Part shown: positions 1 to 64,000 of the stretch, in pieces
How positions within the stretch are numbered: the stretch's first letter is position 1
Layout of the letters: each line of letters starts with the position of its first letter
Virus record (IMG/VR): IMGVR_UViG_3300020718_000278
Span: 1-64,000 of that record
Direction: 5' to 3' (one strand)
Length of the DNA: 64,000 bases
Source: a virus
Lineage: Duplodnaviria; Caudoviricetes
Position numbers and translations under genes: made by a program
Notes under the pieces: generated by a model
Told to the model about the DNA's origin: nothing
Database searches by the model: none
The model's input: only the letters and a program-made list of their open reading frames with translations

Positions 1-2687
1 CCAGCATTATTATTACCGCCTGTTCCCCCTACTCCAGATGACCCATTACCGCCAGTAGAACCACCCCCATTACCGCCACCCCCACCGCCAGCAGTATTAG
101 CTACTGTTGCACCGCCAGCAAAAGCATTTCCACCAGCAGCTCCGTTTCCTAATGGCCCACCAGCGCCACCGCCGCCACCGCCGCCATTTGCAGCAGCAGC
201 AGAAACTGTTGTTAAAGAGCCTTGCCCCCCAATACCACCATTTGCTGTTGCTCCTGTGCCGCCAGCACCACCAACGGATGTTGGAGTTGCCGTGGTTGAT
301 CCACCAATTCCACCAGTAGTTGTATAAACGCCAGAATTAAAAGTGGTTGCTCCGCCTGTACCGCCAGTGCCACCAAAATTTGCTCCAGCAGTGCCACCAG
401 CACCAATAGCATAAGAAATTGTGCCTGATAAAGTTACATTGGTTGCTTTGGTATATCCGCCTCCACCACCTCCGCCACCACCAACCCCGTTAGGGGAACC
501 GTAGGTTCCTCCACCACCACCTCCGCCACCGCCAAATAGATGAATTTCGTTACTAGAGTTAGTCCAACCTGCAGGAACAGTCCAAGAAGTCCCGCTTGTT
601 AATACATAAATGTATTGCTTAGTAATAGGAGTTGTTGCCGCAACACCAAGCACATTTGACTGTAGTTGAGTATGAGTTCCAGCATAAAAAGTTACAGGCG
701 CAAGATTTGCAGTTATATCTTGAATGTTTAAATAATCAATTCCTGATGTTTGATTGGTAATTGATAATGTTGCTGTTGTACCACCAGTAGTAGAAACTAA
801 ATAAACTATACCGCTTGAATTACCAGTTACAGACCATGTGCCAATAGTTTGCGTTGTGCTAGCTGTAAATTTAATAGTATGCAAAAAAGTTCTATTACTG
901 GTAAAAGTTCCAAAAGTATTTGAACCAGAAATAGTTGTTGCTGCACCAGCACTACTTCCTGTTATGTTAAATGTTCCGTATGTTAATCCGCCACCTTCAA
1001 AAATTATATTTGAAGATGTTGTAACGGCATATACAATAGTAGAAGAAGCGCCGCTAAATGTAAGGCCTGTAGGTGTACTTAAATTCCAAGGTGTTCCTGT
1101 GCCAGTTAATGTAACTGTAGAAGTACCAAGAGTTATGGCGGCTGTTCCTGTGGCACTATAGGAGGTAAATGTAGTGCAAGTTAAATTATTATTCTGTGTG
1201 TTAAAAGTTCCATTGCTTAAATTGAAAGTGGAAGTAGAAGAAAAATTTGCTCCAAGATTAACAGTACCACCAGGGGAACTAATGAGAAGCGCGTTTGAAA
1301 AACCTGCACCAGAGGCAGAAATAGTTTGCGTATTTCTACCTTGTATTTGAAGTTGTCCACCCCAGGGACTTGTAATTGATGGGTTTAATAATATGTCACC
1401 AAAATACGGAATGGATACGTTAATTGTTAATGTTATTGCTGTTGTTCTAGCAGACGCATCAATGCCGCTACAAAACCAATAACCAAAAGTTTGAGTTATG
1501 TTTGTTGCTGCGCCAGAATTAGTAAAAGTTGCAGTATCTTGTGGTATTGGAAAATTGTTTACTGATGGAGTACCAGTTGGAGTTGTTGCCCACCCAGCAG
1601 AAGTAAAAGTTTGTGTGCCAGTAAGATTCCAATAAACAGTTTTGGGTGTTGTAAAAGTAATGCCTGAATTTCCTTTAGCATCACCAATGCTTGTGCCAGA
1701 CCAAGTGGCTGCGCCAGCGCCTACAATGTCCCTAAAATCAGTGTTATTTAAAACTACATTAGCTGCTGTAATGGTTACTTGAGTTCCAAATGTACCGCTT
1801 ATTATTCCAGTCCTTGCGGTTGGGGATGTTGCTGTACCTGATGTAAATGTTCCTGTTACAGTAATTGAGTTTGATATATTGTATAAATAAATACCTTCAT
1901 TACCACCTGAGGTTGTGCTATTTCCAGGAATAGTTAAATTGACAAAAGTTGCTGCGCCACTAATGGTGCTTCCAATGCCTGATGATGCTGTATTTGTGGG
2001 GAAAGTTACTGTTCCGTAAGATAATCCACCAGGAGCAAATCCTAAACCAGCATTAGCAGTAGTGAGGTTAATTATTGAACTTGCACCACTAAAAGTCAAA
2101 CCTGTTGTAGTGGTTGCAGTCCAAGGTGTGCTGTTTTGACTGAGATTTAAAGTAGATGTTCCTAAAGTTAAGGAACGAGTTGTTGAACCAGATATATTTA
2201 TTGAGCCATAATTGATTGTATAGTTTGCAGTATTTAAAGAACCTGCAGTTAAAACTAATGCGCTAGAAATACTTGTTCCATTTAAATTACCAGCTAAAGT
2301 CCAACCTCCACCAACACCATTAAATGTAATTGTTCCACCTAAAGTAATAGAGCCAGTATTTACAGTAAATCCAGTTGTTGTAGCTGTAAATGTTAATGAA
2401 GCCGTTGATGCAAAAGAACCGCTAGATGGATAACTTAGACTACCTTTAAGTAAAGATAAAGTACCAGCTAAGGTAATAGCTTGTGTTGCGGTAACAGTTA
2501 AATTTTGACAGGTAGCAGAAGCAGAAGTACAAGTAATTGTTCCTGTACCAGAGCTTGTATCAATAATTACACTATCTGTAGAAGTAGGAACACCAGCACC
2601 ACCAGTACCACTTGAACTTGTTGCCCAGTTAGTTGTGGAAGATGTGTTCCAGGTCCCTGTACCACCAACCCAATAGTACGTTGCCAT
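1..2687 (-). CDS. Gly/Thr/Ser-rich tail fibre or adhesin-like virion protein, 3' end outside the window (>895 aa)
   Basis: Read manually, absent from the ORF track. ATG at 2687 gives MATYYWVGGTGTWNTSSTTNWATSSSGTGGAGVPTSTD..., beta-helix-like repeats, then poly-Gly tracts (FGGGGGGGGG; GGGGGGGAGG). The frame appears open to the window edge. Confidence 0.75.
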   Translation of the reverse strand, partial: MATYYWVGGTGTWNTSSTTNWATSSSGTGGAGVPTSTDSVIIDTSSGTGTITCTSASATCQNLTVTATQAITLAGTLSLLKGSLSYPSSGSFASTASLTFTATTTGFTVNTGSITLGGTITFNGVGGGWTLAGNLNGTSISSALVLTAGSLNTANYTINYGSINISGSTTRSLTLGTSTLNLSQNSTPWTATTTTGLTFSGASSIINLTTANAGLGFAPGGLSYGTVTFPTNTASSGIGSTISGAATFVNLTIPGNSTTSGGNEGIYLYNISNSITVTGTFTSGTATSPTARTGIISGTFGTQVTITAANVVLNNTDFRDIVGAGAATWSGTSIGDAKGNSGITFTTPKTVYWNLTGTQTFTSAGWATTPTGTPSVNNFPIPQDTATFTNSGAATNITQTFGYWFCSGIDASARTTAITLTINVSIPYFGDILLNPSITSPWGGQLQIQGRNTQTISASGAGFSNALLISSPGGTVNLGANFSSTSTFNLSNGTFNTQNNNLTCTTFTSYSATGTAAITLGTSTVTLTGTGTPWNLSTPTGLTFSGASSTIVYAVTTSSNIIFEGGGLTYGTFNITGSSAGAATTISGSNTFGTFTSNRTFLHTIKFTASTTQTIGTWSVTGNSSGIVYLVSTTGGTTATLSITNQTSGIDYLNIQDITANLAPVTFYAGTHTQLQSNVLGVAATTPITKQYIYVLTSGTSWTVPAGWTNSSNEIHLFGGGGGGGGGTYGSPNGVGGGGGGGGGYTKATNVTLSGTISYAIGAGGTAGANFGGTGGTGGATTFNSGVYTTTGGIGGSTTATPTSVGGAGGTGATANGGIGGQGSLTTVSAAAANGGGGGGGAGGPLGNGAAGGNAFAGGATVANTAGGGGGGNGGGSTGGNGSSGVGGTGGNNNA

Positions 2688-2851
2688 TAGTCGCTTACCG
2701 GTGGGTTAAACTGCTGGCCATCCCAGGTATATCCAATGTCACAGAATGGTATTAGTACTAGGCTACAGCCTTCGGGTGGCGTATCTGTAGGTTCGGCTAC
2801 GATGAGGTTTACCACTAGACCGTCTGCGTTGATCACTGCACATGTTGTCAT
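2687..2851 (-). CDS. 54-aa fibre-associated small protein
   Basis: Manual translation MTTCAVINADGLVVNLIVAEPTDTPPEGCSLVLIPFCDIGYTWDGQQFNPPVSD. GGAG SD upstream; TAATG overlap with the fibre gene start. Confidence 0.7.
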   Translation of the reverse strand: MTTCAVINADGLVVNLIVAEPTDTPPEGCSLVLIPFCDIGYTWDGQQFNPPVSD

Positions 2852-2878
2852 AATCTACTCCGTTGATATATTATCTAC

Positions 2879-2884
2879 TATTTA
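2879..2884 (-). promoter_or_regulatory. T4-like late promoter core TAAATA inside the CTACT-AAAT-AGTAG inverted repeat
   Basis: Same motif recurs upstream of many structural genes in this window. Confidence 0.5.
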
Positions 2885-2941
2885 GTAGCGGTCAAGAGTA
2901 GGACTTACAATTTATACCGTGCCAGCGGACGTTATTTTACT

Positions 2942-3127
2942 TTAGTCCGGGCACCACTCAAGACCGCTGTCAATAATTTTTTCTGTACCGTCTTTGAGTT
3001 TGATAGTGTAATAAGTGCGGTGCGCTTCTAAATTTGCGCCCACTACATCTTCTTTGTCAATACCAGCATTGGCGCAGGCATTTGCAAATACTTCTTTCAT
3101 CATTCGTTCGTATTGTCTTGAGTTCAT
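2942..3127 (-). CDS. hypothetical protein, 61 aa
   Basis: ATGA overlap with the upstream endonuclease stop; same strand as the operon. Confidence 0.5.
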   Translation of the reverse strand: MNSRQYERMMKEVFANACANAGIDKEDVVGANLEAHRTYYTIKLKDGTEKIIDSGLEWCPD

Positions 3128-3888
3128 ATTGTTTCCTTTTGTTTTTCAGCTAGTTTGCGTAATATTCCTTGACGTATTCTTTCTTTTTGTTCGGGTGTTC
3201 TTTTTTGGCCACGAGTTTTTTGTGCTTGTTTTTCTCGCTGTTCTTTTGTTTGTGGTTTACGAGCTAATGCGGCTTGTTTAATTCTTTCTAATACTTCTGG
3301 GCGAGTTTCTTTATGTCCTTTGTTTTTAGCAGGCTTACCTTTCTTAGCAGCACTAATGTTGGCTGCTCTTTCTTTAGTACAAGGTTTTCCGTACATAGCA
3401 TTACCTGCTCCCGATTTAATCTTAGACATAATTTCTCGATACTCGTTAGATCTCTCGCCTTTCTTTTTGCCTATATTAGACTCGCTAAGTTTGCGTTTAT
3501 GCTCTTCTGTTTTAGGTTTATCTTTGTGTGTTTCGCTAATACGTTTTGCTCCGCTTTTGGTTAGTACTTTTTTGCCAGCAATATTTCCATTTAACCAAAT
3601 ATCCCTACGTTGTAATACTTTCATTCTACGCAATACTTTAGTTTCCCACGCACCAGGTTTGTCTACATTATCGAATGTTTGTCTTACTTCCCAATCAAAT
3701 GCTTCTATACCGTATTGTTTTATCAAATCGTTAACATCGTTACTACTAGTTGTGTAGTAGATCATTAAATCTTGAAGTGGGGTTCTTTTTAATCGAACAT
3801 TTTTGGTTCTACTACCATAGTAGACTTGCCCGGTTACTTTACATTTAATAAGATAAGTGTATGATTGAATTTCATTTATTAGTTTCAT
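3124..3888 (-). CDS. Seg-like GIY-YIG homing endonuclease with NUMOD3-type repeats
   Basis: N-terminal YTYLIKCKVTGQVYYGSR (GIY-YIG variant). C-terminal repeats HKDKPKTEEHKRKLSES, KGHKETRPE, RGQKRTPEQKERI. Confidence 0.85.
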   Translation of the reverse strand: MKLINEIQSYTYLIKCKVTGQVYYGSRTKNVRLKRTPLQDLMIYYTTSSNDVNDLIKQYGIEAFDWEVRQTFDNVDKPGAWETKVLRRMKVLQRRDIWLNGNIAGKKVLTKSGAKRISETHKDKPKTEEHKRKLSESNIGKKKGERSNEYREIMSKIKSGAGNAMYGKPCTKERAANISAAKKGKPAKNKGHKETRPEVLERIKQAALARKPQTKEQREKQAQKTRGQKRTPEQKERIRQGILRKLAEKQKETI

Positions 3889-3893
3889 AATAG

Positions 3894-3899
3894 TATTTA
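3894..3899 (-). promoter_or_regulatory. late promoter TAAATA, 5 nt upstream of the endonuclease ATG
   Basis: CTAAATACTATTATG on the minus strand. Confidence 0.55.
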
Positions 3900-3950
3900 G
3901 TTTTGTAACGCAACTTCATCTACTAATGTAACATATTATGAATTTAAAGT

Positions 3951-3989
3951 CAACAAAAAAGACACCCGAAAGTGTCTTTTTGTTTGTTG
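3951..3989. terminator. bidirectional intrinsic terminator downstream of the major capsid gene
   Basis: AAAAAAGACAC-CCGAAA-GTGTCTTTTTG inverted repeat with T-tracts on both strands. Confidence 0.85.
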
Positions 3990-4035
3990 CTTTTTGAATA
4001 CGTCGAAAAGACGCAGTACAAAATTTGTCTTTCTC

Positions 4036-5232
4036 TTAGGAAAAGCTCAGATTTTGGACAGCTATCTCCCCCACATAGTCGGCTGCATTTCCAAAAGAAC
4101 TTGCAGTATTTGTTAATTCTACGAATCCGTAACGTGTCATAAAGCTAACGACTGGTTCGAAGCTTGTTGGATCCAACACAACTCCACTACTCATCAGCGG
4201 AATGTATGGGCAATAGAACGCAGCGGCATCAGCCTCTGAAGATCCTTTGTAACCAACCAATACTGATTGTGTATCTGGAGCATAGCTGTTTACGAATACA
4301 CGTAATGAACCGTTGAGAGTACCTACAAACTTGGTGTTTGTTGGAGCTTCGAAAGTTCCTTCTGTTGTACGAGCAAAAGCTGAAGTTGTTGCAGATTGCA
4401 ATACTGTTAAAGCAGCACTACTTACCACTGCCCAGTTGCCAGCGCCACGACGTGTGCGTTGAGCGATCAAGTTAGCAACACGATTGATGAGCACTGCCAA
4501 TGCGGCATGTTCGTCACCAACGAATGTAGCTGTACCTGAAACTGTAGCTTGGTTGTATGTGTACTCTGTAGCAGCCAAAGAAGAAAGACTTAAAAGAATT
4601 TCTTGATCGATCTCAGCTGTGATCTCTTGTGCGAGAGCAGCCATGATTTCAGCTTCTACGTCGATACCATGCATAGCTTGTGCGTCTTGAGCAGATTCAA
4701 ATGTCCAACGAGCTTGTAACTTGCGTGTCTTAGCTTCAACAGCTTGTTTCAAGATCTGGATGGAAATTTGCTTACCGCCAGTACCTTCCATTGTCGCTGT
4801 GTTGTTACCGGTATAACCGTTAGCTTGACTTTGATCAAATGGCAATGTGGAGTATGCTGTAGCAATGGTAAATGGGCTTAGGGCTTCTTGACCAGCTGAT
4901 ACAGAAGTTGCAGCAAGACTATTGTCCTGGAGTGACTGTGCATAACGTACACGCAATGTATGGATCTGGCTTACAGGTCCTGTCATTGGTTGTACACCTA
5001 CCAACTCGTTAGCGATAACTGTTGGCATTACACGTCGAATCACTGGCAGAATTACACGGTTAAGTGTAGCAATGTTTCCTGATGCTGTGGAACCCGATGT
5101 AGCATTCTCTTTCAAGTACTTACGGGTGTTTTCTAGGATTACACTCATGGATGAACGCTTTGAGCCTTGTAGGCCTTCTAGCAATGCATCTTTAGTTTCG
5201 CCCCAGCGGCTTTCTAATAATTGTTGTGACAT
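4036..5232 (-). CDS. gp23: major capsid protein, T4 gp23-like
   Basis: Motifs RRVMPTVIANELVGVQPMTGP, KQAVEAKTRKLQARWTFESAQD, ALAQEITAEIDQEIL, FYCPYIPL, FMTRYG. Confidence 0.96.
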   Translation of the reverse strand: MSQQLLESRWGETKDALLEGLQGSKRSSMSVILENTRKYLKENATSGSTASGNIATLNRVILPVIRRVMPTVIANELVGVQPMTGPVSQIHTLRVRYAQSLQDNSLAATSVSAGQEALSPFTIATAYSTLPFDQSQANGYTGNNTATMEGTGGKQISIQILKQAVEAKTRKLQARWTFESAQDAQAMHGIDVEAEIMAALAQEITAEIDQEILLSLSSLAATEYTYNQATVSGTATFVGDEHAALAVLINRVANLIAQRTRRGAGNWAVVSSAALTVLQSATTSAFARTTEGTFEAPTNTKFVGTLNGSLRVFVNSYAPDTQSVLVGYKGSSEADAAAFYCPYIPLMSSGVVLDPTSFEPVVSFMTRYGFVELTNTASSFGNAADYVGEIAVQNLSFS

Positions 5233-5254
5233 TTAAGTCTCCCTATTTTCTTTT

Positions 5255-6367
5255 TTACAGCCCTGCCAAACGCTTTAAGTCAATAACGTTGCTGTTTTCT
5301 TCAGCTTCGTCATCTTGCTCTTGGCGGACAGATTTATCACCAGTTGCTTCAGTTAATGTTTCAGTAATTACTGGACGAGCTTTTACCGAACGATTCTCTA
5401 ATACAGCTGGTAGATACTTTTCAAAAGCGTTTTTCAAACGTGGAGTTTGTACGCTTTCAAGCAAATTGCGCATTACTTCCGCTTTCTCTTCGTTTAGAGG
5501 AGAAAGTAGTTCATCCATTAGCTTACTACGCTCATTGGATTCTTTAGTAATACGTAATTCACGTTCTTTGGATTCGACAAGAACAGTTGCTTTCTTGGCG
5601 AATTTGATGGCTTCTGACAGTTTGGCATCTTTGGCAGCAATAACATCATGCAATTTACGAACTTCGGCTTTTTCATTTAAATGAGTAGCTCCAAATTCTG
5701 CTGAGTATGCTTCAAAAATACGACGACCAAAATTGTTCTCGCGAGCAACTTGGATGTCTTCTTTTAACTGGCCGAGTTCAGCCTTGAGATGCTTGGAAAC
5801 AGCATGTGTCATCTTGTTAGCAGATTCTTTTACGAAACGTGCTTTTAAGCCTTCTAACTGTTGACGTGCATTGGAAACTAAGCGAACTTTTGTTTCAACT
5901 ACATCACGTTTGTCTTGGGCAAATTCTTGGATTTCACGAGCCAACGCATGAACGATAAAGCCTTCCAATTTCTGGAGACCTTCGTTATGTGTTTTACGGT
6001 CTCGGCGCAACTCGCCAATTTCTTCAGCCAATTTAGAAACCATAAAGTTATTAAACTTTACTCCGGATTCTTTCATTTTGCCTTGAAACTTGACACGGTC
6101 TTCTGCAAGTGCCAACTTTTCAGCTTTTACTTGCTCAACTTCTGCGATGAGACTTTCTGTTACCATACGATCTAGGGCTTCCACCATCACTTGTTTGTCA
6201 TGCTCATAGCGTTGTGCAAACTCTTCGCGGAGTTCTGCACGTGCTTGTTCTTTAGCTTCAACTAACTTGGCTTCCCAAGCTTCATTGATTTCTGAACGTG
6301 CTTCTTCAGTAACAAGCTCACTATCTAGTAACGGTTTTAGTGCGTCTAGCATTTTATTTTCCTTCAA
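5255..6367 (-). CDS. gp22: prohead core scaffolding protein, gp22-like
   Basis: Coiled-coil, E/K-rich (EAWEAKLVEAKEQARAELREEFAQRYEHDK); lies between protease and capsid genes. Confidence 0.85.
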   Translation of the reverse strand: MKENKMLDALKPLLDSELVTEEARSEINEAWEAKLVEAKEQARAELREEFAQRYEHDKQVMVEALDRMVTESLIAEVEQVKAEKLALAEDRVKFQGKMKESGVKFNNFMVSKLAEEIGELRRDRKTHNEGLQKLEGFIVHALAREIQEFAQDKRDVVETKVRLVSNARQQLEGLKARFVKESANKMTHAVSKHLKAELGQLKEDIQVARENNFGRRIFEAYSAEFGATHLNEKAEVRKLHDVIAAKDAKLSEAIKFAKKATVLVESKERELRITKESNERSKLMDELLSPLNEEKAEVMRNLLESVQTPRLKNAFEKYLPAVLENRSVKARPVITETLTEATGDKSVRQEQDDEAEENSNVIDLKRLAGL

Positions 6368-7007
6368 TCTTAAGATCTTTAATCAACTTTAATACTTCGT
6401 TTTTCAAATATCTCTGTACTTTGTTGTCCTGTCCTGCTTCTTTTGCCATCTCAAAGATTCTATGACCGTGCTTCATGTTAATGAGGCCTTCATAGATAGC
6501 TGTTGGATACGCATTGGGCGCAGAAGGCTGGGCAACCACATCCACAGTGACAATTTCAAAGTCACTGACATGTCCGTTATGGTCGTTTACATTTCCTGAT
6601 CCACGACTACTAACACCTAATTTAACACCACTGTCCAACATTGTTTTTACTAATGTTCCCATTGGTGTTGGTAATACTTTTAATTTTCCGTAACCACAAG
6701 GACCTTCCATCCACATGTTGCAAATCATGTGACTTACGCGATCTAAATTAATTTTTAAATCATCCGGATGGTCCACTTCTCCCAAAACTGAATGTCCAGT
6801 TTTAATTTGCTCATTGATAGTATCTACTGCTTTAGAAATTTCATGTACTGGATAGATACGTTCATTTGCATTGCGAACTCCGCCCTCAATACAAATACCC
6901 TTCATGTAAAGAGTTTTGCCGGATCCATCGGCAGCTTCCTCAGTGAGCAATTCAATGCCCGCCTGAGTGAAGCTTAGATGTTCCTTAAGATAAGTGTTGC
7001 GAGCCAT
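6354..7007 (-). CDS. gp21: prohead maturation protease, gp21-like
   Basis: Catalytic motifs LGEVDHP and LGVSSRGSG; NANERIYP; DVVAQPSAPNAYP. Confidence 0.95.
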   Translation of the reverse strand: MARNTYLKEHLSFTQAGIELLTEEAADGSGKTLYMKGICIEGGVRNANERIYPVHEISKAVDTINEQIKTGHSVLGEVDHPDDLKINLDRVSHMICNMWMEGPCGYGKLKVLPTPMGTLVKTMLDSGVKLGVSSRGSGNVNDHNGHVSDFEIVTVDVVAQPSAPNAYPTAIYEGLINMKHGHRIFEMAKEAGQDNKVQRYLKNEVLKLIKDLKIEGK

Positions 7008-7016
7008 ATCTATGGA

Positions 7017-8168
7017 TTAACCTTTTGGGAAAGGTGTGCGTGTGTTAACACCAGTTGCTTGGGCCAAATGTGGCTTAGTTGCTGGTTCTTGCTTGCTACC
7101 GTCTTTTGCTGGGACGTTTTTAAACTTGTTTGCGCCTGGAAGATCGCCACGACCTTTGTCAGCATAACTTGTTGGAGCTTTGTAAGCGGATGTGCCATCT
7201 GGATTAGCTTCAGATGCTACATTGCGTACTGGAGCACCTTGCATTCCGGCTTTACCAGAGTTAAAAGCTGTCGTTGAACGTGTGTTTGTTCCGGCTGGCT
7301 CTGTTGTAACTGGCTTAGGAGCAGCTGGCAAACTAATGTTTTCACGCATTGGCTCGTCATGGAATTCACTTGTGTCGTCGTCAGCATAAGCATCGCCGCC
7401 TACTTCATCATCATTTGGTTCCATATCAAATTCATCTTCGCCGCCTTCGTGATCTTCGTCACCCATAAGTTGCTCAAATTCAGCCATTAATTCGTCAAGT
7501 TTGTCTTCGAGATCAACTACGCGATCTTCTAAACCTTCTTCATCATGATCATGTTCCATATCATGTGTCATATCTTTGCCGTCTTCTTCAGCTTCGTCAT
7601 CAAACTCAGCATCTGATTCTTCATACATACCAGATTCATCAGTTTCAACTTCACTCATTAAATCTTCGGAAGCGTTACCGGAAGTGTCATCCATGCCTTC
7701 ACTTAATCCAGCACCGCCTTGCTTGGCTTGCAACGCAGCCATAACTTTTTTCAACATTTCACTTTGCGGAGTACTAGCACCACCTGCTTGTGATAATTTC
7801 ATAGCTTGGTCAAGTAAATCTTTTATTTTAGCTTCATTAGGATTAGCAGGAGCACTTGATCCATCATGCTCATCACTACCTGAATGCTTTTCTAATTCGT
7901 TTTGTGCGTTACTGCCCATAATGGCTCCGCCTAAACCTGCGCCAAGACTGCCGAGAACGCCGCCGCCCATTGCGCGATTAGCTTTATAAGCACCATAACC
8001 ACCTAGTGCTCCGCCGATCAAACCTTCTTCTACCTCATCTTCTTCACTCATAAGGTTTTCATAAATCTCACGACTTTTTTCTACTACGATGTCGTGGAAT
8101 AATTCTTTAGCTTTCGCTTCTTCATCGTTAATTACATATTCAATTAACTGTTCAAATTTCGATGTCAT
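7017..8168 (-). CDS. acidic prohead core or internal head protein with a glycine-zipper segment
   Basis: D/E-rich, located between portal and protease as T4 gp67/gp68 are; contains LEDRVVDLEDKLDELMAEFEQLM. Confidence 0.6.
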   Translation of the reverse strand: MTSKFEQLIEYVINDEEAKAKELFHDIVVEKSREIYENLMSEEDEVEEGLIGGALGGYGAYKANRAMGGGVLGSLGAGLGGAIMGSNAQNELEKHSGSDEHDGSSAPANPNEAKIKDLLDQAMKLSQAGGASTPQSEMLKKVMAALQAKQGGAGLSEGMDDTSGNASEDLMSEVETDESGMYEESDAEFDDEAEEDGKDMTHDMEHDHDEEGLEDRVVDLEDKLDELMAEFEQLMGDEDHEGGEDEFDMEPNDDEVGGDAYADDDTSEFHDEPMRENISLPAAPKPVTTEPAGTNTRSTTAFNSGKAGMQGAPVRNVASEANPDGTSAYKAPTSYADKGRGDLPGANKFKNVPAKDGSKQEPATKPHLAQATGVNTRTPFPKG

Positions 8169-8264
8169 TTATTTCTCCTTTAGATGGCTCGTGAAAGTAT
8201 TTAACTGTTATAGTTAAAAACTAGTATATAATGACTAAAAAATGGTTATTTTATGCGGGTTTTA

Positions 8265-8483
8265 TTACGCTGCCGGCTGCATGGGCGGGGAGTATTGCAT
8301 ACTTAAAAATTTTAATTTATTTTGAAATTCTATTTCACGAAGTTCATTCATTTTACGCAATTTGTTTAATTGTTTTAATGTAAGACGAGATTTTCTCAGT
8401 TGGCCCATTTCTGGTTGTGTATTATCTTGTGATAAATCCTGGTATGCACTAGGGCTGCGGTCGTAAAGTTCGTTAAGAATCAT
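8265..8483 (-). CDS. small head-module hypothetical protein, 72 aa
   Basis: ORF directly downstream of portal, with TAAATA 8 nt upstream of the ATG. Confidence 0.75.
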   Translation of the reverse strand: MILNELYDRSPSAYQDLSQDNTQPEMGQLRKSRLTLKQLNKLRKMNELREIEFQNKLKFLSMQYSPPMQPAA

Positions 8484-8512
8484 AGTAATATTATTTATTC
8501 AATTGAATTAAA

Positions 8513-10351
8513 TCAAGCGCCAGCTGTTTGACCGGCTGGGGAACCAGCGCCGCCAGCACCGGGAGCAGGATTAGGTACTGCCGCAGGTCCAGCACCAGTA
8601 TCAGTTTCAGCTTGCCCTAAATTAGTATCGGTCATTTCAGCACCTGTAGATAAATCTGCTTCAATACCTGCGGGATTTATGCCTACAGAACGTAAATCTT
8701 GTCCGGTACTAGTAACTAGGTCAGCAAGATCACGTTCTTCTTTCCATAATGTTTCATTCTCAAGAATTTCTTCTTTGCTTAGGCCCAAATAACGCTCTAG
8801 CATAAAGCGTTTACTGAGGTAGTTAAGTGGTTCAATAGCTGTAAATGTAGCAACGCGAGCAGTATCAAGCTCAGATTGACGATAACTTGCAAAGTTTTGT
8901 GGTTCTGTTAAGCTAACATCAAACAAACTACTGTCAATATTAAAGCCTCTCCAATGTAAAAACAGTTTAAATTCTTCATTTAACTTCTGCATAATCAGCT
9001 TTTGTAGGCGTTCACAGTACTTGTTAAAGCGGAATTCTTGTATTAATGCTGTTCCTACACGTCCATCATTAGTTGTAGCGCCACTATCATCAGGACCAGT
9101 TGGCAAATAACTACTTGGCACACGCAAACCACGTGCCATTTTATTGTTAAAATATTTTAAATCGTCAATTTCACCTAAATTTTTGCCGCCTTCTAGGATA
9201 CTAACACTACTACCGGCACCATCTCTTGTTTTTGGAAAGAAATAATCTTCATTTACAGCCAGTGGGTTATAACTGGCGTCCATCATGTTGTTACCACCGC
9301 CCGTTGTAGTAGGGATTCTGCGCTGATGCATTTCATTTTTAACACGCTCAACAAATTGCATAGCCATATGACTTGGCATATTACCCACATCAATACTGAA
9401 TACTCGACGTTCAGGCGCCCGTTGAACACGATAAATAAGTATTGAATCTTCTAATAGCTCTTTTTGTTTGTAAACTTTAAAAATATTTTCAAGAATACTT
9501 TGTCCAAACGGCCAAAAGTAATCTAATCCTTCATTTAAACTCAAATGCACAACATGTTTAGCGTCAATACATGATTCATTCATGGCTTGTGTAAAACGAC
9601 TATTGCCAGAACCACCACCAGCTCCGCCACCAGCTCCCCCATTAGGAGCATTATAGTTATTGCCAGTGGTAACTGAACCAGTTGAACGACTTACATAGTA
9701 ATCTGATGTTGTTTTTGCTGCCATACTCATGTTTTGAAAGTTGGGATTGATGTCTCGAATAACATATTGTTCGGGACGTTTGCCTTCTGATTCGTTAACA
9801 ATAATACGTGCAACTTTAATCATGTCAACCCAGTACATTTCAAATGTTTCCGGATCACGAACAAACACTTGATCACCGTACTTAATAGTATTACGGAATA
9901 ATTTGAATATGCGTTGATCTAATTTATTAAGTTTAGTCCATTGTTTTAATTGTTTTGTAATAATTTCTACTTCGTGATCAGTAGGTTTATCTTTAAAATG
10001 AACATCAAAGGGAGTTTCATTATCTGTATTAGCTTGTGTGCTAAATTCAGCAATAATATCTAAACAAGCATTAACTTCACTGTCACAATCCATATTTTCA
10101 TATTGATTATAACGTTCTAATCTGTTTGGGTGACCAGAATATACTTCTGGCAAGCGTGATGCATAGTTACGGAAAGCAAATTCATTACGATTGCTGCCTT
10201 CTTGATCAGCACCTGTGCGATTATAACCCGGTAAACCAAAGTTATTTTTGCCAGAAATTGGACTTAGTTGTCCTAGCTGATTTACATCAGCGACTTTAAA
10301 ATATTTGCGCCAGCCGCCATTGCGACCATTACGTCCGTCTGTAGTTGCCAT
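8513..10351 (-). CDS. gp20: portal protein, T4 gp20-like
   Basis: YENMDCDSEVNACLDII, LEDSILIYRVQRAPERRVFSIDVGNMP, EDYFFP, LGEIDDLKYFNNKMARGLRVPSSYL. Confidence 0.96.
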   Translation of the reverse strand: MATTDGRNGRNGGWRKYFKVADVNQLGQLSPISGKNNFGLPGYNRTGADQEGSNRNEFAFRNYASRLPEVYSGHPNRLERYNQYENMDCDSEVNACLDIIAEFSTQANTDNETPFDVHFKDKPTDHEVEIITKQLKQWTKLNKLDQRIFKLFRNTIKYGDQVFVRDPETFEMYWVDMIKVARIIVNESEGKRPEQYVIRDINPNFQNMSMAAKTTSDYYVSRSTGSVTTGNNYNAPNGGAGGGAGGGSGNSRFTQAMNESCIDAKHVVHLSLNEGLDYFWPFGQSILENIFKVYKQKELLEDSILIYRVQRAPERRVFSIDVGNMPSHMAMQFVERVKNEMHQRRIPTTTGGGNNMMDASYNPLAVNEDYFFPKTRDGAGSSVSILEGGKNLGEIDDLKYFNNKMARGLRVPSSYLPTGPDDSGATTNDGRVGTALIQEFRFNKYCERLQKLIMQKLNEEFKLFLHWRGFNIDSSLFDVSLTEPQNFASYRQSELDTARVATFTAIEPLNYLSKRFMLERYLGLSKEEILENETLWKEERDLADLVTSTGQDLRSVGINPAGIEADLSTGAEMTDTNLGQAETDTGAGPAAVPNPAPGAGGAGSPAGQTAGA

Positions 10352-10369
10352 AGTTTATTATTTAGCCTA

Positions 10370-12661
10370 TTATGCTTGCTGCTGTAATATCTTTTCTGAT
10401 GTGCCCACTTGTTTTTGTAAACTGCTGATTAATAAATCTAATTTTGCTATTTTCATGCTCATTAAATTATCATTTTCATCAGGTTGCTCATTTTTAGCAT
10501 ATTGCACTGGTATTTTATTTCCATCAGGCAACGGAACCACTGGTTTAGTATTGGCCAATGTTGAATTATATCCACTTGATGGTCCACTTAATTTTTTACC
10601 AATTTCTGGAGCATTACCTGCCACAGTGGTGCCCCCGTTTTTATTAAGATCTCCTAGCCATTTTTGAGCATACGTATCGGCTGTCATTCCTTTATTAGCA
10701 GCCAACGCACTAGCAGACATTTTACCTTGAGCGTTTCCAGTATACCATGTTTTTGGTACAGCAGTTAGGTCTCCATTATTTTTTGCCAGTATTTCTTCTA
10801 CATATTTTCGAGCTACCTGATCTTGAATTTCAGGTGGTGCTAAGTTAGCACTAAGAAATTCTTTTCCTACATTATATTTTTTTACAAGTGATTGCCAAGT
10901 ACTATCAATAAATTGATATGCGCCAGATGCTGAAGATCCTTTAGCTTTGATTTGATAATTTCCACCAGATTCTCTTTGCCGAATCGTTGCCAATATCTTT
11001 TCAAGTATACCAGGAGATGCTGCACTCGCTCCGGCAGCCGCACCGCCCCCACTCATTAAGTTATTAAAAAAGTTGCCTACGCTAGACCCCCCGCCTGGAC
11101 TGCCGCCTGGACCTCCGCCCAAAGATCTCGTGGCTCCACCAGCACTACCTGCCGCTCCGGCGGTGCCTCCACCAAATCCTAACGCTTGTCCTATTTTTGC
11201 TGGCAAGGAGGTACCACCGCCAACTTGACCTCCTTTACCAAGTACTGGATTTGACATACTGACTAATTGTTGAGCGGCATCAGATAAATTTGCAAATCCT
11301 GTGGCAACAGGAACAATGCCTTGATTAAGTAATAAATCCAATGTTTGAGTTGTATCTCTTTGATTTTCTCTAATTTTTACTTGATTTTTTACTCCTTCAT
11401 CGCCTCCTGCTTTTGCGTCGTTTTGTTGTTTGGTTGCCTTTTCATAATTTTCTTGAGCATCTTGTTTATTGGTACTTGCCAATTTTACCATTCCCGGAAT
11501 ATCACCAAAAGTTTCCCCTGCTTTACCACCATATTTTCCCATGGTAGTTGAAATTTTATCCATTGTTTCTCTAGAGTCTTGACCTTGAGCTGCAAAAACA
11601 TCTGCGATTTTCTTTGTGGGATCTTTTACTGTTTTTATAGTTGTACTAAAAGCTCTTTTATAAGCCTGAGCTTGATCACTAACACTACCAGAAAATGCCA
11701 ATGCCAACCCATCTGCTATCTTTTGGTTTCCATTTGCAGACGCATTTACAAAAGCAGCCTGTTCTTTATCTAATTGTTCTTTGGCAGCTTGTCCGTCGGC
11801 ACCGCCTTTGTTTATTCTTTGTTTTAATTCGTATACATGAGCCGAATATTCTTGTTGTGCTAACTCGTGTTCCATCAATTCATTTTGTTTTTTGGAATTC
11901 ATGCCAGTTAATCTAGTTAATCTATCTTGTTCATCAATAAAAGCACTGGCACTTTCTTTCAATTCCTGTAAGGATTGCGTTCTCGATGATCCGCTTAGTT
12001 GCTGTCTTTTTATATAATTTACTATACCAGAATTTATATCCGTTTGGGTCAATCCCATGTTCATAAATTCAGTTTCTAATTCAGAATTTGTAATTGCGTT
12101 TGACACATCAGCAAAGTTTTTTGCTCCATCTGCTGCCGTGCCACCAAATCTTGCCAAAGTTTCAGCATTTTGTTTTAATAAATTTCCGTATTCGGAAATT
12201 TGTGCCACTGTGTATCCAGATTTTTGAAGATTTTTAAATGTGTCATCCATTCCAACTGCCAAACCTGAACGACTTATATCTCTAAAAGCATCAAATAATC
12301 CATCTGCTTGCTGATTAATTAATGGTATTGCAAAAGCCGCTGCATCAGCGGCTGCTTTGGCTCCTTTACCAAATTTTCCAGTTGTTTCTAAATAATTTCC
12401 TAAATCAGTTAGTCCTTTAGCAGTTACCTCATTATACGCACTGAGTCCTTCCTTGCCTGCCATTAAGTCTGATCCCAATTTTACAGCAGAATCTTTTAAT
12501 GTTTTATTGCCAGCACCTGTATCACCAGCGTATTGAGTAATACTGCGCTGAGCAGCTTTTATGCGTTGAGACAAATCATCAGAAATTGGGCGATGAGCCG
12601 CTATTGCTTGATTATATTCATCTATTATTTGTTGGTATTCTTCGGAACTATAATTAGCCAT
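10370..12661 (-). CDS. tape-measure-like protein with C-terminal lysozyme-like (lytic transglycosylase) domain
   Basis: Helical A/Q/K-rich body, Gly-rich linker, then IRQRESGGNY...ASGAYQFIDSTW (catalytic Glu motif). Confidence 0.75.
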   Translation of the reverse strand: MANYSSEEYQQIIDEYNQAIAAHRPISDDLSQRIKAAQRSITQYAGDTGAGNKTLKDSAVKLGSDLMAGKEGLSAYNEVTAKGLTDLGNYLETTGKFGKGAKAAADAAAFAIPLINQQADGLFDAFRDISRSGLAVGMDDTFKNLQKSGYTVAQISEYGNLLKQNAETLARFGGTAADGAKNFADVSNAITNSELETEFMNMGLTQTDINSGIVNYIKRQQLSGSSRTQSLQELKESASAFIDEQDRLTRLTGMNSKKQNELMEHELAQQEYSAHVYELKQRINKGGADGQAAKEQLDKEQAAFVNASANGNQKIADGLALAFSGSVSDQAQAYKRAFSTTIKTVKDPTKKIADVFAAQGQDSRETMDKISTTMGKYGGKAGETFGDIPGMVKLASTNKQDAQENYEKATKQQNDAKAGGDEGVKNQVKIRENQRDTTQTLDLLLNQGIVPVATGFANLSDAAQQLVSMSNPVLGKGGQVGGGTSLPAKIGQALGFGGGTAGAAGSAGGATRSLGGGPGGSPGGGSSVGNFFNNLMSGGGAAAGASAASPGILEKILATIRQRESGGNYQIKAKGSSASGAYQFIDSTWQSLVKKYNVGKEFLSANLAPPEIQDQVARKYVEEILAKNNGDLTAVPKTWYTGNAQGKMSASALAANKGMTADTYAQKWLGDLNKNGGTTVAGNAPEIGKKLSGPSSGYNSTLANTKPVVPLPDGNKIPVQYAKNEQPDENDNLMSMKIAKLDLLISSLQKQVGTSEKILQQQA

Positions 12662-12669
12662 AATTTATA

Positions 12670-14763
12670 TTAATGTTGAAGTTGCAAAATTCTATCTGAA
12701 ACAGCATTTTGTCTAGACATTATTTTTAATATTGAATCTAATCTCTCCAATTCCATTGTTAATAATTGTGTTGTATATTTTGATCCACTGCTACCAGTAT
12801 TTGTATCTTGTACTGGAATAGACTTATCACTAGTTGTAGGAACTACTGCTTCGGTACCGTGTAGCATGGCTTGGAATCCAGTACTTGGTCCAGTTAATAT
12901 GCCACCTGTAGCAGCCGAGGGCATTTGAATATGCGGAGGATCACCATTCAATGGACTAAATCCATGCTGACTCAATAATCCTTTTGATTGCAACGCACTA
13001 ACTTGGCTAGCATTAATATCAATTGCTTTACCTATATTATGTAAACTTTTACCAGGAGCAGCTTTGGGATTTCCGCCTGAATTTACGGCAGCTTGTTCAT
13101 CTGCTGATCTAAATGCGCTATTAACTTGCAATTTATCACCAGTAGCACCAAAATAATCTGACGCCATGGCCACAAAATTTTGTAGCACAGAAGAATTTAA
13201 TTGCATAAAATGACTTTTGTCGCCTGTGCCGCCAGAAAATTTAATTACATCATCAATATTTTCGCCAGCCTTTGCTCCACTCGGTGGGCCGCTGCCTGCT
13301 GGAACTGTGCCACCAGCTGCTCCACCGGCAGCCGACGATTTAAATCCAAATTTTTCTAGCAATGTACTACCGCCTCCAACTCTTCCTTCTTTACCAGCCA
13401 ACTTTCCTAACACACCTGCTAGTTGTTCAGTCAACCCTGCTAGCCCAGACATTCCTGCTGTTAGTGGTTCAACCCCTTTATTAAGTGCCAAATCAAAAGT
13501 TTTAACCACATCACGTTGATCTTGTCGAATTTTAGCTTCGGCAGCCGTTGCCGCGTCGGTACCTTTTCCTTGATTTTGTAGTTGAACATTGATATCTTGT
13601 AATATTTGCTTTTGATCTTTTCCGGCCATTGAGGCTTCTTTTACATGTTCGCTGTAGGAACCACCCATCCTTTCATTGAAAACACCAGCTTGCGCAAGTT
13701 TCATACCTTTCGCAGATGTAGCTGTGGAATCTCGAACTGAAGCATTTATAGTAGCTGCTAAATCATTGTTACCAGATTCAAGTTGAGCCGCCATCCCTGC
13801 ACTGTTTCTTTTCGCTGCTTGATATGCTTTGCTAGTCACATCTCCGGCAAGCACCATTTGAACTTGTTTAGCTTTTTCAGGACCTATATTTCTTGCATAA
13901 ACCATCATTTCTTTTTCATATTGCAGTCGTGCTTTAGCCGCTTCGCCCTCTGCGCCGCCAGCATCTATTTTTTTCTGTAGCTCATAAGCATGCGATGCAT
14001 ATTGTTCGGTAGCCATAGCAGCTTCGTAAACTTTGTTTTGCTCATCGGCACTCATGCCAGTAAGTTTAGTTAACTTATCTTGCTCCATAATAAATTCAGC
14101 AGCACTTTGAGCAATTTGATTATCATCTCGTTGTAATGTTGACCCAGCAAGTTGTTGTTGCTTTATATAATTTGCCATACCACCGTTGATGTCATCAACA
14201 GTCATACCCATACGAAGAAACTGTCCTTCTAAACCTGACTCATGAATGTTTTTTGCTGCTTTGGCAAACTGCGCGGCACCGTCGGCCGTTGTTCCGCCCA
14301 ATCTAGCCAGTACTGAAGAATTTTCCTGCATTAGCGAACCGTACTTGCCAATTTCCGCCATGGTATAACCAGCGTCTTGCAAGTTTTTAAAGGTGTCCTT
14401 CATGCCTACAGCAACACCAGAACGACTTATTTTTTGAAAATTATCAAATAAAGCGTCAGCTTGTTTAAGTGATGCTTGCGCATACTTGCCTGCTACGTCG
14501 GCCCCTTCGGCTAGACCCTTGGCTAATTTACCATGCCCTGCGGTAGCTGCTTTGCCAAGATCTGTGGATTTTTGTATGACATCGTTGTAAACAGATGCCC
14601 CTGAGGCACCTCTAAGTAACGCAGAACCAAGATCAATTCCACTGGTTTTCAGAGCTTGTCCGCTGGATTGTAGGGCTTTGTTATAGTCATCAAGCGACTC
14701 TGAAACATTATTCGCAGAATTCGTTAGGTTATTTAAATCTTCCGGGGTCATCTTATCTGCCAT
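12670..14763 (-). CDS. tape-measure-like protein with C-terminal M15-family Zn peptidase (VanY/D,D-peptidase-like)
   Basis: VNSAFRS...SLHNIGKAID (H-x6-D)...DPPHIQM. Body is clearly paralogous to 10370..12661. Confidence 0.75.
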   Translation of the reverse strand: MADKMTPEDLNNLTNSANNVSESLDDYNKALQSSGQALKTSGIDLGSALLRGASGASVYNDVIQKSTDLGKAATAGHGKLAKGLAEGADVAGKYAQASLKQADALFDNFQKISRSGVAVGMKDTFKNLQDAGYTMAEIGKYGSLMQENSSVLARLGGTTADGAAQFAKAAKNIHESGLEGQFLRMGMTVDDINGGMANYIKQQQLAGSTLQRDDNQIAQSAAEFIMEQDKLTKLTGMSADEQNKVYEAAMATEQYASHAYELQKKIDAGGAEGEAAKARLQYEKEMMVYARNIGPEKAKQVQMVLAGDVTSKAYQAAKRNSAGMAAQLESGNNDLAATINASVRDSTATSAKGMKLAQAGVFNERMGGSYSEHVKEASMAGKDQKQILQDINVQLQNQGKGTDAATAAEAKIRQDQRDVVKTFDLALNKGVEPLTAGMSGLAGLTEQLAGVLGKLAGKEGRVGGGSTLLEKFGFKSSAAGGAAGGTVPAGSGPPSGAKAGENIDDVIKFSGGTGDKSHFMQLNSSVLQNFVAMASDYFGATGDKLQVNSAFRSADEQAAVNSGGNPKAAPGKSLHNIGKAIDINASQVSALQSKGLLSQHGFSPLNGDPPHIQMPSAATGGILTGPSTGFQAMLHGTEAVVPTTSDKSIPVQDTNTGSSGSKYTTQLLTMELERLDSILKIMSRQNAVSDRILQLQH

Positions 14764-14769
14764 AATTAA

Positions 14770-14777
14770 TATTTATA
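14770..14777 (-). promoter_or_regulatory. late promoter TATAAATA, 6 nt upstream of the tape-measure ATG
   Basis: Exact T4 late consensus. Confidence 0.65.
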
Positions 14778-14790
14778 CAAGGAAAAACCT

Positions 14791-15645
14791 ATGAATGCAA
14801 ACCCTTTAAGCCAATATTTTAGACAACCAGCAATTTATATCAAACTGCCCAGTCAAGGTAATTATTACCCGCCAGGCTCAATTGAAATGCCGCAAACGGG
14901 AGATATACCGGTACTACCAATGACAGCTATTGATGAAATTACATATCGTACACCAGATGCGCTGTTTAGCGGACAAGCGGTGATTAATGTAATTCAAAGT
15001 TGTGTTCCTGCTATCAAAGATGCTTGGGCTATTCCAGCTATGGATATTGATACTATACTAGTTGGTATTAGAATTGCCAGCTATGGTCACGAAATGAATT
15101 TTGGTACATCTTGCCCAAAATGCACTCACTCAGCTGAATATGGGTTGGATTTAAGAACAATATTAGATAAAATTAAAACACCAGACTATTCTCAACCAAT
15201 CAAGCATGGTGATATTGAAATTTATTTTAAACCTATGACTTATAAGAATTTATCTGAAAATAACAAAATACAGTATGAAGAGCAACGTATATTTCAAAAT
15301 ATAAGTTCCAATGCCACAACTAACGAAAACATAGACGATAATGTAAAACAAATTTCAGCTATGTCTAATGCGTTGAAGAAAATGACAGAAATGACCGTGT
15401 CAGCGTTATCGCAAAGCATCGCAATGATTCGAACACCATCTGCCATGGTATCAGAACACGAATATATTACTGAATTTATAAAAAATTGCGATAGAGGATT
15501 GTTTAGTCGTATTCAAGACTACGTTATTGAAAGAAAATCACAAGCAGAAATGCAACCAGTTGACGTTAAATGTACAGAATGTCAAAATGAATACAAACAA
15601 TCTATTACATTGGACATGACAAGTTTTTTCGAGCCCGCCTCTTAA
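14791..15645 (+). CDS. baseplate hub / tail assembly chaperone, T4 gp26/gp51-like, with Zn-ribbon motifs
   Basis: FRQPAIYIKLPS...PMTAIDEI..., CPKC and CTEC, ends in SFF; AAGGA SD; adjacent to the tape-measure genes. Confidence 0.7.
   Translation: MNANPLSQYFRQPAIYIKLPSQGNYYPPGSIEMPQTGDIPVLPMTAIDEITYRTPDALFSGQAVINVIQSCVPAIKDAWAIPAMDIDTILVGIRIASYGHEMNFGTSCPKCTHSAEYGLDLRTILDKIKTPDYSQPIKHGDIEIYFKPMTYKNLSENNKIQYEEQRIFQNISSNATTNENIDDNVKQISAMSNALKKMTEMTVSALSQSIAMIRTPSAMVSEHEYITEFIKNCDRGLFSRIQDYVIERKSQAEMQPVDVKCTECQNEYKQSITLDMTSFFEPAS
15624..15630 (+). other. candidate -1 ribosomal frameshift slippery site T TTT TTC
   Basis: In-frame AGT TTT TTC. The -1 frame reads FFRARLLT without a stop into the ORF at 15648. 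Confidence 0.6.
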
Positions 15646-15647
15646 CC

Positions 15648-15860
15648 ATGGACTCTGAAGGCATCGGCGAATATGTTGATGGCTTAGATAATGAAATTAA
15701 TGGTATTAGAATGGAGGCGTTAAAAATGGTTTGGTATATGCGAGGCGGACTTAGTTATGAAACTGCTTTGCAACTCAGTGTAGCAGAACGTAAACTCATC
15801 AGTGAAATTATATCTGAGAATATGGAGACCACAAAAAAATCAGGCCTCCCATTTTTTTAG
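15648..15860 (+). CDS. tail assembly protein, gpT-like C-terminal part; probably expressed as a frameshift fusion
   Basis: WYMRGGLSYETALQLSVAERKLI; in the -1 frame relative to the upstream gene; no SD before the ATG. Confidence 0.65.
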   Translation: MDSEGIGEYVDGLDNEINGIRMEALKMVWYMRGGLSYETALQLSVAERKLISEIISENMETTKKSGLPFF

Positions 15861-15964
15861 AAAAGCCAAATACGCATTAATTAAAAATACATAACTGCTT
15901 TTTAGTCATTTGTTTCCTTAAAGCTCTAAACGATTTTTAATTTGATTTATTTTATTTCTTACTT

Positions 15965-16354
15965 AAAAGATTAGCTACGCTAATCTAAGATCTCGTTTAC
16001 ACTCGATCTTATTTTTTGTTTTTGCTTTAGAAATTCCTCATCCAGATTAAGCAGTCACAATTCACCGTATAAACGATGAATTGACCATTTCTCATCCGAG
16101 TTGCACAGTCTTTATTATAAAGAGATTCGTATATACATACGACGGAGGCGGTTGACCGGTACCCCCTACTCTAGCTTCACATATCAACGGAACCCTAGTA
16201 ACCCTATAATAAATCCAAGTCCTATAAGCATGGGGTGTATCTTTTTCACAGAGCCCAAACCATTTGATGCCTTAAGTTAGCAGTTGCCTTTGACGCCCAA
16301 AGTTTTCCAGACCGGGTATTTCACCGTTCCTCGATGGGGATCGAGCTACCTCGA
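15965..16354 (-). ncRNA. candidate large structured non-coding RNA of unrecognised family
   Basis: Longest ORF-free interval in the window, less AT-rich than its flank, at least 8 hairpins read by eye; starts at the GIY-YIG stop codon. Confidence 0.5.
15968..16010. terminator. back-to-back hairpins, probable bidirectional terminator
   Basis: AGATTAGC-TAC-GCTAATCT (15968-15986) and AAGATC...GATCTT (15987-16010), flanked by T-rich tracts on each strand, between convergent operons. Confidence 0.65.
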
Positions 16355-16792
16355 TCAAACTGTGTCGTTTAATTTTTTAATATGACTGCCATGTACACGG
16401 ACTTGTATATGTCCATTGTAGTAGTCGTCAGATTCTAATACACGTCTTTGAAATTGTTCGCGAGCTTCAACGTAACTACATTCAGCCTTGGACCTACAAT
16501 AGTATAGTATTTCGCGAGTAAAGTTGCCTGCGCCTAAGCGTTCGATGTCTTGATTTAATTCTATGTTGCTGCCGTAATATTGCTGCCAATCTGATTCAAT
16601 TTTACTACGAATTCTCTTTTTCTTTTTGGTGCCGTTTTTTTGTTTTACTATTCGATATGTTGTTTTACTAAATTTTGCTAATTTTTTGCCAATATATTTC
16701 CTACCGGTTAAGCTATTCGTTATACAATACACGAAACCGATACACTCTTCTGGTAATGATTCAATTTGGTTGTTTTCAAAAATCCATGACAT
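16355..16792 (-). CDS. minimal GIY-YIG nuclease, catalytic domain only
   Basis: GFVYCITNSLTGRKYIGKK...YYGS...E(ARE)...YYN; no NUMOD DNA-binding tail. Confidence 0.85.
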   Translation of the reverse strand: MSWIFENNQIESLPEECIGFVYCITNSLTGRKYIGKKLAKFSKTTYRIVKQKNGTKKKKRIRSKIESDWQQYYGSNIELNQDIERLGAGNFTREILYYCRSKAECSYVEAREQFQRRVLESDDYYNGHIQVRVHGSHIKKLNDTV

Positions 16793-16810
16793 GGACTAGT
16801 AATTAGCGTC

Positions 16811-16839
16811 ATAATATCCTGAACTGCAAATTTTGTCAT
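16811..16839 (-). promoter_or_regulatory. sigma70-like promoter ATGACA-17-TATTAT upstream of the GIY-YIG gene
   Basis: Minus-strand hexamers at 16839-16834 and 16816-16811 with a 17-nt spacer. Confidence 0.45.
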
Positions 16840-18599
16840 GCTATTTCAATATCCGTATTGTAACTGGTAAATCCATTATCTTTAACTACTTTCAAAATGT
16901 TTTCTACACGACCAGCAAGTTCATCTCTGTGGCTTACCAACCAAATACTCTTATGTCGTTCACGTGACATTTGTTTTAACAAAGCCAATGCTGACTCTAC
17001 TCCTTGTGTGTCTAGCCCATTGTCAATCATTTCATCAATGAATAACACATTAATTGGAGTGTATAGTGATTCAAACACATCGCGGAATGCCCATGCCATG
17101 CTTAAAATTAATCTATTGCGCTCACCTCGACTTAAATTATCAAAATCAAGTTCACGTCCTAGTTCTTCAATACTAACAGTTAAATCATTTTGGAATACTA
17201 CAGTATGCGGCAACCCAATACGATCCAAATAATGTGTTAATCTAACATTTAAATAGGATAAATTTTGTTCAATAATTTTTTTGCGAATAAATGAATCTTT
17301 ATTTGTAAGCAATTTTAATAAAAACTCTTGATGATCTTGAAGTTTTGTTAACTCATTTAATGTGTCATAGGTAACTTCTTGGACTGCTTGTGTTTGCATT
17401 TCACTAATTTGTTCAGCATATGGATCTACTTCGGCTATTTTTTCTTCTAACTGCTTTTGTAAATTAGCTAAATTAGCACGATGCTGAATAGCTTGTTCTT
17501 CTTTGTCATAAAACATTTTGGGAGGTTTACCTAACACGCCCAAGGCGTCGTGGGCAGTCTGTAAACTTGCCAGTCCAATAGCATATTCTTGGCAACTCGC
17601 TCTAGACGTTGCCAGTTCACTCTTCTTGATCTCCATGACCTGTTCGTGCTTCTCGTCGTGAAAGGCTTGACCGCACGTATGGCAGGTATGTGATTCGAGA
17701 GTTTCAATTTCCTTTTCCAATTTAGCCACCGACTTAGCCTCACGGGCTTGATCCAGTTTTCCCCTGCTGATCGCAGACGCAAAATCGTTGATATCTTTAC
17801 GTTTCTGATCCCACAAGCTGTGCGCTTTGTGAGCCTCGATTTCCGCATTAATGTCGATCTCTTGTAGTGTCTCCAGCGCGGTCGTAATTTTAGTTTTCTC
17901 TTCTTCATTTTTAATGACCCACATTCCTTGTCTACGTTTTAATGCTTCAATTTGTTCTTCAATACGTTTGTTAGCATCTTGTACAGCGCGAATACGAAAT
18001 TCCTCTTTTTGTATATCATCTTTGGTAGTGCGATTTAGCTCTTTTATTCGCTCAGCACGTTCGGATAACATAGTAATGCCCAACAGTTGCTCAATAATAG
18101 TACGTTGACTGTTAGCATTTAGTGATAAAAAAGGTTCTGTATAAGTGTTTAACGCCATAATATGCTTAAACATATCATGGCTCATACCTAATAAATGCTC
18201 AATTTCATCTTGTGTTTCACGACTGTCACCTTGAGCATTATCATCTGCTTCAGTTTCTTTATCGTTTACATAAAACTTTAGCAAATTAGGTTTACGTCCG
18301 CGTTCAATTTTATAATCTTGACCGCCTATACTAAAATCTAATGATACCAACATATTTTTACCATTAGTTTTGTTTATAAGGTTGTCACGTTTAATATTGC
18401 TGAGAGCAACGCCATACATAGCATAACTTAATGCGTTGATAATTGTAGTTTTTCCTGTACCATTTCTACTACCATCCCCACCGAGATCTAAATTTTCACC
18501 CAGCACTAAAGTTAAATCTTTTCTGTCAAAATCAATGCCTTGGGTGGCATTGCCCACACTCATAAAGTTCTTTACAGTTAAATTTTTTATTTGAATCAT
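16836..18599 (-). CDS. gp46: recombination ATPase, gp46/SbcC/Rad50-like
   Basis: Walker A NGTGKTT, coiled coil with CHTC zinc hook, signature LSRGE, Walker B LFIDE, H-loop VSH. Confidence 0.95.
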   Translation of the reverse strand: MIQIKNLTVKNFMSVGNATQGIDFDRKDLTLVLGENLDLGGDGSRNGTGKTTIINALSYAMYGVALSNIKRDNLINKTNGKNMLVSLDFSIGGQDYKIERGRKPNLLKFYVNDKETEADDNAQGDSRETQDEIEHLLGMSHDMFKHIMALNTYTEPFLSLNANSQRTIIEQLLGITMLSERAERIKELNRTTKDDIQKEEFRIRAVQDANKRIEEQIEALKRRQGMWVIKNEEEKTKITTALETLQEIDINAEIEAHKAHSLWDQKRKDINDFASAISRGKLDQAREAKSVAKLEKEIETLESHTCHTCGQAFHDEKHEQVMEIKKSELATSRASCQEYAIGLASLQTAHDALGVLGKPPKMFYDKEEQAIQHRANLANLQKQLEEKIAEVDPYAEQISEMQTQAVQEVTYDTLNELTKLQDHQEFLLKLLTNKDSFIRKKIIEQNLSYLNVRLTHYLDRIGLPHTVVFQNDLTVSIEELGRELDFDNLSRGERNRLILSMAWAFRDVFESLYTPINVLFIDEMIDNGLDTQGVESALALLKQMSRERHKSIWLVSHRDELAGRVENILKVVKDNGFTSYNTDIEIA

Positions 18600-19612
18600 A
18601 GATTTTGATATATTTTTAACAACAATTTAGGATCATAAAATTCTGATTCTATATTTGTAATTTGATCAGTAACAATTTGATCAACACTTTCAAATTTTAC
18701 TTCCCCCGGAGCAAGATCTAAGTTTATATCAGTACGTTTAGATGGGATCAGCGCCATTTCTCGTAAATTATAATCTTTAATAAATGTTTCTTTAATAAAA
18801 TTAGCTTCTTCGTAACTAATATCAATATCTAACTCTACACGAACATGCATGTTGGGTACAAATATATTGGCGCCATTATCTATTGCTTCACTTAATTTCA
18901 TAACACGATATAAAGGTTGTCCAGGCCAAGCATGATATACAGGATCTTTGCCCCAATCTAAAACCATCATGCCACGATCACTATCGCCAGCATCGGCAAA
19001 GTTGTGCGGAAAACAATTTCCAATATATGTAACATTTTTTCGAGTTTGGCGTAAGTGGAAATGACCACTAAACACGCTTTCTACTCCTTGAAAATTATCA
19101 ACTTGTATTTCACCGTGGTCTGGCATTTCTACCATAGCATTCATTTTAAAATGTGGCAATTCAAAATGACCAAACATATACTTAGAATTCATTTTACTTA
19201 ATTTTTTATGGTCATCACCTACTAGCCACGGAGCAATTATAACATCATCTTGTTTAAACCAATCATTGACAATTATAATATTGGGAATATGTTTTGCCCA
19301 TTCTGCTCCATGTATATCTCGTTTATCACGATAATATAAATCGTGGTTGCCAGGAATAAAATAAAAAGTATCAAATGCTTTTGATAATTTTTCTATTGCT
19401 TGAACGCTAAATTGTAGTGTTTGTAAATTGATTGAAGCACGGTGATTATGCCAATCACCGAGAAACATTCCAGTTTCGCAACCTTCTTCTTTGGCTTTGG
19501 CAATAAACCAATCAATAAATGTTTCACAATCTCGATTATGTACTAGACTATTGGATTTCAAACCCCAGTGTAGATCCGTACATACTGCTACCTTTTTAAA
19601 TAAATTACTCAT
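18596..19612 (-). CDS. gp47: recombination nuclease, gp47/SbcD/Mre11-like
   Basis: Metallophosphoesterase motifs DLH, GD, GNHD, GH, SGHFH. Confidence 0.95.
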   Translation of the reverse strand: MSNLFKKVAVCTDLHWGLKSNSLVHNRDCETFIDWFIAKAKEEGCETGMFLGDWHNHRASINLQTLQFSVQAIEKLSKAFDTFYFIPGNHDLYYRDKRDIHGAEWAKHIPNIIIVNDWFKQDDVIIAPWLVGDDHKKLSKMNSKYMFGHFELPHFKMNAMVEMPDHGEIQVDNFQGVESVFSGHFHLRQTRKNVTYIGNCFPHNFADAGDSDRGMMVLDWGKDPVYHAWPGQPLYRVMKLSEAIDNGANIFVPNMHVRVELDIDISYEEANFIKETFIKDYNLREMALIPSKRTDINLDLAPGEVKFESVDQIVTDQITNIESEFYDPKLLLKIYQNL

Positions 19613-19832
19613 CTATTTTTTTTTGTTCCCAGGCTTTGTAGCCATTGTGCGATTTTCCTTTTATAGTTTTCTCGATTACAGTTTTAGGTACTTGCCCCGT
19701 AATTCGAGCGAATTCGCTTTTACTTTTGTATTGTAGCATATTACCATCTGGGTGTTCAACTAATATGGCAACACTGACTTTTGCGGCACCAAGTAATCCA
19801 TTTTTGATATTATTAGCTCTAAATTTATACAA
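19605..19832 (-). pseudogene. probable remnant of a homing endonuclease (C-terminal DNA-binding domain only)
   Basis: KVSVAILVEHPDGNMLQYKSKSEFARITG...NGYK resembles a NUMOD1/IENR1-type HTH; no nuclease domain. Confidence 0.4.
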
Positions 19833-19841
19833 CTAAACTGG

Positions 19842-20762
19842 TTAATCTTCGTTATTATATTCGGCAATGTCAATATTGGTAACAATACTACCAGCGTTGT
19901 GATTTTTTTTGCCAGCGTTTTGTCTTGTCCAAGAAGGATTCAACCCGTTCATTTCTAACATGTCATCACGAATGTTTTGATTTTTCTTTTCAGAATTAAG
20001 AACATGTGTAAATGAATTGGTAATTGCCGCAGTATAATAAGCAAATGGATTTTGTGATTTTGATTCGTCAAATCGTAAACCAATTTGTGATAATTGTACC
20101 AGGGCCGCTCCACGCATTTCTTCGTTGTAAGTATAGCCACGCCAGTTACTACGAGTAGCATATCGATCACATAATTTCATAAACATATTGGCTAGTATAC
20201 GAGTCATAGAGCCATGATCTTTGTTAAACTCGCCTCGATCCAAATCACCGATCCAGTGACTTTTACCCACAATAAATGGTTGTTTTTTATCATCTATTCT
20301 ATAATGATAAAATGGGGGAAATGGAAGTCTTACATGCTTGGTATCATCCAATGCTGGTTCTATTGGCAAATCAAGCAACGGGTCTACTTCTATATCAAAT
20401 TCAAAAATATCTTCAATTTTTTTCTTTTTAGTAGTAGCAGATTTGGGGATTTTTTTTGGAGCCATAGGTATGTGTTCCCAACAAGTAACACGAAATACTA
20501 AATCAGTATTGGGTATTTTTTTAGGATCAATGACAACTCCTGTTTCTTTTTTAATACGGTCTGCTCGATTTCTACGAGCTTCTGCTACGGTACGTTGATT
20601 AATTTTTTCTACTGTGGGTAAAATAATATCATATTGATGGTCGTTTACGGGGTCTTTAAATGTACAATATGTATTTTTGGATAAGTGTATTTGCTTTAGA
20701 ATATCTCTGTTATTGAGATAAATTACTTTTTTTGGTGTGGGGGTTATTGGGGCAGTAGCCAC
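19842..20762 (-). CDS. gp55: late transcription sigma factor, gp55-like
   Basis: RYATRSNWRGYTYNEEM...RFDESKSQNPFAYYTAAITNSF; IYLNNRDIL N-terminus; next to gp47/gp46 as in T4; GTG start with AGGAG SD. Confidence 0.8.
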   Translation of the reverse strand: MATAPITPTPKKVIYLNNRDILKQIHLSKNTYCTFKDPVNDHQYDIILPTVEKINQRTVAEARRNRADRIKKETGVVIDPKKIPNTDLVFRVTCWEHIPMAPKKIPKSATTKKKKIEDIFEFDIEVDPLLDLPIEPALDDTKHVRLPFPPFYHYRIDDKKQPFIVGKSHWIGDLDRGEFNKDHGSMTRILANMFMKLCDRYATRSNWRGYTYNEEMRGAALVQLSQIGLRFDESKSQNPFAYYTAAITNSFTHVLNSEKKNQNIRDDMLEMNGLNPSWTRQNAGKKNHNAGSIVTNIDIAEYNNED

Positions 20763-20788
20763 TGGTTAAATCTCCTATATATGTTGTA

Positions 20789-20816
20789 ATTATACAACGA
20801 AATTAAAATTTGTCAA
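20789..20816 (-). promoter_or_regulatory. consensus sigma70 promoter TTGACA-16-TATAAT for the sigma/gp47/gp46 operon
   Basis: Exact hexamers on the minus strand at 20816-20811 and 20794-20789. Confidence 0.8.
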
Positions 20817-20850
20817 CCTTTTTAACATAATATGACTACATTATTTAAGA

Positions 20851-20858
20851 TATAAATA
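20851..20858 (+). promoter_or_regulatory. late promoter TATAAATA for the baseplate operon
   Basis: Exact T4 late consensus upstream of 20880. Confidence 0.7.
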
Positions 20859-20879
20859 TGAATATAGGAAAAGAAAGAT

Positions 20880-21791
20880 ATGGCGGCCACACAAGGTACA
20901 GTAAACGTTACACAAGCACCCTTAAATACCACGGCTGGATCACCAGCGACTGCACAAATTATAGCAGGTACGTCAGATGCTCAACAACAGCCAGCGATTG
21001 CCACTCAACAAAGTCAGGCAGCAAGTAGTACTGATTGGCGATTAAAAATAAGTTTAGCACAAAATGCCACGTATTTGTATAATGATCCTAACCCAGGTAT
21101 ACTACAACCATTAAGATCAACAAACGGAGTAATTTTTCCATATACTCCAAAAATTGATTTAACTTACAGAGCTAACTATTCTCCATACGAATTAACGCAT
21201 TCTAATTATAAAGGATATTTTTATCAAAATAGTAATGTTAGTGATATTAACATTGTAGGAAATTTTACGGCTCAAACTACCAATGACGCAAATTATTTGT
21301 TGGCGGTAATACATTTTTTCCGTTCGGCTACAAAAATGTTTTATGGTCAAGATGCTCAACGCGGAGTGCCTCCGCCGCTAGTGTTTATGTCTGGGCTTGG
21401 ACAATATCAATTTAATAATCACCCTTGTGTGATTAGCAGTTTTCAATATACCTTGCCAGAAGATGTAGATTATATTCGAGCCTCGGTGGCAAATAATGTT
21501 GGACTTAATGCCTCGACAATAAGCAACGTTTTAAATAGCGTAGTGGCAGCAGGCGGAATAAGTGGTAATGCCAGACTGGCAGCGGCATTTACAACTCCAG
21601 GAGCACTGCCAATTACTCCTTTTGGAAGCATAAACACTCCTAACAACGCTTCCGGGGTTCCAACATATGTGCCAACAAAAATGTCTGTGTCAATCACATT
21701 ATTGCCTATGAACTCTAGACAACAAATTAGTCAACAATTTAGTCTCAAAGGATTTGCCAATGGCAATTTACTCCGAGGAGGATTTTGGTAA
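20880..21791 (+). CDS. tail tube initiator / baseplate tube cap (gp48/gp54-like)
   Basis: GVIFPYTP...YFYQNS...PPPLVFMSG...PCVISSFQYTLPEDVDYI...PTKMSVSITL; first gene of the baseplate operon. Confidence 0.65.
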   Translation: MAATQGTVNVTQAPLNTTAGSPATAQIIAGTSDAQQQPAIATQQSQAASSTDWRLKISLAQNATYLYNDPNPGILQPLRSTNGVIFPYTPKIDLTYRANYSPYELTHSNYKGYFYQNSNVSDINIVGNFTAQTTNDANYLLAVIHFFRSATKMFYGQDAQRGVPPPLVFMSGLGQYQFNNHPCVISSFQYTLPEDVDYIRASVANNVGLNASTISNVLNSVVAAGGISGNARLAAAFTTPGALPITPFGSINTPNNASGVPTYVPTKMSVSITLLPMNSRQQISQQFSLKGFANGNLLRGGFW

Positions 21792-22090
21792 TGGCAAACT
21801 ACGATCAAACAAGTCCATACTATTTGACACGATATAGTCAATTCTTTTTGGATGTAATGGTTAATAGGCCAATACCCAAACTTGTTGATGACCAACACTG
21901 GCAGATAAATTTAACGTATCAATACAGACCAGATTTGTTGGCTTATGATTTATATCAAAATAGTAATTTATGGTGGGTGTTTTATCAGCGTAATCCTAAT
22001 ACATTAAACGCTCCGCCATTAGATTTTAAATCTGGTACAAAAATTTATCTGCCTAAAATTACCACACTTAAATCTGTGTTAGGATTCTAA
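21791..22090 (+). CDS. LysM-like baseplate wedge protein (gp53/gpX-like)
   Basis: YQYRPDLLAYDLYQNSNLWWVF...GTKIYLP; start likely 21791 (TAATG overlap). Confidence 0.8.
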   Translation: MANYDQTSPYYLTRYSQFFLDVMVNRPIPKLVDDQHWQINLTYQYRPDLLAYDLYQNSNLWWVFYQRNPNTLNAPPLDFKSGTKIYLPKITTLKSVLGF

Positions 22091-22091
22091 T

Positions 22092-23411
22092 ATGGCACTT
22101 CCAACACAAGCCCAGCTTGCCGCTATCGATGCTGCTTCAGGTGGAACTGCATCTGTGCCACTAACAGCCGAACAGCAACAAATCGTTACATTAGGGCAAA
22201 GCCAATCAACTTCCTCGCAAACCGTACCTGGGCCAGTACCTTATAATGCGCCAGTTTTTACACAGGATCAGTTAAATCAAAATTTATCAGCAAGTCAACC
22301 AGCTGTAGGAACGCCCGGTAGCGATCAAGCCGGACCACCAGAGCCCACTGCTCCATCTACTCCAGGTGCCGGGGCAGCAACAGATGATAATTCTAATGGC
22401 GCTAATACAACATCGGGTACCAATTCCATTTTAAACACGGCTACTGCACCTGGATCGTTAATTACGCCACAACCCAATATATTAGATCAATTTGCCAGTT
22501 ATACATATAATATTGGTTGGTATTTGTTGACTCCTGATCAAGCTAGAGCCGTGTCGGAACCAATCAAAATTGATGTAACACAATGGTCTCTTTTAGTTCA
22601 AAGCGGTGGTGCCGGCCTAGAGCAAACGGGAATATTTCAAGCAGGAACTGCCGCTGCTTCTCTTAATCCTTTGGTGGAAACAGTTGCCAATAGATTAGGA
22701 CTTAGTACGCTGTCTACTACAGGGCGTAACAAATATTTTACATACGATTATTATTTAGATGATTTAGAAATTCAAATTCCATTTGTAAAAGAAGCGGGGG
22801 CTACGGTGCTTTCTTTCACAGTACAAGAACCATACGGATTGACATTATTGCCAAATCTCATGAACGCTGTTAATGATTTGTATAAACAAGACGCAGCATC
22901 AGCTAGTAATGCTCAGTATTGTTTGGTAGTAAAATTTTATGGGTGGGACGCTAAAGGCAATTTAATATCGAGTCCTAAACAAAATGAAGGTATACCTGGA
23001 ATAACGCCATCTGTATCTAATGCAGTAGTTACAAGATATTACCCGTTTCAAATTATTAAATTAGATTTTAAGCAAGCCAGCAAGGGGGTATCATATCATA
23101 TAGAAGGGTCTTGTCAAAATTTTGTTTATGCCAAGTCCAGTGCCACAGGTAGTATTCCGTTTAATTTTGAACTCACTGGGACAACCGTAGGAGAAGTATT
23201 GACAGGGTCTGGAAAAGGAGTAGGCAGTGCTGCCAAAGCTTCCGCTACAGATGGTAGAGAAGGAAAATCTACATCTTCTCCAGCACCCGTTCGAACAACA
23301 TTTGAAACCACTGCTTTTACTGAATCTACACCCACAACAGCAACTTATAATGCTGATGGTTCAGTTAATGCCGCTGATTTGAGCGGCTGGTCAAACGCAG
23401 GAGGAACATAG
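22092..23411 (+). CDS. baseplate hub-like protein, N-terminal part
   Basis: PNILDQFASYTYNIGWYL, FTVQEPYGLTLL; position between LysM and spike genes. Confidence 0.55.
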   Translation: MALPTQAQLAAIDAASGGTASVPLTAEQQQIVTLGQSQSTSSQTVPGPVPYNAPVFTQDQLNQNLSASQPAVGTPGSDQAGPPEPTAPSTPGAGAATDDNSNGANTTSGTNSILNTATAPGSLITPQPNILDQFASYTYNIGWYLLTPDQARAVSEPIKIDVTQWSLLVQSGGAGLEQTGIFQAGTAAASLNPLVETVANRLGLSTLSTTGRNKYFTYDYYLDDLEIQIPFVKEAGATVLSFTVQEPYGLTLLPNLMNAVNDLYKQDAASASNAQYCLVVKFYGWDAKGNLISSPKQNEGIPGITPSVSNAVVTRYYPFQIIKLDFKQASKGVSYHIEGSCQNFVYAKSSATGSIPFNFELTGTTVGEVLTGSGKGVGSAAKASATDGREGKSTSSPAPVRTTFETTAFTESTPTTATYNADGSVNAADLSGWSNAGGT

Positions 23412-23412
23412 C

Positions 23413-25176
23413 ATGGCAGCAATATATGATGCATTGGGTAATCACATAGGAGACGACAGCACCGGACCAGGAGTTAGGTCGGCTAGTGGATTAGACATTA
23501 ATAAAGCCGACCCTACCACGCCCCCTCCAACAGCCGCATCCGCCCCTCAGGGCAACACAAAATATGGTTATGTGGGGTTATGCGATGCGTTAAATGCCTA
23601 CGAACAAGGTTTAGTGGCGGCCGGAACAGTAGAAATTGCCAACATTTATGAAATACAATTTGTACCTCAAACCATAGCAGCATCTTCGCTTCAGCCACCC
23701 GGCGCAACTGACTATTCATCAACTGCAAATCAAACTAATGGATCTGCTCAATCCAAAATAAATCCAGATTCAAACAGCGTGAATATGAAAAGCAAAAATC
23801 TGTCACCGGCACAAGGAACACAGATAGTACAATTTATTGAACAAACAATGCGAAACAGTGGTTATATTACTCAGCAATTATTATCAACAGGCGATCAACT
23901 TGATGCCGCTGCTAAATCTACACCCAACTCGGCTAGCGAAAAAAAACCAGTATCTTGGTTTAAAATTGTTACTAATGCTGTTTGTATTGGTAACACAATA
24001 GATAAAAAAAGAAATGATTTTGCTTACCGTATAACTTATACCATTGTGAATTATGCTATCAATGAAGCTCAAAGTCAATATACGAAAAGTGCAAAATTTA
24101 GAGGAGTACATAAGCGTTATGATTATTGGTTTACTGGACTGAATACTCAAATATTAAATTATGAGCAAAAATACAATACGCAATATTTCAACGTGTTAGA
24201 TAGCAAAGCACCAACTGAAACCGATCAAAATAAAACAGGATCCGCCGTAACCAATGGCACACCAAACACTTCTGATATTGGAAAAGCCATGGGGCCAAAT
24301 AGAAATGTTCCAACCACCGCGTCAAGTCAAAGCGATCAACAATTAAAAAATGGTGCTGGAAATCCAGCAAGTACAATCGCTGATTTTTTGTATTCTCAAA
24401 GCGATCAAGCAACAGTTAAATTAGAAATTATAGGTGATCCGGCATTTTTAGTTCAAGGGGAAATGAAAGGAATTGGCGCCGGGGCAATCATAAATGCTCC
24501 ATTTTATCCAGATGGATCAGTAAACACAGAAATTCAAGAAATAGTTTTTTCAATTAATTTTAATACTGCTGGTGATTACAACAATGGTATAAGCGGACCT
24601 TACAGTGGCACAGGATTAATGGATATTGGCGGGCAAGAAGCCACCAAGGGAATTAATACATCATCTGCCCCAGCTCAGGCTAGTGCGGCTTACGCGGCAT
24701 TTAAAGTAACAAATCATTTTATTAAAGGTAAATTTACGCAAGATTTGGAAGGACGTATTTTACAAAATCTAAATTCCCAGCAAATTGATACTGCCGCGGG
24801 AAGAGCTTCTAGTATTTCCAATAAACTAGGACAATTGACTGGACTTTTGAACTCGGTAGCGCGAGTTCCTAACATAATAAACTCAGGAATAAGTGCGGTA
24901 GGGGGAGTAATAAACTCTTCAATAGCTGCATTATCGGTAGCGGCTCAAACACTTTATTCGTCTAATGCTGATAATTCTGCTGCCCCCATCAATAATGAAA
25001 GTTCTCAACCAGCTGCTCCTGCTGAACCACCAACATCTAATGGCGACATTAACACAGAGCAGGCGGGACCTCCGTCCCCGCCGCCAGAAATTCTTTTGCA
25101 AAATCAACTATCCGGAGATGGAGTTACCGCAAATGTTGATACAAGCGTTCAAATTATGGCAGCTCCTGATGCCTAA
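23413..25176 (+). CDS. baseplate hub-like protein (gp27/gpD-like), C-terminal part
   Basis: YDYWFTGLNTQILNYEQ, LEIIGDPAFL, VTNHFIKGKFTQDLEG; GGAGG SD. Confidence 0.6.
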   Translation: MAAIYDALGNHIGDDSTGPGVRSASGLDINKADPTTPPPTAASAPQGNTKYGYVGLCDALNAYEQGLVAAGTVEIANIYEIQFVPQTIAASSLQPPGATDYSSTANQTNGSAQSKINPDSNSVNMKSKNLSPAQGTQIVQFIEQTMRNSGYITQQLLSTGDQLDAAAKSTPNSASEKKPVSWFKIVTNAVCIGNTIDKKRNDFAYRITYTIVNYAINEAQSQYTKSAKFRGVHKRYDYWFTGLNTQILNYEQKYNTQYFNVLDSKAPTETDQNKTGSAVTNGTPNTSDIGKAMGPNRNVPTTASSQSDQQLKNGAGNPASTIADFLYSQSDQATVKLEIIGDPAFLVQGEMKGIGAGAIINAPFYPDGSVNTEIQEIVFSINFNTAGDYNNGISGPYSGTGLMDIGGQEATKGINTSSAPAQASAAYAAFKVTNHFIKGKFTQDLEGRILQNLNSQQIDTAAGRASSISNKLGQLTGLLNSVARVPNIINSGISAVGGVINSSIAALSVAAQTLYSSNADNSAAPINNESSQPAAPAEPPTSNGDINTEQAGPPSPPPEILLQNQLSGDGVTANVDTSVQIMAAPDA

Positions 25177-25190
25177 GGTAAATATATCAT

Positions 25191-26708
25191 ATGTCAGTTA
25201 ATGTACAAAGATCAACCGGCCGAGCATCAAATTATAAATTTGACCGTGGAGGAATGCCTACAGATTTTGGGCCTTTTATTGGCGAAATAATGAATAATGT
25301 TGATCCTACACGCAGTGGTAGAGTGCAAGTTTATATCAATCAATTTGCTGGCGGTGATAAAAAAAATAAAACATTATGGAGAACAGTAAGTTACATTCCG
25401 CCTTTTGGTGGGGCTACACCTAAAACAAGTACATCAACAGGTGTTGGAACTTATGGCAACAACAACAATCAACAAAGTTATGGAATGAGTTTTAATCCTC
25501 CAGATATTGGAGTGGAAGTTTTATGCTTTTTTGTGGCAGGAGATCCCAATCAAGGTTATTATATAGGGGTTGTACCGCAACAAGGTGCTAATCATATGGT
25601 CCCTGCGATAGGAGCAACTTCCAAAGCAGTACCACAAAACGCAAATCAATCAACGTATTTTGCTAAAAGTCCTCAGTTACCAACAGCAGAAATTAATAAT
25701 GCTGAAACAAATACCACAATCACTGAAAACCCACAATTTTTTAATCAAGAAAAACCAGTACATAGCTATGTGGCTTCTACCTTATTTCAGCAGGGCACCG
25801 TTAATGATCCTATTCGAGGCCCAATATCATCATCCAGTCAAAGAGAAAGTCCAACAACTGCCTTTGGAATGAGCACTCCCGGTAGACCAGTATATCAAGG
25901 GGGACTTAAAGATACTACTATCCAACAGCAAGTAGCTTCTGGTTCAGTTCCTCCAGAGGCAGTTAATGTTGTGGGACGTAAAGGCGGTCATTCATTTGTT
26001 ATGGACGATGGAGATGTAGGCGGAAATAATGCGCTAATACGTATTCGAACCGCCAAAGGTCACCAAATTACAATGAGTGATGACGGAAATTCTTTTTACA
26101 TATCACATTCTAGCGGTCAAGTTTGGTTGGAATTTGGTCAAGAAGGTACAATGGATGTTTATGCCACTAATTCAATTAATTTGCGTACCGAAGGTACTAT
26201 AAATTTACACGCCGACAAAGATTTTAATGTATTTGCTGGAGGCAACATTAATATGAAGAGTAATGTTGCAACTGTGTTAGAAAGCACAGGTAGTTTTACT
26301 TGTGCTACAGCAGATACATTAAAATTTTTTAGCGAAACTACTATAGGCATTAAAAGTAATGGACAGCTAGGACTTGATTCTATTGGTGGATTTTGGAATG
26401 GCAGAAGTGGTTCGTTGGTACTACAAGGATCATCGGTGGAAATAAATCCTGGCTTTGCCCCAACTGTATCAGTTCCAACCGGGCTAGTGGAATACACCAT
26501 GCCAGATAGTGCATTTAATACTAGCAGTGGCTGGGCGGTGTCTGCTACAGGTGTAGACAGTATTGTAACCCGTGCTCCATCTCATGAACCATGGCCTTAT
26601 CATAACCAAGGTGTCCAAGTAAATGTTAATTTAGGAGACGGAACTAATTCTGCTCCTCCAAGCGCGCCTACTATCCCCGCAGGAACTACTATAACTAAAA
26701 CATCATGA
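25191..26708 (+). CDS. baseplate central spike, gp5/VgrG-like, without a lysozyme domain
   Basis: OB-fold GEIMNNVDPTRSGRVQVYI...PPDIGVEVLCFF; beta-helix GHSFVMDD...IRTAKGHQITMSDD; PSHEPWPYH. Confidence 0.85.
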   Translation: MSVNVQRSTGRASNYKFDRGGMPTDFGPFIGEIMNNVDPTRSGRVQVYINQFAGGDKKNKTLWRTVSYIPPFGGATPKTSTSTGVGTYGNNNNQQSYGMSFNPPDIGVEVLCFFVAGDPNQGYYIGVVPQQGANHMVPAIGATSKAVPQNANQSTYFAKSPQLPTAEINNAETNTTITENPQFFNQEKPVHSYVASTLFQQGTVNDPIRGPISSSSQRESPTTAFGMSTPGRPVYQGGLKDTTIQQQVASGSVPPEAVNVVGRKGGHSFVMDDGDVGGNNALIRIRTAKGHQITMSDDGNSFYISHSSGQVWLEFGQEGTMDVYATNSINLRTEGTINLHADKDFNVFAGGNINMKSNVATVLESTGSFTCATADTLKFFSETTIGIKSNGQLGLDSIGGFWNGRSGSLVLQGSSVEINPGFAPTVSVPTGLVEYTMPDSAFNTSSGWAVSATGVDSIVTRAPSHEPWPYHNQGVQVNVNLGDGTNSAPPSAPTIPAGTTITKTS

Positions 26709-27586
26709 GTATTTTTAATTACACGTTACCTTCCGGAGCAACTTTTCAATTAAATGCTCCCGCTGGCACCACTCAAGCTCAAGCCGATGTAATTTTTTAT
26801 TCGCAGGTGGCTTCTGGAACATTTGTTGGATATAAAACAGGGGATAAATTAACACATCCAAAAGAAGCGCTTAATAATTTTGGGATCACAAGATTACAAA
26901 GAGGCACTGCTGGAGTCGATGATAAAACATTGCTGGCAATTATAGCTGGTCTTCCGGTAGTAGCTCCACTTCCAAATTTATCAACGGTACCAGTAGCAAA
27001 TGCTATTAATTCAGCAAATTATTTGCAAGTTGCCAGTGTTCCAACTCCTGCTAATCCTTCCGTTACTCCTGCTGGAAATTTTAGTCAAGGATCCACAGGT
27101 GTTGGACAATTATCTGCGGCACAAACACAAGCAGTAATGGCACAAATAGCATCAACGGTGGGACAGGCGTATAATGTGATTACTCAAGCAAAAGGGGTTG
27201 GAAAATATGGATTTAATTCACAACAACTTGAAAAAGCTGGATACATTAAACCTGGATATTCTCAACAATATTGTCCTATTAATCCTGCTACTTTTGCCAA
27301 CCCAAATAATTTTGTTTCATTTATGGAATCTCCAACACCATGGACGGGCTTAAATGCGGTAACCAGTGTAAGTGATATATTAAATAATTTGCCTATACAA
27401 AATCAAATTCAAGAAAGTTTAATGATTCAAAGTTATAATACTTACGTCTCTTTAGGAATAATTGTTCCTTCAATTCCTACTGTAACTACCCCGTCAATAA
27501 GTACGGGGCAGGTATATAGCAATACTGGAAGTTTAGTATCTGCTTCTGTATTATCTTTATTAACCAACCCAACAGGATCAATATAA
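26705..27586 (+). CDS. baseplate-associated virion protein
   Basis: Long ORF in the late operon; contains GVGKYGFNSQQLEKAGYIKPG. Confidence 0.5.
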   Translation: MSIFNYTLPSGATFQLNAPAGTTQAQADVIFYSQVASGTFVGYKTGDKLTHPKEALNNFGITRLQRGTAGVDDKTLLAIIAGLPVVAPLPNLSTVPVANAINSANYLQVASVPTPANPSVTPAGNFSQGSTGVGQLSAAQTQAVMAQIASTVGQAYNVITQAKGVGKYGFNSQQLEKAGYIKPGYSQQYCPINPATFANPNNFVSFMESPTPWTGLNAVTSVSDILNNLPIQNQIQESLMIQSYNTYVSLGIIVPSIPTVTTPSISTGQVYSNTGSLVSASVLSLLTNPTGSI

Positions 27587-28482
27587 TGGCCACAACAGCT
27601 GATGGAACACCAATCTATACACAAAATCAAATAAATCAAGTCCTTGATACCGGAACAAATTTATCAACAGTTACTACCGGAACAGTTCCTGCAGCGATTT
27701 CTAATCTTGGCTCTGATGCGGTAGCTTCTTTTAACGCAGGATTATCGAGTTTGTCATCGGGAGCGGTTGGATTTAACACATCTATGCTGGCAAACATTCA
27801 AGCAGCAACAGGTAATTCTGTAAGTCAGCTTACAGGACTAGCTTCGGGGTTGACTGGAGGCGATGTAGCCAGCGCAGCATCATCAATTACTACTGCGGTC
27901 AACGGTGACATCGGTGCGTTAGTTGCTAATGGTAGCAAATACGGCGACGCCGCTACAGCATTATGGGCGCAAGGAGCAAATTCACTTACTAGTCTTGGTG
28001 ATAATTTTAGCAACGCTGCCGGGGGAATATCTACGGCTGCGCTTGATGCTGTTACCAATCTTGCTGATACGGTAACAGGAGCTGCCGACGGATTAGCAGG
28101 ATCAGTGTCTAGTGCCTTAGATACTTTAGGAAAATCAGTTCAATCCGCTATTGATTTTGCTGATACTAATTTATCAGGTTTGATATCAGGGGTTCAGCCA
28201 GCAGCTGGATTTACAAATACAGTTAATCGAGCTACAGTAGATGCTGCTGTAACAAGAGTTATCGGAGCTGATAAAATATCCCCTCCAACATATGAAATAC
28301 CATCAGCAGAAAGTTTAGGTATAGCGGCAGACATTGCACAGGCCAAAGCATTTTTGGCCCAAGCACAATCAGCAGTTTCGGAAGCAATAGGGCAAGGACA
28401 AGCCTTAATTGGGCAAGCTCAATCGGCCGCAACAGGGCTAGCCAATCAAGCGCAATCGTCGGTCAAGAATCTTTTTGGATAA
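27586..28482 (+). CDS. Ala/Ser/Gly-rich virion protein
   Basis: TAATG overlap, AGGA SD; low-complexity helical composition. Confidence 0.5.
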   Translation: MATTADGTPIYTQNQINQVLDTGTNLSTVTTGTVPAAISNLGSDAVASFNAGLSSLSSGAVGFNTSMLANIQAATGNSVSQLTGLASGLTGGDVASAASSITTAVNGDIGALVANGSKYGDAATALWAQGANSLTSLGDNFSNAAGGISTAALDAVTNLADTVTGAADGLAGSVSSALDTLGKSVQSAIDFADTNLSGLISGVQPAAGFTNTVNRATVDAAVTRVIGADKISPPTYEIPSAESLGIAADIAQAKAFLAQAQSAVSEAIGQGQALIGQAQSAATGLANQAQSSVKNLFG

Positions 28483-28490
28483 ATATTTTA

Positions 28491-28865
28491 ATGGCAACTT
28501 TTATTGGATTTAATACTATAGGACAAAATAAAAATTTTACAGCAGTAGATTTTGCCCTTATAAAAATAGACTTACTAAACGCTTTTAATATTAGACAAGG
28601 CGAATTAGTAGGACGTCCAAATTATGGCACATTAATTTGGAATTATCTGTTTGAAAATCAGTTGCCTGAAACAGAAACTGCTATTTACAACGAAATACAA
28701 CGTGTTTGCGGCGGCGACCCCAGGATATATGTTGACAACATTTATTTGTACCCGCAAGAAAATGGCATATTAGTTGAAATTAAGCTGCAAACTGTAGCAA
28801 CTACTGATGCACAACGGTTATCTATATTTTTTAATGAACAACAACGTAGTGCTAGTTATATTTAA
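28491..28865 (+). CDS. gp25: baseplate wedge / sheath initiator, gp25-like
   Basis: LIKIDLLNAFNIRQGE...PNYGTLIWNYLFE...DPRI; directly precedes the gp6-like gene. Confidence 0.88.
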   Translation: MATFIGFNTIGQNKNFTAVDFALIKIDLLNAFNIRQGELVGRPNYGTLIWNYLFENQLPETETAIYNEIQRVCGGDPRIYVDNIYLYPQENGILVEIKLQTVATTDAQRLSIFFNEQQRSASYI

Positions 28866-28920
28866 TGGTTAAAATACCCAGTTTATATCAGGCATAAATA
28901 GTTATAACACTGGAAGAACC

Positions 28921-31900
28921 ATGGCTACTACAACAAGACAAACCGTACTATTTGGAGTTGAAGATTGGAAAAGAATCTATCAAACTTATAGTCAGGGCGA
29001 TTTTCAAAGTTATGATTTTGAAACGCTTCGTAAATCTTTTATAGATTATCTGCGCCAATATTACCCAGAAACTTTTAATGATTACATTGAATCTTCTGAA
29101 TTTATAGCATTGCTTGATGTTATGGCTTTTATGGGTCAAGCATTGGCATTTCGATCAGACTTAAACACACGCGAAAATTATATTGATACAGCAGAACGTC
29201 GTGATTCTGTAATTAAATTAGCAAATTTAATTTCGTATGCTCCTCAAAGAAATACAGAAGCATCAGGATATATTAAAGTATTGTCAGTATCCACAACAGA
29301 AAATGTAACTGATTATAATGGTGCGAATCTTGCTAATATTACTGTAAATTGGGCTGACCCCAGCAATTTTGATTGGCAAGAACAATTTATTGCTATTATT
29401 AATGCCAGCTTAGTTAATACACAATCTATTGGGCATCCTGGAAACGATCAAGTAATTCTTGGAGTAGATACACAAGAATATACTGTTAATTTAGTTCCAG
29501 GTTATTTGCCGGTTATTCCTTATACAAGTCTTGTTAATGGTATTAGTATGCCATTTGAAGTGGTAAATGCCACATCTGCGGGAGAAACTTATATCTATGA
29601 ACCTCCTCCGTTGCCTAATGGAAATTTTAATGTATTGTTCCGCAATGACCAATTAGGATATCAATCTGCCAACACAGGATTTTTCTTTTTGTTTAAGCAA
29701 GGTGTATTACAAAATCAAGATTTCAACTTAGTAGAGCAAGTTTCTAATCGTACTGTTAATATTAATATTGAAGGGGTTAATAACGAAGATGTTTGGTTAT
29801 ATCAGCTTGATAATGTGGGAGCAGTTCAACAAATATGGAAAAAAGTGTCTTCGGTATATACCGCGGCAGTCGAACAAAATTCACCCACGCTACAAAATGC
29901 CTATTCGGTAACCAGCCGCACTAATGATCAAATAACGTTAGTGTTTGGTGATAATGTGTTTGCAACTATTCCAGTGGGACAGTTTAGAACTTATGTTCGT
30001 GCTTCAAATGGATTACAATATATTATCAATCCAGAAGAAATGCAATCAGTTCAGATTCCCATTTCATATGTTAGTCGAAGTGGAAATATAGAAACTATTA
30101 CATTTACTTGCGGACTTACTAATCCTGTAACTAATGCTACTCCACGCGAAACAATTGATCAAATTAAAGAACGTGCTCCGGCTCGATATTATACGCAAAA
30201 TCGTATGGTTAATGGAGAAGACTATACTAATTTTCCGTTTACAACATATAACTCTATTTTAAAAAGTTCAGCAGTAAATCGTAGTTCTATAGGAACAAGT
30301 CGTTATCTTGATTTAGTTGATCCAACAGGAAAATATTCGTCAACAAATATATTTGGTGATGACGGAGCATTGTGGTATATAAACACAACTCCTGCTTTTA
30401 CATTTATATGGCAAACAACTAATGACATCAACAATGTTATTCTTAATGACATAACTCCTATTTTAATTCAGCAAACATTAAGACAATTTTATTATGCTTA
30501 TTTCCCGCGCCCATCATTAGCATCATTAAATTATTCTTGGCACGAAAGTACCACTATTGTTAATGAAACTACGGGATATTTTCAAAATAGTTTAGGAACT
30601 CCTGTTCCTATAGGACAAGGATATGCCAGTAATGCTGCTCAATATATTACTGAAGGTTCTTTGGTTAAATTTATTCCTCCTTCAGGTTATTACTTTGACT
30701 CTAACAATGAAATACAGCCGGGACTGCCAGTACATGATGGGGATCATTTAATTATTTGGGCTTCTCCTACAGCAGTAATCACTGATGGCACCAACGGTGG
30801 CGCAGGAAATTTACCATCTGGGCTTGGCCCGGTAGTACTCAACACATATGTTCCTACAGGGGCAATAGCAGTAGAGGTTATACCATTACTTGTAACTAGT
30901 TTTAGTACTGAGGTCAAAAAAACAATTTATAATCAAATATATTTAAAAGCTAATTTTGGTTTGGGATACGATAGTACAGGGGCAATTACTGGTACTCCGT
31001 ATTCATGGTATGTGATTACCGCCACTAATCTTAATGTAGGAGCCAGTTGGAGTCAGCAGTATGCTGGTAACACATCTGGATCTAATCTTGACGCAAGTTG
31101 GTTAATTCAAGCAACATTTGACGGCAATCAATATACCATAGTTTCACGCAGTCTCGATTATTATTACGGAAGTGTATTAGAAGTTCGTTTCTTTTTTGAT
31201 ACTGCCCAAGCTATATATGACAGCCGTACTGGTACTGTGATTTCAGATTTTGTCAAAGTATTAAAAGTAAATAGTCAACCTAACAGCAATCAACCACTGT
31301 TGACTAATATATCACTTAAAATAATTGGTCAACCTGTACTTAGTGATGGATTAGTTGACGACTATCAAGTATTAGTAGGGTATGAAGATTTTAATAATGA
31401 TGGTATTCCGGATGATCCTGATTTCTTTGTTGAAATTACAGGAATTTCGCCAAGCAATACTACATTTACAAGTACAACTCCATGGGTATTTTTTCAACTT
31501 ACTACGGACTTTGACAATTTACAAAGATATCTTTTACAACCAGCAGGTTTGGTAGTGAGCATTTATCCAACATTGGCCGCTATTGAGCAAGTTAAAGAAG
31601 AATATGTGACTGGCCAAATATTTTATGCCTATCAAGAAAACACTTTTTATACATTAACATTAACACTTCAAGGTGCTAGAGCATTAACACTTACTTCTGG
31701 GTGGCAAGCACAAGTTGGAAGACAAAGTTTATATTTTCAATATAGACATAACAGCGCATTAAGCAATTTAATTGATCCCGGCAGTACAAATATTATTGAT
31801 TTGTATCTTGTTACATTGGAATATTATACAGCTTATGTGCAATGGATTCGGGATACTACAAATACTATATCAGAACCAATTCCTCCAACTATCGATGAAT

Positions 31901-32352
31901 TAACAACAATTTATGCCGGATTACAAAACTATAAAATGATTAGTGATAATCTTATTCTTAATAGTGTAGAATTTCTTCCTTTATTTGGAAGCAAAGCTCC
32001 GGAAGCCCTTAGAGCAATTTTAAAAGTTATTCCGGCACCAAATACTAACGCTAGTAATAATCAGATACAAAATCTTGTATTAGCCACTATGAATTCTTAT
32101 TTTGATATTGCTAATTGGAATTTTGGAGATACTTTTTATTTTTCAGAGTTAGCATCATATATTCATTCCCAAATTGGAACTTATGTTGCTTCGGTAGTGT
32201 TAGTGCCACTCAATTCACAATTAAGTTTTGGCGCTTTGTATGAAATTCAATGTGCTCCAAATCAAATTTTTGTCAATGGTGCTGGTTTAAACGACATTGA
32301 AATTATTACAGCATTAACAAGTACTAATTTACAATCAGCCGGAGTATTTTAA
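28921..32352 (+). CDS. gp6: baseplate wedge protein, gp6/baseplate J-like
   Basis: DFETLRKSFIDYL...FNDYIESSEFIALLD...DTAERRDSVIKLA...RETIDQIKERAP...QNRMVNGEDY. Confidence 0.88.
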   Translation: MATTTRQTVLFGVEDWKRIYQTYSQGDFQSYDFETLRKSFIDYLRQYYPETFNDYIESSEFIALLDVMAFMGQALAFRSDLNTRENYIDTAERRDSVIKLANLISYAPQRNTEASGYIKVLSVSTTENVTDYNGANLANITVNWADPSNFDWQEQFIAIINASLVNTQSIGHPGNDQVILGVDTQEYTVNLVPGYLPVIPYTSLVNGISMPFEVVNATSAGETYIYEPPPLPNGNFNVLFRNDQLGYQSANTGFFFLFKQGVLQNQDFNLVEQVSNRTVNINIEGVNNEDVWLYQLDNVGAVQQIWKKVSSVYTAAVEQNSPTLQNAYSVTSRTNDQITLVFGDNVFATIPVGQFRTYVRASNGLQYIINPEEMQSVQIPISYVSRSGNIETITFTCGLTNPVTNATPRETIDQIKERAPARYYTQNRMVNGEDYTNFPFTTYNSILKSSAVNRSSIGTSRYLDLVDPTGKYSSTNIFGDDGALWYINTTPAFTFIWQTTNDINNVILNDITPILIQQTLRQFYYAYFPRPSLASLNYSWHESTTIVNETTGYFQNSLGTPVPIGQGYASNAAQYITEGSLVKFIPPSGYYFDSNNEIQPGLPVHDGDHLIIWASPTAVITDGTNGGAGNLPSGLGPVVLNTYVPTGAIAVEVIPLLVTSFSTEVKKTIYNQIYLKANFGLGYDSTGAITGTPYSWYVITATNLNVGASWSQQYAGNTSGSNLDASWLIQATFDGNQYTIVSRSLDYYYGSVLEVRFFFDTAQAIYDSRTGTVISDFVKVLKVNSQPNSNQPLLTNISLKIIGQPVLSDGLVDDYQVLVGYEDFNNDGIPDDPDFFVEITGISPSNTTFTSTTPWVFFQLTTDFDNLQRYLLQPAGLVVSIYPTLAAIEQVKEEYVTGQIFYAYQENTFYTLTLTLQGARALTLTSGWQAQVGRQSLYFQYRHNSALSNLIDPGSTNIIDLYLVTLEYYTAYVQWIRDTTNTISEPIPPTIDELTTIYAGLQNYKMISDNLILNSVEFLPLFGSKAPEALRAILKVIPAPNTNASNNQIQNLVLATMNSYFDIANWNFGDTFYFSELASYIHSQIGTYVASVVLVPLNSQLSFGALYEIQCAPNQIFVNGAGLNDIEIITALTSTNLQSAGVF

Positions 32353-35300
32353 TGGCCGCAATAGTTCGTTCTGTTGATTTTTTACCAGAAATATTTCAAA
32401 CTCCGGTAAACACTCAGTTTTTAAATGCCACATTAGACCAATTAATTCAAGAACCTCAATATAAACAAACTCAAGGTTATATAGGTCAAAAAGTTGGTCC
32501 CGGAGTTAATCCTACGGATTATTATGTGGTTGAACCAACTCCAAGCCGAACTAATTATCAACTTGAACCAGGGGTAGTTGTTATTGATCCAACTACAACT
32601 AAGGTAAGTGATGCTATAACTTATCCTGGAATGTTAGATGCAATAAGAACACAAGGTGGAATAATTGACCAGGCTGATAGATTATTTGAAAGTGAATACT
32701 ATTCTTGGGACCCATTTGTAGATTTTGATAAGTTTAATAACTATGCTCAATATTATTGGTTGCCTAATGGACCCGATGTTGTTACGGTTTCAGCTACCGA
32801 TATTCCTACGCAACAAACATTTACAGTCACACGAGCTAATGGTGCCTATACCTTTAGCGGATATGCTGGAAAAAATCCAACTCTTACACTAGTAAGAAAT
32901 GGAAATTATAATTTTAATATAGCACAAACTAATACAGATGCTGTTGACTATCGCGTTACAAATAACGGCACTAGATACTGGACTATTGATTTTGAAAACA
33001 ATCCTACGTTAACACTAATTCGTGGAAATACATATACTTGGAATTTAGTGCAAAATCTTCCATTGGCATTTTATATTAAAACTGAATTATCCTTTGGGAC
33101 TACAAACATATGGAGTGAGGGTGTTACTAATAACGGAGCCAAAGAAGGATTAATAACATTTACAGTACCGCAAGACGCTCCCAACACATTATATTATTGT
33201 AACGATATAGAATTTAATCTTCGCGGACAGTTAAATATTGTTGACGCTACCCCTGGCACTGGTCCAGATTTTTGGATTCAACGTGAACCTGGTATTAACG
33301 GTCGTCTTTCTTGGTCGCCTAACCTTTCTTCTAGAGATGTTCTTGGTGTAACTAATAATGGTATTGACCTTGGAACAGTATCATTTGCTGTTCCTGATAA
33401 ATCGGCACAGAATTTTTATTATTCAATGCCTTTTATCAATTATCCTGCCATTAATACAGGACGAGTTAATCTTGTAATTCCTTCTACGCTATTGTTTAAT
33501 CAACTAAATGGTATTACAGTACAATCATTTTTAGAAACTTATCCTACTGGTATTGACGGTATTACAAATTTAAATGGGTATACTTGTATTTTTTCAACAC
33601 AAACTTCTGATCCTGCGCCGGGTGGCTGGTATATAGAAACTCCTTTTTCTTCGGCTACAACTAACGGGCAAACAGGATCTTTTGATAACATACCATTTAG
33701 TCAACAAATCCCAATTACTGATCCGGCTGTTCAATTTGGATTATGGCAAATACAGTACGTTCCAGACGCAAACGGAGTTGAATTTATTCAACTCAATAGT
33801 ATACTAAAAATTGATAATTTAACACAATTCAGTATAACTGCCGGTACAGAGTATGTGAATACACAATGGTACAAAAACTCTTCGGGTACGTTTCAAGAAA
33901 TGCCGTTGCTTACTGCTGCGCTGCCTAACTTATATTATCAAGATAGTGAAGATCCAAAAATATTTGGAATAATTAATTTAATTGATGAAAATTTAAATGC
34001 CACTATTAACATAGAAACAGATATTTTAGGGCAACTTAATTATACAAGTCCCAATGGCGTTGTATTTACAAATGGTCTTAAAATTATATTTGAAGGTAAT
34101 GTAATTCCTTCAGCTTATCAAGGTAATACCTATTATGTTCAAGGGGTTGGATCTGGGATCGTTTTAGTTCCTGAATTAAGTTTAATTGTTCCTGAGCAAT
34201 ATGCCACAGAAATAAATGTCATTAATGTATATGATGCTTCGGGAAATGGAACAGAAGTAACTTTAACTTTTTTAGCACAACCTACACTTCCATTTACTCC
34301 TGGGCAGTTAGTTATTGTAAGTAAAATTGTATCGTCAATTGGAAATTATAATGGAATATACACAGTAACATCGGCAACTACATCTGCTGATAAATTATTT
34401 CAATCAATAACTTATGCTAGTACCGCTGCCGGCTCGTATATAAGTGGCGGAACAATAGATTCTTATGGTAATCAGCCAATTGCGCCTGATTATATAACGA
34501 TTAATATGGCAAGCCAAGATTTAAATCCGTGGACTAGAAGTAATCGATGGTTTCACACAGAAGTTATCACGGCTGCTGCTGCTTACAACAATACTGCGCC
34601 AGCTTATAGCACAGAAAGAGCAACACGCCCTATTTTAGAATTTAGAGCTAATACTAAATTATTTGATTTTGCCATACAAGGAATTCCCGCGGTTAATGTT
34701 ATAGATTTTACACAAACAGATGCTTTGCTTAATGTTAATGGTCAAACTGGCTACGGAACAGACGGATATACATTAGTTCAAGGAAGTTTAATTATTTTTG
34801 CTGCTGATTTGAATCCTACAGTAAAAAATCAAATATATGAAGTAACATTTGTAGATGTAGATCCAACTATTTCGCTTACACCCGTTATTGTTTTAGTTCC
34901 AACAAGTTATAGTCCGGCACTACCTAATCAAGGTACTGTATGCATCAGTGGTAATACACAAAAAGGTCAAAGTTTTTATTTTACTGGCGTATCTTGGATA
35001 GCTTCACAGCAAAAAACATCTATTCAGCAACCTCCTCTTTTTGATATATTTGATAGCAACGGTTATAGTTTTGGAGATACGACCCAATATCCTAGTACTA
35101 ACTTTACTGGCTGTAAATTATTGAGTTATGCTGAAAATCCTGATAACCCTATAGATAAAGTATTAGGAATTCCTCTATCATTTTTTAGCATTAACAATAT
35201 TGGCGATACATTATTTAATAATAATTTTTATACAGATACCTTTATCTACACACCAGCAGGCGTTGGTATTACCATTGATGTTAGCAGCGGTTTCGTTTAT

Positions 35301-38300
35301 CAATATAATAATTTAGTTAGTTTTACTCCAGAAATTGGTTGGCAAACGGCAGCCATACCATCATTACAACGTCAACAATTTCAATTTAAATATTCAGGAA
35401 ATCCTCTGCAGCTTGACGTTTTAGCGGCCACGGATTTAAACGTACCTGCTGTACAAATTTTTATCAACAATGTTTATCAATTACCATCAACTTATGTATT
35501 ATCAGTTAATAACGTAACGGGATTTACAACAATTACATTAACTGGTACAACATATAAACTTGATGATATAATTGAAGTTTTAGTTTATAGCTCTGACGTA
35601 AGTTCTATTGGATTTTATCAGATTCCTATTAATTTAGAAAATAATCCATTTAATGGAAACAGCAAACAGTTTACGCTGGGTGGCATTAGACAGCATTATG
35701 CTACAATTTGCGAAAATTTATTGGCTTTACAAGGAAATATTAATGGTCCAAACAATACTCGAGATTTGGGCAACATTGTTCCTTATGGAACACAAATAGT
35801 ACAGCAATCATCCCCGCTTACACTTGGAGGATTTTTCCTGCGTTCCGCAAGTTATGATATTTTTTCTTCTATAGAGTACAATAGCAGAGAATATATAAAA
35901 TATAAAAATAAATTACTAACAGCAGTCACGCAACTAGATATACAACCTTCTGAATCAATTAGTAGCATACTTGACGCTGCCATACAAAAATTTACGTCAA
36001 TTCTTACAAATTCTAATTCATTTTATTGGAGTGACATGTTGCCTGTTGGAACAAATTACACACCAACAACAACAATAGTCAACCCTATCACTACAAATAT
36101 TTTTAATACATTACAAACGTATGATTTTACTACATCTAATTATCAAGGTTTATTAGTTTATGTTAATGGAGTATTGTTATTGCGTGGTAGTCAATACACA
36201 GTATCTACTATTGCTCCTAAATTAACAATATTAATTAAATTGAATGTAGGAGATGTAGTTGTCATTAATGAATATATCCCCGTTTTAACAACAACATCTG
36301 CTGGTACTACGTCTACCAACCCGGGCCCTAGTTGGTGTCCAAATACGCCAAGTAAAATGGGATTATATCCAGTATATCAACCTCAAATTTATCTTGATGA
36401 CACATATTCTTCTCCAACTCTAGTAATACAAGGGCATGACGGAAGTACAACCATTGCATTTGGTGATATTCGTGACCAAGTATTATTAGAATTTGAAAAA
36501 CGCATATACAACAATATCAAAGTTGATGATAATCCAATTCCGTTGACAACAGACGAAGTTGATCCAAATTTTTATCCCGCACAAACTACAGCATTGTTGC
36601 CAGGATTTTTTAGAACCACGCCTTACACATACGCAGAAGTCAATCAAATTATGAATGAAGACTTTTTAACTTGGGTAGGACAAAATAAATTAGATTTTAC
36701 CTCGCAAGATTATATTGCTTCAAATCCGTTTACTTATAATTATAGTCAAGCAGCCAATCGCATTAATCAAGAACCATTTCTTCAGGGCAACTGGCGCGGA
36801 ATTTATCGTTATTTTTATGATACGGAAACTCCTAATTCAACTCCCTGGGAAATGGTAGGTTTTTCTCAGGAACCTAGTTGGTGGATGCAACGTTATGGAC
36901 CAGCTCCGTATACTTCAGGAAATACTGTTCTTTGGGATGATTTAGAAGCTGGTATTGTTGGCGATCCGTCTGGACCATATATTCTTCCTGAATATGTTCG
37001 CCCTGGATTAAGCAAAATTATTCCAGCAGGTAGTGAAGGAGAATTGTTATCACCACTTGATTGTGTGGTTGGGTTAAATGATCCTTACGGATTTCAAAAA
37101 TCATGGACAGCAGGAGACGGTGGTCCAGTTCAAGCATCTTGGTGGAATTCTTCCTCATATCCATTTGCTATTATGAGATTATTGGCACTGACAAAACCAG
37201 CGCAATTTTTCTCTTTATTTGCTGATAGAGATTTGTATCGTTATAACACAACGCTTGGGCAGTATTTGTACAATAATCGATATAGGTTAAATGCTTCAGA
37301 AATACAAATATATGGTAATGGTGTTAGCAAAGCATCTTATATTAATTGGATTGTTGATTATAATAATCAACTTGGGATTGATAGTACAACAACATTAACT
37401 GAAGCACTGGGAAATATAGACGTAAGATTATGCTATCGTATGGCAGCATTTTCGGATCCTGTATATGTTGCTTTAACTACAGATCGTGCCGGACCAAATT
37501 CAACTAATAATAGTTTATTAATACCCCCAACTAGTTATGATTTATTGTTTTATAAGAATCAACCGTTTAACAGCGTAACATATAGTTCAGTAATTGTACA
37601 AGTAGAAGAATTATCATCGGGCGGCATCGGATATTCTGTGTATGGTTACAGCAATGTGCAACCTTATTTTGAGGCATTGGCTAGCATACCCGCTGGATCT
37701 TATCAAGTTATTTCAGCAGGTGGCACATCGGTTCAAGTTCCTATACAACGCACCAATAATGTTGTGCAAATTCCATATGGATATACATTTACTAGCACGG
37801 CCAGCGTTTGTGATTTTCTATTAGGATACGGCGCTTGGTTAGTGAGTCAAGGTTTAATATTTGACAACATAGAAAATGGATATACATTGGATTGGAATCA
37901 AATGTGCCAAGAATTTTTATATTTTTCATCGCAGGGATGGACGCCTGGAACTATAGTTAATTTAAATCCTTGCGCTACAAAAATTACAGCTAGCCAACCT
38001 ATTTCTATTGTAGATACTATTGCTAGTGTTACTCCTGAAAATATGCTATTGGATCAAAATCGTAGTGTTTTAAATGTAAGCACAATGATAGTTATTCGAG
38101 AAGGAAATCAATTTTCAGTTACTTCCACTAGTAAACAAACAATTAATTATTTAACATTGAAATATACTAATTATGAAGATATGATAGTATTAAACAATAC
38201 TAGTCAGTATCAAGATTTAATTTATGATCCGCTTACTGGATCTAGACAAGTACGATTAAGTCTAATAGCTTCAACTACTACTAATTGGGACGGACAACTT

Positions 38301-41300
38301 AATGCCCAAGGTTTTATTTTAAATTTAAATAATGTAAAACAATGGCAACCAAATAAAACCTACGCAAAAGGTGAAATGGTTTTATATAAAAATACCTATT
38401 GGCAGGCATTGGTTATTTCACAACCACAACAAGCATTTAATTATAGTAATTGGGTAAAAAGTGATTATCAAAAAATTGATACTGGGCTATTACCTAATTT
38501 AGCTAACAAAGCCAATCAATTAACAACTGCCTATGATGTATATCAGGCCAATTTAACTAGTGATAATGATTTATTTGCTTTTGCTTTAATTGGATTCCGT
38601 CCTCGTCAATACATGACAGATATGAATTTGAACGGAGTGACTCAAGTTCAAATATATCAACAATTTCTTGGCACAAAAGGAACTTTACAAGCGGCAGAAA
38701 TATTTAATAGTGCACAAATTAATAACAAAGAAAAAGGTGATTATCAAATATATGAAAATTGGGGAGTATTATCTGGTACATACGGGGCCCAAGCTAATAA
38801 AAGTTATTTTGAAATACAATTAAATCAATCTCTACTATCCTATAATCCTTCAACAATACAAATAATTAATCCAGGCCAATCAAGCCAAGCTAATCAAACT
38901 GTTTATTTAAATAATTTGTGGAAGGAAAGTTATAATATTACTTCCACTGATATATTACCTACAACTTATGAAAATAGTAGTTTAGCTGTGTCATTGCCTT
39001 CCGCCGGATATGTTTGTTTAGATGATGTTGATGTTACTGTTTTTAATATAGAAGATCCTTCTAGCATCGATGCTCAAATTAATACTATAGGCATCGGTAC
39101 TTACATATGGATAGCCAAAATAAACAGTTATGATTGGGGAGTGTATCGTGTAGCCGAAACACCAGGGCAGATGTTAACATTAACTGACAATCTCAATAAT
39201 ACGGCCATTGCTCAAATGACTCGTGCACATGGATTATCAATTGGTGATTTAATAATTATCAAATATTTTAATCAAGGAGTTAACGGAGTTTATAGAATAT
39301 TGGCGATTCCTACTCCTACAAGTTTTACAATTTCTTTTAATTTTACAGTTTTAGGTATAAAATCGTTAACAGGTACTGGTTTGGTATTCCATCTACAAAG
39401 CGCTCGCGTAAGTCAGGCCAGTGACATTTCAACTTTGCCATTCGTCAATAACTTATTAGAAGGCAGCATAGCTTGGGTAGATAATGATGGAAATGGACAT
39501 TGGAAAACTCTACAAAAACAAAGCCCATTTGTTATAAATCAAAGTATTATACCTGGAATAACCGCAGACGGGCAATACGGAGTTAGTATAGCACAGGTTG
39601 GAAAAAGTTTTGGGGCTATTGTGGGGGCGTCCGGGACAAATTCTGGTGCAGGCTCAGTTCTTACATATATCAGAGGAACATATACAGATTATCTATACAG
39701 CGGAACCTTAACCCTTTTGACCCAAGGAACTGTTGGGTTTGGAAATATTGTAGAATTTGGCAACCAGAATTGGGCAGTTGCTGGGGCCAGCGCATCATAT
39801 TCAAATATGGGATATGCCGCCGTAATTTATAGAAATTCAACTGATAGCTCGTATACTATTAATCAGTTGTTACTGCCACCAGATCAAAATTTTGGAGCTA
39901 TTGGATTTGGTACGTCCGCTGTAATTAGCTCAGACGAAAGATGGATGTATGTCGGAGCTCCAAAAAATAATTTAGTGTATGCTTATGAAAAAATTGATGT
40001 TGAAACTCAATCCGTAACTTATACTGGAGATAGTTCAACAACATTATTCAATTATTCTAATTACATACAAATTAATTATTTGTATCCTGAACAATTAGTT
40101 GTCACATTTGAAAATGTTGAAATATCTCCCGCTGCTTACACGCTTACTCAACAATATGTTAATTTTAATCAAGCACCGGCAGCCGGACAAATTATAACAA
40201 TTACTAGACGTTTAAAAATACAATTAGACCAATCGTATTATTACGCAATTCAGTCAAATTCTCAAACTGGGGCAGGAGTCGGGGCAGTTTTTACTGTTGA
40301 AAATACACGTGGTTCATACTTTGTTACTTTAAATTCAGGAGGATTAAATTATCAAATTGGTGATGTATTAACAATATACGGCACACAAATTGGTGGAACC
40401 AATCCAGCTAATAATTTAACCATAACTGTAGTAAATGTAATTACTGACGGTCTAATAACTGCATTTACATCTTCCGGCAGTGGACTTTATAATGTTAATT
40501 CTTTTTCTTTAAACACTTATTTGTACAATGCTACTACTATTAATAATTTTACAGTTAGTGTAAATGGTACATTACAACGGCCATATCTTGATTATACTTT
40601 CAATACTGGCACTACAATTTTAGCATTTTTATTAGGATCATATCCCCCTAAAGGTGCTAAAATTATAGTATCTACTCCAACTTATTGGCAATATGTAACA
40701 ACAATCACTAATCCAGCATCGTTGAGTGGTGATAATTTTGGCGCAAGCGTATCAACAACTGGCGACGGAAGACAAATAGTCATAACAGCTCCTAACTCTA
40801 CTACAAATATGATAGTGGATTCTGGATCTGCCTATGTATTTGATCGAAGCGTAGCTCAATTTGTGGTTTCTGATCCGGCACAATTAACATACACAATTTC
40901 TGGAGCAATAAATCCTCCAATTGCAGTGAGTGTGAACAACATTTTTTTATCAACTACTGAACAATCAATTAGTGGACAATATACTTTAAATGGAAATAGT
41001 GTTATATTTTCTAATATAACATTTAATTACGGTGATATAATTGAAATTGAAACAAATCAAATAAATCAAATACAAGCATTGGCTAGTCATACACCTAGTT
41101 ATGAAGCGCAATATGGTACTGTTGCCGAAATCGGACCTTTAGACAATAATCTTTTTGTTGGAGCGCCGTTTGATAGTACATATCTAGCACAATCTGGTTC
41201 AGTTGACTATTTAACTAACCAGTCTCGAGTATATGGAATAACCACTAGCACTATTGCAAATCCAATTTTAACTTCTGGCGGAACTATTAGAATTAATGGG

Positions 41301-44300
41301 GCTGTAGTTACTGTTCCGCCAGCACCCAATAATAATGTCGTTGGACTTGCCGCAACAATCAATGCCGCAGAAATTCCTAACGTATTTGCTACGGTAACTT
41401 CAGATTTAACTTTTACAGGTGATGGTAGCAACAAAATATTTTACATAGGGAATTTATATTCTGTTGCCAGTTCTTATAATACGGTAGTATATGTAAATAA
41501 TATATTACAAATTGCTGGTACTGACTATTCTTACGATCCGACGACAGAAAGCATATATTTTTTGTATGCGCCGCAAGCCGGATACTTTATAACGGTAGTT
41601 TCTGGTAGGTTAACTATTTCCATAAAAAATTCTAAAGTTGGCACAGTTAATAATTTGCTTGCAGTTTTACCTGGATTCGTTAATTCAGTATTTGCTCAAA
41701 TAGGATTTAATACTTTTGTATTTTCTCAACAAATTTTAAGTCCGGCACCAACGGTTTACGGACAATTTGGTGCTTCGTTAAGCGTTGATACAGGCGGAGT
41801 TAATTTAATTGTTGGATCTCCAAATGGCAATGTATATGAATCAACTACTTTTGACGCCGGGCAAACTTATTTTGATGAACGCAGCACAACATTCTTTAAC
41901 GGAATTAGTAACGGCGGTGTAGCATATACATATGATTATTTTCCAAGTAGTACAAATAGTGCTAATAATCCCGGCCAGTTTGCTTTTGGTCAACAAATTT
42001 ATAATAATTATACTTCAACAGGTTCTAGATTTGCAACAGCGGTTAATTATGATAACGATAGATTAATAGTTGGAGCTACTGGTGGAGTAATTACCAACAC
42101 AACTAATTTAGGATACATCACCGTTTACAATAATCCTACAAATTCGCCAGCATGGGTACCAATTCGGGTACAGCAACCAGTAGTAGATGTTTATGCGCTT
42201 GACGGAGTATTTGTTTATAACGGAGCACAAGCTATAGGCGTTAATAATACGCTAAATGGTGGAATCCAAACTTACTTTGATTTCTTTGACCCTTTACAAG
42301 GGAAAATTTTAGGAGTTGCTCGCAGTAATCTTGATTATATCGGAGCAGTAGATCCAGCACAATATAATGTTGGATCCGTACATAACAATGGAAATGCTTG
42401 GGGCAGTGAACACATAGGCGAAATGTGGTGGGATATTGACACAGTAAGATTTATTGATCCCAATCAAGATGATATAGTATATGCTAGCCGTCGTTGGGGG
42501 ACAACTTTCCCTGGTAGTACCGTTGACGTCTATCAATGGGTAGAAAGTTCTAATCCTCCGGGAAGCTATACCGGTCAAGGTACTCCGTTGGGGCCAATCA
42601 GCTATACGGTAAATTCAGTTTTAGGTACTAATAATATTTTTCAAACTTTATATTATTTCTGGGTCAAAGGAATAACAACTATTGCCAGCGGAGCAGGTAA
42701 AACTTTAAGTGCTAATGGCGTAGCAAGTTACATTTTTAATCCTAGAAGTAGTGGATTGCCCTACATAGCAGGTCTTAATGCCAGCACAGTTGCCATTTAT
42801 AATGCACAAAGTTTATTAAATGCCAATAACACAATATTAAGTATAGGTTTTGATCGCCAAATAAATGATGATGTTGTCCACCAAGAGTATCAAATCATTA
42901 CTGACGGAATAAGTGACTCTTTTCTTAATACTCAACTTTATCGCAAATTTTTAGATAGTTTAACAGGTCAAGATACAGCAGGAAATGCTGTTCCTGATCC
43001 AACATTGAGTCCTGGAATGAAGTATGGAGTAGAATTTAGACCACGGCAAAGTATGTTTGCCAAAAGATTTACAGCATTGGAAAATTACTTAGTACGAGCC
43101 AATGCGGTGTTGGCACAATTTCCTATTTCTGAAATAAGAAGTTTTAATTTACTTAATGCTGTGCAACCTACGCCAGCTGCTGGTTCAGGAGCCTGGAATT
43201 TTTCTGTCCCAAATCTTACAATTTTAAGTTATCAAAATCTTGCTTTAGTGCCCGTGGGTTACAAATATTTGGTATTGGCAGATAGTAGTCAACAAGGGCG
43301 TTGGACAATTTACCAAGTGCAAAGCAATAAAACTTTAATGTTAATACAGGTTCAAAGTTATAATACTCCGCTATACTGGTACTATGTCAATTGGTATTTG
43401 CCTGGATATAATCCTACCATTCCTGCGGTAGCCGCAGTACAAAACTTTGGGCAATTATCGTCATTGACTTATACAACTGCCCCTGTGGGGTCTAGTGTTA
43501 GAGTAATAGCCAACGGCGCAGGAAAATGGGAAATTTATCTACGTACAGGTCTTGATCCGGCTATTGATTGGCAACGTGTAGGATTAGAAGATGGTACTAT
43601 AGCATTTAAAGAAGAGTTATGGAACTATAAAGTTGGAAATTTTGGTTTTGACGCACAAGTTTTTGATTCACAATATTTTGATGAGACCCCGCAAGTTGAA
43701 ACAAGATATATCATTAGAGCATTAAATGAAGAAATTTATATTGAAGATTTACTTTATGAACGTAACAGCAGTTTAATATTGATGTTTAATTATGTTTATA
43801 GTGAATTTACTAATCCTTCGTGGCTAGTCAAAACTAGTTATGTAAATATCAATCATGCTATTCGTTCTTTGGCTCCATATCAAACTTATCTGCCTGACAA
43901 TCAACAATTTGTCATGGATTATTTCCAAGAAGTTAAGCCATATCATGTTCAGGTTCGTAAATTTAATTTAATTTATAATGGTAAAGATGAGTTTGACGCA
44001 GATTTAACAGATTTTGATTTGCCAGCGTACTGGAAGTCAACACTTGAAATACCACAATTTGTAAGTCCAATATTAACTCCGTATGACACAGCAGTCACTG
44101 CACACTATTCAACTGCAAGTGATACTCCGTCAAACGCACAAATTTGGTTATATCCTAGTTTATATAGTGAATGGTTTGACAATTATTTACTAAGTGTCCA
44201 ATCAGTGGCAGTGGCTAATCGTGGGGCTGGGTATACAGTTAATCCTGTGGTAACAGTAACAGGCACCTGCACAATACCAGCAACAATGACTGCTAAAATT

Positions 44301-47300
44301 AATGGGTCAGGAGAAGTTGTTGCTGTTACTGTTATTAATCCTGGAGCAGGATACAGTACAGATGCTACTATAACTATATCCGGTGGCGGTTTACCAGGAG
44401 TTTCTATTCCTTGGTCTGCTGGGTTAATGGTTAATTCTAATTCGTATATTATTACTAGAGCAAATGACATTTATAGAACTAATAATACTGGAGTATTGGG
44501 TAATGTTACTCCTATAGGTACTGGAACTGTGGTCAATGGTACTGTGGACTTAACATATGTTGGAACAAATGCCACTGCAGTTGCTTATATGGGTAATGGT
44601 TTGGTACGCTCAATTAAAACTACAATTAAGTATGACAGATATCAATATCAAACAGATATTATTGATTGGATGCCAACACAACTTATTATTATTCTTTTAG
44701 CAAATATAACAACATCTGGCGGTATTGCGACAGCAACGTTTGCTGCCGAACAAATGTCTGTACCGTTTCCCGATGAAAATATCATAACTGTAACAGGAGT
44801 ATCACTTACTGGATTTAATAATGAGTACACGGTAGTAACTTGTTCTACAACCAATTTAACTTTCCTTTCTAATTTTAATGGCGTAGGATATAATGGACAA
44901 ATAACTGGTACTGTATTAGTCACATATACAAATGGTACACAAGTACGTTATAGAAACCAAGTATGGCAAGCTAACGGAGTTTCTGGTTCGGTGACAAATT
45001 CTATATTTGATCCTGCCGAATGGGTGCTAGTTGACCCTGCTACATTAAGTGGTGTTGACCGTACTATGGGTTATTATGTTGCTACTCCTAATATTCCAGG
45101 TTTATCATTGCCATTATTGATTGACGGCATTGATTATCCAGGGGTTCAGGTCGCCGGTGTAACATTTAATCAAGATACCGGATACGACCGCGGCAATTAT
45201 GACATTAATACTTTTGATAATTATGGGTTAGATGCCAACGGGCAACCAACTTATGATTATGGAATTTTAAATACAATTTTTGAAAGCCAATATCTTGATC
45301 CTTATTTAGGTGTGCGCCCAACAGATATTAATATCAATGGCGGAGCTTATGTTGATACTTACGAAAGTCATGCCCCAGAAGAATTAGTACCGGGTATAGA
45401 ATTTGATACTTTAGATTTACGTGTTTATACAACACCAGGTGCTGACTGGTCTGGCGTAGGACACGGATTCCCACAACGCTTATTCCAAACAATATATAAT
45501 AGTTCTCAACCTATAACAAGTTTTGCCGGTCAAATGCCATATCCAATTACTATTGGCATTGTAAATGTTACACGTGGATATGATTTATTGGTAGGTATTG
45601 ATTATACCGTTAATTGGCCCAATCAAACTTTTACAATTTTAAATTCTTCGGCATTGGTGGTTAATGGAGATCAAATAGCCATTTATGTTTATGAGCTCGG
45701 TGGTGGGAATCAATTATACAAAAACACATATAACGGTGGTAGTGTTGGTAATACTATCACGGTGCCCGTTGAATACGATCAAATTCAAGAATTTGTAATT
45801 TTTATTAATGGTGCCTATTTAAATAATAGTAATTACAATTTTGTTGTAGGTACAGCATACGGAACAACGGTTCTTACATTTGACACTACTTATACATCCT
45901 CAGATTTTATAAGTTTAGTGGTAATTGCCCCAACAACAATCAATAATATTACAACAAACTATTCTTGGAGTGTTCCAGTAGTTCAAAATATTGTGGGAGT
46001 TACAGGCGTTTTAACATATAATTTAGATAATAGTTTACTTTATACAAATTCAGTTAATCCTATTGTAACAGTACAAGGAATTCGTGCTAGAACAGCGGCG
46101 GGAATAGATTTTGTAGCAAGCGGATCACAATACAACTTCCCTCTTCCTGGAAGATTAGGAATACCATTAAGTTCAGTAACAAATACGGATGTACAAGTTT
46201 ATATAAATGATGAATTACAAAATCCATCAACATGGTATTTAGATCTTGGTGTGTACACTGAAGGATATGCTGCTACATTATTTGATGTTGGTCTGACTAC
46301 CAATCATCCAGGATCTTATGATTATTCAACTTTGGTTGATGCACTACAAGTTGTATTTTATGTGGCTCCGACCGAAGGCAAAAGAATCTATATTGCCGTT
46401 ACCGCCGGCACACAAGCTACAATTGATCCTATAGCCAGGACATTGACTTTTAATCCATCTGGTGGGCTAGTTCCAATTACAGGAGAAACAATTTCAGTAA
46501 CTACATTTAATGATACTAGAGAACAAAGATTACTTACACAAGTTTTTGTTGGTCCAGTTTTGGTAGGTGTTGAAATAAATGATTTGGATTTAACAAGATT
46601 CACTACCAATATTGACAGATTAAAAGTATTTTTAAATGGGAAACAGTTAACTCCTTATATTGGATTTACAGTAGAAGGTACACAGCTTATTTTAGGTTCT
46701 GGCACACTACAACCTACAGATGTTGTTATGGTAACACAAGTTACAAATTCTGTAGTTCCGGAAGCTATGGCATTTAGAATATTCCAAGACATGCGCGGAA
46801 TACAAGCAACATATAGAATTACTGCTAATTCAACTACTGTTTTAATACAAGCAGTAGAAATTACCGATGATATAATCTATGTTGATAATGCCAGTGCGTT
46901 AAGTGAACCTGATTTTGCAGCTAACATATGGGGAGTTATAACTATTAATGGTGAACGCATAATGTATCGTGATAGAGATATAATTAACAACACAGTTAGT
47001 AGTTTGTTACGTGGAACGGCGGGCACAGGAGCTGCTACTCATGAAGTTGGAGCTAGCGTCTATGACATGGGTCGAGGTAATTTATTATCAACTCAATTCC
47101 AGGATTATATTGTGTCGAATACAATTTTAGCCGACGGGGCAACAACAATTTTTACTGCAGATAATATTTCATTGGTATTTGATAATGCTGTAATTTGGAA
47201 TTATGCCGACACATACAATCAAGGGACGGTAGTAGTTAATTCTAATTTTTATTATAGAGCAATACGTACGATACCATCAAATATTGCTATTACGGATACT

Positions 47301-47555
47301 GAATATTGGTTACCATTGAGTGATGCTGTGGAAGTTGTAGTGGCTGGAGCATTGCAAACTACAGGATATACAATTACTGCTGAAAATCCAGTACAAGTTA
47401 CATTTAATTTCCCACCCGCAAATGGAGTTGATATTATTATTCTTGTAAGGCGTGGGGTGACTTGGTATCAGCAGGGAGCTTTGACGGCTTCAAATGGTGT
47501 TCCGTTACAAGAAACACAAACCGTTCCTGCGCTATTTTTAAGGGGTGTAAACTAG
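32352..47555 (+). CDS. giant 5067-aa baseplate wedge/fibre-type structural protein
   Basis: Uninterrupted ORF after gp6 (TAATG overlap). Repeated beta-sandwich units, FG-GAP-like propeller repeats and CBM5/12-like motifs (WQPNKTYAKGEMVLYKNTYWQA). Confidence 0.8.
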   Translation: MAAIVRSVDFLPEIFQTPVNTQFLNATLDQLIQEPQYKQTQGYIGQKVGPGVNPTDYYVVEPTPSRTNYQLEPGVVVIDPTTTKVSDAITYPGMLDAIRTQGGIIDQADRLFESEYYSWDPFVDFDKFNNYAQYYWLPNGPDVVTVSATDIPTQQTFTVTRANGAYTFSGYAGKNPTLTLVRNGNYNFNIAQTNTDAVDYRVTNNGTRYWTIDFENNPTLTLIRGNTYTWNLVQNLPLAFYIKTELSFGTTNIWSEGVTNNGAKEGLITFTVPQDAPNTLYYCNDIEFNLRGQLNIVDATPGTGPDFWIQREPGINGRLSWSPNLSSRDVLGVTNNGIDLGTVSFAVPDKSAQNFYYSMPFINYPAINTGRVNLVIPSTLLFNQLNGITVQSFLETYPTGIDGITNLNGYTCIFSTQTSDPAPGGWYIETPFSSATTNGQTGSFDNIPFSQQIPITDPAVQFGLWQIQYVPDANGVEFIQLNSILKIDNLTQFSITAGTEYVNTQWYKNSSGTFQEMPLLTAALPNLYYQDSEDPKIFGIINLIDENLNATINIETDILGQLNYTSPNGVVFTNGLKIIFEGNVIPSAYQGNTYYVQGVGSGIVLVPELSLIVPEQYATEINVINVYDASGNGTEVTLTFLAQPTLPFTPGQLVIVSKIVSSIGNYNGIYTVTSATTSADKLFQSITYASTAAGSYISGGTIDSYGNQPIAPDYITINMASQDLNPWTRSNRWFHTEVITAAAAYNNTAPAYSTERATRPILEFRANTKLFDFAIQGIPAVNVIDFTQTDALLNVNGQTGYGTDGYTLVQGSLIIFAADLNPTVKNQIYEVTFVDVDPTISLTPVIVLVPTSYSPALPNQGTVCISGNTQKGQSFYFTGVSWIASQQKTSIQQPPLFDIFDSNGYSFGDTTQYPSTNFTGCKLLSYAENPDNPIDKVLGIPLSFFSINNIGDTLFNNNFYTDTFIYTPAGVGITIDVSSGFVYQYNNLVSFTPEIGWQTAAIPSLQRQQFQFKYSGNPLQLDVLAATDLNVPAVQIFINNVYQLPSTYVLSVNNVTGFTTITLTGTTYKLDDIIEVLVYSSDVSSIGFYQIPINLENNPFNGNSKQFTLGGIRQHYATICENLLALQGNINGPNNTRDLGNIVPYGTQIVQQSSPLTLGGFFLRSASYDIFSSIEYNSREYIKYKNKLLTAVTQLDIQPSESISSILDAAIQKFTSILTNSNSFYWSDMLPVGTNYTPTTTIVNPITTNIFNTLQTYDFTTSNYQGLLVYVNGVLLLRGSQYTVSTIAPKLTILIKLNVGDVVVINEYIPVLTTTSAGTTSTNPGPSWCPNTPSKMGLYPVYQPQIYLDDTYSSPTLVIQGHDGSTTIAFGDIRDQVLLEFEKRIYNNIKVDDNPIPLTTDEVDPNFYPAQTTALLPGFFRTTPYTYAEVNQIMNEDFLTWVGQNKLDFTSQDYIASNPFTYNYSQAANRINQEPFLQGNWRGIYRYFYDTETPNSTPWEMVGFSQEPSWWMQRYGPAPYTSGNTVLWDDLEAGIVGDPSGPYILPEYVRPGLSKIIPAGSEGELLSPLDCVVGLNDPYGFQKSWTAGDGGPVQASWWNSSSYPFAIMRLLALTKPAQFFSLFADRDLYRYNTTLGQYLYNNRYRLNASEIQIYGNGVSKASYINWIVDYNNQLGIDSTTTLTEALGNIDVRLCYRMAAFSDPVYVALTTDRAGPNSTNNSLLIPPTSYDLLFYKNQPFNSVTYSSVIVQVEELSSGGIGYSVYGYSNVQPYFEALASIPAGSYQVISAGGTSVQVPIQRTNNVVQIPYGYTFTSTASVCDFLLGYGAWLVSQGLIFDNIENGYTLDWNQMCQEFLYFSSQGWTPGTIVNLNPCATKITASQPISIVDTIASVTPENMLLDQNRSVLNVSTMIVIREGNQFSVTSTSKQTINYLTLKYTNYEDMIVLNNTSQYQDLIYDPLTGSRQVRLSLIASTTTNWDGQLNAQGFILNLNNVKQWQPNKTYAKGEMVLYKNTYWQALVISQPQQAFNYSNWVKSDYQKIDTGLLPNLANKANQLTTAYDVYQANLTSDNDLFAFALIGFRPRQYMTDMNLNGVTQVQIYQQFLGTKGTLQAAEIFNSAQINNKEKGDYQIYENWGVLSGTYGAQANKSYFEIQLNQSLLSYNPSTIQIINPGQSSQANQTVYLNNLWKESYNITSTDILPTTYENSSLAVSLPSAGYVCLDDVDVTVFNIEDPSSIDAQINTIGIGTYIWIAKINSYDWGVYRVAETPGQMLTLTDNLNNTAIAQMTRAHGLSIGDLIIIKYFNQGVNGVYRILAIPTPTSFTISFNFTVLGIKSLTGTGLVFHLQSARVSQASDISTLPFVNNLLEGSIAWVDNDGNGHWKTLQKQSPFVINQSIIPGITADGQYGVSIAQVGKSFGAIVGASGTNSGAGSVLTYIRGTYTDYLYSGTLTLLTQGTVGFGNIVEFGNQNWAVAGASASYSNMGYAAVIYRNSTDSSYTINQLLLPPDQNFGAIGFGTSAVISSDERWMYVGAPKNNLVYAYEKIDVETQSVTYTGDSSTTLFNYSNYIQINYLYPEQLVVTFENVEISPAAYTLTQQYVNFNQAPAAGQIITITRRLKIQLDQSYYYAIQSNSQTGAGVGAVFTVENTRGSYFVTLNSGGLNYQIGDVLTIYGTQIGGTNPANNLTITVVNVITDGLITAFTSSGSGLYNVNSFSLNTYLYNATTINNFTVSVNGTLQRPYLDYTFNTGTTILAFLLGSYPPKGAKIIVSTPTYWQYVTTITNPASLSGDNFGASVSTTGDGRQIVITAPNSTTNMIVDSGSAYVFDRSVAQFVVSDPAQLTYTISGAINPPIAVSVNNIFLSTTEQSISGQYTLNGNSVIFSNITFNYGDIIEIETNQINQIQALASHTPSYEAQYGTVAEIGPLDNNLFVGAPFDSTYLAQSGSVDYLTNQSRVYGITTSTIANPILTSGGTIRINGAVVTVPPAPNNNVVGLAATINAAEIPNVFATVTSDLTFTGDGSNKIFYIGNLYSVASSYNTVVYVNNILQIAGTDYSYDPTTESIYFLYAPQAGYFITVVSGRLTISIKNSKVGTVNNLLAVLPGFVNSVFAQIGFNTFVFSQQILSPAPTVYGQFGASLSVDTGGVNLIVGSPNGNVYESTTFDAGQTYFDERSTTFFNGISNGGVAYTYDYFPSSTNSANNPGQFAFGQQIYNNYTSTGSRFATAVNYDNDRLIVGATGGVITNTTNLGYITVYNNPTNSPAWVPIRVQQPVVDVYALDGVFVYNGAQAIGVNNTLNGGIQTYFDFFDPLQGKILGVARSNLDYIGAVDPAQYNVGSVHNNGNAWGSEHIGEMWWDIDTVRFIDPNQDDIVYASRRWGTTFPGSTVDVYQWVESSNPPGSYTGQGTPLGPISYTVNSVLGTNNIFQTLYYFWVKGITTIASGAGKTLSANGVASYIFNPRSSGLPYIAGLNASTVAIYNAQSLLNANNTILSIGFDRQINDDVVHQEYQIITDGISDSFLNTQLYRKFLDSLTGQDTAGNAVPDPTLSPGMKYGVEFRPRQSMFAKRFTALENYLVRANAVLAQFPISEIRSFNLLNAVQPTPAAGSGAWNFSVPNLTILSYQNLALVPVGYKYLVLADSSQQGRWTIYQVQSNKTLMLIQVQSYNTPLYWYYVNWYLPGYNPTIPAVAAVQNFGQLSSLTYTTAPVGSSVRVIANGAGKWEIYLRTGLDPAIDWQRVGLEDGTIAFKEELWNYKVGNFGFDAQVFDSQYFDETPQVETRYIIRALNEEIYIEDLLYERNSSLILMFNYVYSEFTNPSWLVKTSYVNINHAIRSLAPYQTYLPDNQQFVMDYFQEVKPYHVQVRKFNLIYNGKDEFDADLTDFDLPAYWKSTLEIPQFVSPILTPYDTAVTAHYSTASDTPSNAQIWLYPSLYSEWFDNYLLSVQSVAVANRGAGYTVNPVVTVTGTCTIPATMTAKINGSGEVVAVTVINPGAGYSTDATITISGGGLPGVSIPWSAGLMVNSNSYIITRANDIYRTNNTGVLGNVTPIGTGTVVNGTVDLTYVGTNATAVAYMGNGLVRSIKTTIKYDRYQYQTDIIDWMPTQLIIILLANITTSGGIATATFAAEQMSVPFPDENIITVTGVSLTGFNNEYTVVTCSTTNLTFLSNFNGVGYNGQITGTVLVTYTNGTQVRYRNQVWQANGVSGSVTNSIFDPAEWVLVDPATLSGVDRTMGYYVATPNIPGLSLPLLIDGIDYPGVQVAGVTFNQDTGYDRGNYDINTFDNYGLDANGQPTYDYGILNTIFESQYLDPYLGVRPTDININGGAYVDTYESHAPEELVPGIEFDTLDLRVYTTPGADWSGVGHGFPQRLFQTIYNSSQPITSFAGQMPYPITIGIVNVTRGYDLLVGIDYTVNWPNQTFTILNSSALVVNGDQIAIYVYELGGGNQLYKNTYNGGSVGNTITVPVEYDQIQEFVIFINGAYLNNSNYNFVVGTAYGTTVLTFDTTYTSSDFISLVVIAPTTINNITTNYSWSVPVVQNIVGVTGVLTYNLDNSLLYTNSVNPIVTVQGIRARTAAGIDFVASGSQYNFPLPGRLGIPLSSVTNTDVQVYINDELQNPSTWYLDLGVYTEGYAATLFDVGLTTNHPGSYDYSTLVDALQVVFYVAPTEGKRIYIAVTAGTQATIDPIARTLTFNPSGGLVPITGETISVTTFNDTREQRLLTQVFVGPVLVGVEINDLDLTRFTTNIDRLKVFLNGKQLTPYIGFTVEGTQLILGSGTLQPTDVVMVTQVTNSVVPEAMAFRIFQDMRGIQATYRITANSTTVLIQAVEITDDIIYVDNASALSEPDFAANIWGVITINGERIMYRDRDIINNTVSSLLRGTAGTGAATHEVGASVYDMGRGNLLSTQFQDYIVSNTILADGATTIFTADNISLVFDNAVIWNYADTYNQGTVVVNSNFYYRAIRTIPSNIAITDTEYWLPLSDAVEVVVAGALQTTGYTITAENPVQVTFNFPPANGVDIIILVRRGVTWYQQGALTASNGVPLQETQTVPALFLRGVN

Positions 47556-47606
47556 GATAAATTTATAAGGTTTACCTGAAGTCAATAATACAATAAATAA
47601 AGAATA

Positions 47607-47744
47607 ATGGAAAATAATATACCTACACAACAACAGCCTAAACCTGAAAAACGTCCTAACGATACTGGTGCTATAAATGTAGACGGTTTAGTAAGGATAT
47701 TTGATCCCAAAACAAAAAAGGTATTTGTGGAGCAAAAAGCCTAA
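47607..47744 (+). CDS. 45-aa small protein
   Basis: Manual translation MENNIPTQQQPKPEKRPNDTGAINVDGLVRIFDPKTKKVFVEQKA; TAAATA 7 nt upstream. Confidence 0.6.
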   Translation: MENNIPTQQQPKPEKRPNDTGAINVDGLVRIFDPKTKKVFVEQKA

Positions 47745-47745
47745 T

Positions 47746-48435
47746 ATGCCAAACATTTATATAACTGAAAACTTGTATAATAAAGCATTGGGAATTACCC
47801 CTTGGCGTTATATCGGGAGCGATCAAAATGATAATCCTGTTTATTTTGGATCAAGTAAAGATCTTAAGGCGGACATTTTGCGTTTAGGATCAGAACAATT
47901 TACAAAAATTATTGTCAAAAGTTACGATAACATAGCAAATAAAGAATTGCGTAAGATTGAAGAAGTTTTACTAAAGTCAAATAATGTTAAAAAAGATCCA
48001 AGTTATTACAATAAAACTGATATTTACGGTGCCGGCGGCGGAGTTATAGGTATGAAGCACACAAAAAAACGGGCAGAATCCTATTGGGTAAACTGGAGTG
48101 CTGCTAGAATGGGCCACGATGTTAGTGATATAACTAAAGATAAACAGAGTAAGGCCAAAGCAGGAAAGACTTACAAAGAAATTTACGGCGACAATGCCGA
48201 AACAATGCGGGAAACCAGAAGCAAGCAGCAGAGCGGAGCAAATAATCACAACGCCTTAGAGTGGGAAATAACCCCCCCAATCGGAATTACTATTAAAATT
48301 AAAGGTTTACAGTCTTATTGTAGAGATAATAATATATCATTTGGCGATGTATACAATAGCAAAAATGGATGGAAATCAGTTAAATACGGCGCTGGCAAAG
48401 GCGGCGGCAGAAAGAAAAAGGAACAAAATGCTTGA
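47746..48435 (+). CDS. Seg-like GIY-YIG homing endonuclease
   Basis: NIYITEN...RYIGSD...YFGS...EEVLL...YYN plus NUMOD3-like tail. Likely start is 47746 rather than the track's 47701. Confidence 0.8.
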   Translation: MPNIYITENLYNKALGITPWRYIGSDQNDNPVYFGSSKDLKADILRLGSEQFTKIIVKSYDNIANKELRKIEEVLLKSNNVKKDPSYYNKTDIYGAGGGVIGMKHTKKRAESYWVNWSAARMGHDVSDITKDKQSKAKAGKTYKEIYGDNAETMRETRSKQQSGANNHNALEWEITPPIGITIKIKGLQSYCRDNNISFGDVYNSKNGWKSVKYGAGKGGGRKKKEQNA

Positions 48436-49033
48436 TAAGATGAACCCAATTATTAAAGGCCATATTAAGATTACCGATCGCAACACAGGTGAGGTGTTGG
48501 TTGATAAAGATAATCAAGTTAATTACGAAAATATTAGTATTGCCATGGCCAATACACTGGCAGATCAAGGGCGGGGCTGGATTTATACCATGGCTTTTGG
48601 TAACGGTGGGTCAGCCGTGGATCTTACGGGAGTTATTACATATTTACCACCCAATGTGAATGGACAAAATGCCAGTTTATACAATGAAACTTATGCGCAA
48701 GTAGTAGATCAAAATTCTGCTAGTAATTTGGACCCAATAAACAATAATATGACTATTTTGCACACGCCGGGAAATCCATACACAGATATTTTAGTAACTT
48801 GTTTGCTTGATTATGGTCAACCCCCGGGGCAACAAGCGTTTGATAATAGCACAAATTTTAACGGGGATTATGTATTTGATGAATTAGGACTGCAGTGCTG
48901 GGGCGGTTCTGCTACAGATTTGTTCTTAATCACCCATGTCATATTCCATCCGGTCCAGAAAAGTTTGAACCGTCAAATTCAAATTGACTACACTTTGCGG
49001 ATACAAACTTTGACAAATTTATCAGCGACTTAA
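48428..49033 (+). CDS. virion structural (baseplate/tail) protein
   Basis: GHIKITD...YENISIAMA...MAFGNGG...FDELGL...FHPVQKSLNRQIQIDYTLRIQ; start likely 48428 or 48440. Confidence 0.65.
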   Translation: MLDKMNPIIKGHIKITDRNTGEVLVDKDNQVNYENISIAMANTLADQGRGWIYTMAFGNGGSAVDLTGVITYLPPNVNGQNASLYNETYAQVVDQNSASNLDPINNNMTILHTPGNPYTDILVTCLLDYGQPPGQQAFDNSTNFNGDYVFDELGLQCWGGSATDLFLITHVIFHPVQKSLNRQIQIDYTLRIQTLTNLSAT

Positions 49034-49034
49034 A

Positions 49035-49247
49035 ATGATTTATATAGAACAAGTATCTTCGTTAGCATTACAGAACAAATACACAAAGTGGTATTGTTCT
49101 ATTGTATTACGAGCTCAACTAAGAGCATCAACACGAAAATCAGCTAAAGAAAATTACTCTTATTAAAAGGATTAAGAGTCCAACTTTCACATCATATCTT
49201 TATGTAGAACATACATAAATACGTGTATATTAAACAGCTATAAATAA
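49035..49247 (+). pseudogene. truncated HNH (Mob-like) homing endonuclease remnant
   Basis: Manual translation, not in track: MIYIEQVSSLALQNKYTKWYCSIVLRAQLRASTRKSAKE..., typical N-terminus of phage HNH endonucleases, with the HH/HNH core missing. Confidence 0.45.
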
Positions 49248-49265
49248 TATAAGGACAATGAACAC

Positions 49266-50465
49266 ATGAGTTATACTATAAACCTAACAAACGGTAACGT
49301 TTTTGCTACTATTCCAGACGGAACCATTAACCAAGCAAGCTCGCAAACGCTGATTGGTAGAAACTACGCTGGCTATGGTCAATTTTTAGATGATAATTTT
49401 ATTCATTTATTGGAAAGCGGAGCTAACAGCACGCCACCAGGAGCACCACTTGTTGGACAGCTTTGGTTTAATACAACAACAGCTATTCTTGAAGTTTTTA
49501 ATGGCACAGGATTTAAAGCTATTGGTGGATCTCAAGCTGCTACTACAGCTCCTACAAATAACGCTGTTGGTGATTTATGGTATAATACAACTCTCGCACA
49601 ATTAAATGTTTGGACAGGAACCCAATGGTTATTGGTTGGGCCTATTTACACTTCGGCGACAGGTATCACTGGCGCTATTCCCGCAATTATTATTGATAAT
49701 ACATCAGCAAGTCATATTGTTGTAGAATTATATGTAAACAATACCATTGTTGGTATTATTTCTGAAGATGCTGCTTTTACACCACAAACCCCAATTACAG
49801 GATTTACAACAGTTCGTCCGGGCATTACCCTTGCTACAATAACAGGAAGTCAAGTTCCTTTATTTCAAGGAACAGCCACTAATTCACAACTATTAAATGG
49901 TGTATCCGGAAATAGTTTCATGCGTACAGATGCTAATACATTTACTTCGGGCAGTATAGCGGTTAACTCTAGTGCGCTCGGTACAGCAATTATTAATTCT
50001 GCTGGAAATGCCGTAGGCAATATTGGCAGCGCATCTAGTTACTTTAATACCATATTTGCTCGTTCAACTTCGGCTCAGTATGCTGACGTAGCAGAACGTT
50101 TTGCGTCAGACACACAATATGCCGCTGGTACTGTAGTTGAATTAGGTGGTTCAGCCGAAATTACTATTTCTAATACAGAATTAAGTGAATCTGTATTTGG
50201 TGTTATAAGTACAAACGCTGCTTATTTAATGAACAGTGGCGCTGGTAACGATTCAACACATCCACCAGTTGCTATGACAGGTCGGGTACCAGTTCAAGTA
50301 ACAGGAGTTATCCACAAAGGTGATCGTTTAGTATCTGCCGGAAATGGTATGGCAAGAGCTGCTCAAGTAGGTGAAGCAACAGCATTCAATGTAATAGGTC
50401 GTAGTTTAGATGATAAATTAGATTTAGACTTAGGTGTCGTTGAAGCTATTGTTACGATAAAATAA
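49266..50465 (+). CDS. tail fibre/spike protein with C-terminal intramolecular chaperone-like domain
   Basis: N-terminal LIGRNYAGYGQFLDDNFIHLLE, GQLWFN/GDLWYN repeats; C-terminal YADVAERF...VFGVIST...PVAMTGRVPVQV. Confidence 0.7.
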   Translation: MSYTINLTNGNVFATIPDGTINQASSQTLIGRNYAGYGQFLDDNFIHLLESGANSTPPGAPLVGQLWFNTTTAILEVFNGTGFKAIGGSQAATTAPTNNAVGDLWYNTTLAQLNVWTGTQWLLVGPIYTSATGITGAIPAIIIDNTSASHIVVELYVNNTIVGIISEDAAFTPQTPITGFTTVRPGITLATITGSQVPLFQGTATNSQLLNGVSGNSFMRTDANTFTSGSIAVNSSALGTAIINSAGNAVGNIGSASSYFNTIFARSTSAQYADVAERFASDTQYAAGTVVELGGSAEITISNTELSESVFGVISTNAAYLMNSGAGNDSTHPPVAMTGRVPVQVTGVIHKGDRLVSAGNGMARAAQVGEATAFNVIGRSLDDKLDLDLGVVEAIVTIK

Positions 50466-50477
50466 TAGGAACTAGTA

Positions 50478-51431
50478 ATGACATATGTGTCAGGCGGATT
50501 AATCGAAGCCACAGATTATAATGGGTTTACAAGCACTACGGCAGGTGGAAATGTTAACTATGTTTGGAATACGCAATATGGTCAAACAGCACTTAGCACA
50601 GTATCCACGGGTGCTACAGTAACAGCCACACAATGGGCAACATTAAATACTACAGTCAGTTCTTTAGCCAGTCATCAAGGCACAACAATTACTTCCAGAA
50701 CTAATCCAGTGGCTGGCAATACTATTGCAGTCTTGTCAAACCTTGCTACCGATATAACAAGTTGCAACACTAATCAATATAATGCAGCTTCACTAGGAAC
50801 TCAGTATACAGGTTGGACTGGAACTGCCAGTAAAACCGCTGCTACCGGATCAGGAGCAGCAGCTTGGTCTATCACATTCACTGATACTATAACATTTGCT
50901 AACACAACAGCGGCAAGTAATTTTTTTAATGCAGGAGGATTAATTAAAATTCAATTTAGCAAAACATCAACCGGAACATCTGCTGATCCCGAATGGAATA
51001 ATTTTGTTAACAATGTGTGCGGAACAATTTATTTGTCCAGTACAGGAGCGAGCAAAACCATTGTTGGACAAGCCTATACTGGCACTACCAAAATTGGTGG
51101 TTCAGGTACTCCAACAACATTAGCTACCGGCACAGGATATGCTCAGTTAACATCAAGTCCGGTCACAATTTATAAACAATTTGATACTGGAACAGCATAT
51201 TCTAGCAATTATGTACAAGTCAATGCCAGCGTAAGCGGAGCGGTGTTAACTTTGACCATAGTTTGGTATGATAATGGCGATCCGTTTGGAGCCGACATTT
51301 CAGGCGGAACAGCAACAACAGGTATTACTTTTGGTACAGCACCAACAACCGTTGTTACATACTATTCACCAGAAACCACATATTTGACAAACACATGGGG
51401 CTCGCCAACAGTAGCTTCGGCAGTATCGTAA
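50478..51431 (+). CDS. Thr/Ser/Gly-rich virion structural protein
   Basis: Composition; FFNAGGLIKIQFS; last gene before the terminator. Confidence 0.65.
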   Translation: MTYVSGGLIEATDYNGFTSTTAGGNVNYVWNTQYGQTALSTVSTGATVTATQWATLNTTVSSLASHQGTTITSRTNPVAGNTIAVLSNLATDITSCNTNQYNAASLGTQYTGWTGTASKTAATGSGAAAWSITFTDTITFANTTAASNFFNAGGLIKIQFSKTSTGTSADPEWNNFVNNVCGTIYLSSTGASKTIVGQAYTGTTKIGGSGTPTTLATGTGYAQLTSSPVTIYKQFDTGTAYSSNYVQVNASVSGAVLTLTIVWYDNGDPFGADISGGTATTGITFGTAPTTVVTYYSPETTYLTNTWGSPTVASAVS

Positions 51432-51461
51432 TGTTCGCCTAACGGCACTTTTAGTATTACC

Positions 51462-51489
51462 AAAGGGGCTTCTTGCCCCTTTACTTTTT
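51462..51489 (+). terminator. intrinsic terminator ending the structural operon
   Basis: AAAGGGGC-TTCTT-GCCCCTTT followed by ACTTTTT. Confidence 0.85.
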
Positions 51490-51508
51490 CCCTCAGATGT
51501 AGTATAAT
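51480..51508 (+). promoter_or_regulatory. sigma70 promoter TTTACT-17-TATAAT for the modification cluster
   Basis: -35 at 51480-85, -10 at 51503-08; ATG at 51515. Confidence 0.7.
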
Positions 51509-51514
51509 AATGGT

Positions 51515-51829
51515 ATGGATACTGACAAATTAATTGCCCATAGTCGCAGTCGTTTTGACCATGCGGCAGCCAAGCGCACACTTAAAGAAAAATATCAAGG
51601 TAAATTGGTATTTGCTCACAACGGCGGAATGTTTAAAGCAGAGCCTAATCTTATTGTATTTTTAGAATCTTGTTGGGGACAAGGACAGATAGACCCAGTA
51701 ATAATTGACTTGTACGGGAATCCAGTAAAAGTTCATAGCACTAATTTATTAAACGAGGCTAGGAAAATTTATAAAGAACAAACAACTGCTTGGTTGAAAG
51801 AATACGAAGACCTTAACAAAAACAGATGA
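51515..51829 (+). CDS. hypothetical protein, 104 aa
   Basis: First ORF after the promoter; ATGA overlap with the next gene. Confidence 0.7.
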   Translation: MDTDKLIAHSRSRFDHAAAKRTLKEKYQGKLVFAHNGGMFKAEPNLIVFLESCWGQGQIDPVIIDLYGNPVKVHSTNLLNEARKIYKEQTTAWLKEYEDLNKNR

Positions 51830-52626
51830 CAGCCGGTGTACTAATCTTTGCTTTTAATAATGAACATATAGATTATCTAGCCATGGCTAATTGGTCAGCA
51901 AAAAATATTCGCAGACATTTAAATTTGCCAGTAGCTGTAGTCACTAATACTACCATTCCTTCTAATTACTTTTTTGAACAATCTATTATTGCTGAGCCCG
52001 AGGGCGAATATTTTAGAAAATTTGCTGACCAAGAAGAAAATGTAACATGGTATAATGGTAATCGTGTTGACGCATACAATTTATCCCCGTGGGCGCACAC
52101 ATTGTTATTAGACGCAGATTATGTGGTAGCTAGTAGTGAATTAAAAAAAATATTAGATATTAGAAAAAATTTTGTAGCACATAAAACAGCTTATGATATA
52201 GTCGACCAAGATAACTTTGACGAGCTTAATAATTTTGGAAGTTTTAATATGCCAATGTGGTGGGCAACTGTAATAATGTTTAGGCGTTCAACCGAAGCAC
52301 AAATGATTTTTGAATCAATGGCAATGATAAAAAATCATTGGAAACATTATAGGAATTTATATAAAATTTTAAACTCAACTTATCGTAATGATTTTGCGCT
52401 AAGTATAGCATTAGGTATTGTTAATGGGCATACACTTGATTATACAGAAATTCCATGGTCCTTGGCTTCATTGACTCCAGCGCATAAATTAACGCAAATA
52501 GCAGAAGACCAATATCGTATAGATTTTTTAACACAGGATAATAAACCTCGATACATTACTATTAATCAAGATTTTCATGCTATGGGTAAAAAACATTTGG
52601 GAGATATCATTGCCAAATCAAGCTGA
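51826..52626 (+). CDS. GT-A fold glycosyltransferase-like protein
   Basis: LLLDADY (DxD), YRNDFALSIAL, C-terminal HAMGK. Confidence 0.6.
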   Translation: MTAGVLIFAFNNEHIDYLAMANWSAKNIRRHLNLPVAVVTNTTIPSNYFFEQSIIAEPEGEYFRKFADQEENVTWYNGNRVDAYNLSPWAHTLLLDADYVVASSELKKILDIRKNFVAHKTAYDIVDQDNFDELNNFGSFNMPMWWATVIMFRRSTEAQMIFESMAMIKNHWKHYRNLYKILNSTYRNDFALSIALGIVNGHTLDYTEIPWSLASLTPAHKLTQIAEDQYRIDFLTQDNKPRYITINQDFHAMGKKHLGDIIAKSS

Positions 52627-53341
52627 AAAAGGATATTTAATACCGGCGATAGGAGAGGTTTACGTTAAGTGCGCTAAACAATTAGCTAATAGCATATTAC
52701 AATGGCATCCAAATGCTGATATAACTATTTTAACAGAAGACATGTTACCCTATGGAAAATTTACTGGATTTGCTAATGACTGGCAATGCTATGAAGCAAG
52801 TCCGTATGAAAAAACTATAAAATTAGAAGCAGATATGTGGTGCGCCAGCCCAGTTGATCATTGGTGGGACTTGTTTTCTAATCGTGATGTGGTTATTAGC
52901 CAAGGATGTAGAAATTTTTATAATGAACCTGGTAAATCAAGAATATATCGTAAAATATTTGATAACAATAATTTACCAGATGTTTATAATGGCATCACCT
53001 ATTGGCAGGTAAGTAATACAGCCGAAGAATTTTTTAAATTAGTTCGTGATATTTTTGAAAATTGGGAAAAATATAAAACTTTGTTAAAATTTCCCGATGA
53101 AATACCTACAACTGATGTTGTATATGGAGTGGCAGCAGTTATTATGGAAGTTGAAAACGTGACTCTACCCGCGGGTATGGGACCAACTATGGTACATATG
53201 AAGAAAAATATGATACCTATTACAACAGAAAAATGGACCAATGAGTTGATATTTGAACAGACAAATCCTGGTGTTAGAATTAACACAGTAGCACAATGGG
53301 GATTAGTGCATTATCATGTGAAGGAAATAGAGAATGAGTAA
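52610..53341 (+). CDS. GT-A fold glycosyltransferase-like protein, paralog of the previous gene
   Basis: TIKLEADM, LPDVYNGITY, TTDVVYG, MVHMK; probable TTG start at 52610 with GGAGA SD. Confidence 0.55.
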   Translation: MPNQAEKGYLIPAIGEVYVKCAKQLANSILQWHPNADITILTEDMLPYGKFTGFANDWQCYEASPYEKTIKLEADMWCASPVDHWWDLFSNRDVVISQGCRNFYNEPGKSRIYRKIFDNNNLPDVYNGITYWQVSNTAEEFFKLVRDIFENWEKYKTLLKFPDEIPTTDVVYGVAAVIMEVENVTLPAGMGPTMVHMKKNMIPITTEKWTNELIFEQTNPGVRINTVAQWGLVHYHVKEIENE

Positions 53342-53579
53342 AGACATAGATAAAATTAAACATAGCAAACGTTTGCATCATGATAATACGGCTATTGCCA
53401 AACAAAAAGCTATAGCAAAAACTCATAATATTCCAACAGGGCCCGAGCATCGCCTAGCAAAAGTTCATGCTACTACCTGTGGTGACTCTAATTGTGTTAT
53501 GTGCGGAAATCCACGTAAATTTTTTAAAGAAAAAACAATACAAGAAAAACGAGCCGAGCAAAGAGCAAAAGATGAATGA
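53334..53579 (+). CDS. small basic Cys/His protein, 81 aa
   Basis: HATTCGDSNCVMCGNPRK; AAGGA SD; overlaps both neighbours. Confidence 0.7.
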   Translation: MSKDIDKIKHSKRLHHDNTAIAKQKAIAKTHNIPTGPEHRLAKVHATTCGDSNCVMCGNPRKFFKEKTIQEKRAEQRAKDE

Positions 53580-53889
53580 AAAAGAATTTTGGGCGGCATT
53601 AAAACCCGTAGAATCTAAACCATTATTATATAGGTTGTATTACAATGACGCCGGTAACCCATTATATTTTAGCCAAGAAGATTTACCAGGTAATTATATA
53701 GATGTTGATTATAAAACATACATCAACCCACCAAAGTATATACGTGTGGTGGATAAAAAATTAGTAATACTTGAGGATACCGCAGTAACAAAATTATATC
53801 CAGGAAAATCTGGAACTTGTTGCCATCCGCAAGATATCACTATAATAGTTGATGAGTCAACTCAACATATCAAATGGAGTTTAAAATGA
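53572..53889 (+). CDS. hypothetical protein
   Basis: Likely start 53572 (MNEKEFW...LYRLYYNDAG...); coupled overlaps. Confidence 0.6.
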   Translation: MNEKEFWAALKPVESKPLLYRLYYNDAGNPLYFSQEDLPGNYIDVDYKTYINPPKYIRVVDKKLVILEDTAVTKLYPGKSGTCCHPQDITIIVDESTQHIKWSLK

Positions 53890-54815
53890 AAAGTATTGAT
53901 GTAGCAGATTTAGATTGTATCTATTTATCATATGACGAACCACAAAAAGAAGAATTTTGGGTCAAAATTAAAAATATGGTACCTTGGGCCAAACGAGTTG
54001 ATGGAGTAAAAGGTTCAGATGCCGCACATAAAGCTGCTGCCGCGGCCAGCGAAACAGAAAGATTTATTTTAATTGATGGTGATAATTTACCTAACGATGA
54101 GTTTTTTGATTTAATAATTGAATTTCCCGACGACACTTATGAGCAAGCAGTTTATCGCTGGAGAGCTCGTAATCATATTAATGGATTATTGTACGGTAAC
54201 GGCGGCATAAGTTCTTGGACTAGGACATTTGTTAATAACATGAAAACTCATGAAAATACCGATGGACGAGCGGAAACTGAAGTAGAATTTTGTTTTGATC
54301 CACTATACTGGGCCATGAATGATTGTTATAGTGTAACCTACCCTAACGCATCTCCATTTCAAGCATGGCGAGCAGGATTTAGAGAAGGTGTGAAAATGTG
54401 TTTAGACCGCGGAATAAAACCAAACATAACGGAATTTAAAAATAAAGTACATCATCGCAATCTAGATAATTTAACCGTATGGCATAATATAGGAAGAGAT
54501 GTTGAAAATGGTATATGGGCAATATTGGGCGCTCGTATGGGTACTTATATGCTCATGATTACACCTTCGTGGGATTATCGAGAGGTACAAAATTTTGATT
54601 CGCTTAAAAGCATTTACAGTACAATAGATGGACATAATCCAGAAATTATTTCTGCTAAAATATCTGGAGAATTATCCAAACAATTAGATTTACCAATGGC
54701 TATGCTTGACGAAACTGCCAGCAAATTTTTTAAACATCACTATCGAAGCGAACAACGTAATAAAGGAATTATGATTCGTGAAATTGATGTCATTAGACAA
54801 CAAGAGGGCTGGTAA
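53886..54815 (+). CDS. glycosyltransferase-like protein (GT-A, family 2-like)
   Basis: IYLSYDEP...RVDGVKGSDAAHKAAA...FILIDGDN; AWRAGFREGVK. Confidence 0.6.
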   Translation: MKSIDVADLDCIYLSYDEPQKEEFWVKIKNMVPWAKRVDGVKGSDAAHKAAAAASETERFILIDGDNLPNDEFFDLIIEFPDDTYEQAVYRWRARNHINGLLYGNGGISSWTRTFVNNMKTHENTDGRAETEVEFCFDPLYWAMNDCYSVTYPNASPFQAWRAGFREGVKMCLDRGIKPNITEFKNKVHHRNLDNLTVWHNIGRDVENGIWAILGARMGTYMLMITPSWDYREVQNFDSLKSIYSTIDGHNPEIISAKISGELSKQLDLPMAMLDETASKFFKHHYRSEQRNKGIMIREIDVIRQQEGW

Positions 54816-55357
54816 TGTTTGATAAAGATTCATTTTCAAATGGACAAATTGACAGCAAACTATGGTTATGTCGCGAGTTAGAAGCACTTAACTGGTCTAG
54901 CGACTATACCCATATATACGGCGGCTGGTATGGAATACTTGCTTTTTTATTGCTTAGTCGTGAGAAGTTTAAAGTAGGACGTATTGAAAGTTTTGATATA
55001 GATCCTCACTGTGAATCTATTGCGGACATGATTAATGAAAATTGGGTTATCAAAGAATGGAAATTTAAAGCCTTTACATTGGATTGTAATCAAAGCATAC
55101 GGGGTAATCCTGACTTAATTATTAATACAAGCAGCGAACATTTTGAAAATATGGAATGGTTTAACAACATTAAATCAGGAACTCGTGTTATTATACAAGG
55201 TAATAATATGCCACACGATGATCATTATGTACATTCTTCTACTCTAAAGGATTTTATAACACATTATCCGTTAACTAATATTGTTTATCAAGGAGAATTA
55301 AAGTTTGTCTATCCAGAATGGAAATTTACTAGGTACATGATAATTGGAATCAAATAA
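54815..55357 (+). CDS. class I SAM-dependent methyltransferase
   Basis: Motif I variant IYGGWYG, acidic SFDID, LIINTSSEH. Confidence 0.7.
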   Translation: MFDKDSFSNGQIDSKLWLCRELEALNWSSDYTHIYGGWYGILAFLLLSREKFKVGRIESFDIDPHCESIADMINENWVIKEWKFKAFTLDCNQSIRGNPDLIINTSSEHFENMEWFNNIKSGTRVIIQGNNMPHDDHYVHSSTLKDFITHYPLTNIVYQGELKFVYPEWKFTRYMIIGIK

Positions 55358-55997
55358 AATACGCGGGTCTAATTCAACCCACGGTCAAGATCTTTGGGTT
55401 TTAGCTACTACTAATTTTCGAAAGAATGGGTACTATGTTGAAATGGGTGCTATAGACGGAGTTTTTCAAAGTAATACTTACATACTTGAAAAAGACTACG
55501 GGTGGCAAGGCATATTAGTTGAGCCTGACAAACGTTTTTCTTCTGTACTAGAGAAAAATAGACCAAATAGTAAAATTGATTATAGTTGTGTTTGGTCAAC
55601 TACTGGAAAAATTAAAACTTTTTATCAGTCAAATACAATGATTGACGCCAGAAGCACAATTGAAGAATTTGCTGAAGTAGGATCTGCTAATCGAACAAAT
55701 TGGAATAAATATACAGTTAACACTATTAGTTTAATAGATTTGTTACATCGATATAATGCGCCAAATTATATCGATTATCTTAGTTTAGATGTTGAAGGTA
55801 GCGAATTAACAATACTTAAAGGATTTGATTTTAATCAATACGAATTTGGTTGTATCACTATTGAGCACAATCGTCGATCTGATTATCGCGACGAAATTAA
55901 ATTATTTTTGAATTCAAAAAATTATTATACACCGGCAAATTGTGAAAATTTGTTTTTGTGGGATGATTGTTATGTGTTAAATAAAGGATCCGTATGA
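55344..55997 (+). CDS. FkbM-family methyltransferase
   Basis: YYVEMGAIDG...SNT...GILVEP...IDYLSLDVEGSEL...ITIEHN. Confidence 0.88.
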   Translation: MESNKIRGSNSTHGQDLWVLATTNFRKNGYYVEMGAIDGVFQSNTYILEKDYGWQGILVEPDKRFSSVLEKNRPNSKIDYSCVWSTTGKIKTFYQSNTMIDARSTIEEFAEVGSANRTNWNKYTVNTISLIDLLHRYNAPNYIDYLSLDVEGSELTILKGFDFNQYEFGCITIEHNRRSDYRDEIKLFLNSKNYYTPANCENLFLWDDCYVLNKGSV

Positions 55998-56953
55998 AGA
56001 AAAAATATTATAAATTAGTTCACGCTAAAGAAACAAACACTGATTGGTTTGTAGTTAATTGGTGTCTGGGTAATACTTGTAATTTTAGTTGCAGTTATTG
56101 TCCAGACAATCTGCACAACGGAACCAATCCTTGGCCAACCCCGGACACTATTAAAAATTTTATAAACAAAGTTAAAGAGACACACCCCGACAAAAAATTA
56201 TATTTTGAATTCACTGGCGGCGAAGTTACATTGTATAAACATTTCATTGAAATTTGTCAATATTGTACAGAACAAGGTGTTAAAGTAGGTTTAATTTCTA
56301 ATGGATCTAGAACATTGCGTTATTGGAAAGAAAATAAACAATATTTTGACCATGTATGTTTAAGTTTTCATCCAGAGTTTGGCGATGCTGACCACTTTAT
56401 CGAAGTTGTTAAGGAATTAAACAACGATGTAAGAACTCATGTTAATATTATGATGAGTCCTGAAAAATTTGATTATTGTTTTGATATAGCTAATAAAGTA
56501 AAAGACCTTGGTAATATATCAATGGCTTTGCAACCTTTAATACACGACTTTGGCGAAGTATTATACGATTATACACCTGAACAAAAACAAATTATCGATA
56601 ATCAACACGAATTAATTAGTAAACATATAAAATTTACTAAAACATTTGAATATTATAGAGGTGCTATGAAAATGCTATATCCTAACGGTCAATCGTTAGT
56701 GGTAAGTGCGCATCGTTTTATAAATGAAAAAGCAAATGACTGGTCAGGTTGGGATTGTTATGCTGGTGTCGAACAACTAATTGTAGATCAGCGCGGAATG
56801 ATTTCTCGAGGATGGTGTTTAGAAGGCGGTATTATTGGCAGTATATTTGATGAAAATTTAAATTTGCCCGTTGATCCAATACGTTGTACAAAAACAATGT
56901 GTCATTGTAATTTTGACATTATGAGTACTAAGGAATATCCCAATAATGGATGA
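55994..56953 (+). CDS. radical SAM enzyme with C-terminal twitch/SPASM-like domain
   Basis: CNFSCSYC, FTGGEV, SNG; C-terminal WDCYAG...GWC...CTKTMCHC. Confidence 0.92.
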   Translation: MKKKYYKLVHAKETNTDWFVVNWCLGNTCNFSCSYCPDNLHNGTNPWPTPDTIKNFINKVKETHPDKKLYFEFTGGEVTLYKHFIEICQYCTEQGVKVGLISNGSRTLRYWKENKQYFDHVCLSFHPEFGDADHFIEVVKELNNDVRTHVNIMMSPEKFDYCFDIANKVKDLGNISMALQPLIHDFGEVLYDYTPEQKQIIDNQHELISKHIKFTKTFEYYRGAMKMLYPNGQSLVVSAHRFINEKANDWSGWDCYAGVEQLIVDQRGMISRGWCLEGGIIGSIFDENLNLPVDPIRCTKTMCHCNFDIMSTKEYPNNG

Positions 56954-58187
56954 TGTAAACACTAATAAACAATTTAGAGTTTATGATACCACTAAAAAAT
57001 ATATTAGAATATCAGTAGATGAAGCGATAGCTCGCGGGTTAAACAAATGGCAAAATTGGCAATGTAGTGCTGGCGTACGAGGATTATATATTGATTTTGA
57101 TGGCAATGTATGGGTTTGTAATACTGCTAGTTCAAAAGTTAATAAATTTAATGACGACGCTTGGAAAAAAACATTTTGGCCTATCATAGAACCATTTAAT
57201 GGAAATGTTCCAGATGAGTGGTCAAGTACTGGATTGAAATGGCAGGAATTAAAAAAAGAATTTAATAAATCATCTATAGCATTTGAAAAAATTATACCCC
57301 AGGATTCAACTGAACATCCTGGATTTATTGGTAATATATATGATGGATTTACTATTTCTAATGAATGGTTTGTTTGTCCTTGGAGTAGTTGTGGGTGTGG
57401 AGCAGATGTTATATTATCTAAAGCCAAAGAATATAATGACAAATCTTTGTTAGCAGTGACAAACAACGGCGTACTTGGTAGAATGAATACTATTGACAAT
57501 CAAGTAGAATTAATCAATAATCCTGTGGCAGTAGAAATGAACTTTCCGATAGAATATCAAATTTTATGGGATTTAGGTCGCAAATGCAACTATGATTGTT
57601 CTTATTGTTGGCCAGCAGTGCATAATCGAACTTCGGAACATAAAGATTATGATTTATTAATTAAAACAACTGATAAATTAATTAACGAATGGGCTCAAGG
57701 CAATACAATAAGATGGAATTTTGGCGGAGGCGAACCTACATTACATCCAAAATTTTTAGACTGGTTAAAATATTTAAAAAGTAAAAATCAATGGACTATG
57801 GTAACCAGTAACGGTACACGTGATCATAAATACTGGGCAGAAGTTGTACAATATACAAATAGTATTAATCTTAGTGCGCACTTTGATGGATTAAAAGATG
57901 AGCAAGATGAAGATAGATTTGTTAAAAATGTCGAAGTTATTTGTAAACACTTTGACGAACACAACGATGATCATTGGTTAGAAGTTAAATTAATGGCCCC
58001 ACCACAATATTTGGATCGCGCATTAAAATTAAAAGAAAAAATTATGAAATTAGGTACATTAGATCAACTGGGAGCAAATAATAGAATTAAAGGAGTGCTA
58101 AGTTTAGTTCCAATACGCAGTATAGGGGATAGTGGAACTCTTGTGGAATATACTGCTAAACAATTAGAAAAATTCCAATATCAGTAA
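56946..58187 (+). CDS. radical SAM enzyme with N-terminal twitch/SPASM-like domain
   Basis: N-terminal WQCSAG...VWVC...CPWSSCGC; then CNYDCSYC, GGGEPT, TSNG. Confidence 0.9.
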   Translation: MDDVNTNKQFRVYDTTKKYIRISVDEAIARGLNKWQNWQCSAGVRGLYIDFDGNVWVCNTASSKVNKFNDDAWKKTFWPIIEPFNGNVPDEWSSTGLKWQELKKEFNKSSIAFEKIIPQDSTEHPGFIGNIYDGFTISNEWFVCPWSSCGCGADVILSKAKEYNDKSLLAVTNNGVLGRMNTIDNQVELINNPVAVEMNFPIEYQILWDLGRKCNYDCSYCWPAVHNRTSEHKDYDLLIKTTDKLINEWAQGNTIRWNFGGGEPTLHPKFLDWLKYLKSKNQWTMVTSNGTRDHKYWAEVVQYTNSINLSAHFDGLKDEQDEDRFVKNVEVICKHFDEHNDDHWLEVKLMAPPQYLDRALKLKEKIMKLGTLDQLGANNRIKGVLSLVPIRSIGDSGTLVEYTAKQLEKFQYQ

Positions 58188-58188
58188 C

Positions 58189-59493
58189 ATGAATAAATCA
58201 AACACACTTTGTCCTATCCCGTGGACACACTTATCAATACAACAAAACGGAGACTTACGGGCTTGCTGCCAATGTATCTATGCTCCTTATGGACAACTAT
58301 CAGATGAAACTGGAACACTTAACATAAAAGACGCTGATTTAGACATAGCAAGGAATCATTCTGTATTAAAAGATTTACGAAAAAGTATGATTAACGGAGA
58401 GAAACATCCGTTGTGTAATCTTTGTTGGAAAGAAGAAGAACACGGCTTGTTTAGTAAACGAAGTAATATGGTAAGAAGGTATGACACAAGCGAGTACGAA
58501 ACTTTAACTTCGCCCGACGGAACAATTGACACTAATCAATTCCCTTTACGTTACATTGATATACGATTTGGTAACTTATGTAATTTAAAATGTAGATATT
58601 GCGGCCCGGCTGATAGCTCTTTATGGGCCGAAGATTATGCTATGATGGCTGATAGTGACGAGCCACGATTACCTTTTTATAAATCTAAAGAATATAAAAT
58701 TAAACAAATTAATAATGTATGGAAAATTGATTCTACAGATTTCGAATGGTATGAAAATGAAAATTTTTGGAAACAGATTGACAAATTAATTCCTTATATT
58801 GATAGATATTATTTTACTGGCGGTGAGCCAACGGTTAATAAAGCGCATTTTAAATTACTTGAGCATATAATTATGTCTGGTCATTCTCCTTATGTAACAC
58901 TAGAATATAATTCTAACATAGTAGCTATTCCAAATAAATTATTTAATATGTGGGAAGCGTTTAAATCTGTAGAAATAGGTTGTAGTTTAGATGCTACTGG
59001 AGATTTAGCAAATTATTTACGTTATCCTAGCGAGTGGGATGTCTTGAAAGAAAATTTAATAAAAATTGATCAAGCAAAAGCTGATATTGTTGCGGCAGTA
59101 GCAACTACTATCAGTGTTTATAATATTAGAAACTTTTTAGAACTTACAGAATGGTTAATAACACAACCATTCAATAAAGTTAAAATCATCCCATCTTACC
59201 ATGTATTAGAAGGTCCAGCACACATGAGTGTTCAAGTATTGCCTTTAGAAGTTAAAAATCAAATAGTCCAAGAATATGAAGATTTTTACAAAAAAATAGC
59301 CAAAATAGACAAGTCTACAGCAATAATTCTGCGTAAAGTTTTTTCAGGGATAATTAACTATATGCTAGCAGAAGACAAATCACATTTATTAACAAATCTT
59401 ATGTATGCTACTGAAAAATTAGATAAAGTACGTAATCAAGATATAAAAAATTACCTACCTTGGCTTGCAGAAATAATAAATCAAAGGAAATAA
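58189..59493 (+). CDS. radical SAM enzyme with N-terminal twitch/SPASM-like domain
   Basis: CPIPWTHL...RACC...CNLCW; CNLKCRYC; FTGGEP; YNSN. Confidence 0.92.
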   Translation: MNKSNTLCPIPWTHLSIQQNGDLRACCQCIYAPYGQLSDETGTLNIKDADLDIARNHSVLKDLRKSMINGEKHPLCNLCWKEEEHGLFSKRSNMVRRYDTSEYETLTSPDGTIDTNQFPLRYIDIRFGNLCNLKCRYCGPADSSLWAEDYAMMADSDEPRLPFYKSKEYKIKQINNVWKIDSTDFEWYENENFWKQIDKLIPYIDRYYFTGGEPTVNKAHFKLLEHIIMSGHSPYVTLEYNSNIVAIPNKLFNMWEAFKSVEIGCSLDATGDLANYLRYPSEWDVLKENLIKIDQAKADIVAAVATTISVYNIRNFLELTEWLITQPFNKVKIIPSYHVLEGPAHMSVQVLPLEVKNQIVQEYEDFYKKIAKIDKSTAIILRKVFSGIINYMLAEDKSHLLTNLMYATEKLDKVRNQDIKNYLPWLAEIINQRK

Positions 59494-59494
59494 A

Positions 59495-60256
59495 ATGTCA
59501 ATCATTGGATTAGATGCCAATCATGCTCCATTTAAATATTTGGACGAATATGTAGAAACACCAAATTGGGAACAGTTGCATAATGAAGTATGTTTAGGAA
59601 TTGCTAAAGCTGAATGGAATAAAAAATTTGTGTCTAGCGGAGTACACAAAGATTGGGCTGATGATGAAATTACAACAACTTTTCTTAAACTACAAGAAAG
59701 ATTAACTCCAGATCAATTACGCATTTTTGTATCATTGGCATCTGTGGATGAAAAAATAAAATTTCTTAACGCACTAACATATACACCGCACCCGTTCTGG
59801 GTTATTTTCTTAAGATGGAACAGACGTGTTGAAAAAACTGGTGTGTACAATAAAGCTGTGCCTGAAGATTGTTTTTGGACTGAAAATGCTAAACAATTTC
59901 CGTCTTTAGTAAAGTTCATTGAATCTATGCCTTTTGAAGGCATCGGGCGTGTGATATTGTTTATGACTGAAGCAAATAATAAAACAGTTCCGCATTATGA
60001 TGTAGCTAATGATGCGCAAAGAGCTGAAAAACCAAATGATGACTTTATATGGTTTACTACAAAGCCAAAATCTAAAGGTGTATATGTAATGGATGGCGAA
60101 ACATTAGATAAAGTTTACCCAGATCCAGATAAACGATTTGTATGGTTTAATGAAATGGATTATCACGGTACTGATCCAGTCAATCATTTTAGTTTTTCAA
60201 TTAGAATAGATGGCAAATTTAAACCAGGAGTACGCGAAGCACTTACAAAGGGTTAA
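59495..60256 (+). CDS. putative 2OG-Fe(II)/cupin-type oxygenase
   Basis: HYD...YHG spacing, RVILF, SIRIDG; resembles Asp/Asn beta-hydroxylase-like proteins. Confidence 0.55.
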   Translation: MSIIGLDANHAPFKYLDEYVETPNWEQLHNEVCLGIAKAEWNKKFVSSGVHKDWADDEITTTFLKLQERLTPDQLRIFVSLASVDEKIKFLNALTYTPHPFWVIFLRWNRRVEKTGVYNKAVPEDCFWTENAKQFPSLVKFIESMPFEGIGRVILFMTEANNKTVPHYDVANDAQRAEKPNDDFIWFTTKPKSKGVYVMDGETLDKVYPDPDKRFVWFNEMDYHGTDPVNHFSFSIRIDGKFKPGVREALTKG

Positions 60257-60827
60257 GTTCTTTATTCCACGGGGTGTTGATAATGCATCTATCTTTATTA
60301 CGCCACTGATTTACAAATCCTTGGTAATACATTAGTGCTTTTTCTTTAGAAATACTTTGATATGGTAACCAAGCTCGTATATCAAATCCAGCATCAAATA
60401 ATTCTTTGTTAAAATTTTTCCTATCTTGTTGTAGCCATTCAATATTTTCGCTAATCTGTGTAGTAGGTTGAGGAGAAAAAAATTGTTTAATAATATCAGC
60501 ACTACGCCATACCTCAACATAATCAATGCTTTTGCTGACAGGGTTACCGACTTTGACTCGCCAAACTAAATTGCCATTTGCAGCAGAATCGTAAAAAATT
60601 TGATTATGAGCATTCCAATCTTGTTTTAAATTTGCTGTTTGTTTACGCACATTCATACCTGTTTGTGCTAACGCAGGGTCAAAATAATTATTGTAAAATT
60701 TTTCGTTATTTTGAGTATGCTGTATCCAAAGATATCTAATGGCCCACGGCCCTTCATCACTTTCTATTAAAGTATTCATTTCAAGAAGATCCTGATCACC
60801 GTAGTTACGTCTTGGAATCACTAGCAT
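60243..60827 (-). CDS. hypothetical protein, 194 aa
   Basis: Last ORF of the minus-strand operon; no family recognised. Confidence 0.65.
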   Translation of the reverse strand: MLVIPRRNYGDQDLLEMNTLIESDEGPWAIRYLWIQHTQNNEKFYNNYFDPALAQTGMNVRKQTANLKQDWNAHNQIFYDSAANGNLVWRVKVGNPVSKSIDYVEVWRSADIIKQFFSPQPTTQISENIEWLQQDRKNFNKELFDAGFDIRAWLPYQSISKEKALMYYQGFVNQWRNKDRCIINTPWNKELNPL

Positions 60828-60828
60828 A

Positions 60829-61707
60829 TTAAAAATATTTCTTTTTATGTTCGTCCCACTCTTGTTCGTCTAAATGATTAATATTAATTCTAAAAAAGTG
60901 TCGAGTAGCAGCTTTTGGGTCAAACGTTAATGCTGTTCTTGAATGTATAAATGAATGATTATCGTAAATAGCAATATCGTTGGTGTCCCACTGGTGTTGA
61001 TATAATAACTCAGGAACTTTTTCTAAGTGATTAGTCCATTGGCGTATTAAAAAACAATGCCCTTGAGATACTCCATCAATTTTAACATCAGTAATCCAAG
61101 CACCCTTTTTTTGACCCCAATTATAATGATTTAATCTCAAAGATTTTGCCCCGGTAATAGGATGTATTTTAAGTAGTGGAAATTCTTTAATGTCTGAGCC
61201 TGGCTCGTACCAACTTTGCTGACATACTGTTACACGAGGTATTAGTTCTATCATTTCTGGAGTAAGATATTGAAAACTTTCTTCAAGATTCATCCAACTA
61301 GTTTTTCCCGAACGTCCTGGGGTAGGATTTTCTGTAATCCACAAACTTCTAAAAGGATAGGGTTTGTAATCTCTATTTGGAATATCTGAATGCCAATTCA
61401 TATAAGCATTTGATACCATTTTGGTATTGGCATTGTTAAATGGACTTATAATTTGTACACCGTTTTTAGTCTCTACCTCTTCAGTTACTTCATGCGAATA
61501 TCTGTAGTCGTCGGTAGTCCATGGTTTTCCAAAATAAAAACTAAATTCTGAATATTGTGCTTTTGTAAAATCAACTTTTTTAAAGAAAATTAATTTTCTT
61601 TCGTACGACAATTTGCGCCAGTAATCAGGGCTGTAATTAAAAAATTCTTCCGGGGTATCTAAGTTAATTATTGATCCCCAACTATCTTTTATGTTTGTAA
61701 TGTTCAT
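60829..61707 (-). CDS. TauD/TfdA-family 2OG-Fe(II) dioxygenase
   Basis: WHSD, HPITG, HQW...DIAIYDN...HSR, RHFFR. Confidence 0.85.
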   Translation of the reverse strand: MNITNIKDSWGSIINLDTPEEFFNYSPDYWRKLSYERKLIFFKKVDFTKAQYSEFSFYFGKPWTTDDYRYSHEVTEEVETKNGVQIISPFNNANTKMVSNAYMNWHSDIPNRDYKPYPFRSLWITENPTPGRSGKTSWMNLEESFQYLTPEMIELIPRVTVCQQSWYEPGSDIKEFPLLKIHPITGAKSLRLNHYNWGQKKGAWITDVKIDGVSQGHCFLIRQWTNHLEKVPELLYQHQWDTNDIAIYDNHSFIHSRTALTFDPKAATRHFFRININHLDEQEWDEHKKKYF

Positions 61708-62312
61708 GATAACCTTGCGTCTATAATAAAGTTAATTCTGTCTTGGCCACTATGATTTTCCAACCAATGTGGAACATGATTATTAACCCAGTACAATGAA
61801 TCGACATCAAGGACACAATCTTCATTTCTGATAGCAAAAATGTTATCTTCTGCGGCTGTTACTGTAAAATGAAATCGATCATAGTAACTAAAATATCTAC
61901 CTTCATCTGTGTGTAAATCTACAGTTGAATGAGCAGCCAATTTACTTACAAAAATCCTGCCAAACTCTACTTGTTTAGCTCCTGTTTTTAGCAAGGTCTC
62001 TTCAAACCATTCTATTGATTTTTTAAAAATAGGTAAATCGGCGGTCACAGATTGAGTAACCATCATGTGCTGATTTGTTTGTAAAGTGTTTAGCCCTGGC
62101 GGCAAATCTTTTAAATATCTTAAGTGAATTGTTTCTGTGTAGCGCAATGCGTGGGTTACTGTTTGTCTATGCGTACTAAGTTTCCACAAAAATGCGGTAC
62201 TCGCATCATTGAAATAATTTCTTAATTCGTTGCCTAGCTCTGCATTAGTGTCTAGTTTAAAACTATTCAAATCTTCTTCAAAAAATTTATAAGGACTTAC
62301 TAAACAATTCAT
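61704..62312 (-). CDS. aspartyl/asparaginyl beta-hydroxylase-like 2OG-Fe(II) oxygenase
   Basis: GRIFVSKL...LHTD...RFH...WVNNHVPHWLEN...DRINFIID. Confidence 0.8.
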   Translation of the reverse strand: MNCLVSPYKFFEEDLNSFKLDTNAELGNELRNYFNDASTAFLWKLSTHRQTVTHALRYTETIHLRYLKDLPPGLNTLQTNQHMMVTQSVTADLPIFKKSIEWFEETLLKTGAKQVEFGRIFVSKLAAHSTVDLHTDEGRYFSYYDRFHFTVTAAEDNIFAIRNEDCVLDVDSLYWVNNHVPHWLENHSGQDRINFIIDARLS

Positions 62313-62908
62313 AGATAACCTCCAACTGGGGTATCTTTACGATATTCTCTTTTTAAGTATGTACAACGAATAACAGTATCGGTTGGTAACAAAATACGAC
62401 TGAATAAAATAGTCCAGAAATTTTGATGTATACATTTAGTTTTTGCTGGTACTATGCATTCATCGAAATAATCATATCTTTCTCTAGCTTCTTTACTAAA
62501 GGCAAATCGTCTTAACAATTTGCCGTGTTTTTCTGACCACAAGGTATAAAATCTATATCTACCTTGTTTTTCATTATATTCCATGGCAGCATCTAACAAT
62601 TTGCGTACATAACTTCTATTGTTTGTAGAACGAATCATAGTACCATACCATACTGGTTCGTTAGGACTAAGATAAAAAGATATTAATGCTATAATTTTAC
62701 CATCATCATCTTGTAATCCTAATGCTTTATATCGAACAAGCCCTGACAAATATGTTTCCACAAATGAACTGTGATATATTTTCTCAATAGGATTTTTTTC
62801 TGTTGGCACAAAATAACTAGCGTGTAAGTCTGTGCCCATAAAATTTTTAGTATAGAACAAATGCACAACCGCATCGATATGAGTATGGTCTAATTCTATA
62901 ATTTTCAT
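62309..62908 (-). CDS. GNAT-like fold protein (putative acyltransferase)
   Basis: ALGLQDDDGKIIALISF...WYG...LLDAAMEY...FYT pattern. Confidence 0.4.
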   Translation of the reverse strand: MKIIELDHTHIDAVVHLFYTKNFMGTDLHASYFVPTEKNPIEKIYHSSFVETYLSGLVRYKALGLQDDDGKIIALISFYLSPNEPVWYGTMIRSTNNRSYVRKLLDAAMEYNEKQGRYRFYTLWSEKHGKLLRRFAFSKEARERYDYFDECIVPAKTKCIHQNFWTILFSRILLPTDTVIRCTYLKREYRKDTPVGGYL

Positions 62909-63822
62909 ATTTCGCCTCTTAATTGTTTTAATGCTAAGTCGTATGGAACTCCATCCAAACTAAACTCTAATCTTTTAACTTGGTCAAACCCAATGTCTTC
63001 GTATGCTTGGCCATTGAATGCTAACAAACTTTCAAAACCATGTTTCTTTTCTTTTTTTCTAAATTGTGAATACATTTTTTCTAGTATAGCATTTTTACTT
63101 GATGCTGCTGTTAGTTTATAGTTATATTTGTCTGTTACTAATTTTTTAATACCGTCTGATTCTAAGTAATATAATAGTAATTCGGGGGTATAGCTATACC
63201 ATTCGTTAACTAATGGAAGATTATACTTTAAACTAAATCGCATAGCACTAGCATCTTCATTTTCTCGAAACGCATAATACCAATAACTACCTGCGGGTTC
63301 AACTTGTCTTGTCACTCCAGCTTCGCCGCCCATGACAGCTGGCTGTCCTAACTTTAATATATTTTTGTAAACCATAATATAGGTTAGCTGAGTACTTTGA
63401 ATTTGCTCGCCAAACTCAGTAGCTTCGCCTGAAAAGAAAAAATCGTGTACATTAAAATCTATAATTTGAAGTTTAACTCCTAGTTCAGCAGCAATAGCTT
63501 CGGCCTCGGCGACTTCACTGGCATTATAGTTATTTTCAAATCTAATTACCGCACATTGCGGCTTGAACCCGTTATGTATGAAATTACGCAATACAATTTC
63601 ACTGTCAGTACCACCTGATAAAAATAGTATAAGATCCTTACCAAAGTCTTCGCGAACTAACTGTGCTGTTCTGTGTAGTTCTTCTTCGAAAGAGCTTGTA
63701 CGATATTGATCTGGGTCAACAGCTCCTAACGAAACAACAAATTTCTCAACAGGTGTTTCCCGGTAGCCGTATTCTCTGCCACCAATTGTATATTTTAAAT
63801 GATTCTGATATGTAAAATACAT
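62905..63822 (-). CDS. PP-loop adenine nucleotide alpha-hydrolase (asparagine synthase/ExsB-like)
   Basis: LFLSGGTDSE PP-loop; AEAIAAELGV; VMGGE. Confidence 0.7.
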   Translation of the reverse strand: MYFTYQNHLKYTIGGREYGYRETPVEKFVVSLGAVDPDQYRTSSFEEELHRTAQLVREDFGKDLILFLSGGTDSEIVLRNFIHNGFKPQCAVIRFENNYNASEVAEAEAIAAELGVKLQIIDFNVHDFFFSGEATEFGEQIQSTQLTYIMVYKNILKLGQPAVMGGEAGVTRQVEPAGSYWYYAFRENEDASAMRFSLKYNLPLVNEWYSYTPELLLYYLESDGIKKLVTDKYNYKLTAASSKNAILEKMYSQFRKKEKKHGFESLLAFNGQAYEDIGFDQVKRLEFSLDGVPYDLALKQLRGEI

Positions 63823-63998
63823 TAGCCCTTGCGATCAGCAAATATTTTTTGTCTACTTTCCTTAGTAGCAATCAATGGTACAAAGAATAAACTTGAATCC
63901 CATTCAGACTTCTTACCACTTACTGTAGTGCCGAAGTCATAGGCGCTTGCCTTTTCGTGATGATTATTATGCCAACCTTGACCCCAAGTAATCCACGC
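63822..63998 (-). CDS. membrane fatty acid (acyl-CoA delta-9-type) desaturase, C-terminal fragment
   Basis: Manual translation AWITWGQGWHNNHHEKASAYDFG...; third His box matches the canonical GEGWHNNHH. 5' part lies outside the window. Confidence 0.75.
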   Translation of the reverse strand, partial: AWITWGQGWHNNHHEKASAYDFGTTVSGKKSEWDSSLFFVPLIATKESRQKIFADRKG

Positions 63999-64000
63999 AA

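What the first reader, a model, noticed from the sequence alone, without database searches (positions are those of the whole stretch)
15965..16354. About 390-nt highly structured non-coding element of no recognised family
Seen on the minus strand: GATCGAG-GTAG-CTCGATC at the upstream stop; GGT-GAAAT-ACC; CTTTG-GGCGT-CAAAG; GGGGG...CGG-TCAA-CCG-CCTCC; CGTAT-GTAT-ATACG; TCTTTA-TAA-TAAAGA; CAATTCATCG-TTTATA-CGGTGAATTG flanked by the repeat GGATGAG; AAGATC-GA-GT-GTAA-AC-GA-GATCTT (GNRA loop with tandem GA pairs); and a terminal AGATTAGC/GCTAATCT hairpin with U-tract. G-U pairs and the GNRA loop favour the minus strand. It is far longer than convergent termination requires, in a genome with few long gaps. 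I could not match it to tRNA, tmRNA, RNase P or group I/II intron cores. Inference: a novel phage ncRNA or ribozyme; an origin or packaging signal is the alternative.
Basis: partly seen in the sequence, partly recalled or inferred. Interest (0 to 1): 0.85.

Follow-up and report, generated by a model that had tools for sequence, protein, structure and literature searches.

The report
Phage structured RNA, Polynucleobacter-1 relative
The gap holds a real, strongly conserved, about 390-base folded non-coding RNA made just after a small nuclease gene in large uncultured phages; it is an unrecognised variant of an orphan RNA family described in 2010 (Polynucleobacter-1), and its function is still unknown.

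Summary
Window 16356-15965 (minus strand) encodes a structured RNA.

- More than 119 IMG/VR contigs carry it, and 98 non-redundant full-length relatives are 67-82% identical to it.
- A 15-helix model with one pseudoknot is paired in 92.8% of cells, against 82.6% in shuffles (0/500). 56 of 88 pairs show compensatory changes.
- There is no coding signal.

The window RNA has no Rfam hit. However, a sister group at the same locus, directly after the same 145-aa GIY-YIG gene, carries Rfam RF01718 (Polynucleobacter-1 RNA, Weinberg 2010, function unknown) as its 5' domain. That group shares the window RNA's 3' part of about 250 nt. The window RNA is therefore a 5'-domain-swapped variant of a known orphan family, here placed in relatives of the jumbo phage PA5oct.

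New points:
- The whole RNA is about 390-450 nt long.
- A 3' module is conserved in all subgroups.
- Two 7-nt direct repeats inside that module are identical to each other in 160/161 loci, yet differ between phages in at least 10 types. This concerted evolution is unexplained.
- Two loci lack the GIY-YIG gene and have a PD-(D/E)XK nuclease gene upstream of the RNA instead; it is directly adjacent in one of them.

The mechanism is open. My best guess, at about 30%, is a stable trans-acting RNA with guide-like or scaffold function.

The parts
16355..16792 (-). 145-aa stand-alone GIY-YIG nuclease gene (SegE-type, phrog_447). The RNA starts at its stop codon.
   Evidence: Pfam PF19835, E 2e-32, full profile. 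phrog_447, E 4e-38. 40% identical to P-SSM2 PSSM2_218.
16339..16356 (-). H0: hairpin overlapping the stop codon (RNA positions 5-22; RNA position p = window 16361-p).
   Evidence: Covaries in A1: 5 of 6 pairs change on both sides. It is badly aligned in A2 (56% paired). It is also present, with a different sequence, where another ORF precedes the RNA.
16296..16338 (-). P1 (CCCA/UGGG) enclosing hairpin P2 (GGA-CGG / CCG-UCU).
   Evidence: helices 2 and 3: 100% and 99% paired; 8 of 10 pairs have compensatory changes.
16268..16282 (-). P3 hairpin with the conserved loop AACUUAA.
   Evidence: helix 4: 97.5% paired; 3 of 4 pairs change on both sides.
16231..16262 (-). 5' strand of the long-range helix P4 (UGGUU, 16262-16258), followed by hairpin P5.
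   Evidence: P5: helices 6 and 7, U-A/G-C/C-G exchange at 46/36/6. P4: 93.5% paired but with one-sided changes only, so it is tentative.
16200..16221 (-). P6 hairpin. Its loop (16213-16206) is the 5' strand of pseudoknot PK1.
   Evidence: helices 8 and 9. The MI analysis found PK1 independently.
16144..16199 (-). Nearly invariant core: junction ACUAGGGUUCCGUUGAUAUGUGAAGCU, the 5' strand of P8 (AGAG) and hairpin P9 (GGGGGU-ACC-GG-UCAA-CC-GCCUCC).
   Evidence: Invariant columns in 92 sequences. P8 pair A-U/U-A at 49/43 and P9 pair G-C/A-U at 67/25. The core pattern finds at least 119 viral contigs.
16129..16140 (-). P10: variable hairpin, and an insertion site in some relatives.
   Evidence: helices 13 and 14: every pair covaries.
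16111..16124 (-). 3' strand of P8 (CUCU, 16124-16121) and 3' strand of PK1 (16118-16111).
   Evidence: helices 9 and 10. In group 2, all 32 of 32 sequences keep a perfect complement of at least 6 nt at the equivalent place, with at least 8 different sequences.
16090..16100 (-). Direct repeat R1 (CUC-GGAUGAG-A); its variable 7-mer is 16097-16091.
16058..16083 (-). P11 hairpin between the two repeats.
   Evidence: helix 15. The sequence differs but the hairpin is kept in group 2 (UUUGCCC..GGGCAAA) and group 3.
16052..16056 (-). 3' strand of P4 (GACUG here; GACCA in most relatives).
   Evidence: helix 5 (tentative).
16036..16046 (-). Direct repeat R2 (UCU-GGAUGAG-G); its variable 7-mer is 16043-16037.
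   Evidence: The 7-mer is identical to that of R1 in 160/161 loci.
15987..16035 (-). A-rich linker, then hairpin P12 with tandem G.A pairs and a GNRA-like loop.
   Evidence: helices 16 and 17: all 8 pairs have compensatory changes.
15965..15986 (-). P13 terminal hairpin plus a short U tract; the likely intrinsic terminator.
   Evidence: helix 18: 7 of 8 pairs are compensatory. Conservation stops just after it. The consensus terminator scan did not call it.

Best explanation
It is a non-coding RNA gene of about 390 nt. It is transcribed on the minus strand as the tail of the GIY-YIG nuclease transcription unit, since its first hairpin overlaps the stop codon, and it ends at a hairpin followed by a U tract.

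It belongs to a modular RNA family of uncultured, mostly freshwater large phages; by gp46 the nearest isolate is Pseudomonas phage PA5oct. One subgroup of this family carries the Rfam motif Polynucleobacter-1 (RF01718) as its 5' domain. The window RNA has a different 5' domain but shares the central pseudoknotted core (P6/PK1/P8/P9) and the 3' module (R1, hairpin, R2, A-rich linker, GA hairpin, terminator).

Inferred, not shown: the RNA accumulates as a stable trans-acting molecule. The conserved core serves as a folding or protein-binding scaffold. The two identical, fast-changing 7-nt segments R1 and R2 are specificity determinants that contact the same external partner, in the manner of a guide or seed. 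The RNA possibly works together with the small nuclease encoded upstream.

Confidence that it is a real RNA of this family: about 0.9. Confidence in the guide/scaffold mechanism: about 0.3. The single confidence number given for this explanation (0.4) is a compromise between the two.
For: Conservation: the gap is 72-89% identical by blastn in 35 of 80 loci that were found through the protein alone. The core pattern finds at least 119 viral contigs. nhmmer finds the element in 189 loci.

Structure: covariation statistics, the MI-detected pseudoknot, and the same pseudoknot in group 2.

Not coding: stops in all frames, indel lengths not multiples of three, no 3-base periodicity.

Family link: RF01718 hits at 81-119 bits in 19 of 20 group-2 loci, directly after the GIY-YIG stop. 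The group-1 HMM aligns to the 3' part of the same RNAs. The supplement of Weinberg 2010 places the motif downstream of GOS11034/PSSM2_218-like genes, and its alignment shows a 'tail' with a pseudoknot. PSSM2_218 is a homologue of the window's protein.

Link to a nuclease: a GIY-YIG gene lies upstream in nearly every locus with enough flank. L140 and L154 lack it and have a PDDEXK_15 nuclease gene upstream instead. It is adjacent to the RNA in L140; in L154 a 261-aa ORF lies between them.

Specificity segments: R1 = R2 in 160/161 loci, with at least 10 types. There are at least 16 changes on the tree and 9 of 9 independent pairs are concordant, p 0.004. No partner exists inside the RNA.
Against: No external target was found. 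The RNA's own 7-mer and its complement are neither enriched nor depleted in about 8 kb of flanking DNA per locus.

No GIY-YIG residue tracks the repeat type: the maximum MI is 0.34 of about 1 bit.

Homologous GIY-YIG genes in cultured phages (Melnitz, P-SSM2, Bellamy, phiN3) have no such RNA next to them, so the protein family does not need the RNA.

Seven nucleotides is short for a guide.

The terminator is weak by consensus rules.
Confidence: 0.4

Rival explanations
1. The RNA is an independent phage ncRNA of some other function. The nuclease genes beside it are selfish free-standing homing endonucleases that use the extremely conserved RNA gene as a homing target or safe neighbour, so the linkage reflects homing rather than joint function.
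For: Two unrelated nuclease families occupy the upstream position (GIY-YIG, and PDDEXK_15 in L140 and L154). The junctions around the RNA are insertion hot spots: at least 4 unrelated ORF families lie between GIY-YIG and the RNA, and there are variable inserts on both sides. PHROG also relates the protein to homing endonucleases. From general knowledge, T4 segB sits among the tRNA and stable-RNA genes. In phage Bellamy a tRNA array lies about 250 nt downstream of the homologue, after one small ORF.
Against: The 145-aa protein has only the catalytic domain and no DNA-binding domain. It is present in almost all loci and is conserved about as well as gp46 (66-83% against 54-92%), which is unlike a sporadic selfish gene. 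This explanation also leaves the RNA's own function open.
Confidence: 0.3
2. It is a cis-acting 3' UTR element of the nuclease mRNA. It would control that mRNA's stability or 3' processing, or act as an RNA inhibitor (antitoxin-like) of the nuclease made from the same transcript.
For: The RNA begins at, or overlaps, the stop codon, and no σ70-type promoter-like site was called between the gene's start region and the RNA. It always follows a small nuclease gene.
Against: Some 390-450 nt with pseudoknots and a stretch of about 60 invariant nucleotides is far more than known 3' stabilisers need. In several loci a 275-356-aa ORF separates the nuclease gene from the RNA. Nuclease homologues elsewhere lack the RNA. 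The concerted 7-mers are not explained.
Confidence: 0.15
3. It is a DNA-level or mixed element: a replication origin whose structured transcript primes synthesis, as in ColE1 RNA II or the T4 R-loop origins. R1 and R2 would be iteron-like sites for a cognate DNA-binding protein. A packaging site is a related possibility.
For: Direct repeats about 54 bp apart that stay identical within a genome while differing between genomes are typical of iterons (general knowledge). Concordance is shown.
Against: Compensatory changes that include strand-specific G-U pairs show selection on the RNA fold. No cognate initiator gene was identified. The locus is a convergent gene junction, and the skew profile shows no shift there.
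Confidence: 0.1
4. It is a self-cleaving or otherwise catalytic RNA (ribozyme), for instance one that processes the transcript at R1 and R2 to release the hairpin of about 53 nt.
For: A nearly invariant core of about 60 nt with pseudoknots is ribozyme-like. Identical sequences at two sites could be two cleavage sites.
Against: There is no match to any ribozyme family in Rfam. The invariant core is absent from group 3, and its junction sequence differs in group 2. There are no activity data.
Confidence: 0.07
5. It is decayed coding sequence: the lost C-terminal DNA-binding domain of a longer Seg-type endonuclease, or a small protein gene.
For: Full-length Seg/I-TevI enzymes are 200-250 aa and this one is 145 aa. 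The gap could hold about 130 further codons.
Against: The homologues listed are 142-161 aa, most of them 143-146 aa. There are 6.6-8.7 stops per frame, indels are not in threes, and there is no codon periodicity. Covariation follows base pairing.
Confidence: 0.01

Closest known systems
Polynucleobacter-1 RNA motif (Rfam RF01718; Weinberg et al. 2010, PMC2864571)
   Same: Same genomic place: directly downstream of the PSSM2_218/GOS11034-type 145-aa GIY-YIG gene. Same habitat (freshwater and estuary metagenomes). RNAs that carry RF01718 share with the window RNA the hairpin-loop pseudoknot, helix P8, hairpin P9, the R1-hairpin-R2 module, the GA hairpin and the terminator. Function is unknown for both.
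   Different: The 141-nt region modelled by Rfam is not present in the window RNA, which has a different 5' domain (H0, P1/P2, P3, P5) and no RF01718 hit even at E<=10. The published motif did not include the 3' module or the concerted repeats, and at that time it was not found in any sequenced phage.
Large orphan phage-associated ncRNAs (GOLLD, ROOL)
   Same: Large, elaborately folded RNAs of unknown function, discovered by comparative genomics, often in phages and lake metagenomes (general knowledge).
   Different: No sequence or structure match (Rfam). The window RNA is smaller, and it has a fixed position after a nuclease gene.
T4 stable RNAs (species 1 and 2) next to segB in the tRNA cluster
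   Same: Stable RNA genes of unknown function lying beside a Seg-type GIY-YIG gene in a T4-like genome (general knowledge). In cyanophage Bellamy a tRNA array lies about 250 nt downstream of the homologue, after one small ORF.
   Different: No homology was tested or known. The T4 RNAs are much shorter and form part of a tRNA operon. ARAGORN finds no tRNA in this window.
Guide RNAs of mobile-element nucleases (omega RNA of IscB/TnpB, IS110 bridge RNA)
   Same: A structured RNA encoded next to a small nuclease gene, with constant scaffold parts and short variable segments.
   Different: No homology. The variable segment here is only 7 nt and is present twice in identical form. The nuclease families are different (GIY-YIG, PD-(D/E)XK). 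No target is known and no protein-RNA co-variation was found. This is an analogy only.

Membership tests
Rfam RF01718 Polynucleobacter-1 | cmscan score at or above the gathering cut-off of 37 bits | tested here: not met
   The window has no hit at the gathering threshold, nor at E<=10 on 15700-17000. Five group-1 relatives also have none at E<=1. 19 of 20 group-2 relatives score 81-119 bits.
Rfam RF01718 Polynucleobacter-1 | Location downstream of a GOS11034/PSSM2_218-like gene (supplement of Weinberg 2010) | tested here: met
   The RNA starts at the stop codon of the GIY-YIG gene. PSSM2_218 is 40% identical to that protein, E 2e-20.
Rfam RF01718 Polynucleobacter-1 | Homology to the unmodelled 3' 'tail' of the published alignment (hairpin, pseudoknot, GGUACCGG..CCGCC hairpin) | tested here: met
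   The group-1 HMM hits group-2 loci over HMM positions of about 185-400, E 1e-21 to 5e-6. The pseudoknot is kept with covariation in both groups. The tail and pseudoknot annotation appears in the authors' Stockholm file.
Group I intron | Match to the catalytic core, and flanking exons of an interrupted gene | tested here: not met
   No RF00028 hit at E<=10. The upstream gene is complete, and no minus-strand ORF follows.
tRNA / tmRNA | Cloverleaf or tRNA-like domain detectable by ARAGORN | tested here: not met
   ARAGORN finds 0 genes in the window.
Type III toxin-antitoxin RNA antitoxin | Tandem array of whole repeat units of about 34-45 nt upstream of the toxin gene | tested here: not met
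   Only 7-11 nt are repeated, twice, about 54 nt apart, and downstream of the nuclease gene.
3'-UTR-derived Hfq-type sRNA | Terminator hairpin with a U tail, an A-rich (ARN) stretch, a single-stranded seed, and a demonstrated mRNA target | tested here: inconclusive
   The hairpin with a short U tract and the A-rich linker are present. No target was found. Hfq binding cannot be tested with these tools.
Pfam PF19835 SegE-type GIY-YIG (the neighbouring protein) | Full-length domain match above the cut-off | tested here: met
   E 2e-32, 112.5 bits against a cut-off of 25, profile positions 1-123 of 123.

The most novel reading that the evidence does not exclude
The RNA is the specificity subunit of a new kind of phage ribonucleoprotein. 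A minimal nuclease without a DNA-binding domain (GIY-YIG, exchangeable for PD-(D/E)XK) would be aimed by a scaffold RNA that carries two identical 7-nt guide segments. The frequent concerted switching of those segments would then reflect retargeting, for example against competing phages or host sequences.
Probability: 0.1. Interest if true: 0.9.

Novelty: new variant of a known kind. Interest (0 to 1): 0.6.

Why it matters
An Rfam motif that has been an orphan since 2010 now has three things it lacked.
- A home: large uncultured phages related to PA5oct, always after a small nuclease gene.
- A full extent: about 390-450 nt, with a pseudoknotted core and a 3' module common to all subgroups.
- A second major subgroup that current Rfam models miss, so annotation pipelines leave these gaps blank.

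The concerted evolution of two 7-nt segments gives a concrete, testable handle on function. It points to a sequence-specific partner that differs from phage to phage. If that partner is a nucleic acid recognised together with the adjacent nuclease, this would be a new RNA-directed system. If not, it is still one of the larger conserved phage ncRNAs with no known role.

Tried and rejected
- **Pseudogene or coding reading.** Rejected.
- **Rfam.** Searched at gathering and permissive thresholds on the window: nothing but noise.
- **tRNA/tmRNA.** None found.
- **Cultured phages.** A blastn search of the gap against 50,697 phage records gave no match. A covariance model of the R1-P11-R2 module (R1) found one copy in the window and none in the loci fetched from Melnitz, phiN3, Bellamy, PA5oct and P-SSM2.
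- **Cellular genomes.** I scanned them with a 16-base core pattern. That pattern was too short: almost all of the 120 hits were chance matches in high-GC genomes, and only L305 was real.
- **Reaching the Polynucleobacter chromosome copy.** Attempted through the genome search; no route was found.
- **Partner for the repeats.**
  - No complement inside the RNA.
  - No own-type enrichment or avoidance in flanking DNA. The absence of GGATGAG elsewhere in this contig (0 outside the RNA; 5.8 expected for the whole contig) is not borne out across loci.
  - No pairing between the linkers that precede R1 and R2.
  - No GIY-YIG residue tracks the repeat type.
- **K-turn reading of P12.** Rejected by inspection: the extra bases lie on the wrong strand.
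- **CsrA-sponge reading of GGA in the repeats.** Rejected: about half of the family has AGA.
- **Small ORF starting at the AUG in R1.** Rejected: not conserved.
- **Inserted ORFs between the nuclease gene and the RNA.** No Pfam or PHROG family.

Full report
**Setting**

The window comes from an 82.6-kb IMG/VR phage contig. On the minus strand lie three genes in a row:
- a gp47-like phosphoesterase gene (18596-19612);
- a gp46-like SMC/AAA gene (16836-18599);
- a 145-aa GIY-YIG gene (16355-16792), which matches Pfam PF19835 over the full profile.

Two plus-strand genes converge on this block: a T4_baseplate-family gene at 14791-15645 and a 70-aa ORF at 15648-15860. By gp46 the nearest cultured phage is the Pseudomonas jumbo phage PA5oct, at 51.5% amino-acid identity. 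PA5oct has neither the GIY-YIG gene nor the RNA at this junction.

Folding the single sequence gives only a modest signal: z = -2.19 on the minus strand and -1.40 on the plus strand. The comparative evidence is decisive.

- I fetched 80 viral loci through the GIY-YIG protein alone. In 35 of them blastn finds the gap, at 72-89% identity for the strong matches.
- An HMM finds the element in 189 fetched loci.
- 98 non-redundant full-length copies are 67-82% identical to the window's copy.

RNAalifold found 73 pairs, 30 of them with compensatory changes. An MI analysis found the same helices and also a pseudoknot. I then wrote out a model of 88 pairs and tested it on 92 sequences:

| Measure | Model | Shuffled | Partners slid |
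|---|---|---|---|
| Cells paired | 92.8% | 82.6% (0/500) | 37-46% |
| Covariation score | 0.310 | 0.133 | at most 0.062 |

56 of the 88 pairs change on both sides.

G-U pairs and the terminal hairpin fix the strand as minus. The region does not code for protein. Each frame holds 6.6-8.7 stops, indel lengths are mostly not multiples of three, and variability shows no 3-base period. It is also not a decayed C-terminal domain of the nuclease.

**Anatomy**

RNA position p corresponds to window coordinate 16361-p.

| Element | Window coordinates | Notes |
|---|---|---|
| H0 | 16356-16339 | Hairpin overlapping the stop codon |
| P1/P2 | 16338-16296 | P1 encloses hairpin P2 |
| P3 | 16282-16268 | Conserved loop AACUUAA |
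| P4 | 16262-16258 with 16056-16052 | Tentative long-range helix; one-sided changes only |
| P5 | 16257-16231 | Hairpin |
| P6 | 16221-16200 | Its loop pairs with 16118-16111 to form pseudoknot PK1 |
| Junction, P8 5' strand, P9 | 16199-16144 | Nearly invariant; P8 (16172-16169 with 16124-16121) encloses P9 and P10 |
| P10 | 16140-16129 | Variable hairpin |
| R1 | 16100-16090 | Direct repeat |
| P11 | 16083-16058 | Hairpin between the repeats |
| R2 | 16046-16036 | Direct repeat |
| Linker | 16035-16011 | A-rich |
| P12 | 16010-15987 | Tandem G.A pairs |
| P13 | 15986-15965 | Terminal hairpin with a short U tract |

For CTTTG/CAAAG the supported pairing is P1. For TCTTTA/TAAAGA the supported pairings are P8 and PK1. 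The consensus terminator scan did not call P13. However, P13 covaries in 7 of 8 pairs, and conservation ends just after it.

**What family is it?**

The window itself matches no Rfam model. The protein-anchored loci fall into three groups.
- Group 1 resembles the window over its full length.
- In group 2 (35 non-redundant loci) only HMM positions of about 185-400 align.
- Group 3 (two loci) keeps only the 3' module.

A permissive Rfam scan of relatives showed that the 5' domain of group 2 is RF01718, the Polynucleobacter-1 RNA. It scores 81-119 bits against a cut-off of 37, in 19 of 20 loci, and begins right after the GIY-YIG stop codon.

The paper that described this motif (Weinberg et al. 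2010, PMC2864571) reports 16 representatives, from freshwater/estuary metagenomes and from Polynucleobacter sp. QLW-P1DMWA-1. [quoted passage not shown] It adds that the 3' half 'is not always detected', and that no example was found in a sequenced phage. The authors' alignment annotates a 'tail' with a putative pseudoknot. Its printed flanks contain the same repeat-hairpin-repeat module.

I confirmed that PSSM2_218 is a 145-aa homologue of the window's protein: 40% identity, E 2e-20. I also confirmed that group 2 keeps the pseudoknot, with at least 8 different complementary sequences in 32 of 32 RNAs. The searchable literature contains no later work on this motif.

The window RNA is therefore a 5'-domain-swapped variant of the Polynucleobacter-1 RNA family. 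It fails the Rfam membership score, but it is homologous over the core and the 3' module.

**Linkage to nucleases**

In essentially every locus with enough upstream sequence, the GIY-YIG gene precedes the RNA. It is usually directly adjacent. In some loci an ORF of 275-356 aa lies in between; these ORFs belong to at least four unrelated families with no Pfam or PHROG match.

Two loci (L140, L154) lack the GIY-YIG gene. There a PDDEXK_15 nuclease gene lies upstream of the RNA. It is directly adjacent in L140; in L154 a 261-aa ORF lies between them.

The GIY-YIG family (phrog_447, often mis-named 'NAD synthetase') is widespread in Kyanoviridae and in other T4-like phages that have no such RNA. 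The protein family therefore does not depend on the RNA.

**The concerted repeats**

R1 reads CUC-[7-mer]-G and R2 reads UCU-[7-mer]-R. Within a genome the two 7-mers are identical in 160 of 161 loci. Between genomes the 7-mer varies: GGAUAAU, AGAUAAU, AGAUGAU, GGAUGAU, AGAUGAA, AGAUCAA, ACAUGAA, and GGAUGAG in this window. The Polynucleobacter copy printed in the 2010 supplement has AGCGAAA.

On a tree built without the repeat columns, the first variable site changes at least 16 times, and 9 of 9 independent contrasts are concordant, p about 0.004. All four A/G combinations exist at two sites only 4 nt apart. Simple recombination therefore cannot produce the concordance. Selection or conversion must keep the two copies equal.

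I looked for the reason and found none:
- no complementary partner inside the RNA;
- no enrichment or avoidance of the RNA's own 7-mer in flanking DNA;
- no pairing between the linkers that precede the repeats;
- no GIY-YIG residue that tracks the repeat type.

This remains unexplained.

**Mechanism**

Shown here: a conserved, folded RNA, co-oriented with a small nuclease gene and abutting it, with a hairpin and a short U tract at its end.

Inferred: it accumulates as a stable RNA. The core acts as a scaffold. The two equal 7-mers contact one external, phage-specific partner, in a guide- or seed-like way, possibly together with the nuclease. I put this at about 0.3.

Rivals, with my estimates:
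- An independent ncRNA next to selfish homing nucleases (0.3). This fits the exchange of nuclease family and the insertion hot spot. It fits poorly with a near-universal, well-conserved nuclease that consists of a catalytic domain only.
- A cis-acting 3' UTR or antitoxin-like element (0.15).
- An origin with a primer RNA and iterons (0.1).
- A ribozyme (0.07).
- Decayed coding sequence (refuted).

**Verdict**

The finding is real and well supported. Through its relatives, the RNA belongs to the orphan Polynucleobacter-1 family. What is new:
- the phage assignment;
- the full extent of the RNA;
- a subgroup that Rfam misses;
- the exchange of the neighbouring nuclease;
- the concerted 7-mers.

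Function is unknown. The repeats offer a direct experimental entry point.

Noticed in passing
L004:3365-4435, L029:3428-4255, L006:3440-4453, L086:4369-5259 (and relatives): In several related phages an ORF of 275-356 aa sits between the GIY-YIG gene and the RNA. These ORFs fall into at least four mutually unrelated families with no Pfam or PHROG match, so this junction is an insertion hot spot.
   Followed up: partly
L140:2293-2805 and L154:1011-1517: In two loci that lack the GIY-YIG gene, a 168-170-aa PDDEXK_15 (PF24608) nuclease gene lies upstream of the RNA. It is adjacent in L140; in L154 a 261-aa ORF lies between. Two or three radical-SAM genes lie upstream, between it and gp46.
   Followed up: partly
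window 16355-16792; L326:212-649 (P-SSM2 PSSM2_218): This GIY-YIG family (phrog_447) is labelled 'NAD synthetase' in many GenBank phage records. The label looks like a propagated mis-annotation, because Pfam assigns the whole protein to the SegE-type GIY-YIG domain.
   Followed up: partly
L203:3474-5756 (Synechococcus phage Bellamy): In this cyanophage a tRNA gene array lies about 250 nt downstream of the homologous GIY-YIG gene, after one small ORF. The arrangement recalls T4 segB within the tRNA cluster.
   Followed up: no
window about 15828-15862, plus strand: A GC-rich hairpin (GGAGACC...GGCCTCC) followed by a T run overlaps the end of the 70-aa ORF. It looks like the terminator of the convergent plus-strand genes. 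About 100 AT-rich bases separate it from the end of the RNA gene.
   Followed up: no
Weinberg 2010 supplement, NC_009379.1:2130672-2131206: The chromosomal Polynucleobacter copy of the motif also has the repeat-hairpin-repeat module, with yet another concordant 7-mer (AGCGAAA). I could not inspect its gene context with these tools.
   Followed up: partly
L020:3651-3742 and L074 (alignment A1, columns 241-375): Some relatives carry insertions of 40-90 nt exactly at the variable hairpin P10, so this position tolerates extra sequence.
   Followed up: no

Follow-up and report, generated by a model that had tools for sequence, protein, structure and literature searches.

The locus studied here raises the question whether a 12.5-kb run of enzyme genes, arranged on two convergent arms in a phage genome, makes up one biosynthetic pathway or more than one. 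The window, by which we mean the whole stretch of DNA that was analysed, is 64,000 nucleotides long and belongs to an 82.6-kb contig with structural and replication genes of the T4-like type. Its major capsid protein shares 65% identity with jumbo phage capsid proteins, and the source is, on sequence grounds, an uncultured T4-like jumbo myovirus. We consider it an even chance that the 12.5 kb consists of two independent modules that abut, a glycan block for the virion fibre and an acyl-tailoring cassette (Table 1).

Layout of the region

Every open reading frame of 51480-64000 was found at the coordinates given in the initial annotation, which had, however, missed p81 and did not cover the whole cluster: the end of the window cuts the desaturase gene, which ends at 64640. 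The description of two convergent arms with nearly all genes coupled was also borne out. On the plus strand, neighbouring genes overlap by up to 16 nt or lie at most 1 nt apart; on the minus strand the largest overlap is 4 nt and the largest gap 1 nt. The arms meet tail-to-tail in an overlap at 60243-60256, and no terminator was found between them. The terminator-like hairpin listed in Table 1 sits between a fibre-like gene, ending at 51431, and the enzyme block.

Beyond the window the contig carries a GNAT gene, six more PP-loop paralogues (seven in total), a Rieske protein and an NDP-sugar epimerase. Both modules sit within a larger accessory island, at about 51.5-82 kb of the contig, which includes a 606-aa protein (77912-79732) with a p313-like C-terminal domain. 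Solute-binding proteins (TctC, DctP), a transporter and an amidohydrolase are also encoded in this island. As had been noted at the outset, there are no nucleotide-metabolism genes on the contig and no obvious precursor peptide in the region.

Table 1. Positions of the genes and of the hairpin in the region, by module
Feature	Position	Strand	Module	Description
Terminator-like hairpin	51462..51482	+		8-bp stem, 5 GC pairs, then T-run; consensus match only
p104	51515..51829	+	1	Small conserved protein, always precedes the GT8-like pair
p266	51826..52626	+	1	266 aa; GT8-like retaining GT-A glycosyltransferase (fold prediction)
p254	52610..53341	+	1	254 aa; GT8-like p266 paralogue; phrog_1903
p81	53334..53579	+	1	81 aa; small, basic; H..HH..CG..C..C motif, zinc-ribbon-like
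p106	53569..53889	+	1	ORF listed as 53467-53889; conserved from internal Met
p313	53874..54815	+	1	313 aa; candidate GT-A (GT2-like) glycosyltransferase, very abundant family
p180	54815..55357	+	1	180 aa; possible small class-I methyltransferase, putative
FkbM-family methyltransferase	55344..55997	+	1	PF05050, E 3.8e-15; TIGR01444
Radical SAM enzyme 1	55994..56953	+	1	PF04055, E 3.5e-12; CxxxCxxC at 29-36; Cys-rich C-terminus
Radical SAM enzyme 2	56946..58187	+	1	PF04055 and Fer4_12, residues 211-311; Cys-rich N-terminal extension
Radical SAM enzyme 3, N-terminal twitch-domain family	58189..59493	+	1	NF033640, E 6e-107
p253	59495..60256	+	2	253 aa; AspH-like cupin / 2OG-Fe(II)-type oxygenase
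p194	60243..60827	-	2	Orphan accessory protein
TauD/TfdA-family 2OG dioxygenase	60829..61707	-	2	Accessory; PF02668, E 8.4e-20
AspH/LpxO-family-like hydroxylase	61704..62312	-	2	Accessory; PF05118, 24.4 bits (cut-off 22.6)
p199	62309..62908	-	2	199 aa; GNAT-fold acyltransferase-like; core
PP-loop ATPase	62905..63822	-	2	Core; SGGTDSE motif
Δ9-type membrane fatty-acid desaturase	63822..64640	-	2	Core; only 63822..64000 (3' end) inside the window

Enzyme genes downstream of the virion genes

Three glycosyltransferase-like genes had been proposed in the plus-strand arm (module 1, 51515-59493). The AF2 model of p266 (pLDDT 90.3, pTM 0.89) gave 287 matches at E<=1e-3 when compared with the PDB using Foldseek, the top ones being UGGT, glycogenin, LgtC and GlyE. 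Structural comparison with glycogenin-1 (VIA) gave Z 15.5 and rmsd 3.6 over 200 aligned residues, and the scores for the Skp1 galactosyltransferase, UGGT, GlyE and LgtC were 14.5, 14.4, 14.0 and 14.0. In predicted structure the p266 model thus comes nearest to GT8-type enzymes, a group in which several members glycosylate proteins. A DAD motif is found at residues 96-98, with A97 and D98 invariant, and 2737 homologues were collected. The second gene, p254, was matched to the p266 family as a paralogue (hhalign, 96.6%, E 5.7e-10); its true start is probably TTG 52610 rather than ATG 52577, because in orthologues the first 11 codons of the long ORF contain stops. The third, p313, is a candidate only, with an invariant D68-G69-D70 and a sister cluster in the Atlas that carries the automatic name GT2-like; its family has at least 8000 homologues.

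The two methyltransferase calls fared differently: the FkbM-family assignment is backed by Pfam, whereas p180, without a match in Pfam and PDB sequence searches, stays putative. In 15-18 loci, as in Ralstonia phage RsoM2USA, it accompanies p313; the FkbM gene was seen in none of 81 related loci. All three radical SAM calls hold. Enzymes 1 and 2 are paralogues; the third scores 358 bits against NF033640 (cut-off 170) and has a SPASM Pfam match at residues 8-80, and in relatives the twitch radical SAM genes stand in one to five tandem copies. Of the small proteins, p104 gave no match in the family search, p81 has 24-25 orthologues spread over two distinct gene contexts, and alignments of p106 homologues begin at residue 31-41.

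Other metagenomic jumbo phages have this block as well. Six loci (L004, L011, L012, L015, L084 and L085), where p104 orthologues are 50-61% identical, keep the order giant protein, p230, fibre, p317, p104, p266, p254, p81, p106, p313 and radical SAM gene(s); the giant virion protein upstream has ~5,000 aa. RsoM2USA retains the enzyme part of the same order downstream of its giant protein, starting with a member of the same local family as p104, and has two p313 copies, one on each side of the twitch radical SAM gene. Its ORF356, 359 and 361, encoded just upstream of the enzyme block, were identified as virion proteins by mass spectrometry (PMC8504454). Immediately upstream of module 1 in our contig, p317 is encoded, with a Ser+Thr content of 31.9% against a median of 11.3%.

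By its gene content and synteny, module 1 appears to be a lineage-conserved glycan-building block, always located after giant virion and fibre-like genes. Most likely it would assemble and decorate a glycan on the virion fibre proteins, as gene position and predicted fold suggest, with the Ser/Thr-rich p317 as the obvious candidate acceptor. A counterpoint is that GT8-like enzymes build LPS too, LgtC (Z 14.0) being tied within 1 Z unit. In mycobacteriophages with glycosylated virions, glycosyltransferase genes neighbour those for structural proteins (Freeman et al. 2023, as cited in PMC12619734); similarly, they are found here directly downstream of virion genes and next to a Ser/Thr-rich candidate acceptor. 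The present case differs in being a T4-like jumbo myovirus with GT8-like, radical SAM/twitch and methyltransferase genes, and its glycan is a predicted one.

The PP-loop/GNAT/desaturase cassette

The calls of desaturase, PP-loop ATPase, TauD and AspH-like genes found support in Pfam, motifs or structure. The desaturase (PF00487, E 7.5e-16; SCD1 structure 4ymk, E 4.5e-13) has three His boxes and is homologous, by these matches, to acyl-CoA Δ9 desaturase; among genuine cultured phages, tblastn found only a weak homologue in Pelagibacter phage Mosig. In the PP-loop ATPase S69, G70, G71 and S74 are invariant, and its weak matches to QueC and NAD synthase are all under the family cut-offs. We found 753 close homologues and 3619 cluster representatives, no glutaminase domain in the family and no close relative among 185,579 prokaryote species genomes. 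The family is classed from its sequences as asparagine-synthetase/QueC-like and phage-specific; in some relatives Pfam GNAT domains are fused at either end. The GNAT-like p199 was likewise upheld by its predicted fold (AF2 pLDDT 83.8, 381 GNAT matches in Foldseek, VIA Z 14.7), and an acyl-CoA pyrophosphate-binding motif was not obvious by eye. Two further GNAT-like proteins, p193 and f3, are homologous to each other (hhalign 87%) and weakly GNAT-like.

The plus-arm oxygenase p253, also correctly recognised, has the invariant residues H167-x-D169...H224...R237 and was aligned to the AspH-like family (hhalign, 89%, E 2.2e-6). Despite its strand it would group with the minus-arm accessories, judging by co-occurrence, and the p194/p253 pair recurs among relatives in its convergent arrangement. 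No match to p194 was obtained in family and profile searches; it is present in 13/65 PP-loop loci, mostly adjoining TauD and/or p253.

Co-occurrence was counted over 65 related phage PP-loop loci, each with a flank of at least 3 kb. The p199 gene adjoins the PP-loop gene in 64 of them, a desaturase lies within three genes in 63 (two or more copies in 13), and the divergent second GNAT, f3/p193, within four genes in 60. These four genes appear to form an almost invariant core. TauD (27/65), AspH-like (32/65), p253, p194 and radical SAM genes each occur in 13-32 loci and are classed, on these counts, as optional accessories; around the core, relatives have desaturases in tandem (one to four) and numerous AspH-like cupins. 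In addition, an acyl carrier protein gene lies within two genes of the PP-loop gene in 24/65 loci, in relatives directly upstream of it. This 74-aa protein has an invariant DSL motif, its profile matched 118 ACP chains of known structure, the best at E 6.4e-13, and in one locus the f3 GNAT-like protein is fused to the ACP. An HMM search in six frames found no ACP on our contig, and none was found in the records of the closest relatives, which are 17-39% complete fragments.

Module 2 is best read as a phage-specific acyl-tailoring cassette at 59495-64640, continuing to about 67.9 kb, which probably makes a modified fatty-acyl amide. Beyond the observed folds, motifs, families, synteny, co-occurrence and fusions, we infer substrates, an order of steps, a product and its destination. 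The acyl chain would be carried on an ACP, supplied here by the host or encoded in the unsequenced remainder of the genome, and desaturated by the Δ9-type membrane enzyme; the AspH-like and TauD oxygenases could optionally hydroxylate it. The two GNAT-fold proteins would then pass the acyl group to an amine, and the glutaminase-less PP-loop enzyme would adenylate a carboxylate and close a second amide bond, yielding an unsaturated and/or hydroxylated, aminolipid-like N-acyl amide.

Parts of this scheme resemble known systems. Asparagine synthetase B (C-terminal domain), QueC and NAD synthetase are PP-loop enzymes that form amides through carboxylate adenylation. Our ATPase shares the SGGxDS PP-loop with them and gives weak QueC/NAD synthase matches, and its Atlas neighbours are automatically named 'asparagine synthase domain', whereas the phage-specific enzyme has no glutaminase domain, scores under the cut-offs and has seven paralogues. 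As described for the JamA/JamB/JamC terminal alkyne and the bacterial cay/pgn polyyne systems, in which fatty acids are desaturated on a carrier protein and whose descriptions rather than sequences were compared, an ACP (here in relatives) stands beside one to four membrane desaturases, and the operon also encodes an activating enzyme that uses ATP. Here, however, a PP-loop ATPase takes the place of the ANL-family acyl-ACP ligase, two GNAT-fold partners are obligatory, no thioesterase was seen and the contig is without an ACP. With the ornithine-lipid pathway (OlsB, OlsC/LpxO) the cassette shares an acyl-ACP-type donor, an N-acyltransferase, an AspH/LpxO-family hydroxylase (PF05118) and the expected amide-linked lipid, as in an aminolipid route. 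But p199, p193 and f3 match neither OlsB-type nor any Pfam family, nothing in that pathway corresponds to the PP-loop enzyme or the desaturase, and no O-acyltransferase is present here. We know of no precedent for a PP-loop ATPase linked with an ACP, and no publication describing the PP-loop/GNAT/desaturase cassette was found in the literature.

Alternative readings and the number of pathways

Decoration of phage DNA bases by the glycosyltransferases, radical SAM and PP-loop (QueC-like) enzymes is very improbable. Phage glycosyltransferases often do glycosylate DNA, and RsoM2USA has a second, divergent thymidylate-synthase-family gene. The weak QueC-like Pfam and PHROG matches, however, stay under their cut-offs (21 vs 22 bits; 21 vs 150 bits), and no FolE, QueD, QueE or DpdA (7-deazaguanine), base hydroxymethylase or nucleotide kinase was found in or near the region. 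Moreover, the block is embedded among virion genes, and DNA chemistry would have no use for a membrane desaturase or an ACP. There is also a small chance that the genes have no common product and form a mosaic of stand-alone auxiliary metabolic genes, each acting on host molecules: the desaturase on membrane fluidity as in cyanophages, the LpxO-like enzyme on lipid A, TauD in sulfur scavenging. Accessory genes are indeed shuffled among loci, TctC, DctP, the transporter and the amidohydrolase share the island, and stand-alone membrane fatty-acid desaturases are documented in cyanophages (PMC5776448). The desaturases of the cassette, in contrast, are translationally coupled to PP-loop and GNAT genes, are often multi-copy and have an ACP beside them in relatives. 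Against a mosaic also stand the nearly invariant content and order of PP-loop, GNAT, desaturase and GNAT genes (64, 63 and 60 of 65), the translational overlap of the core genes, the recruitment of a dedicated ACP and the PP-loop-GNAT and GNAT-ACP fusions.

Quite unlikely, too, is a RiPP-like system in which a protein or peptide, or the giant and fibre proteins, would be modified by the radical SAM/SPASM-twitch, AspH-like, TauD and PP-loop enzymes. The PP-loop enzyme would then be asparagine-synthetase-like and lasso-cyclase-like, and the GNATs would acylate lysines like HlyC-type acyl-ACP-dependent acyltransferases. RTX-toxin acylation does combine an ACP with a GNAT-like acyltransferase, Asp/Asn residues of proteins are the classical AspH substrates, and up to five tandem SPASM/twitch radical SAM paralogues adjoin giant virion proteins. 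Matches to NCBIfam peptide maturases were seen as well, but every one was weak and far under its cut-off. No small ORF resembled a precursor with a variable core, p104, p81 and p106 being conserved throughout, and the multi-copy membrane desaturases indicate an acyl chain, not a peptide. The ACP gene directly upstream of the PP-loop gene in relatives favours an acyl- or lipid-type product over a RiPP for module 2.

The initial annotation had treated the 12.5 kb as one cluster for a modified glycan, lipid or acyl group. That the region encodes biosynthetic and tailoring enzymes stands, and the PP-loop/GNAT/desaturase core is almost invariant; a single pathway inherited as a whole is not what the 65 loci show, as module 1 travels separately. 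Thus p313 occurs in only 7/65 PP-loop loci and p266 and p254 in 4/65, and the p313 family has at least 8000 homologues, the PP-loop gene 753. Conversely, the module 1 block is found without the cassette: none lies within about 10 kb past the block in L084 and L085, or within about 15 kb of it in RsoM2USA, whose only distant PP-loop homologue is about 180 kb off, with no GNAT or desaturase neighbours. These counts make it unlikely that both arms, along with the downstream epimerase, the glycosyltransferase-domain protein and the PP-loop paralogues, serve one pathway to an acylated, methylated glycan or glycolipid, such as a Nod-factor-like or N-acyl-amino-sugar structure on the virion or host surface; a sugar aminotransferase was not seen either. 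In favour of a single pathway are the contiguity and tight coupling of the genes, the NDP-sugar epimerase/dehydratase and the 606-aa p313-domain protein in the same island, the twitch radical SAM genes in 19/65 PP-loop loci, and the epimerase that directly adjoins the cassette in five loci (L007, L019, L021, L022 and L038). We also noticed that the PP-loop cassette often has an NDP-sugar epimerase and a protein with a p313-like domain beside it (15/65 loci), and therefore two separate modules could still feed one acylated-glycan product.

The enzyme region and its surroundings

The virus record is a single contig of 82.6 kb, and the window covers its initial 64 kb. PHROG matches to a major head protein, portal, gp46/47-type nuclease, late sigma factor and baseplate wedge identify a T4-like myovirus, whose capsid protein shares ~65% identity with its counterparts in jumbo phages, e.g. 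Vibrio phage 2.275.O and PA5oct. Because the contigs carrying relatives are 190–380 kb long, we consider the record to be a piece of a jumbo phage genome. A megablast search of the region against cultured phages gave no match. The enzyme region follows directly on a 5,067-aa ORF and three fibre-like genes. Homologous giant ORFs of 4,400–5,100 aa stand upstream of the same glycosyltransferase block in relatives.

All ORFs of the initial annotation were recovered at their coordinates, neighbouring genes overlapping by 1–16 nt or being spaced by 1 nt, and the head-on meeting of the two arms was confirmed as a tail-to-tail overlap. The observation is real and the annotation largely good: the FkbM methyltransferase, three radical SAM enzymes, TauD, PP-loop ATPase and fatty-acid desaturase all held, together with a weak match to the AspH family. 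The cluster continues past 64000, where the desaturase gene runs on and further genes lie beyond it (Table).

Features of the enzyme region (contig positions; L001, this contig past the window)
Feature	Position	Strand	Remark
ORF of 5,067 aa	32352-47555		Ser+Thr 17.8%
Glycosyltransferase/radical SAM block	51515-59493	+
254-aa gene, probable TTG start	52610
81-aa gene	53334-53579		overlooked by the initial annotation; conserved in relatives
Longer ORF masking the 81-aa gene	53467-53889
Gene after the 81-aa gene, probable start	53569
PP-loop/GNAT/desaturase cassette (including the 199-aa GNAT gene, 62309-62908, and the 305-aa PP-loop gene, 62905-63822)	59495-64640 and beyond
Tail-to-tail overlap of the two arms	60243-60256
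PP-loop family	62905-77905		seven paralogues, three of ~300 aa and four of ~400 aa, all with SGGxDS
End of desaturase gene (63822-64640)	64640
Divergent gap of 26 nt	64641-64666 (L001:1641-1666)		near-palindrome; candidate bidirectional late promoter
GNAT-like 193-aa gene (64667-65248)	past the gap
Two further ~300-aa PP-loop paralogues, Rieske protein, DUF2061 protein	past the gap
Four ~400-aa PP-loop paralogues	past the gap		one without a canonical start codon
~400-aa PP-loop paralogue lacking that codon	68374-69528 (L001:5374-6528)	-
Sodium/solute-symporter-like transporter, Amidohydro_2 enzyme, TctC and DctP binding proteins	70731-75536 (L001:7731-12536)
606-aa protein	77912-79732 (L001:14912-16732)	-	C-terminal p313-like domain, DGD motif
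NDP-sugar epimerase/dehydratase	past the gap

The 81-aa product is basic and carries a zinc-ribbon-like H..HH..CG..C..C motif. Its gene was found in 24–25 related loci and in two contexts, either among glycosyltransferase genes or beside a NifU-like gene. The TTG start of the 254-aa gene is probable because orthologues have stops in the initial 11 codons of the long ORF. Over the window, the T4 late-promoter consensus TATAAATA shows no enrichment, with 4 matches where 11 were expected. In the near-palindrome between the desaturase operon and the operon of the 193-aa protein, TAAATA-like cores stand back to back.

The glycosyltransferase and radical SAM block

The predicted structure of the 266-aa protein (p266; pLDDT 90.3) has a GT-A Rossmann-like fold that matches GT8 structures, with 287 Foldseek matches at E<=1e-3. 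It was aligned with glycogenin (Z 15.5, rmsd 3.6, 200 aligned), UGGT (Z 14.4), GlyE and LgtC (Z 14.0 each), and its BFVD neighbours bear glycosyltransferase names. The DxD motif is D96-A97-D98, of which A97 and D98 are invariant among 29 sequences, including paralogues of the type of the 254-aa protein (p254). Neither p266 nor p254 matched Pfam Glyco_transf_8 or any other Pfam family at E<=0.01, and a sequence-profile search of the PDB with p266 found nothing significant. Judged by its modelled fold, p266 is a GT8-like GT-A glycosyltransferase. Three glycosyltransferase-like proteins had been proposed here: p266 stands by its fold and p254 as a p266 paralogue (hhalign 96.6%), while the third, the 313-aa protein (p313), has only an invariant D68-G69-D70 and a sister Atlas cluster automatically named GT2-like, with no match in Pfam or PDB sequence-profile searches. 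The PDB profile search with the 180-aa possible methyltransferase also returned nothing significant.

The third radical SAM enzyme belongs to the N-terminal-twitch family NF033640 (358 bits vs a cut-off of 170), with a CNLKCRYC motif (CxxxCxxC) and a SPASM Pfam match at residues 8–80; the second enzyme likewise has a Cys-rich N-terminal extension. A scan of viral contigs that used the twitch radical SAM protein as its one query gave no match. Five tandem twitch-type paralogues follow the p313 gene at L085:13600-20000, on a 364-kb related phage contig. The FkbM gene was present in 0 of 81 related loci and is, among these, private to this phage.

The order of the plus arm is conserved: giant protein, 230-aa protein, fibre, Ser/Thr-rich protein, 104-aa protein, p266, p254, the 81-aa and 106-aa proteins, p313 and one or more radical SAM enzymes. 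It is retained in four related loci (L004, L011, L012, L015) as well as in L084 and L085, two metagenomic phages that are less closely related. In the cultured Ralstonia phage RsoM2USA, the giant protein is followed by the same set of enzymes, ORF350-353 being its GT8-like and p313 homologues. The products of RsoM2USA ORF356, 359 and 361, upstream of the block, are virion proteins by mass spectrometry (PMC8504454); ORF361 is the giant ORF that precedes the block. In this phage we also noticed, besides the normal gene, a second, divergent thymidylate-synthase-family gene (MG752970.1 7739-8398, 85 bits), which could encode a pyrimidine hydroxymethylase.

The fibre-like protein directly upstream of the GT8-like genes contains 31.9% Ser/Thr. 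The GT8-like enzymes are structurally closest to protein-glycosylating enzymes, and the position of their genes after those of virion-type proteins, together with this Ser/Thr-rich neighbour, suggests that virions are glycosylated, with further tailoring by methylation and by radical SAM enzymes. The target may alternatively be of the LPS type. Virion glycosylation in phages is so far known mainly from actinobacteriophages, and among T4-like jumbo phages such a putative glycosylation block beside fibre genes is a novelty. That the virions of mycobacteriophages are glycosylated is known from work cited in PMC12619734. The 'moraphage' lineage of the same paper is irrelevant here, being a different lineage with Bacteroidota hosts. 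Metagenomic homologues of the families in the block run into thousands, and the role of the block can be tested in the cultured RsoM2USA.

The PP-loop, GNAT and desaturase cassette

To survey the neighbourhood of the PP-loop gene, ORFs were called and clustered in 75 IMG/VR loci and several metagenome loci with 10-kb flanks, and neighbours were counted over the 65 loci with at least 3 kb either side of the PP-loop gene. The gene of the 199-aa GNAT (p199) adjoins the PP-loop gene in 64 of the 65; a desaturase gene lies at most three genes away in 63, in at least two copies in 13; and the second GNAT-like protein (f3, p193 on this contig) is encoded at most four genes away in 60. A 74-aa acyl carrier protein (ACP) is found at most two genes away in 24/65. 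The DSL site of this protein is invariant, and the profile built from it matches 118 solved ACPs (best E 6.4e-13); an example of the gene is L059:9786-10004. An HMM search found no ACP on this contig (best E 0.38), a genome fragment, so that an ACP may be encoded elsewhere in the genome, and the ACP profile was negative on four related IMG/VR records that are 17–39% complete.

The 305-aa PP-loop protein carries SGGTDSE at residues 69–75, with S69, G70, G71 and S74 invariant, and the SGGxDS motif recurs in six paralogues on the contig. It has 753 close homologues, every one metagenomic, and the family profile collected 3619 cluster representatives. Scanning 185,579 prokaryote genomes by pattern revealed no close relatives, and tblastn with the PP-loop gene, p199 and a ~400-aa paralogue gave no match in cultured phages. 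Against the PDB the family profile gave generic NAD-synthetase/QueC matches only (E>0.01), and NCBIfam was uninformative for the paralogues and the island proteins. Glutamine-hydrolysing asparagine synthetase B was rejected as the main reading: the PP-loop is already at residue 69, the protein has no N-terminal class-II glutaminase domain, and the asn_synth_AEB match (E 0.0046) reached 16 bits vs a cut-off of 267. Several relatives are fused, N- or C-terminally, to bona fide Pfam GNAT domains, and in one locus f3 is fused to ACP; from these fusions we argue that the PP-loop, GNAT-type and ACP proteins act as one unit.

The GNAT-like call for p199 was upheld by its predicted structure (pLDDT 83.8), which gave 381 Foldseek matches at E<=1e-3, all acetyltransferases, and an alignment with VIA (Z 14.7, rmsd 2.6, 148 aligned). 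By its modelled fold p199 is a GNAT; a sequence-profile search of the PDB found nothing significant, and the acyl-CoA pyrophosphate motif Q/R-x-x-G-x-G/A (strand 4/helix 3) is not evident by eye. The desaturase has the His boxes HRYVSH, HRGSHH and HNNHH and matches PF00487 (E 7.5e-16) and the SCD1 structure 4ymk (E 4.5e-13). A desaturase match in 'Acinetobacter phage MD-2021a' (CAKLQH020000002.1) was set aside, its gene context being plainly bacterial; trpB, btuB and baeSR surround the gene, and the record is probably not phage DNA.

Among the accessory proteins, HxD...H...R is invariant in the 253-aa 'oxygenase'. This protein is a relative of the AspH-like family, and a sequence-profile search of the PDB with it found nothing significant. 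Its gene is on the plus strand; we group it with the minus-arm accessories because of their co-occurrence. The 194-aa protein remains an orphan, although its convergent pairing with the 253-aa gene is itself conserved. AspH-like cupins and B12-type radical SAM enzymes account for many further neighbours of the cassette. In the ~400-aa paralogue that lacks a canonical start, the first ATG comes only after the sequence for the N-terminus with its YSGGSDS loop. Upstream of this ATG the frame stays open as far as the preceding paralogue's stop codon and contains no ATG, GTG or TTG; this implies a non-canonical start or read-through from the upstream gene. TctC and DctP are periplasmic-type solute-binding proteins, and TctC stands beside ~400-aa PP-loop paralogues in 13/65 loci. 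The 606-aa protein has several internal repeats of ~50 aa (VWYLD..KF...DKVW...DMGY..P type) before its p313-like domain, and its homologues adjoin the cassette in other phages.

Proposed acyl-amide chemistry and alternative readings

In asparagine synthetase, NAD synthetase and QueC, enzymes of this PP-loop class adenylate a carboxylate to form an amide. The core of the cassette unites a desaturase homologous to acyl-CoA Δ9 desaturase, two GNAT-fold transferases and a PP-loop enzyme without glutaminase, joined in many of the related loci by a carrier protein; an acyl chain would be desaturated, optionally hydroxylated, and then amide-bonded to an amine-bearing acceptor. We infer acyl-amide chemistry as the simplest reading; no ACP was found on the contig itself. 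It is a speculative and rather unlikely proposal that jumbo phages possess an undescribed carrier-protein-dependent pathway to a lipid natural product, with a PP-loop amide synthetase and GNATs, and that in this lineage its unsaturated, hydroxylated acyl-amide is put on the tail-fibre glycan made by the adjacent GT8-like/radical-SAM block, giving a lipidated, glycosylated virion appendage or a lipoglycan that changes the host envelope.

The interpretation in the initial annotation was right in kind, but it erred in taking the 12.5 kb as one pathway. A unified acylated-glycan pathway is kept as an alternative, the arms being contiguous on this contig. The plus-arm block of L084, L085 and RsoM2USA has no PP-loop cassette nearby, and the distant PP-loop homologue of RsoM2USA is ~180 kb off, without GNAT, desaturase or ACP neighbours. 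In addition, p313 occurs in only 7/65 and p266 in only 4/65 PP-loop loci, and both families (at least 8000 and 2737 homologues) are bigger than the close PP-loop family. Since the block occurs without the cassette and p313 and p266 are rare in PP-loop loci, we regard the arms as separate modules.

Protein or RiPP-type modification was also kept. No candidate precursor peptide with leader and variable core was seen beside the maturases, and the small ORFs are conserved over their whole length. DNA hypermodification is retained as a rival, and QueC-type DNA modification was rejected as the main explanation: the PP-loop protein scored 21.3 for PF06508 (cut-off 22) and 21.4 for TIGR00364 (cut-off 150.3), and no QueD, QueE or FolE was found near its gene. 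The cluster could, finally, be a mosaic of independent auxiliary genes, a reading likewise kept. The accessories do vary among the 65 loci (AspH-like in 32, TauD in 27, the 253-aa protein in 18, the 194-aa protein in 13, twitch radical SAM in 19), and the PP-loop, GNAT and desaturase core is nearly constant.

Returning to the acyl-amide reading, the novelty lies mainly in the cassette, a variant of carrier-protein acyl tailoring. JamABC and polyyne-type cassettes use an ANL-superfamily fatty acyl-AMP/ACP ligase, whereas the genes scanned here, in the window, elsewhere on the contig and from representatives of the neighbour families, showed no AMP-binding domain. The ornithine-lipid pathway uses an OlsB-type N-acyltransferase, whereas p199 and p193 match no Pfam family at E<=0.01, and OlsB membership was rejected as the main reading. 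The chemistry couples a PP-loop adenylating enzyme to GNAT domains, and in many of the related loci to an ACP as well, a pairing for which we know of no precedent; to our knowledge, lipid auxiliary genes of phages have so far been single desaturases only. Stand-alone desaturases are documented in cyanophages (PMC5776448). Full-text literature searches for phage, ACP and desaturase returned no description of the cassette. This multi-enzyme, putatively acyl-tailoring cassette is fixed across many uncultured giant phages, and nothing closely comparable was found in 185,579 prokaryote species genomes. Should it make a new amide lipid, or mark the virion or host envelope with a lipid, a new class of phage-made metabolite would be added, and a protein family of thousands of members would gain a function.

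In another clade (L008:4905-8889 and similar loci), genes for SAM synthetase, DUF2452, NifU-like, AhpC and CMD-family proteins lie upstream of the cassette; they may support radical SAM and di-iron enzymes with cofactors and redox functions.
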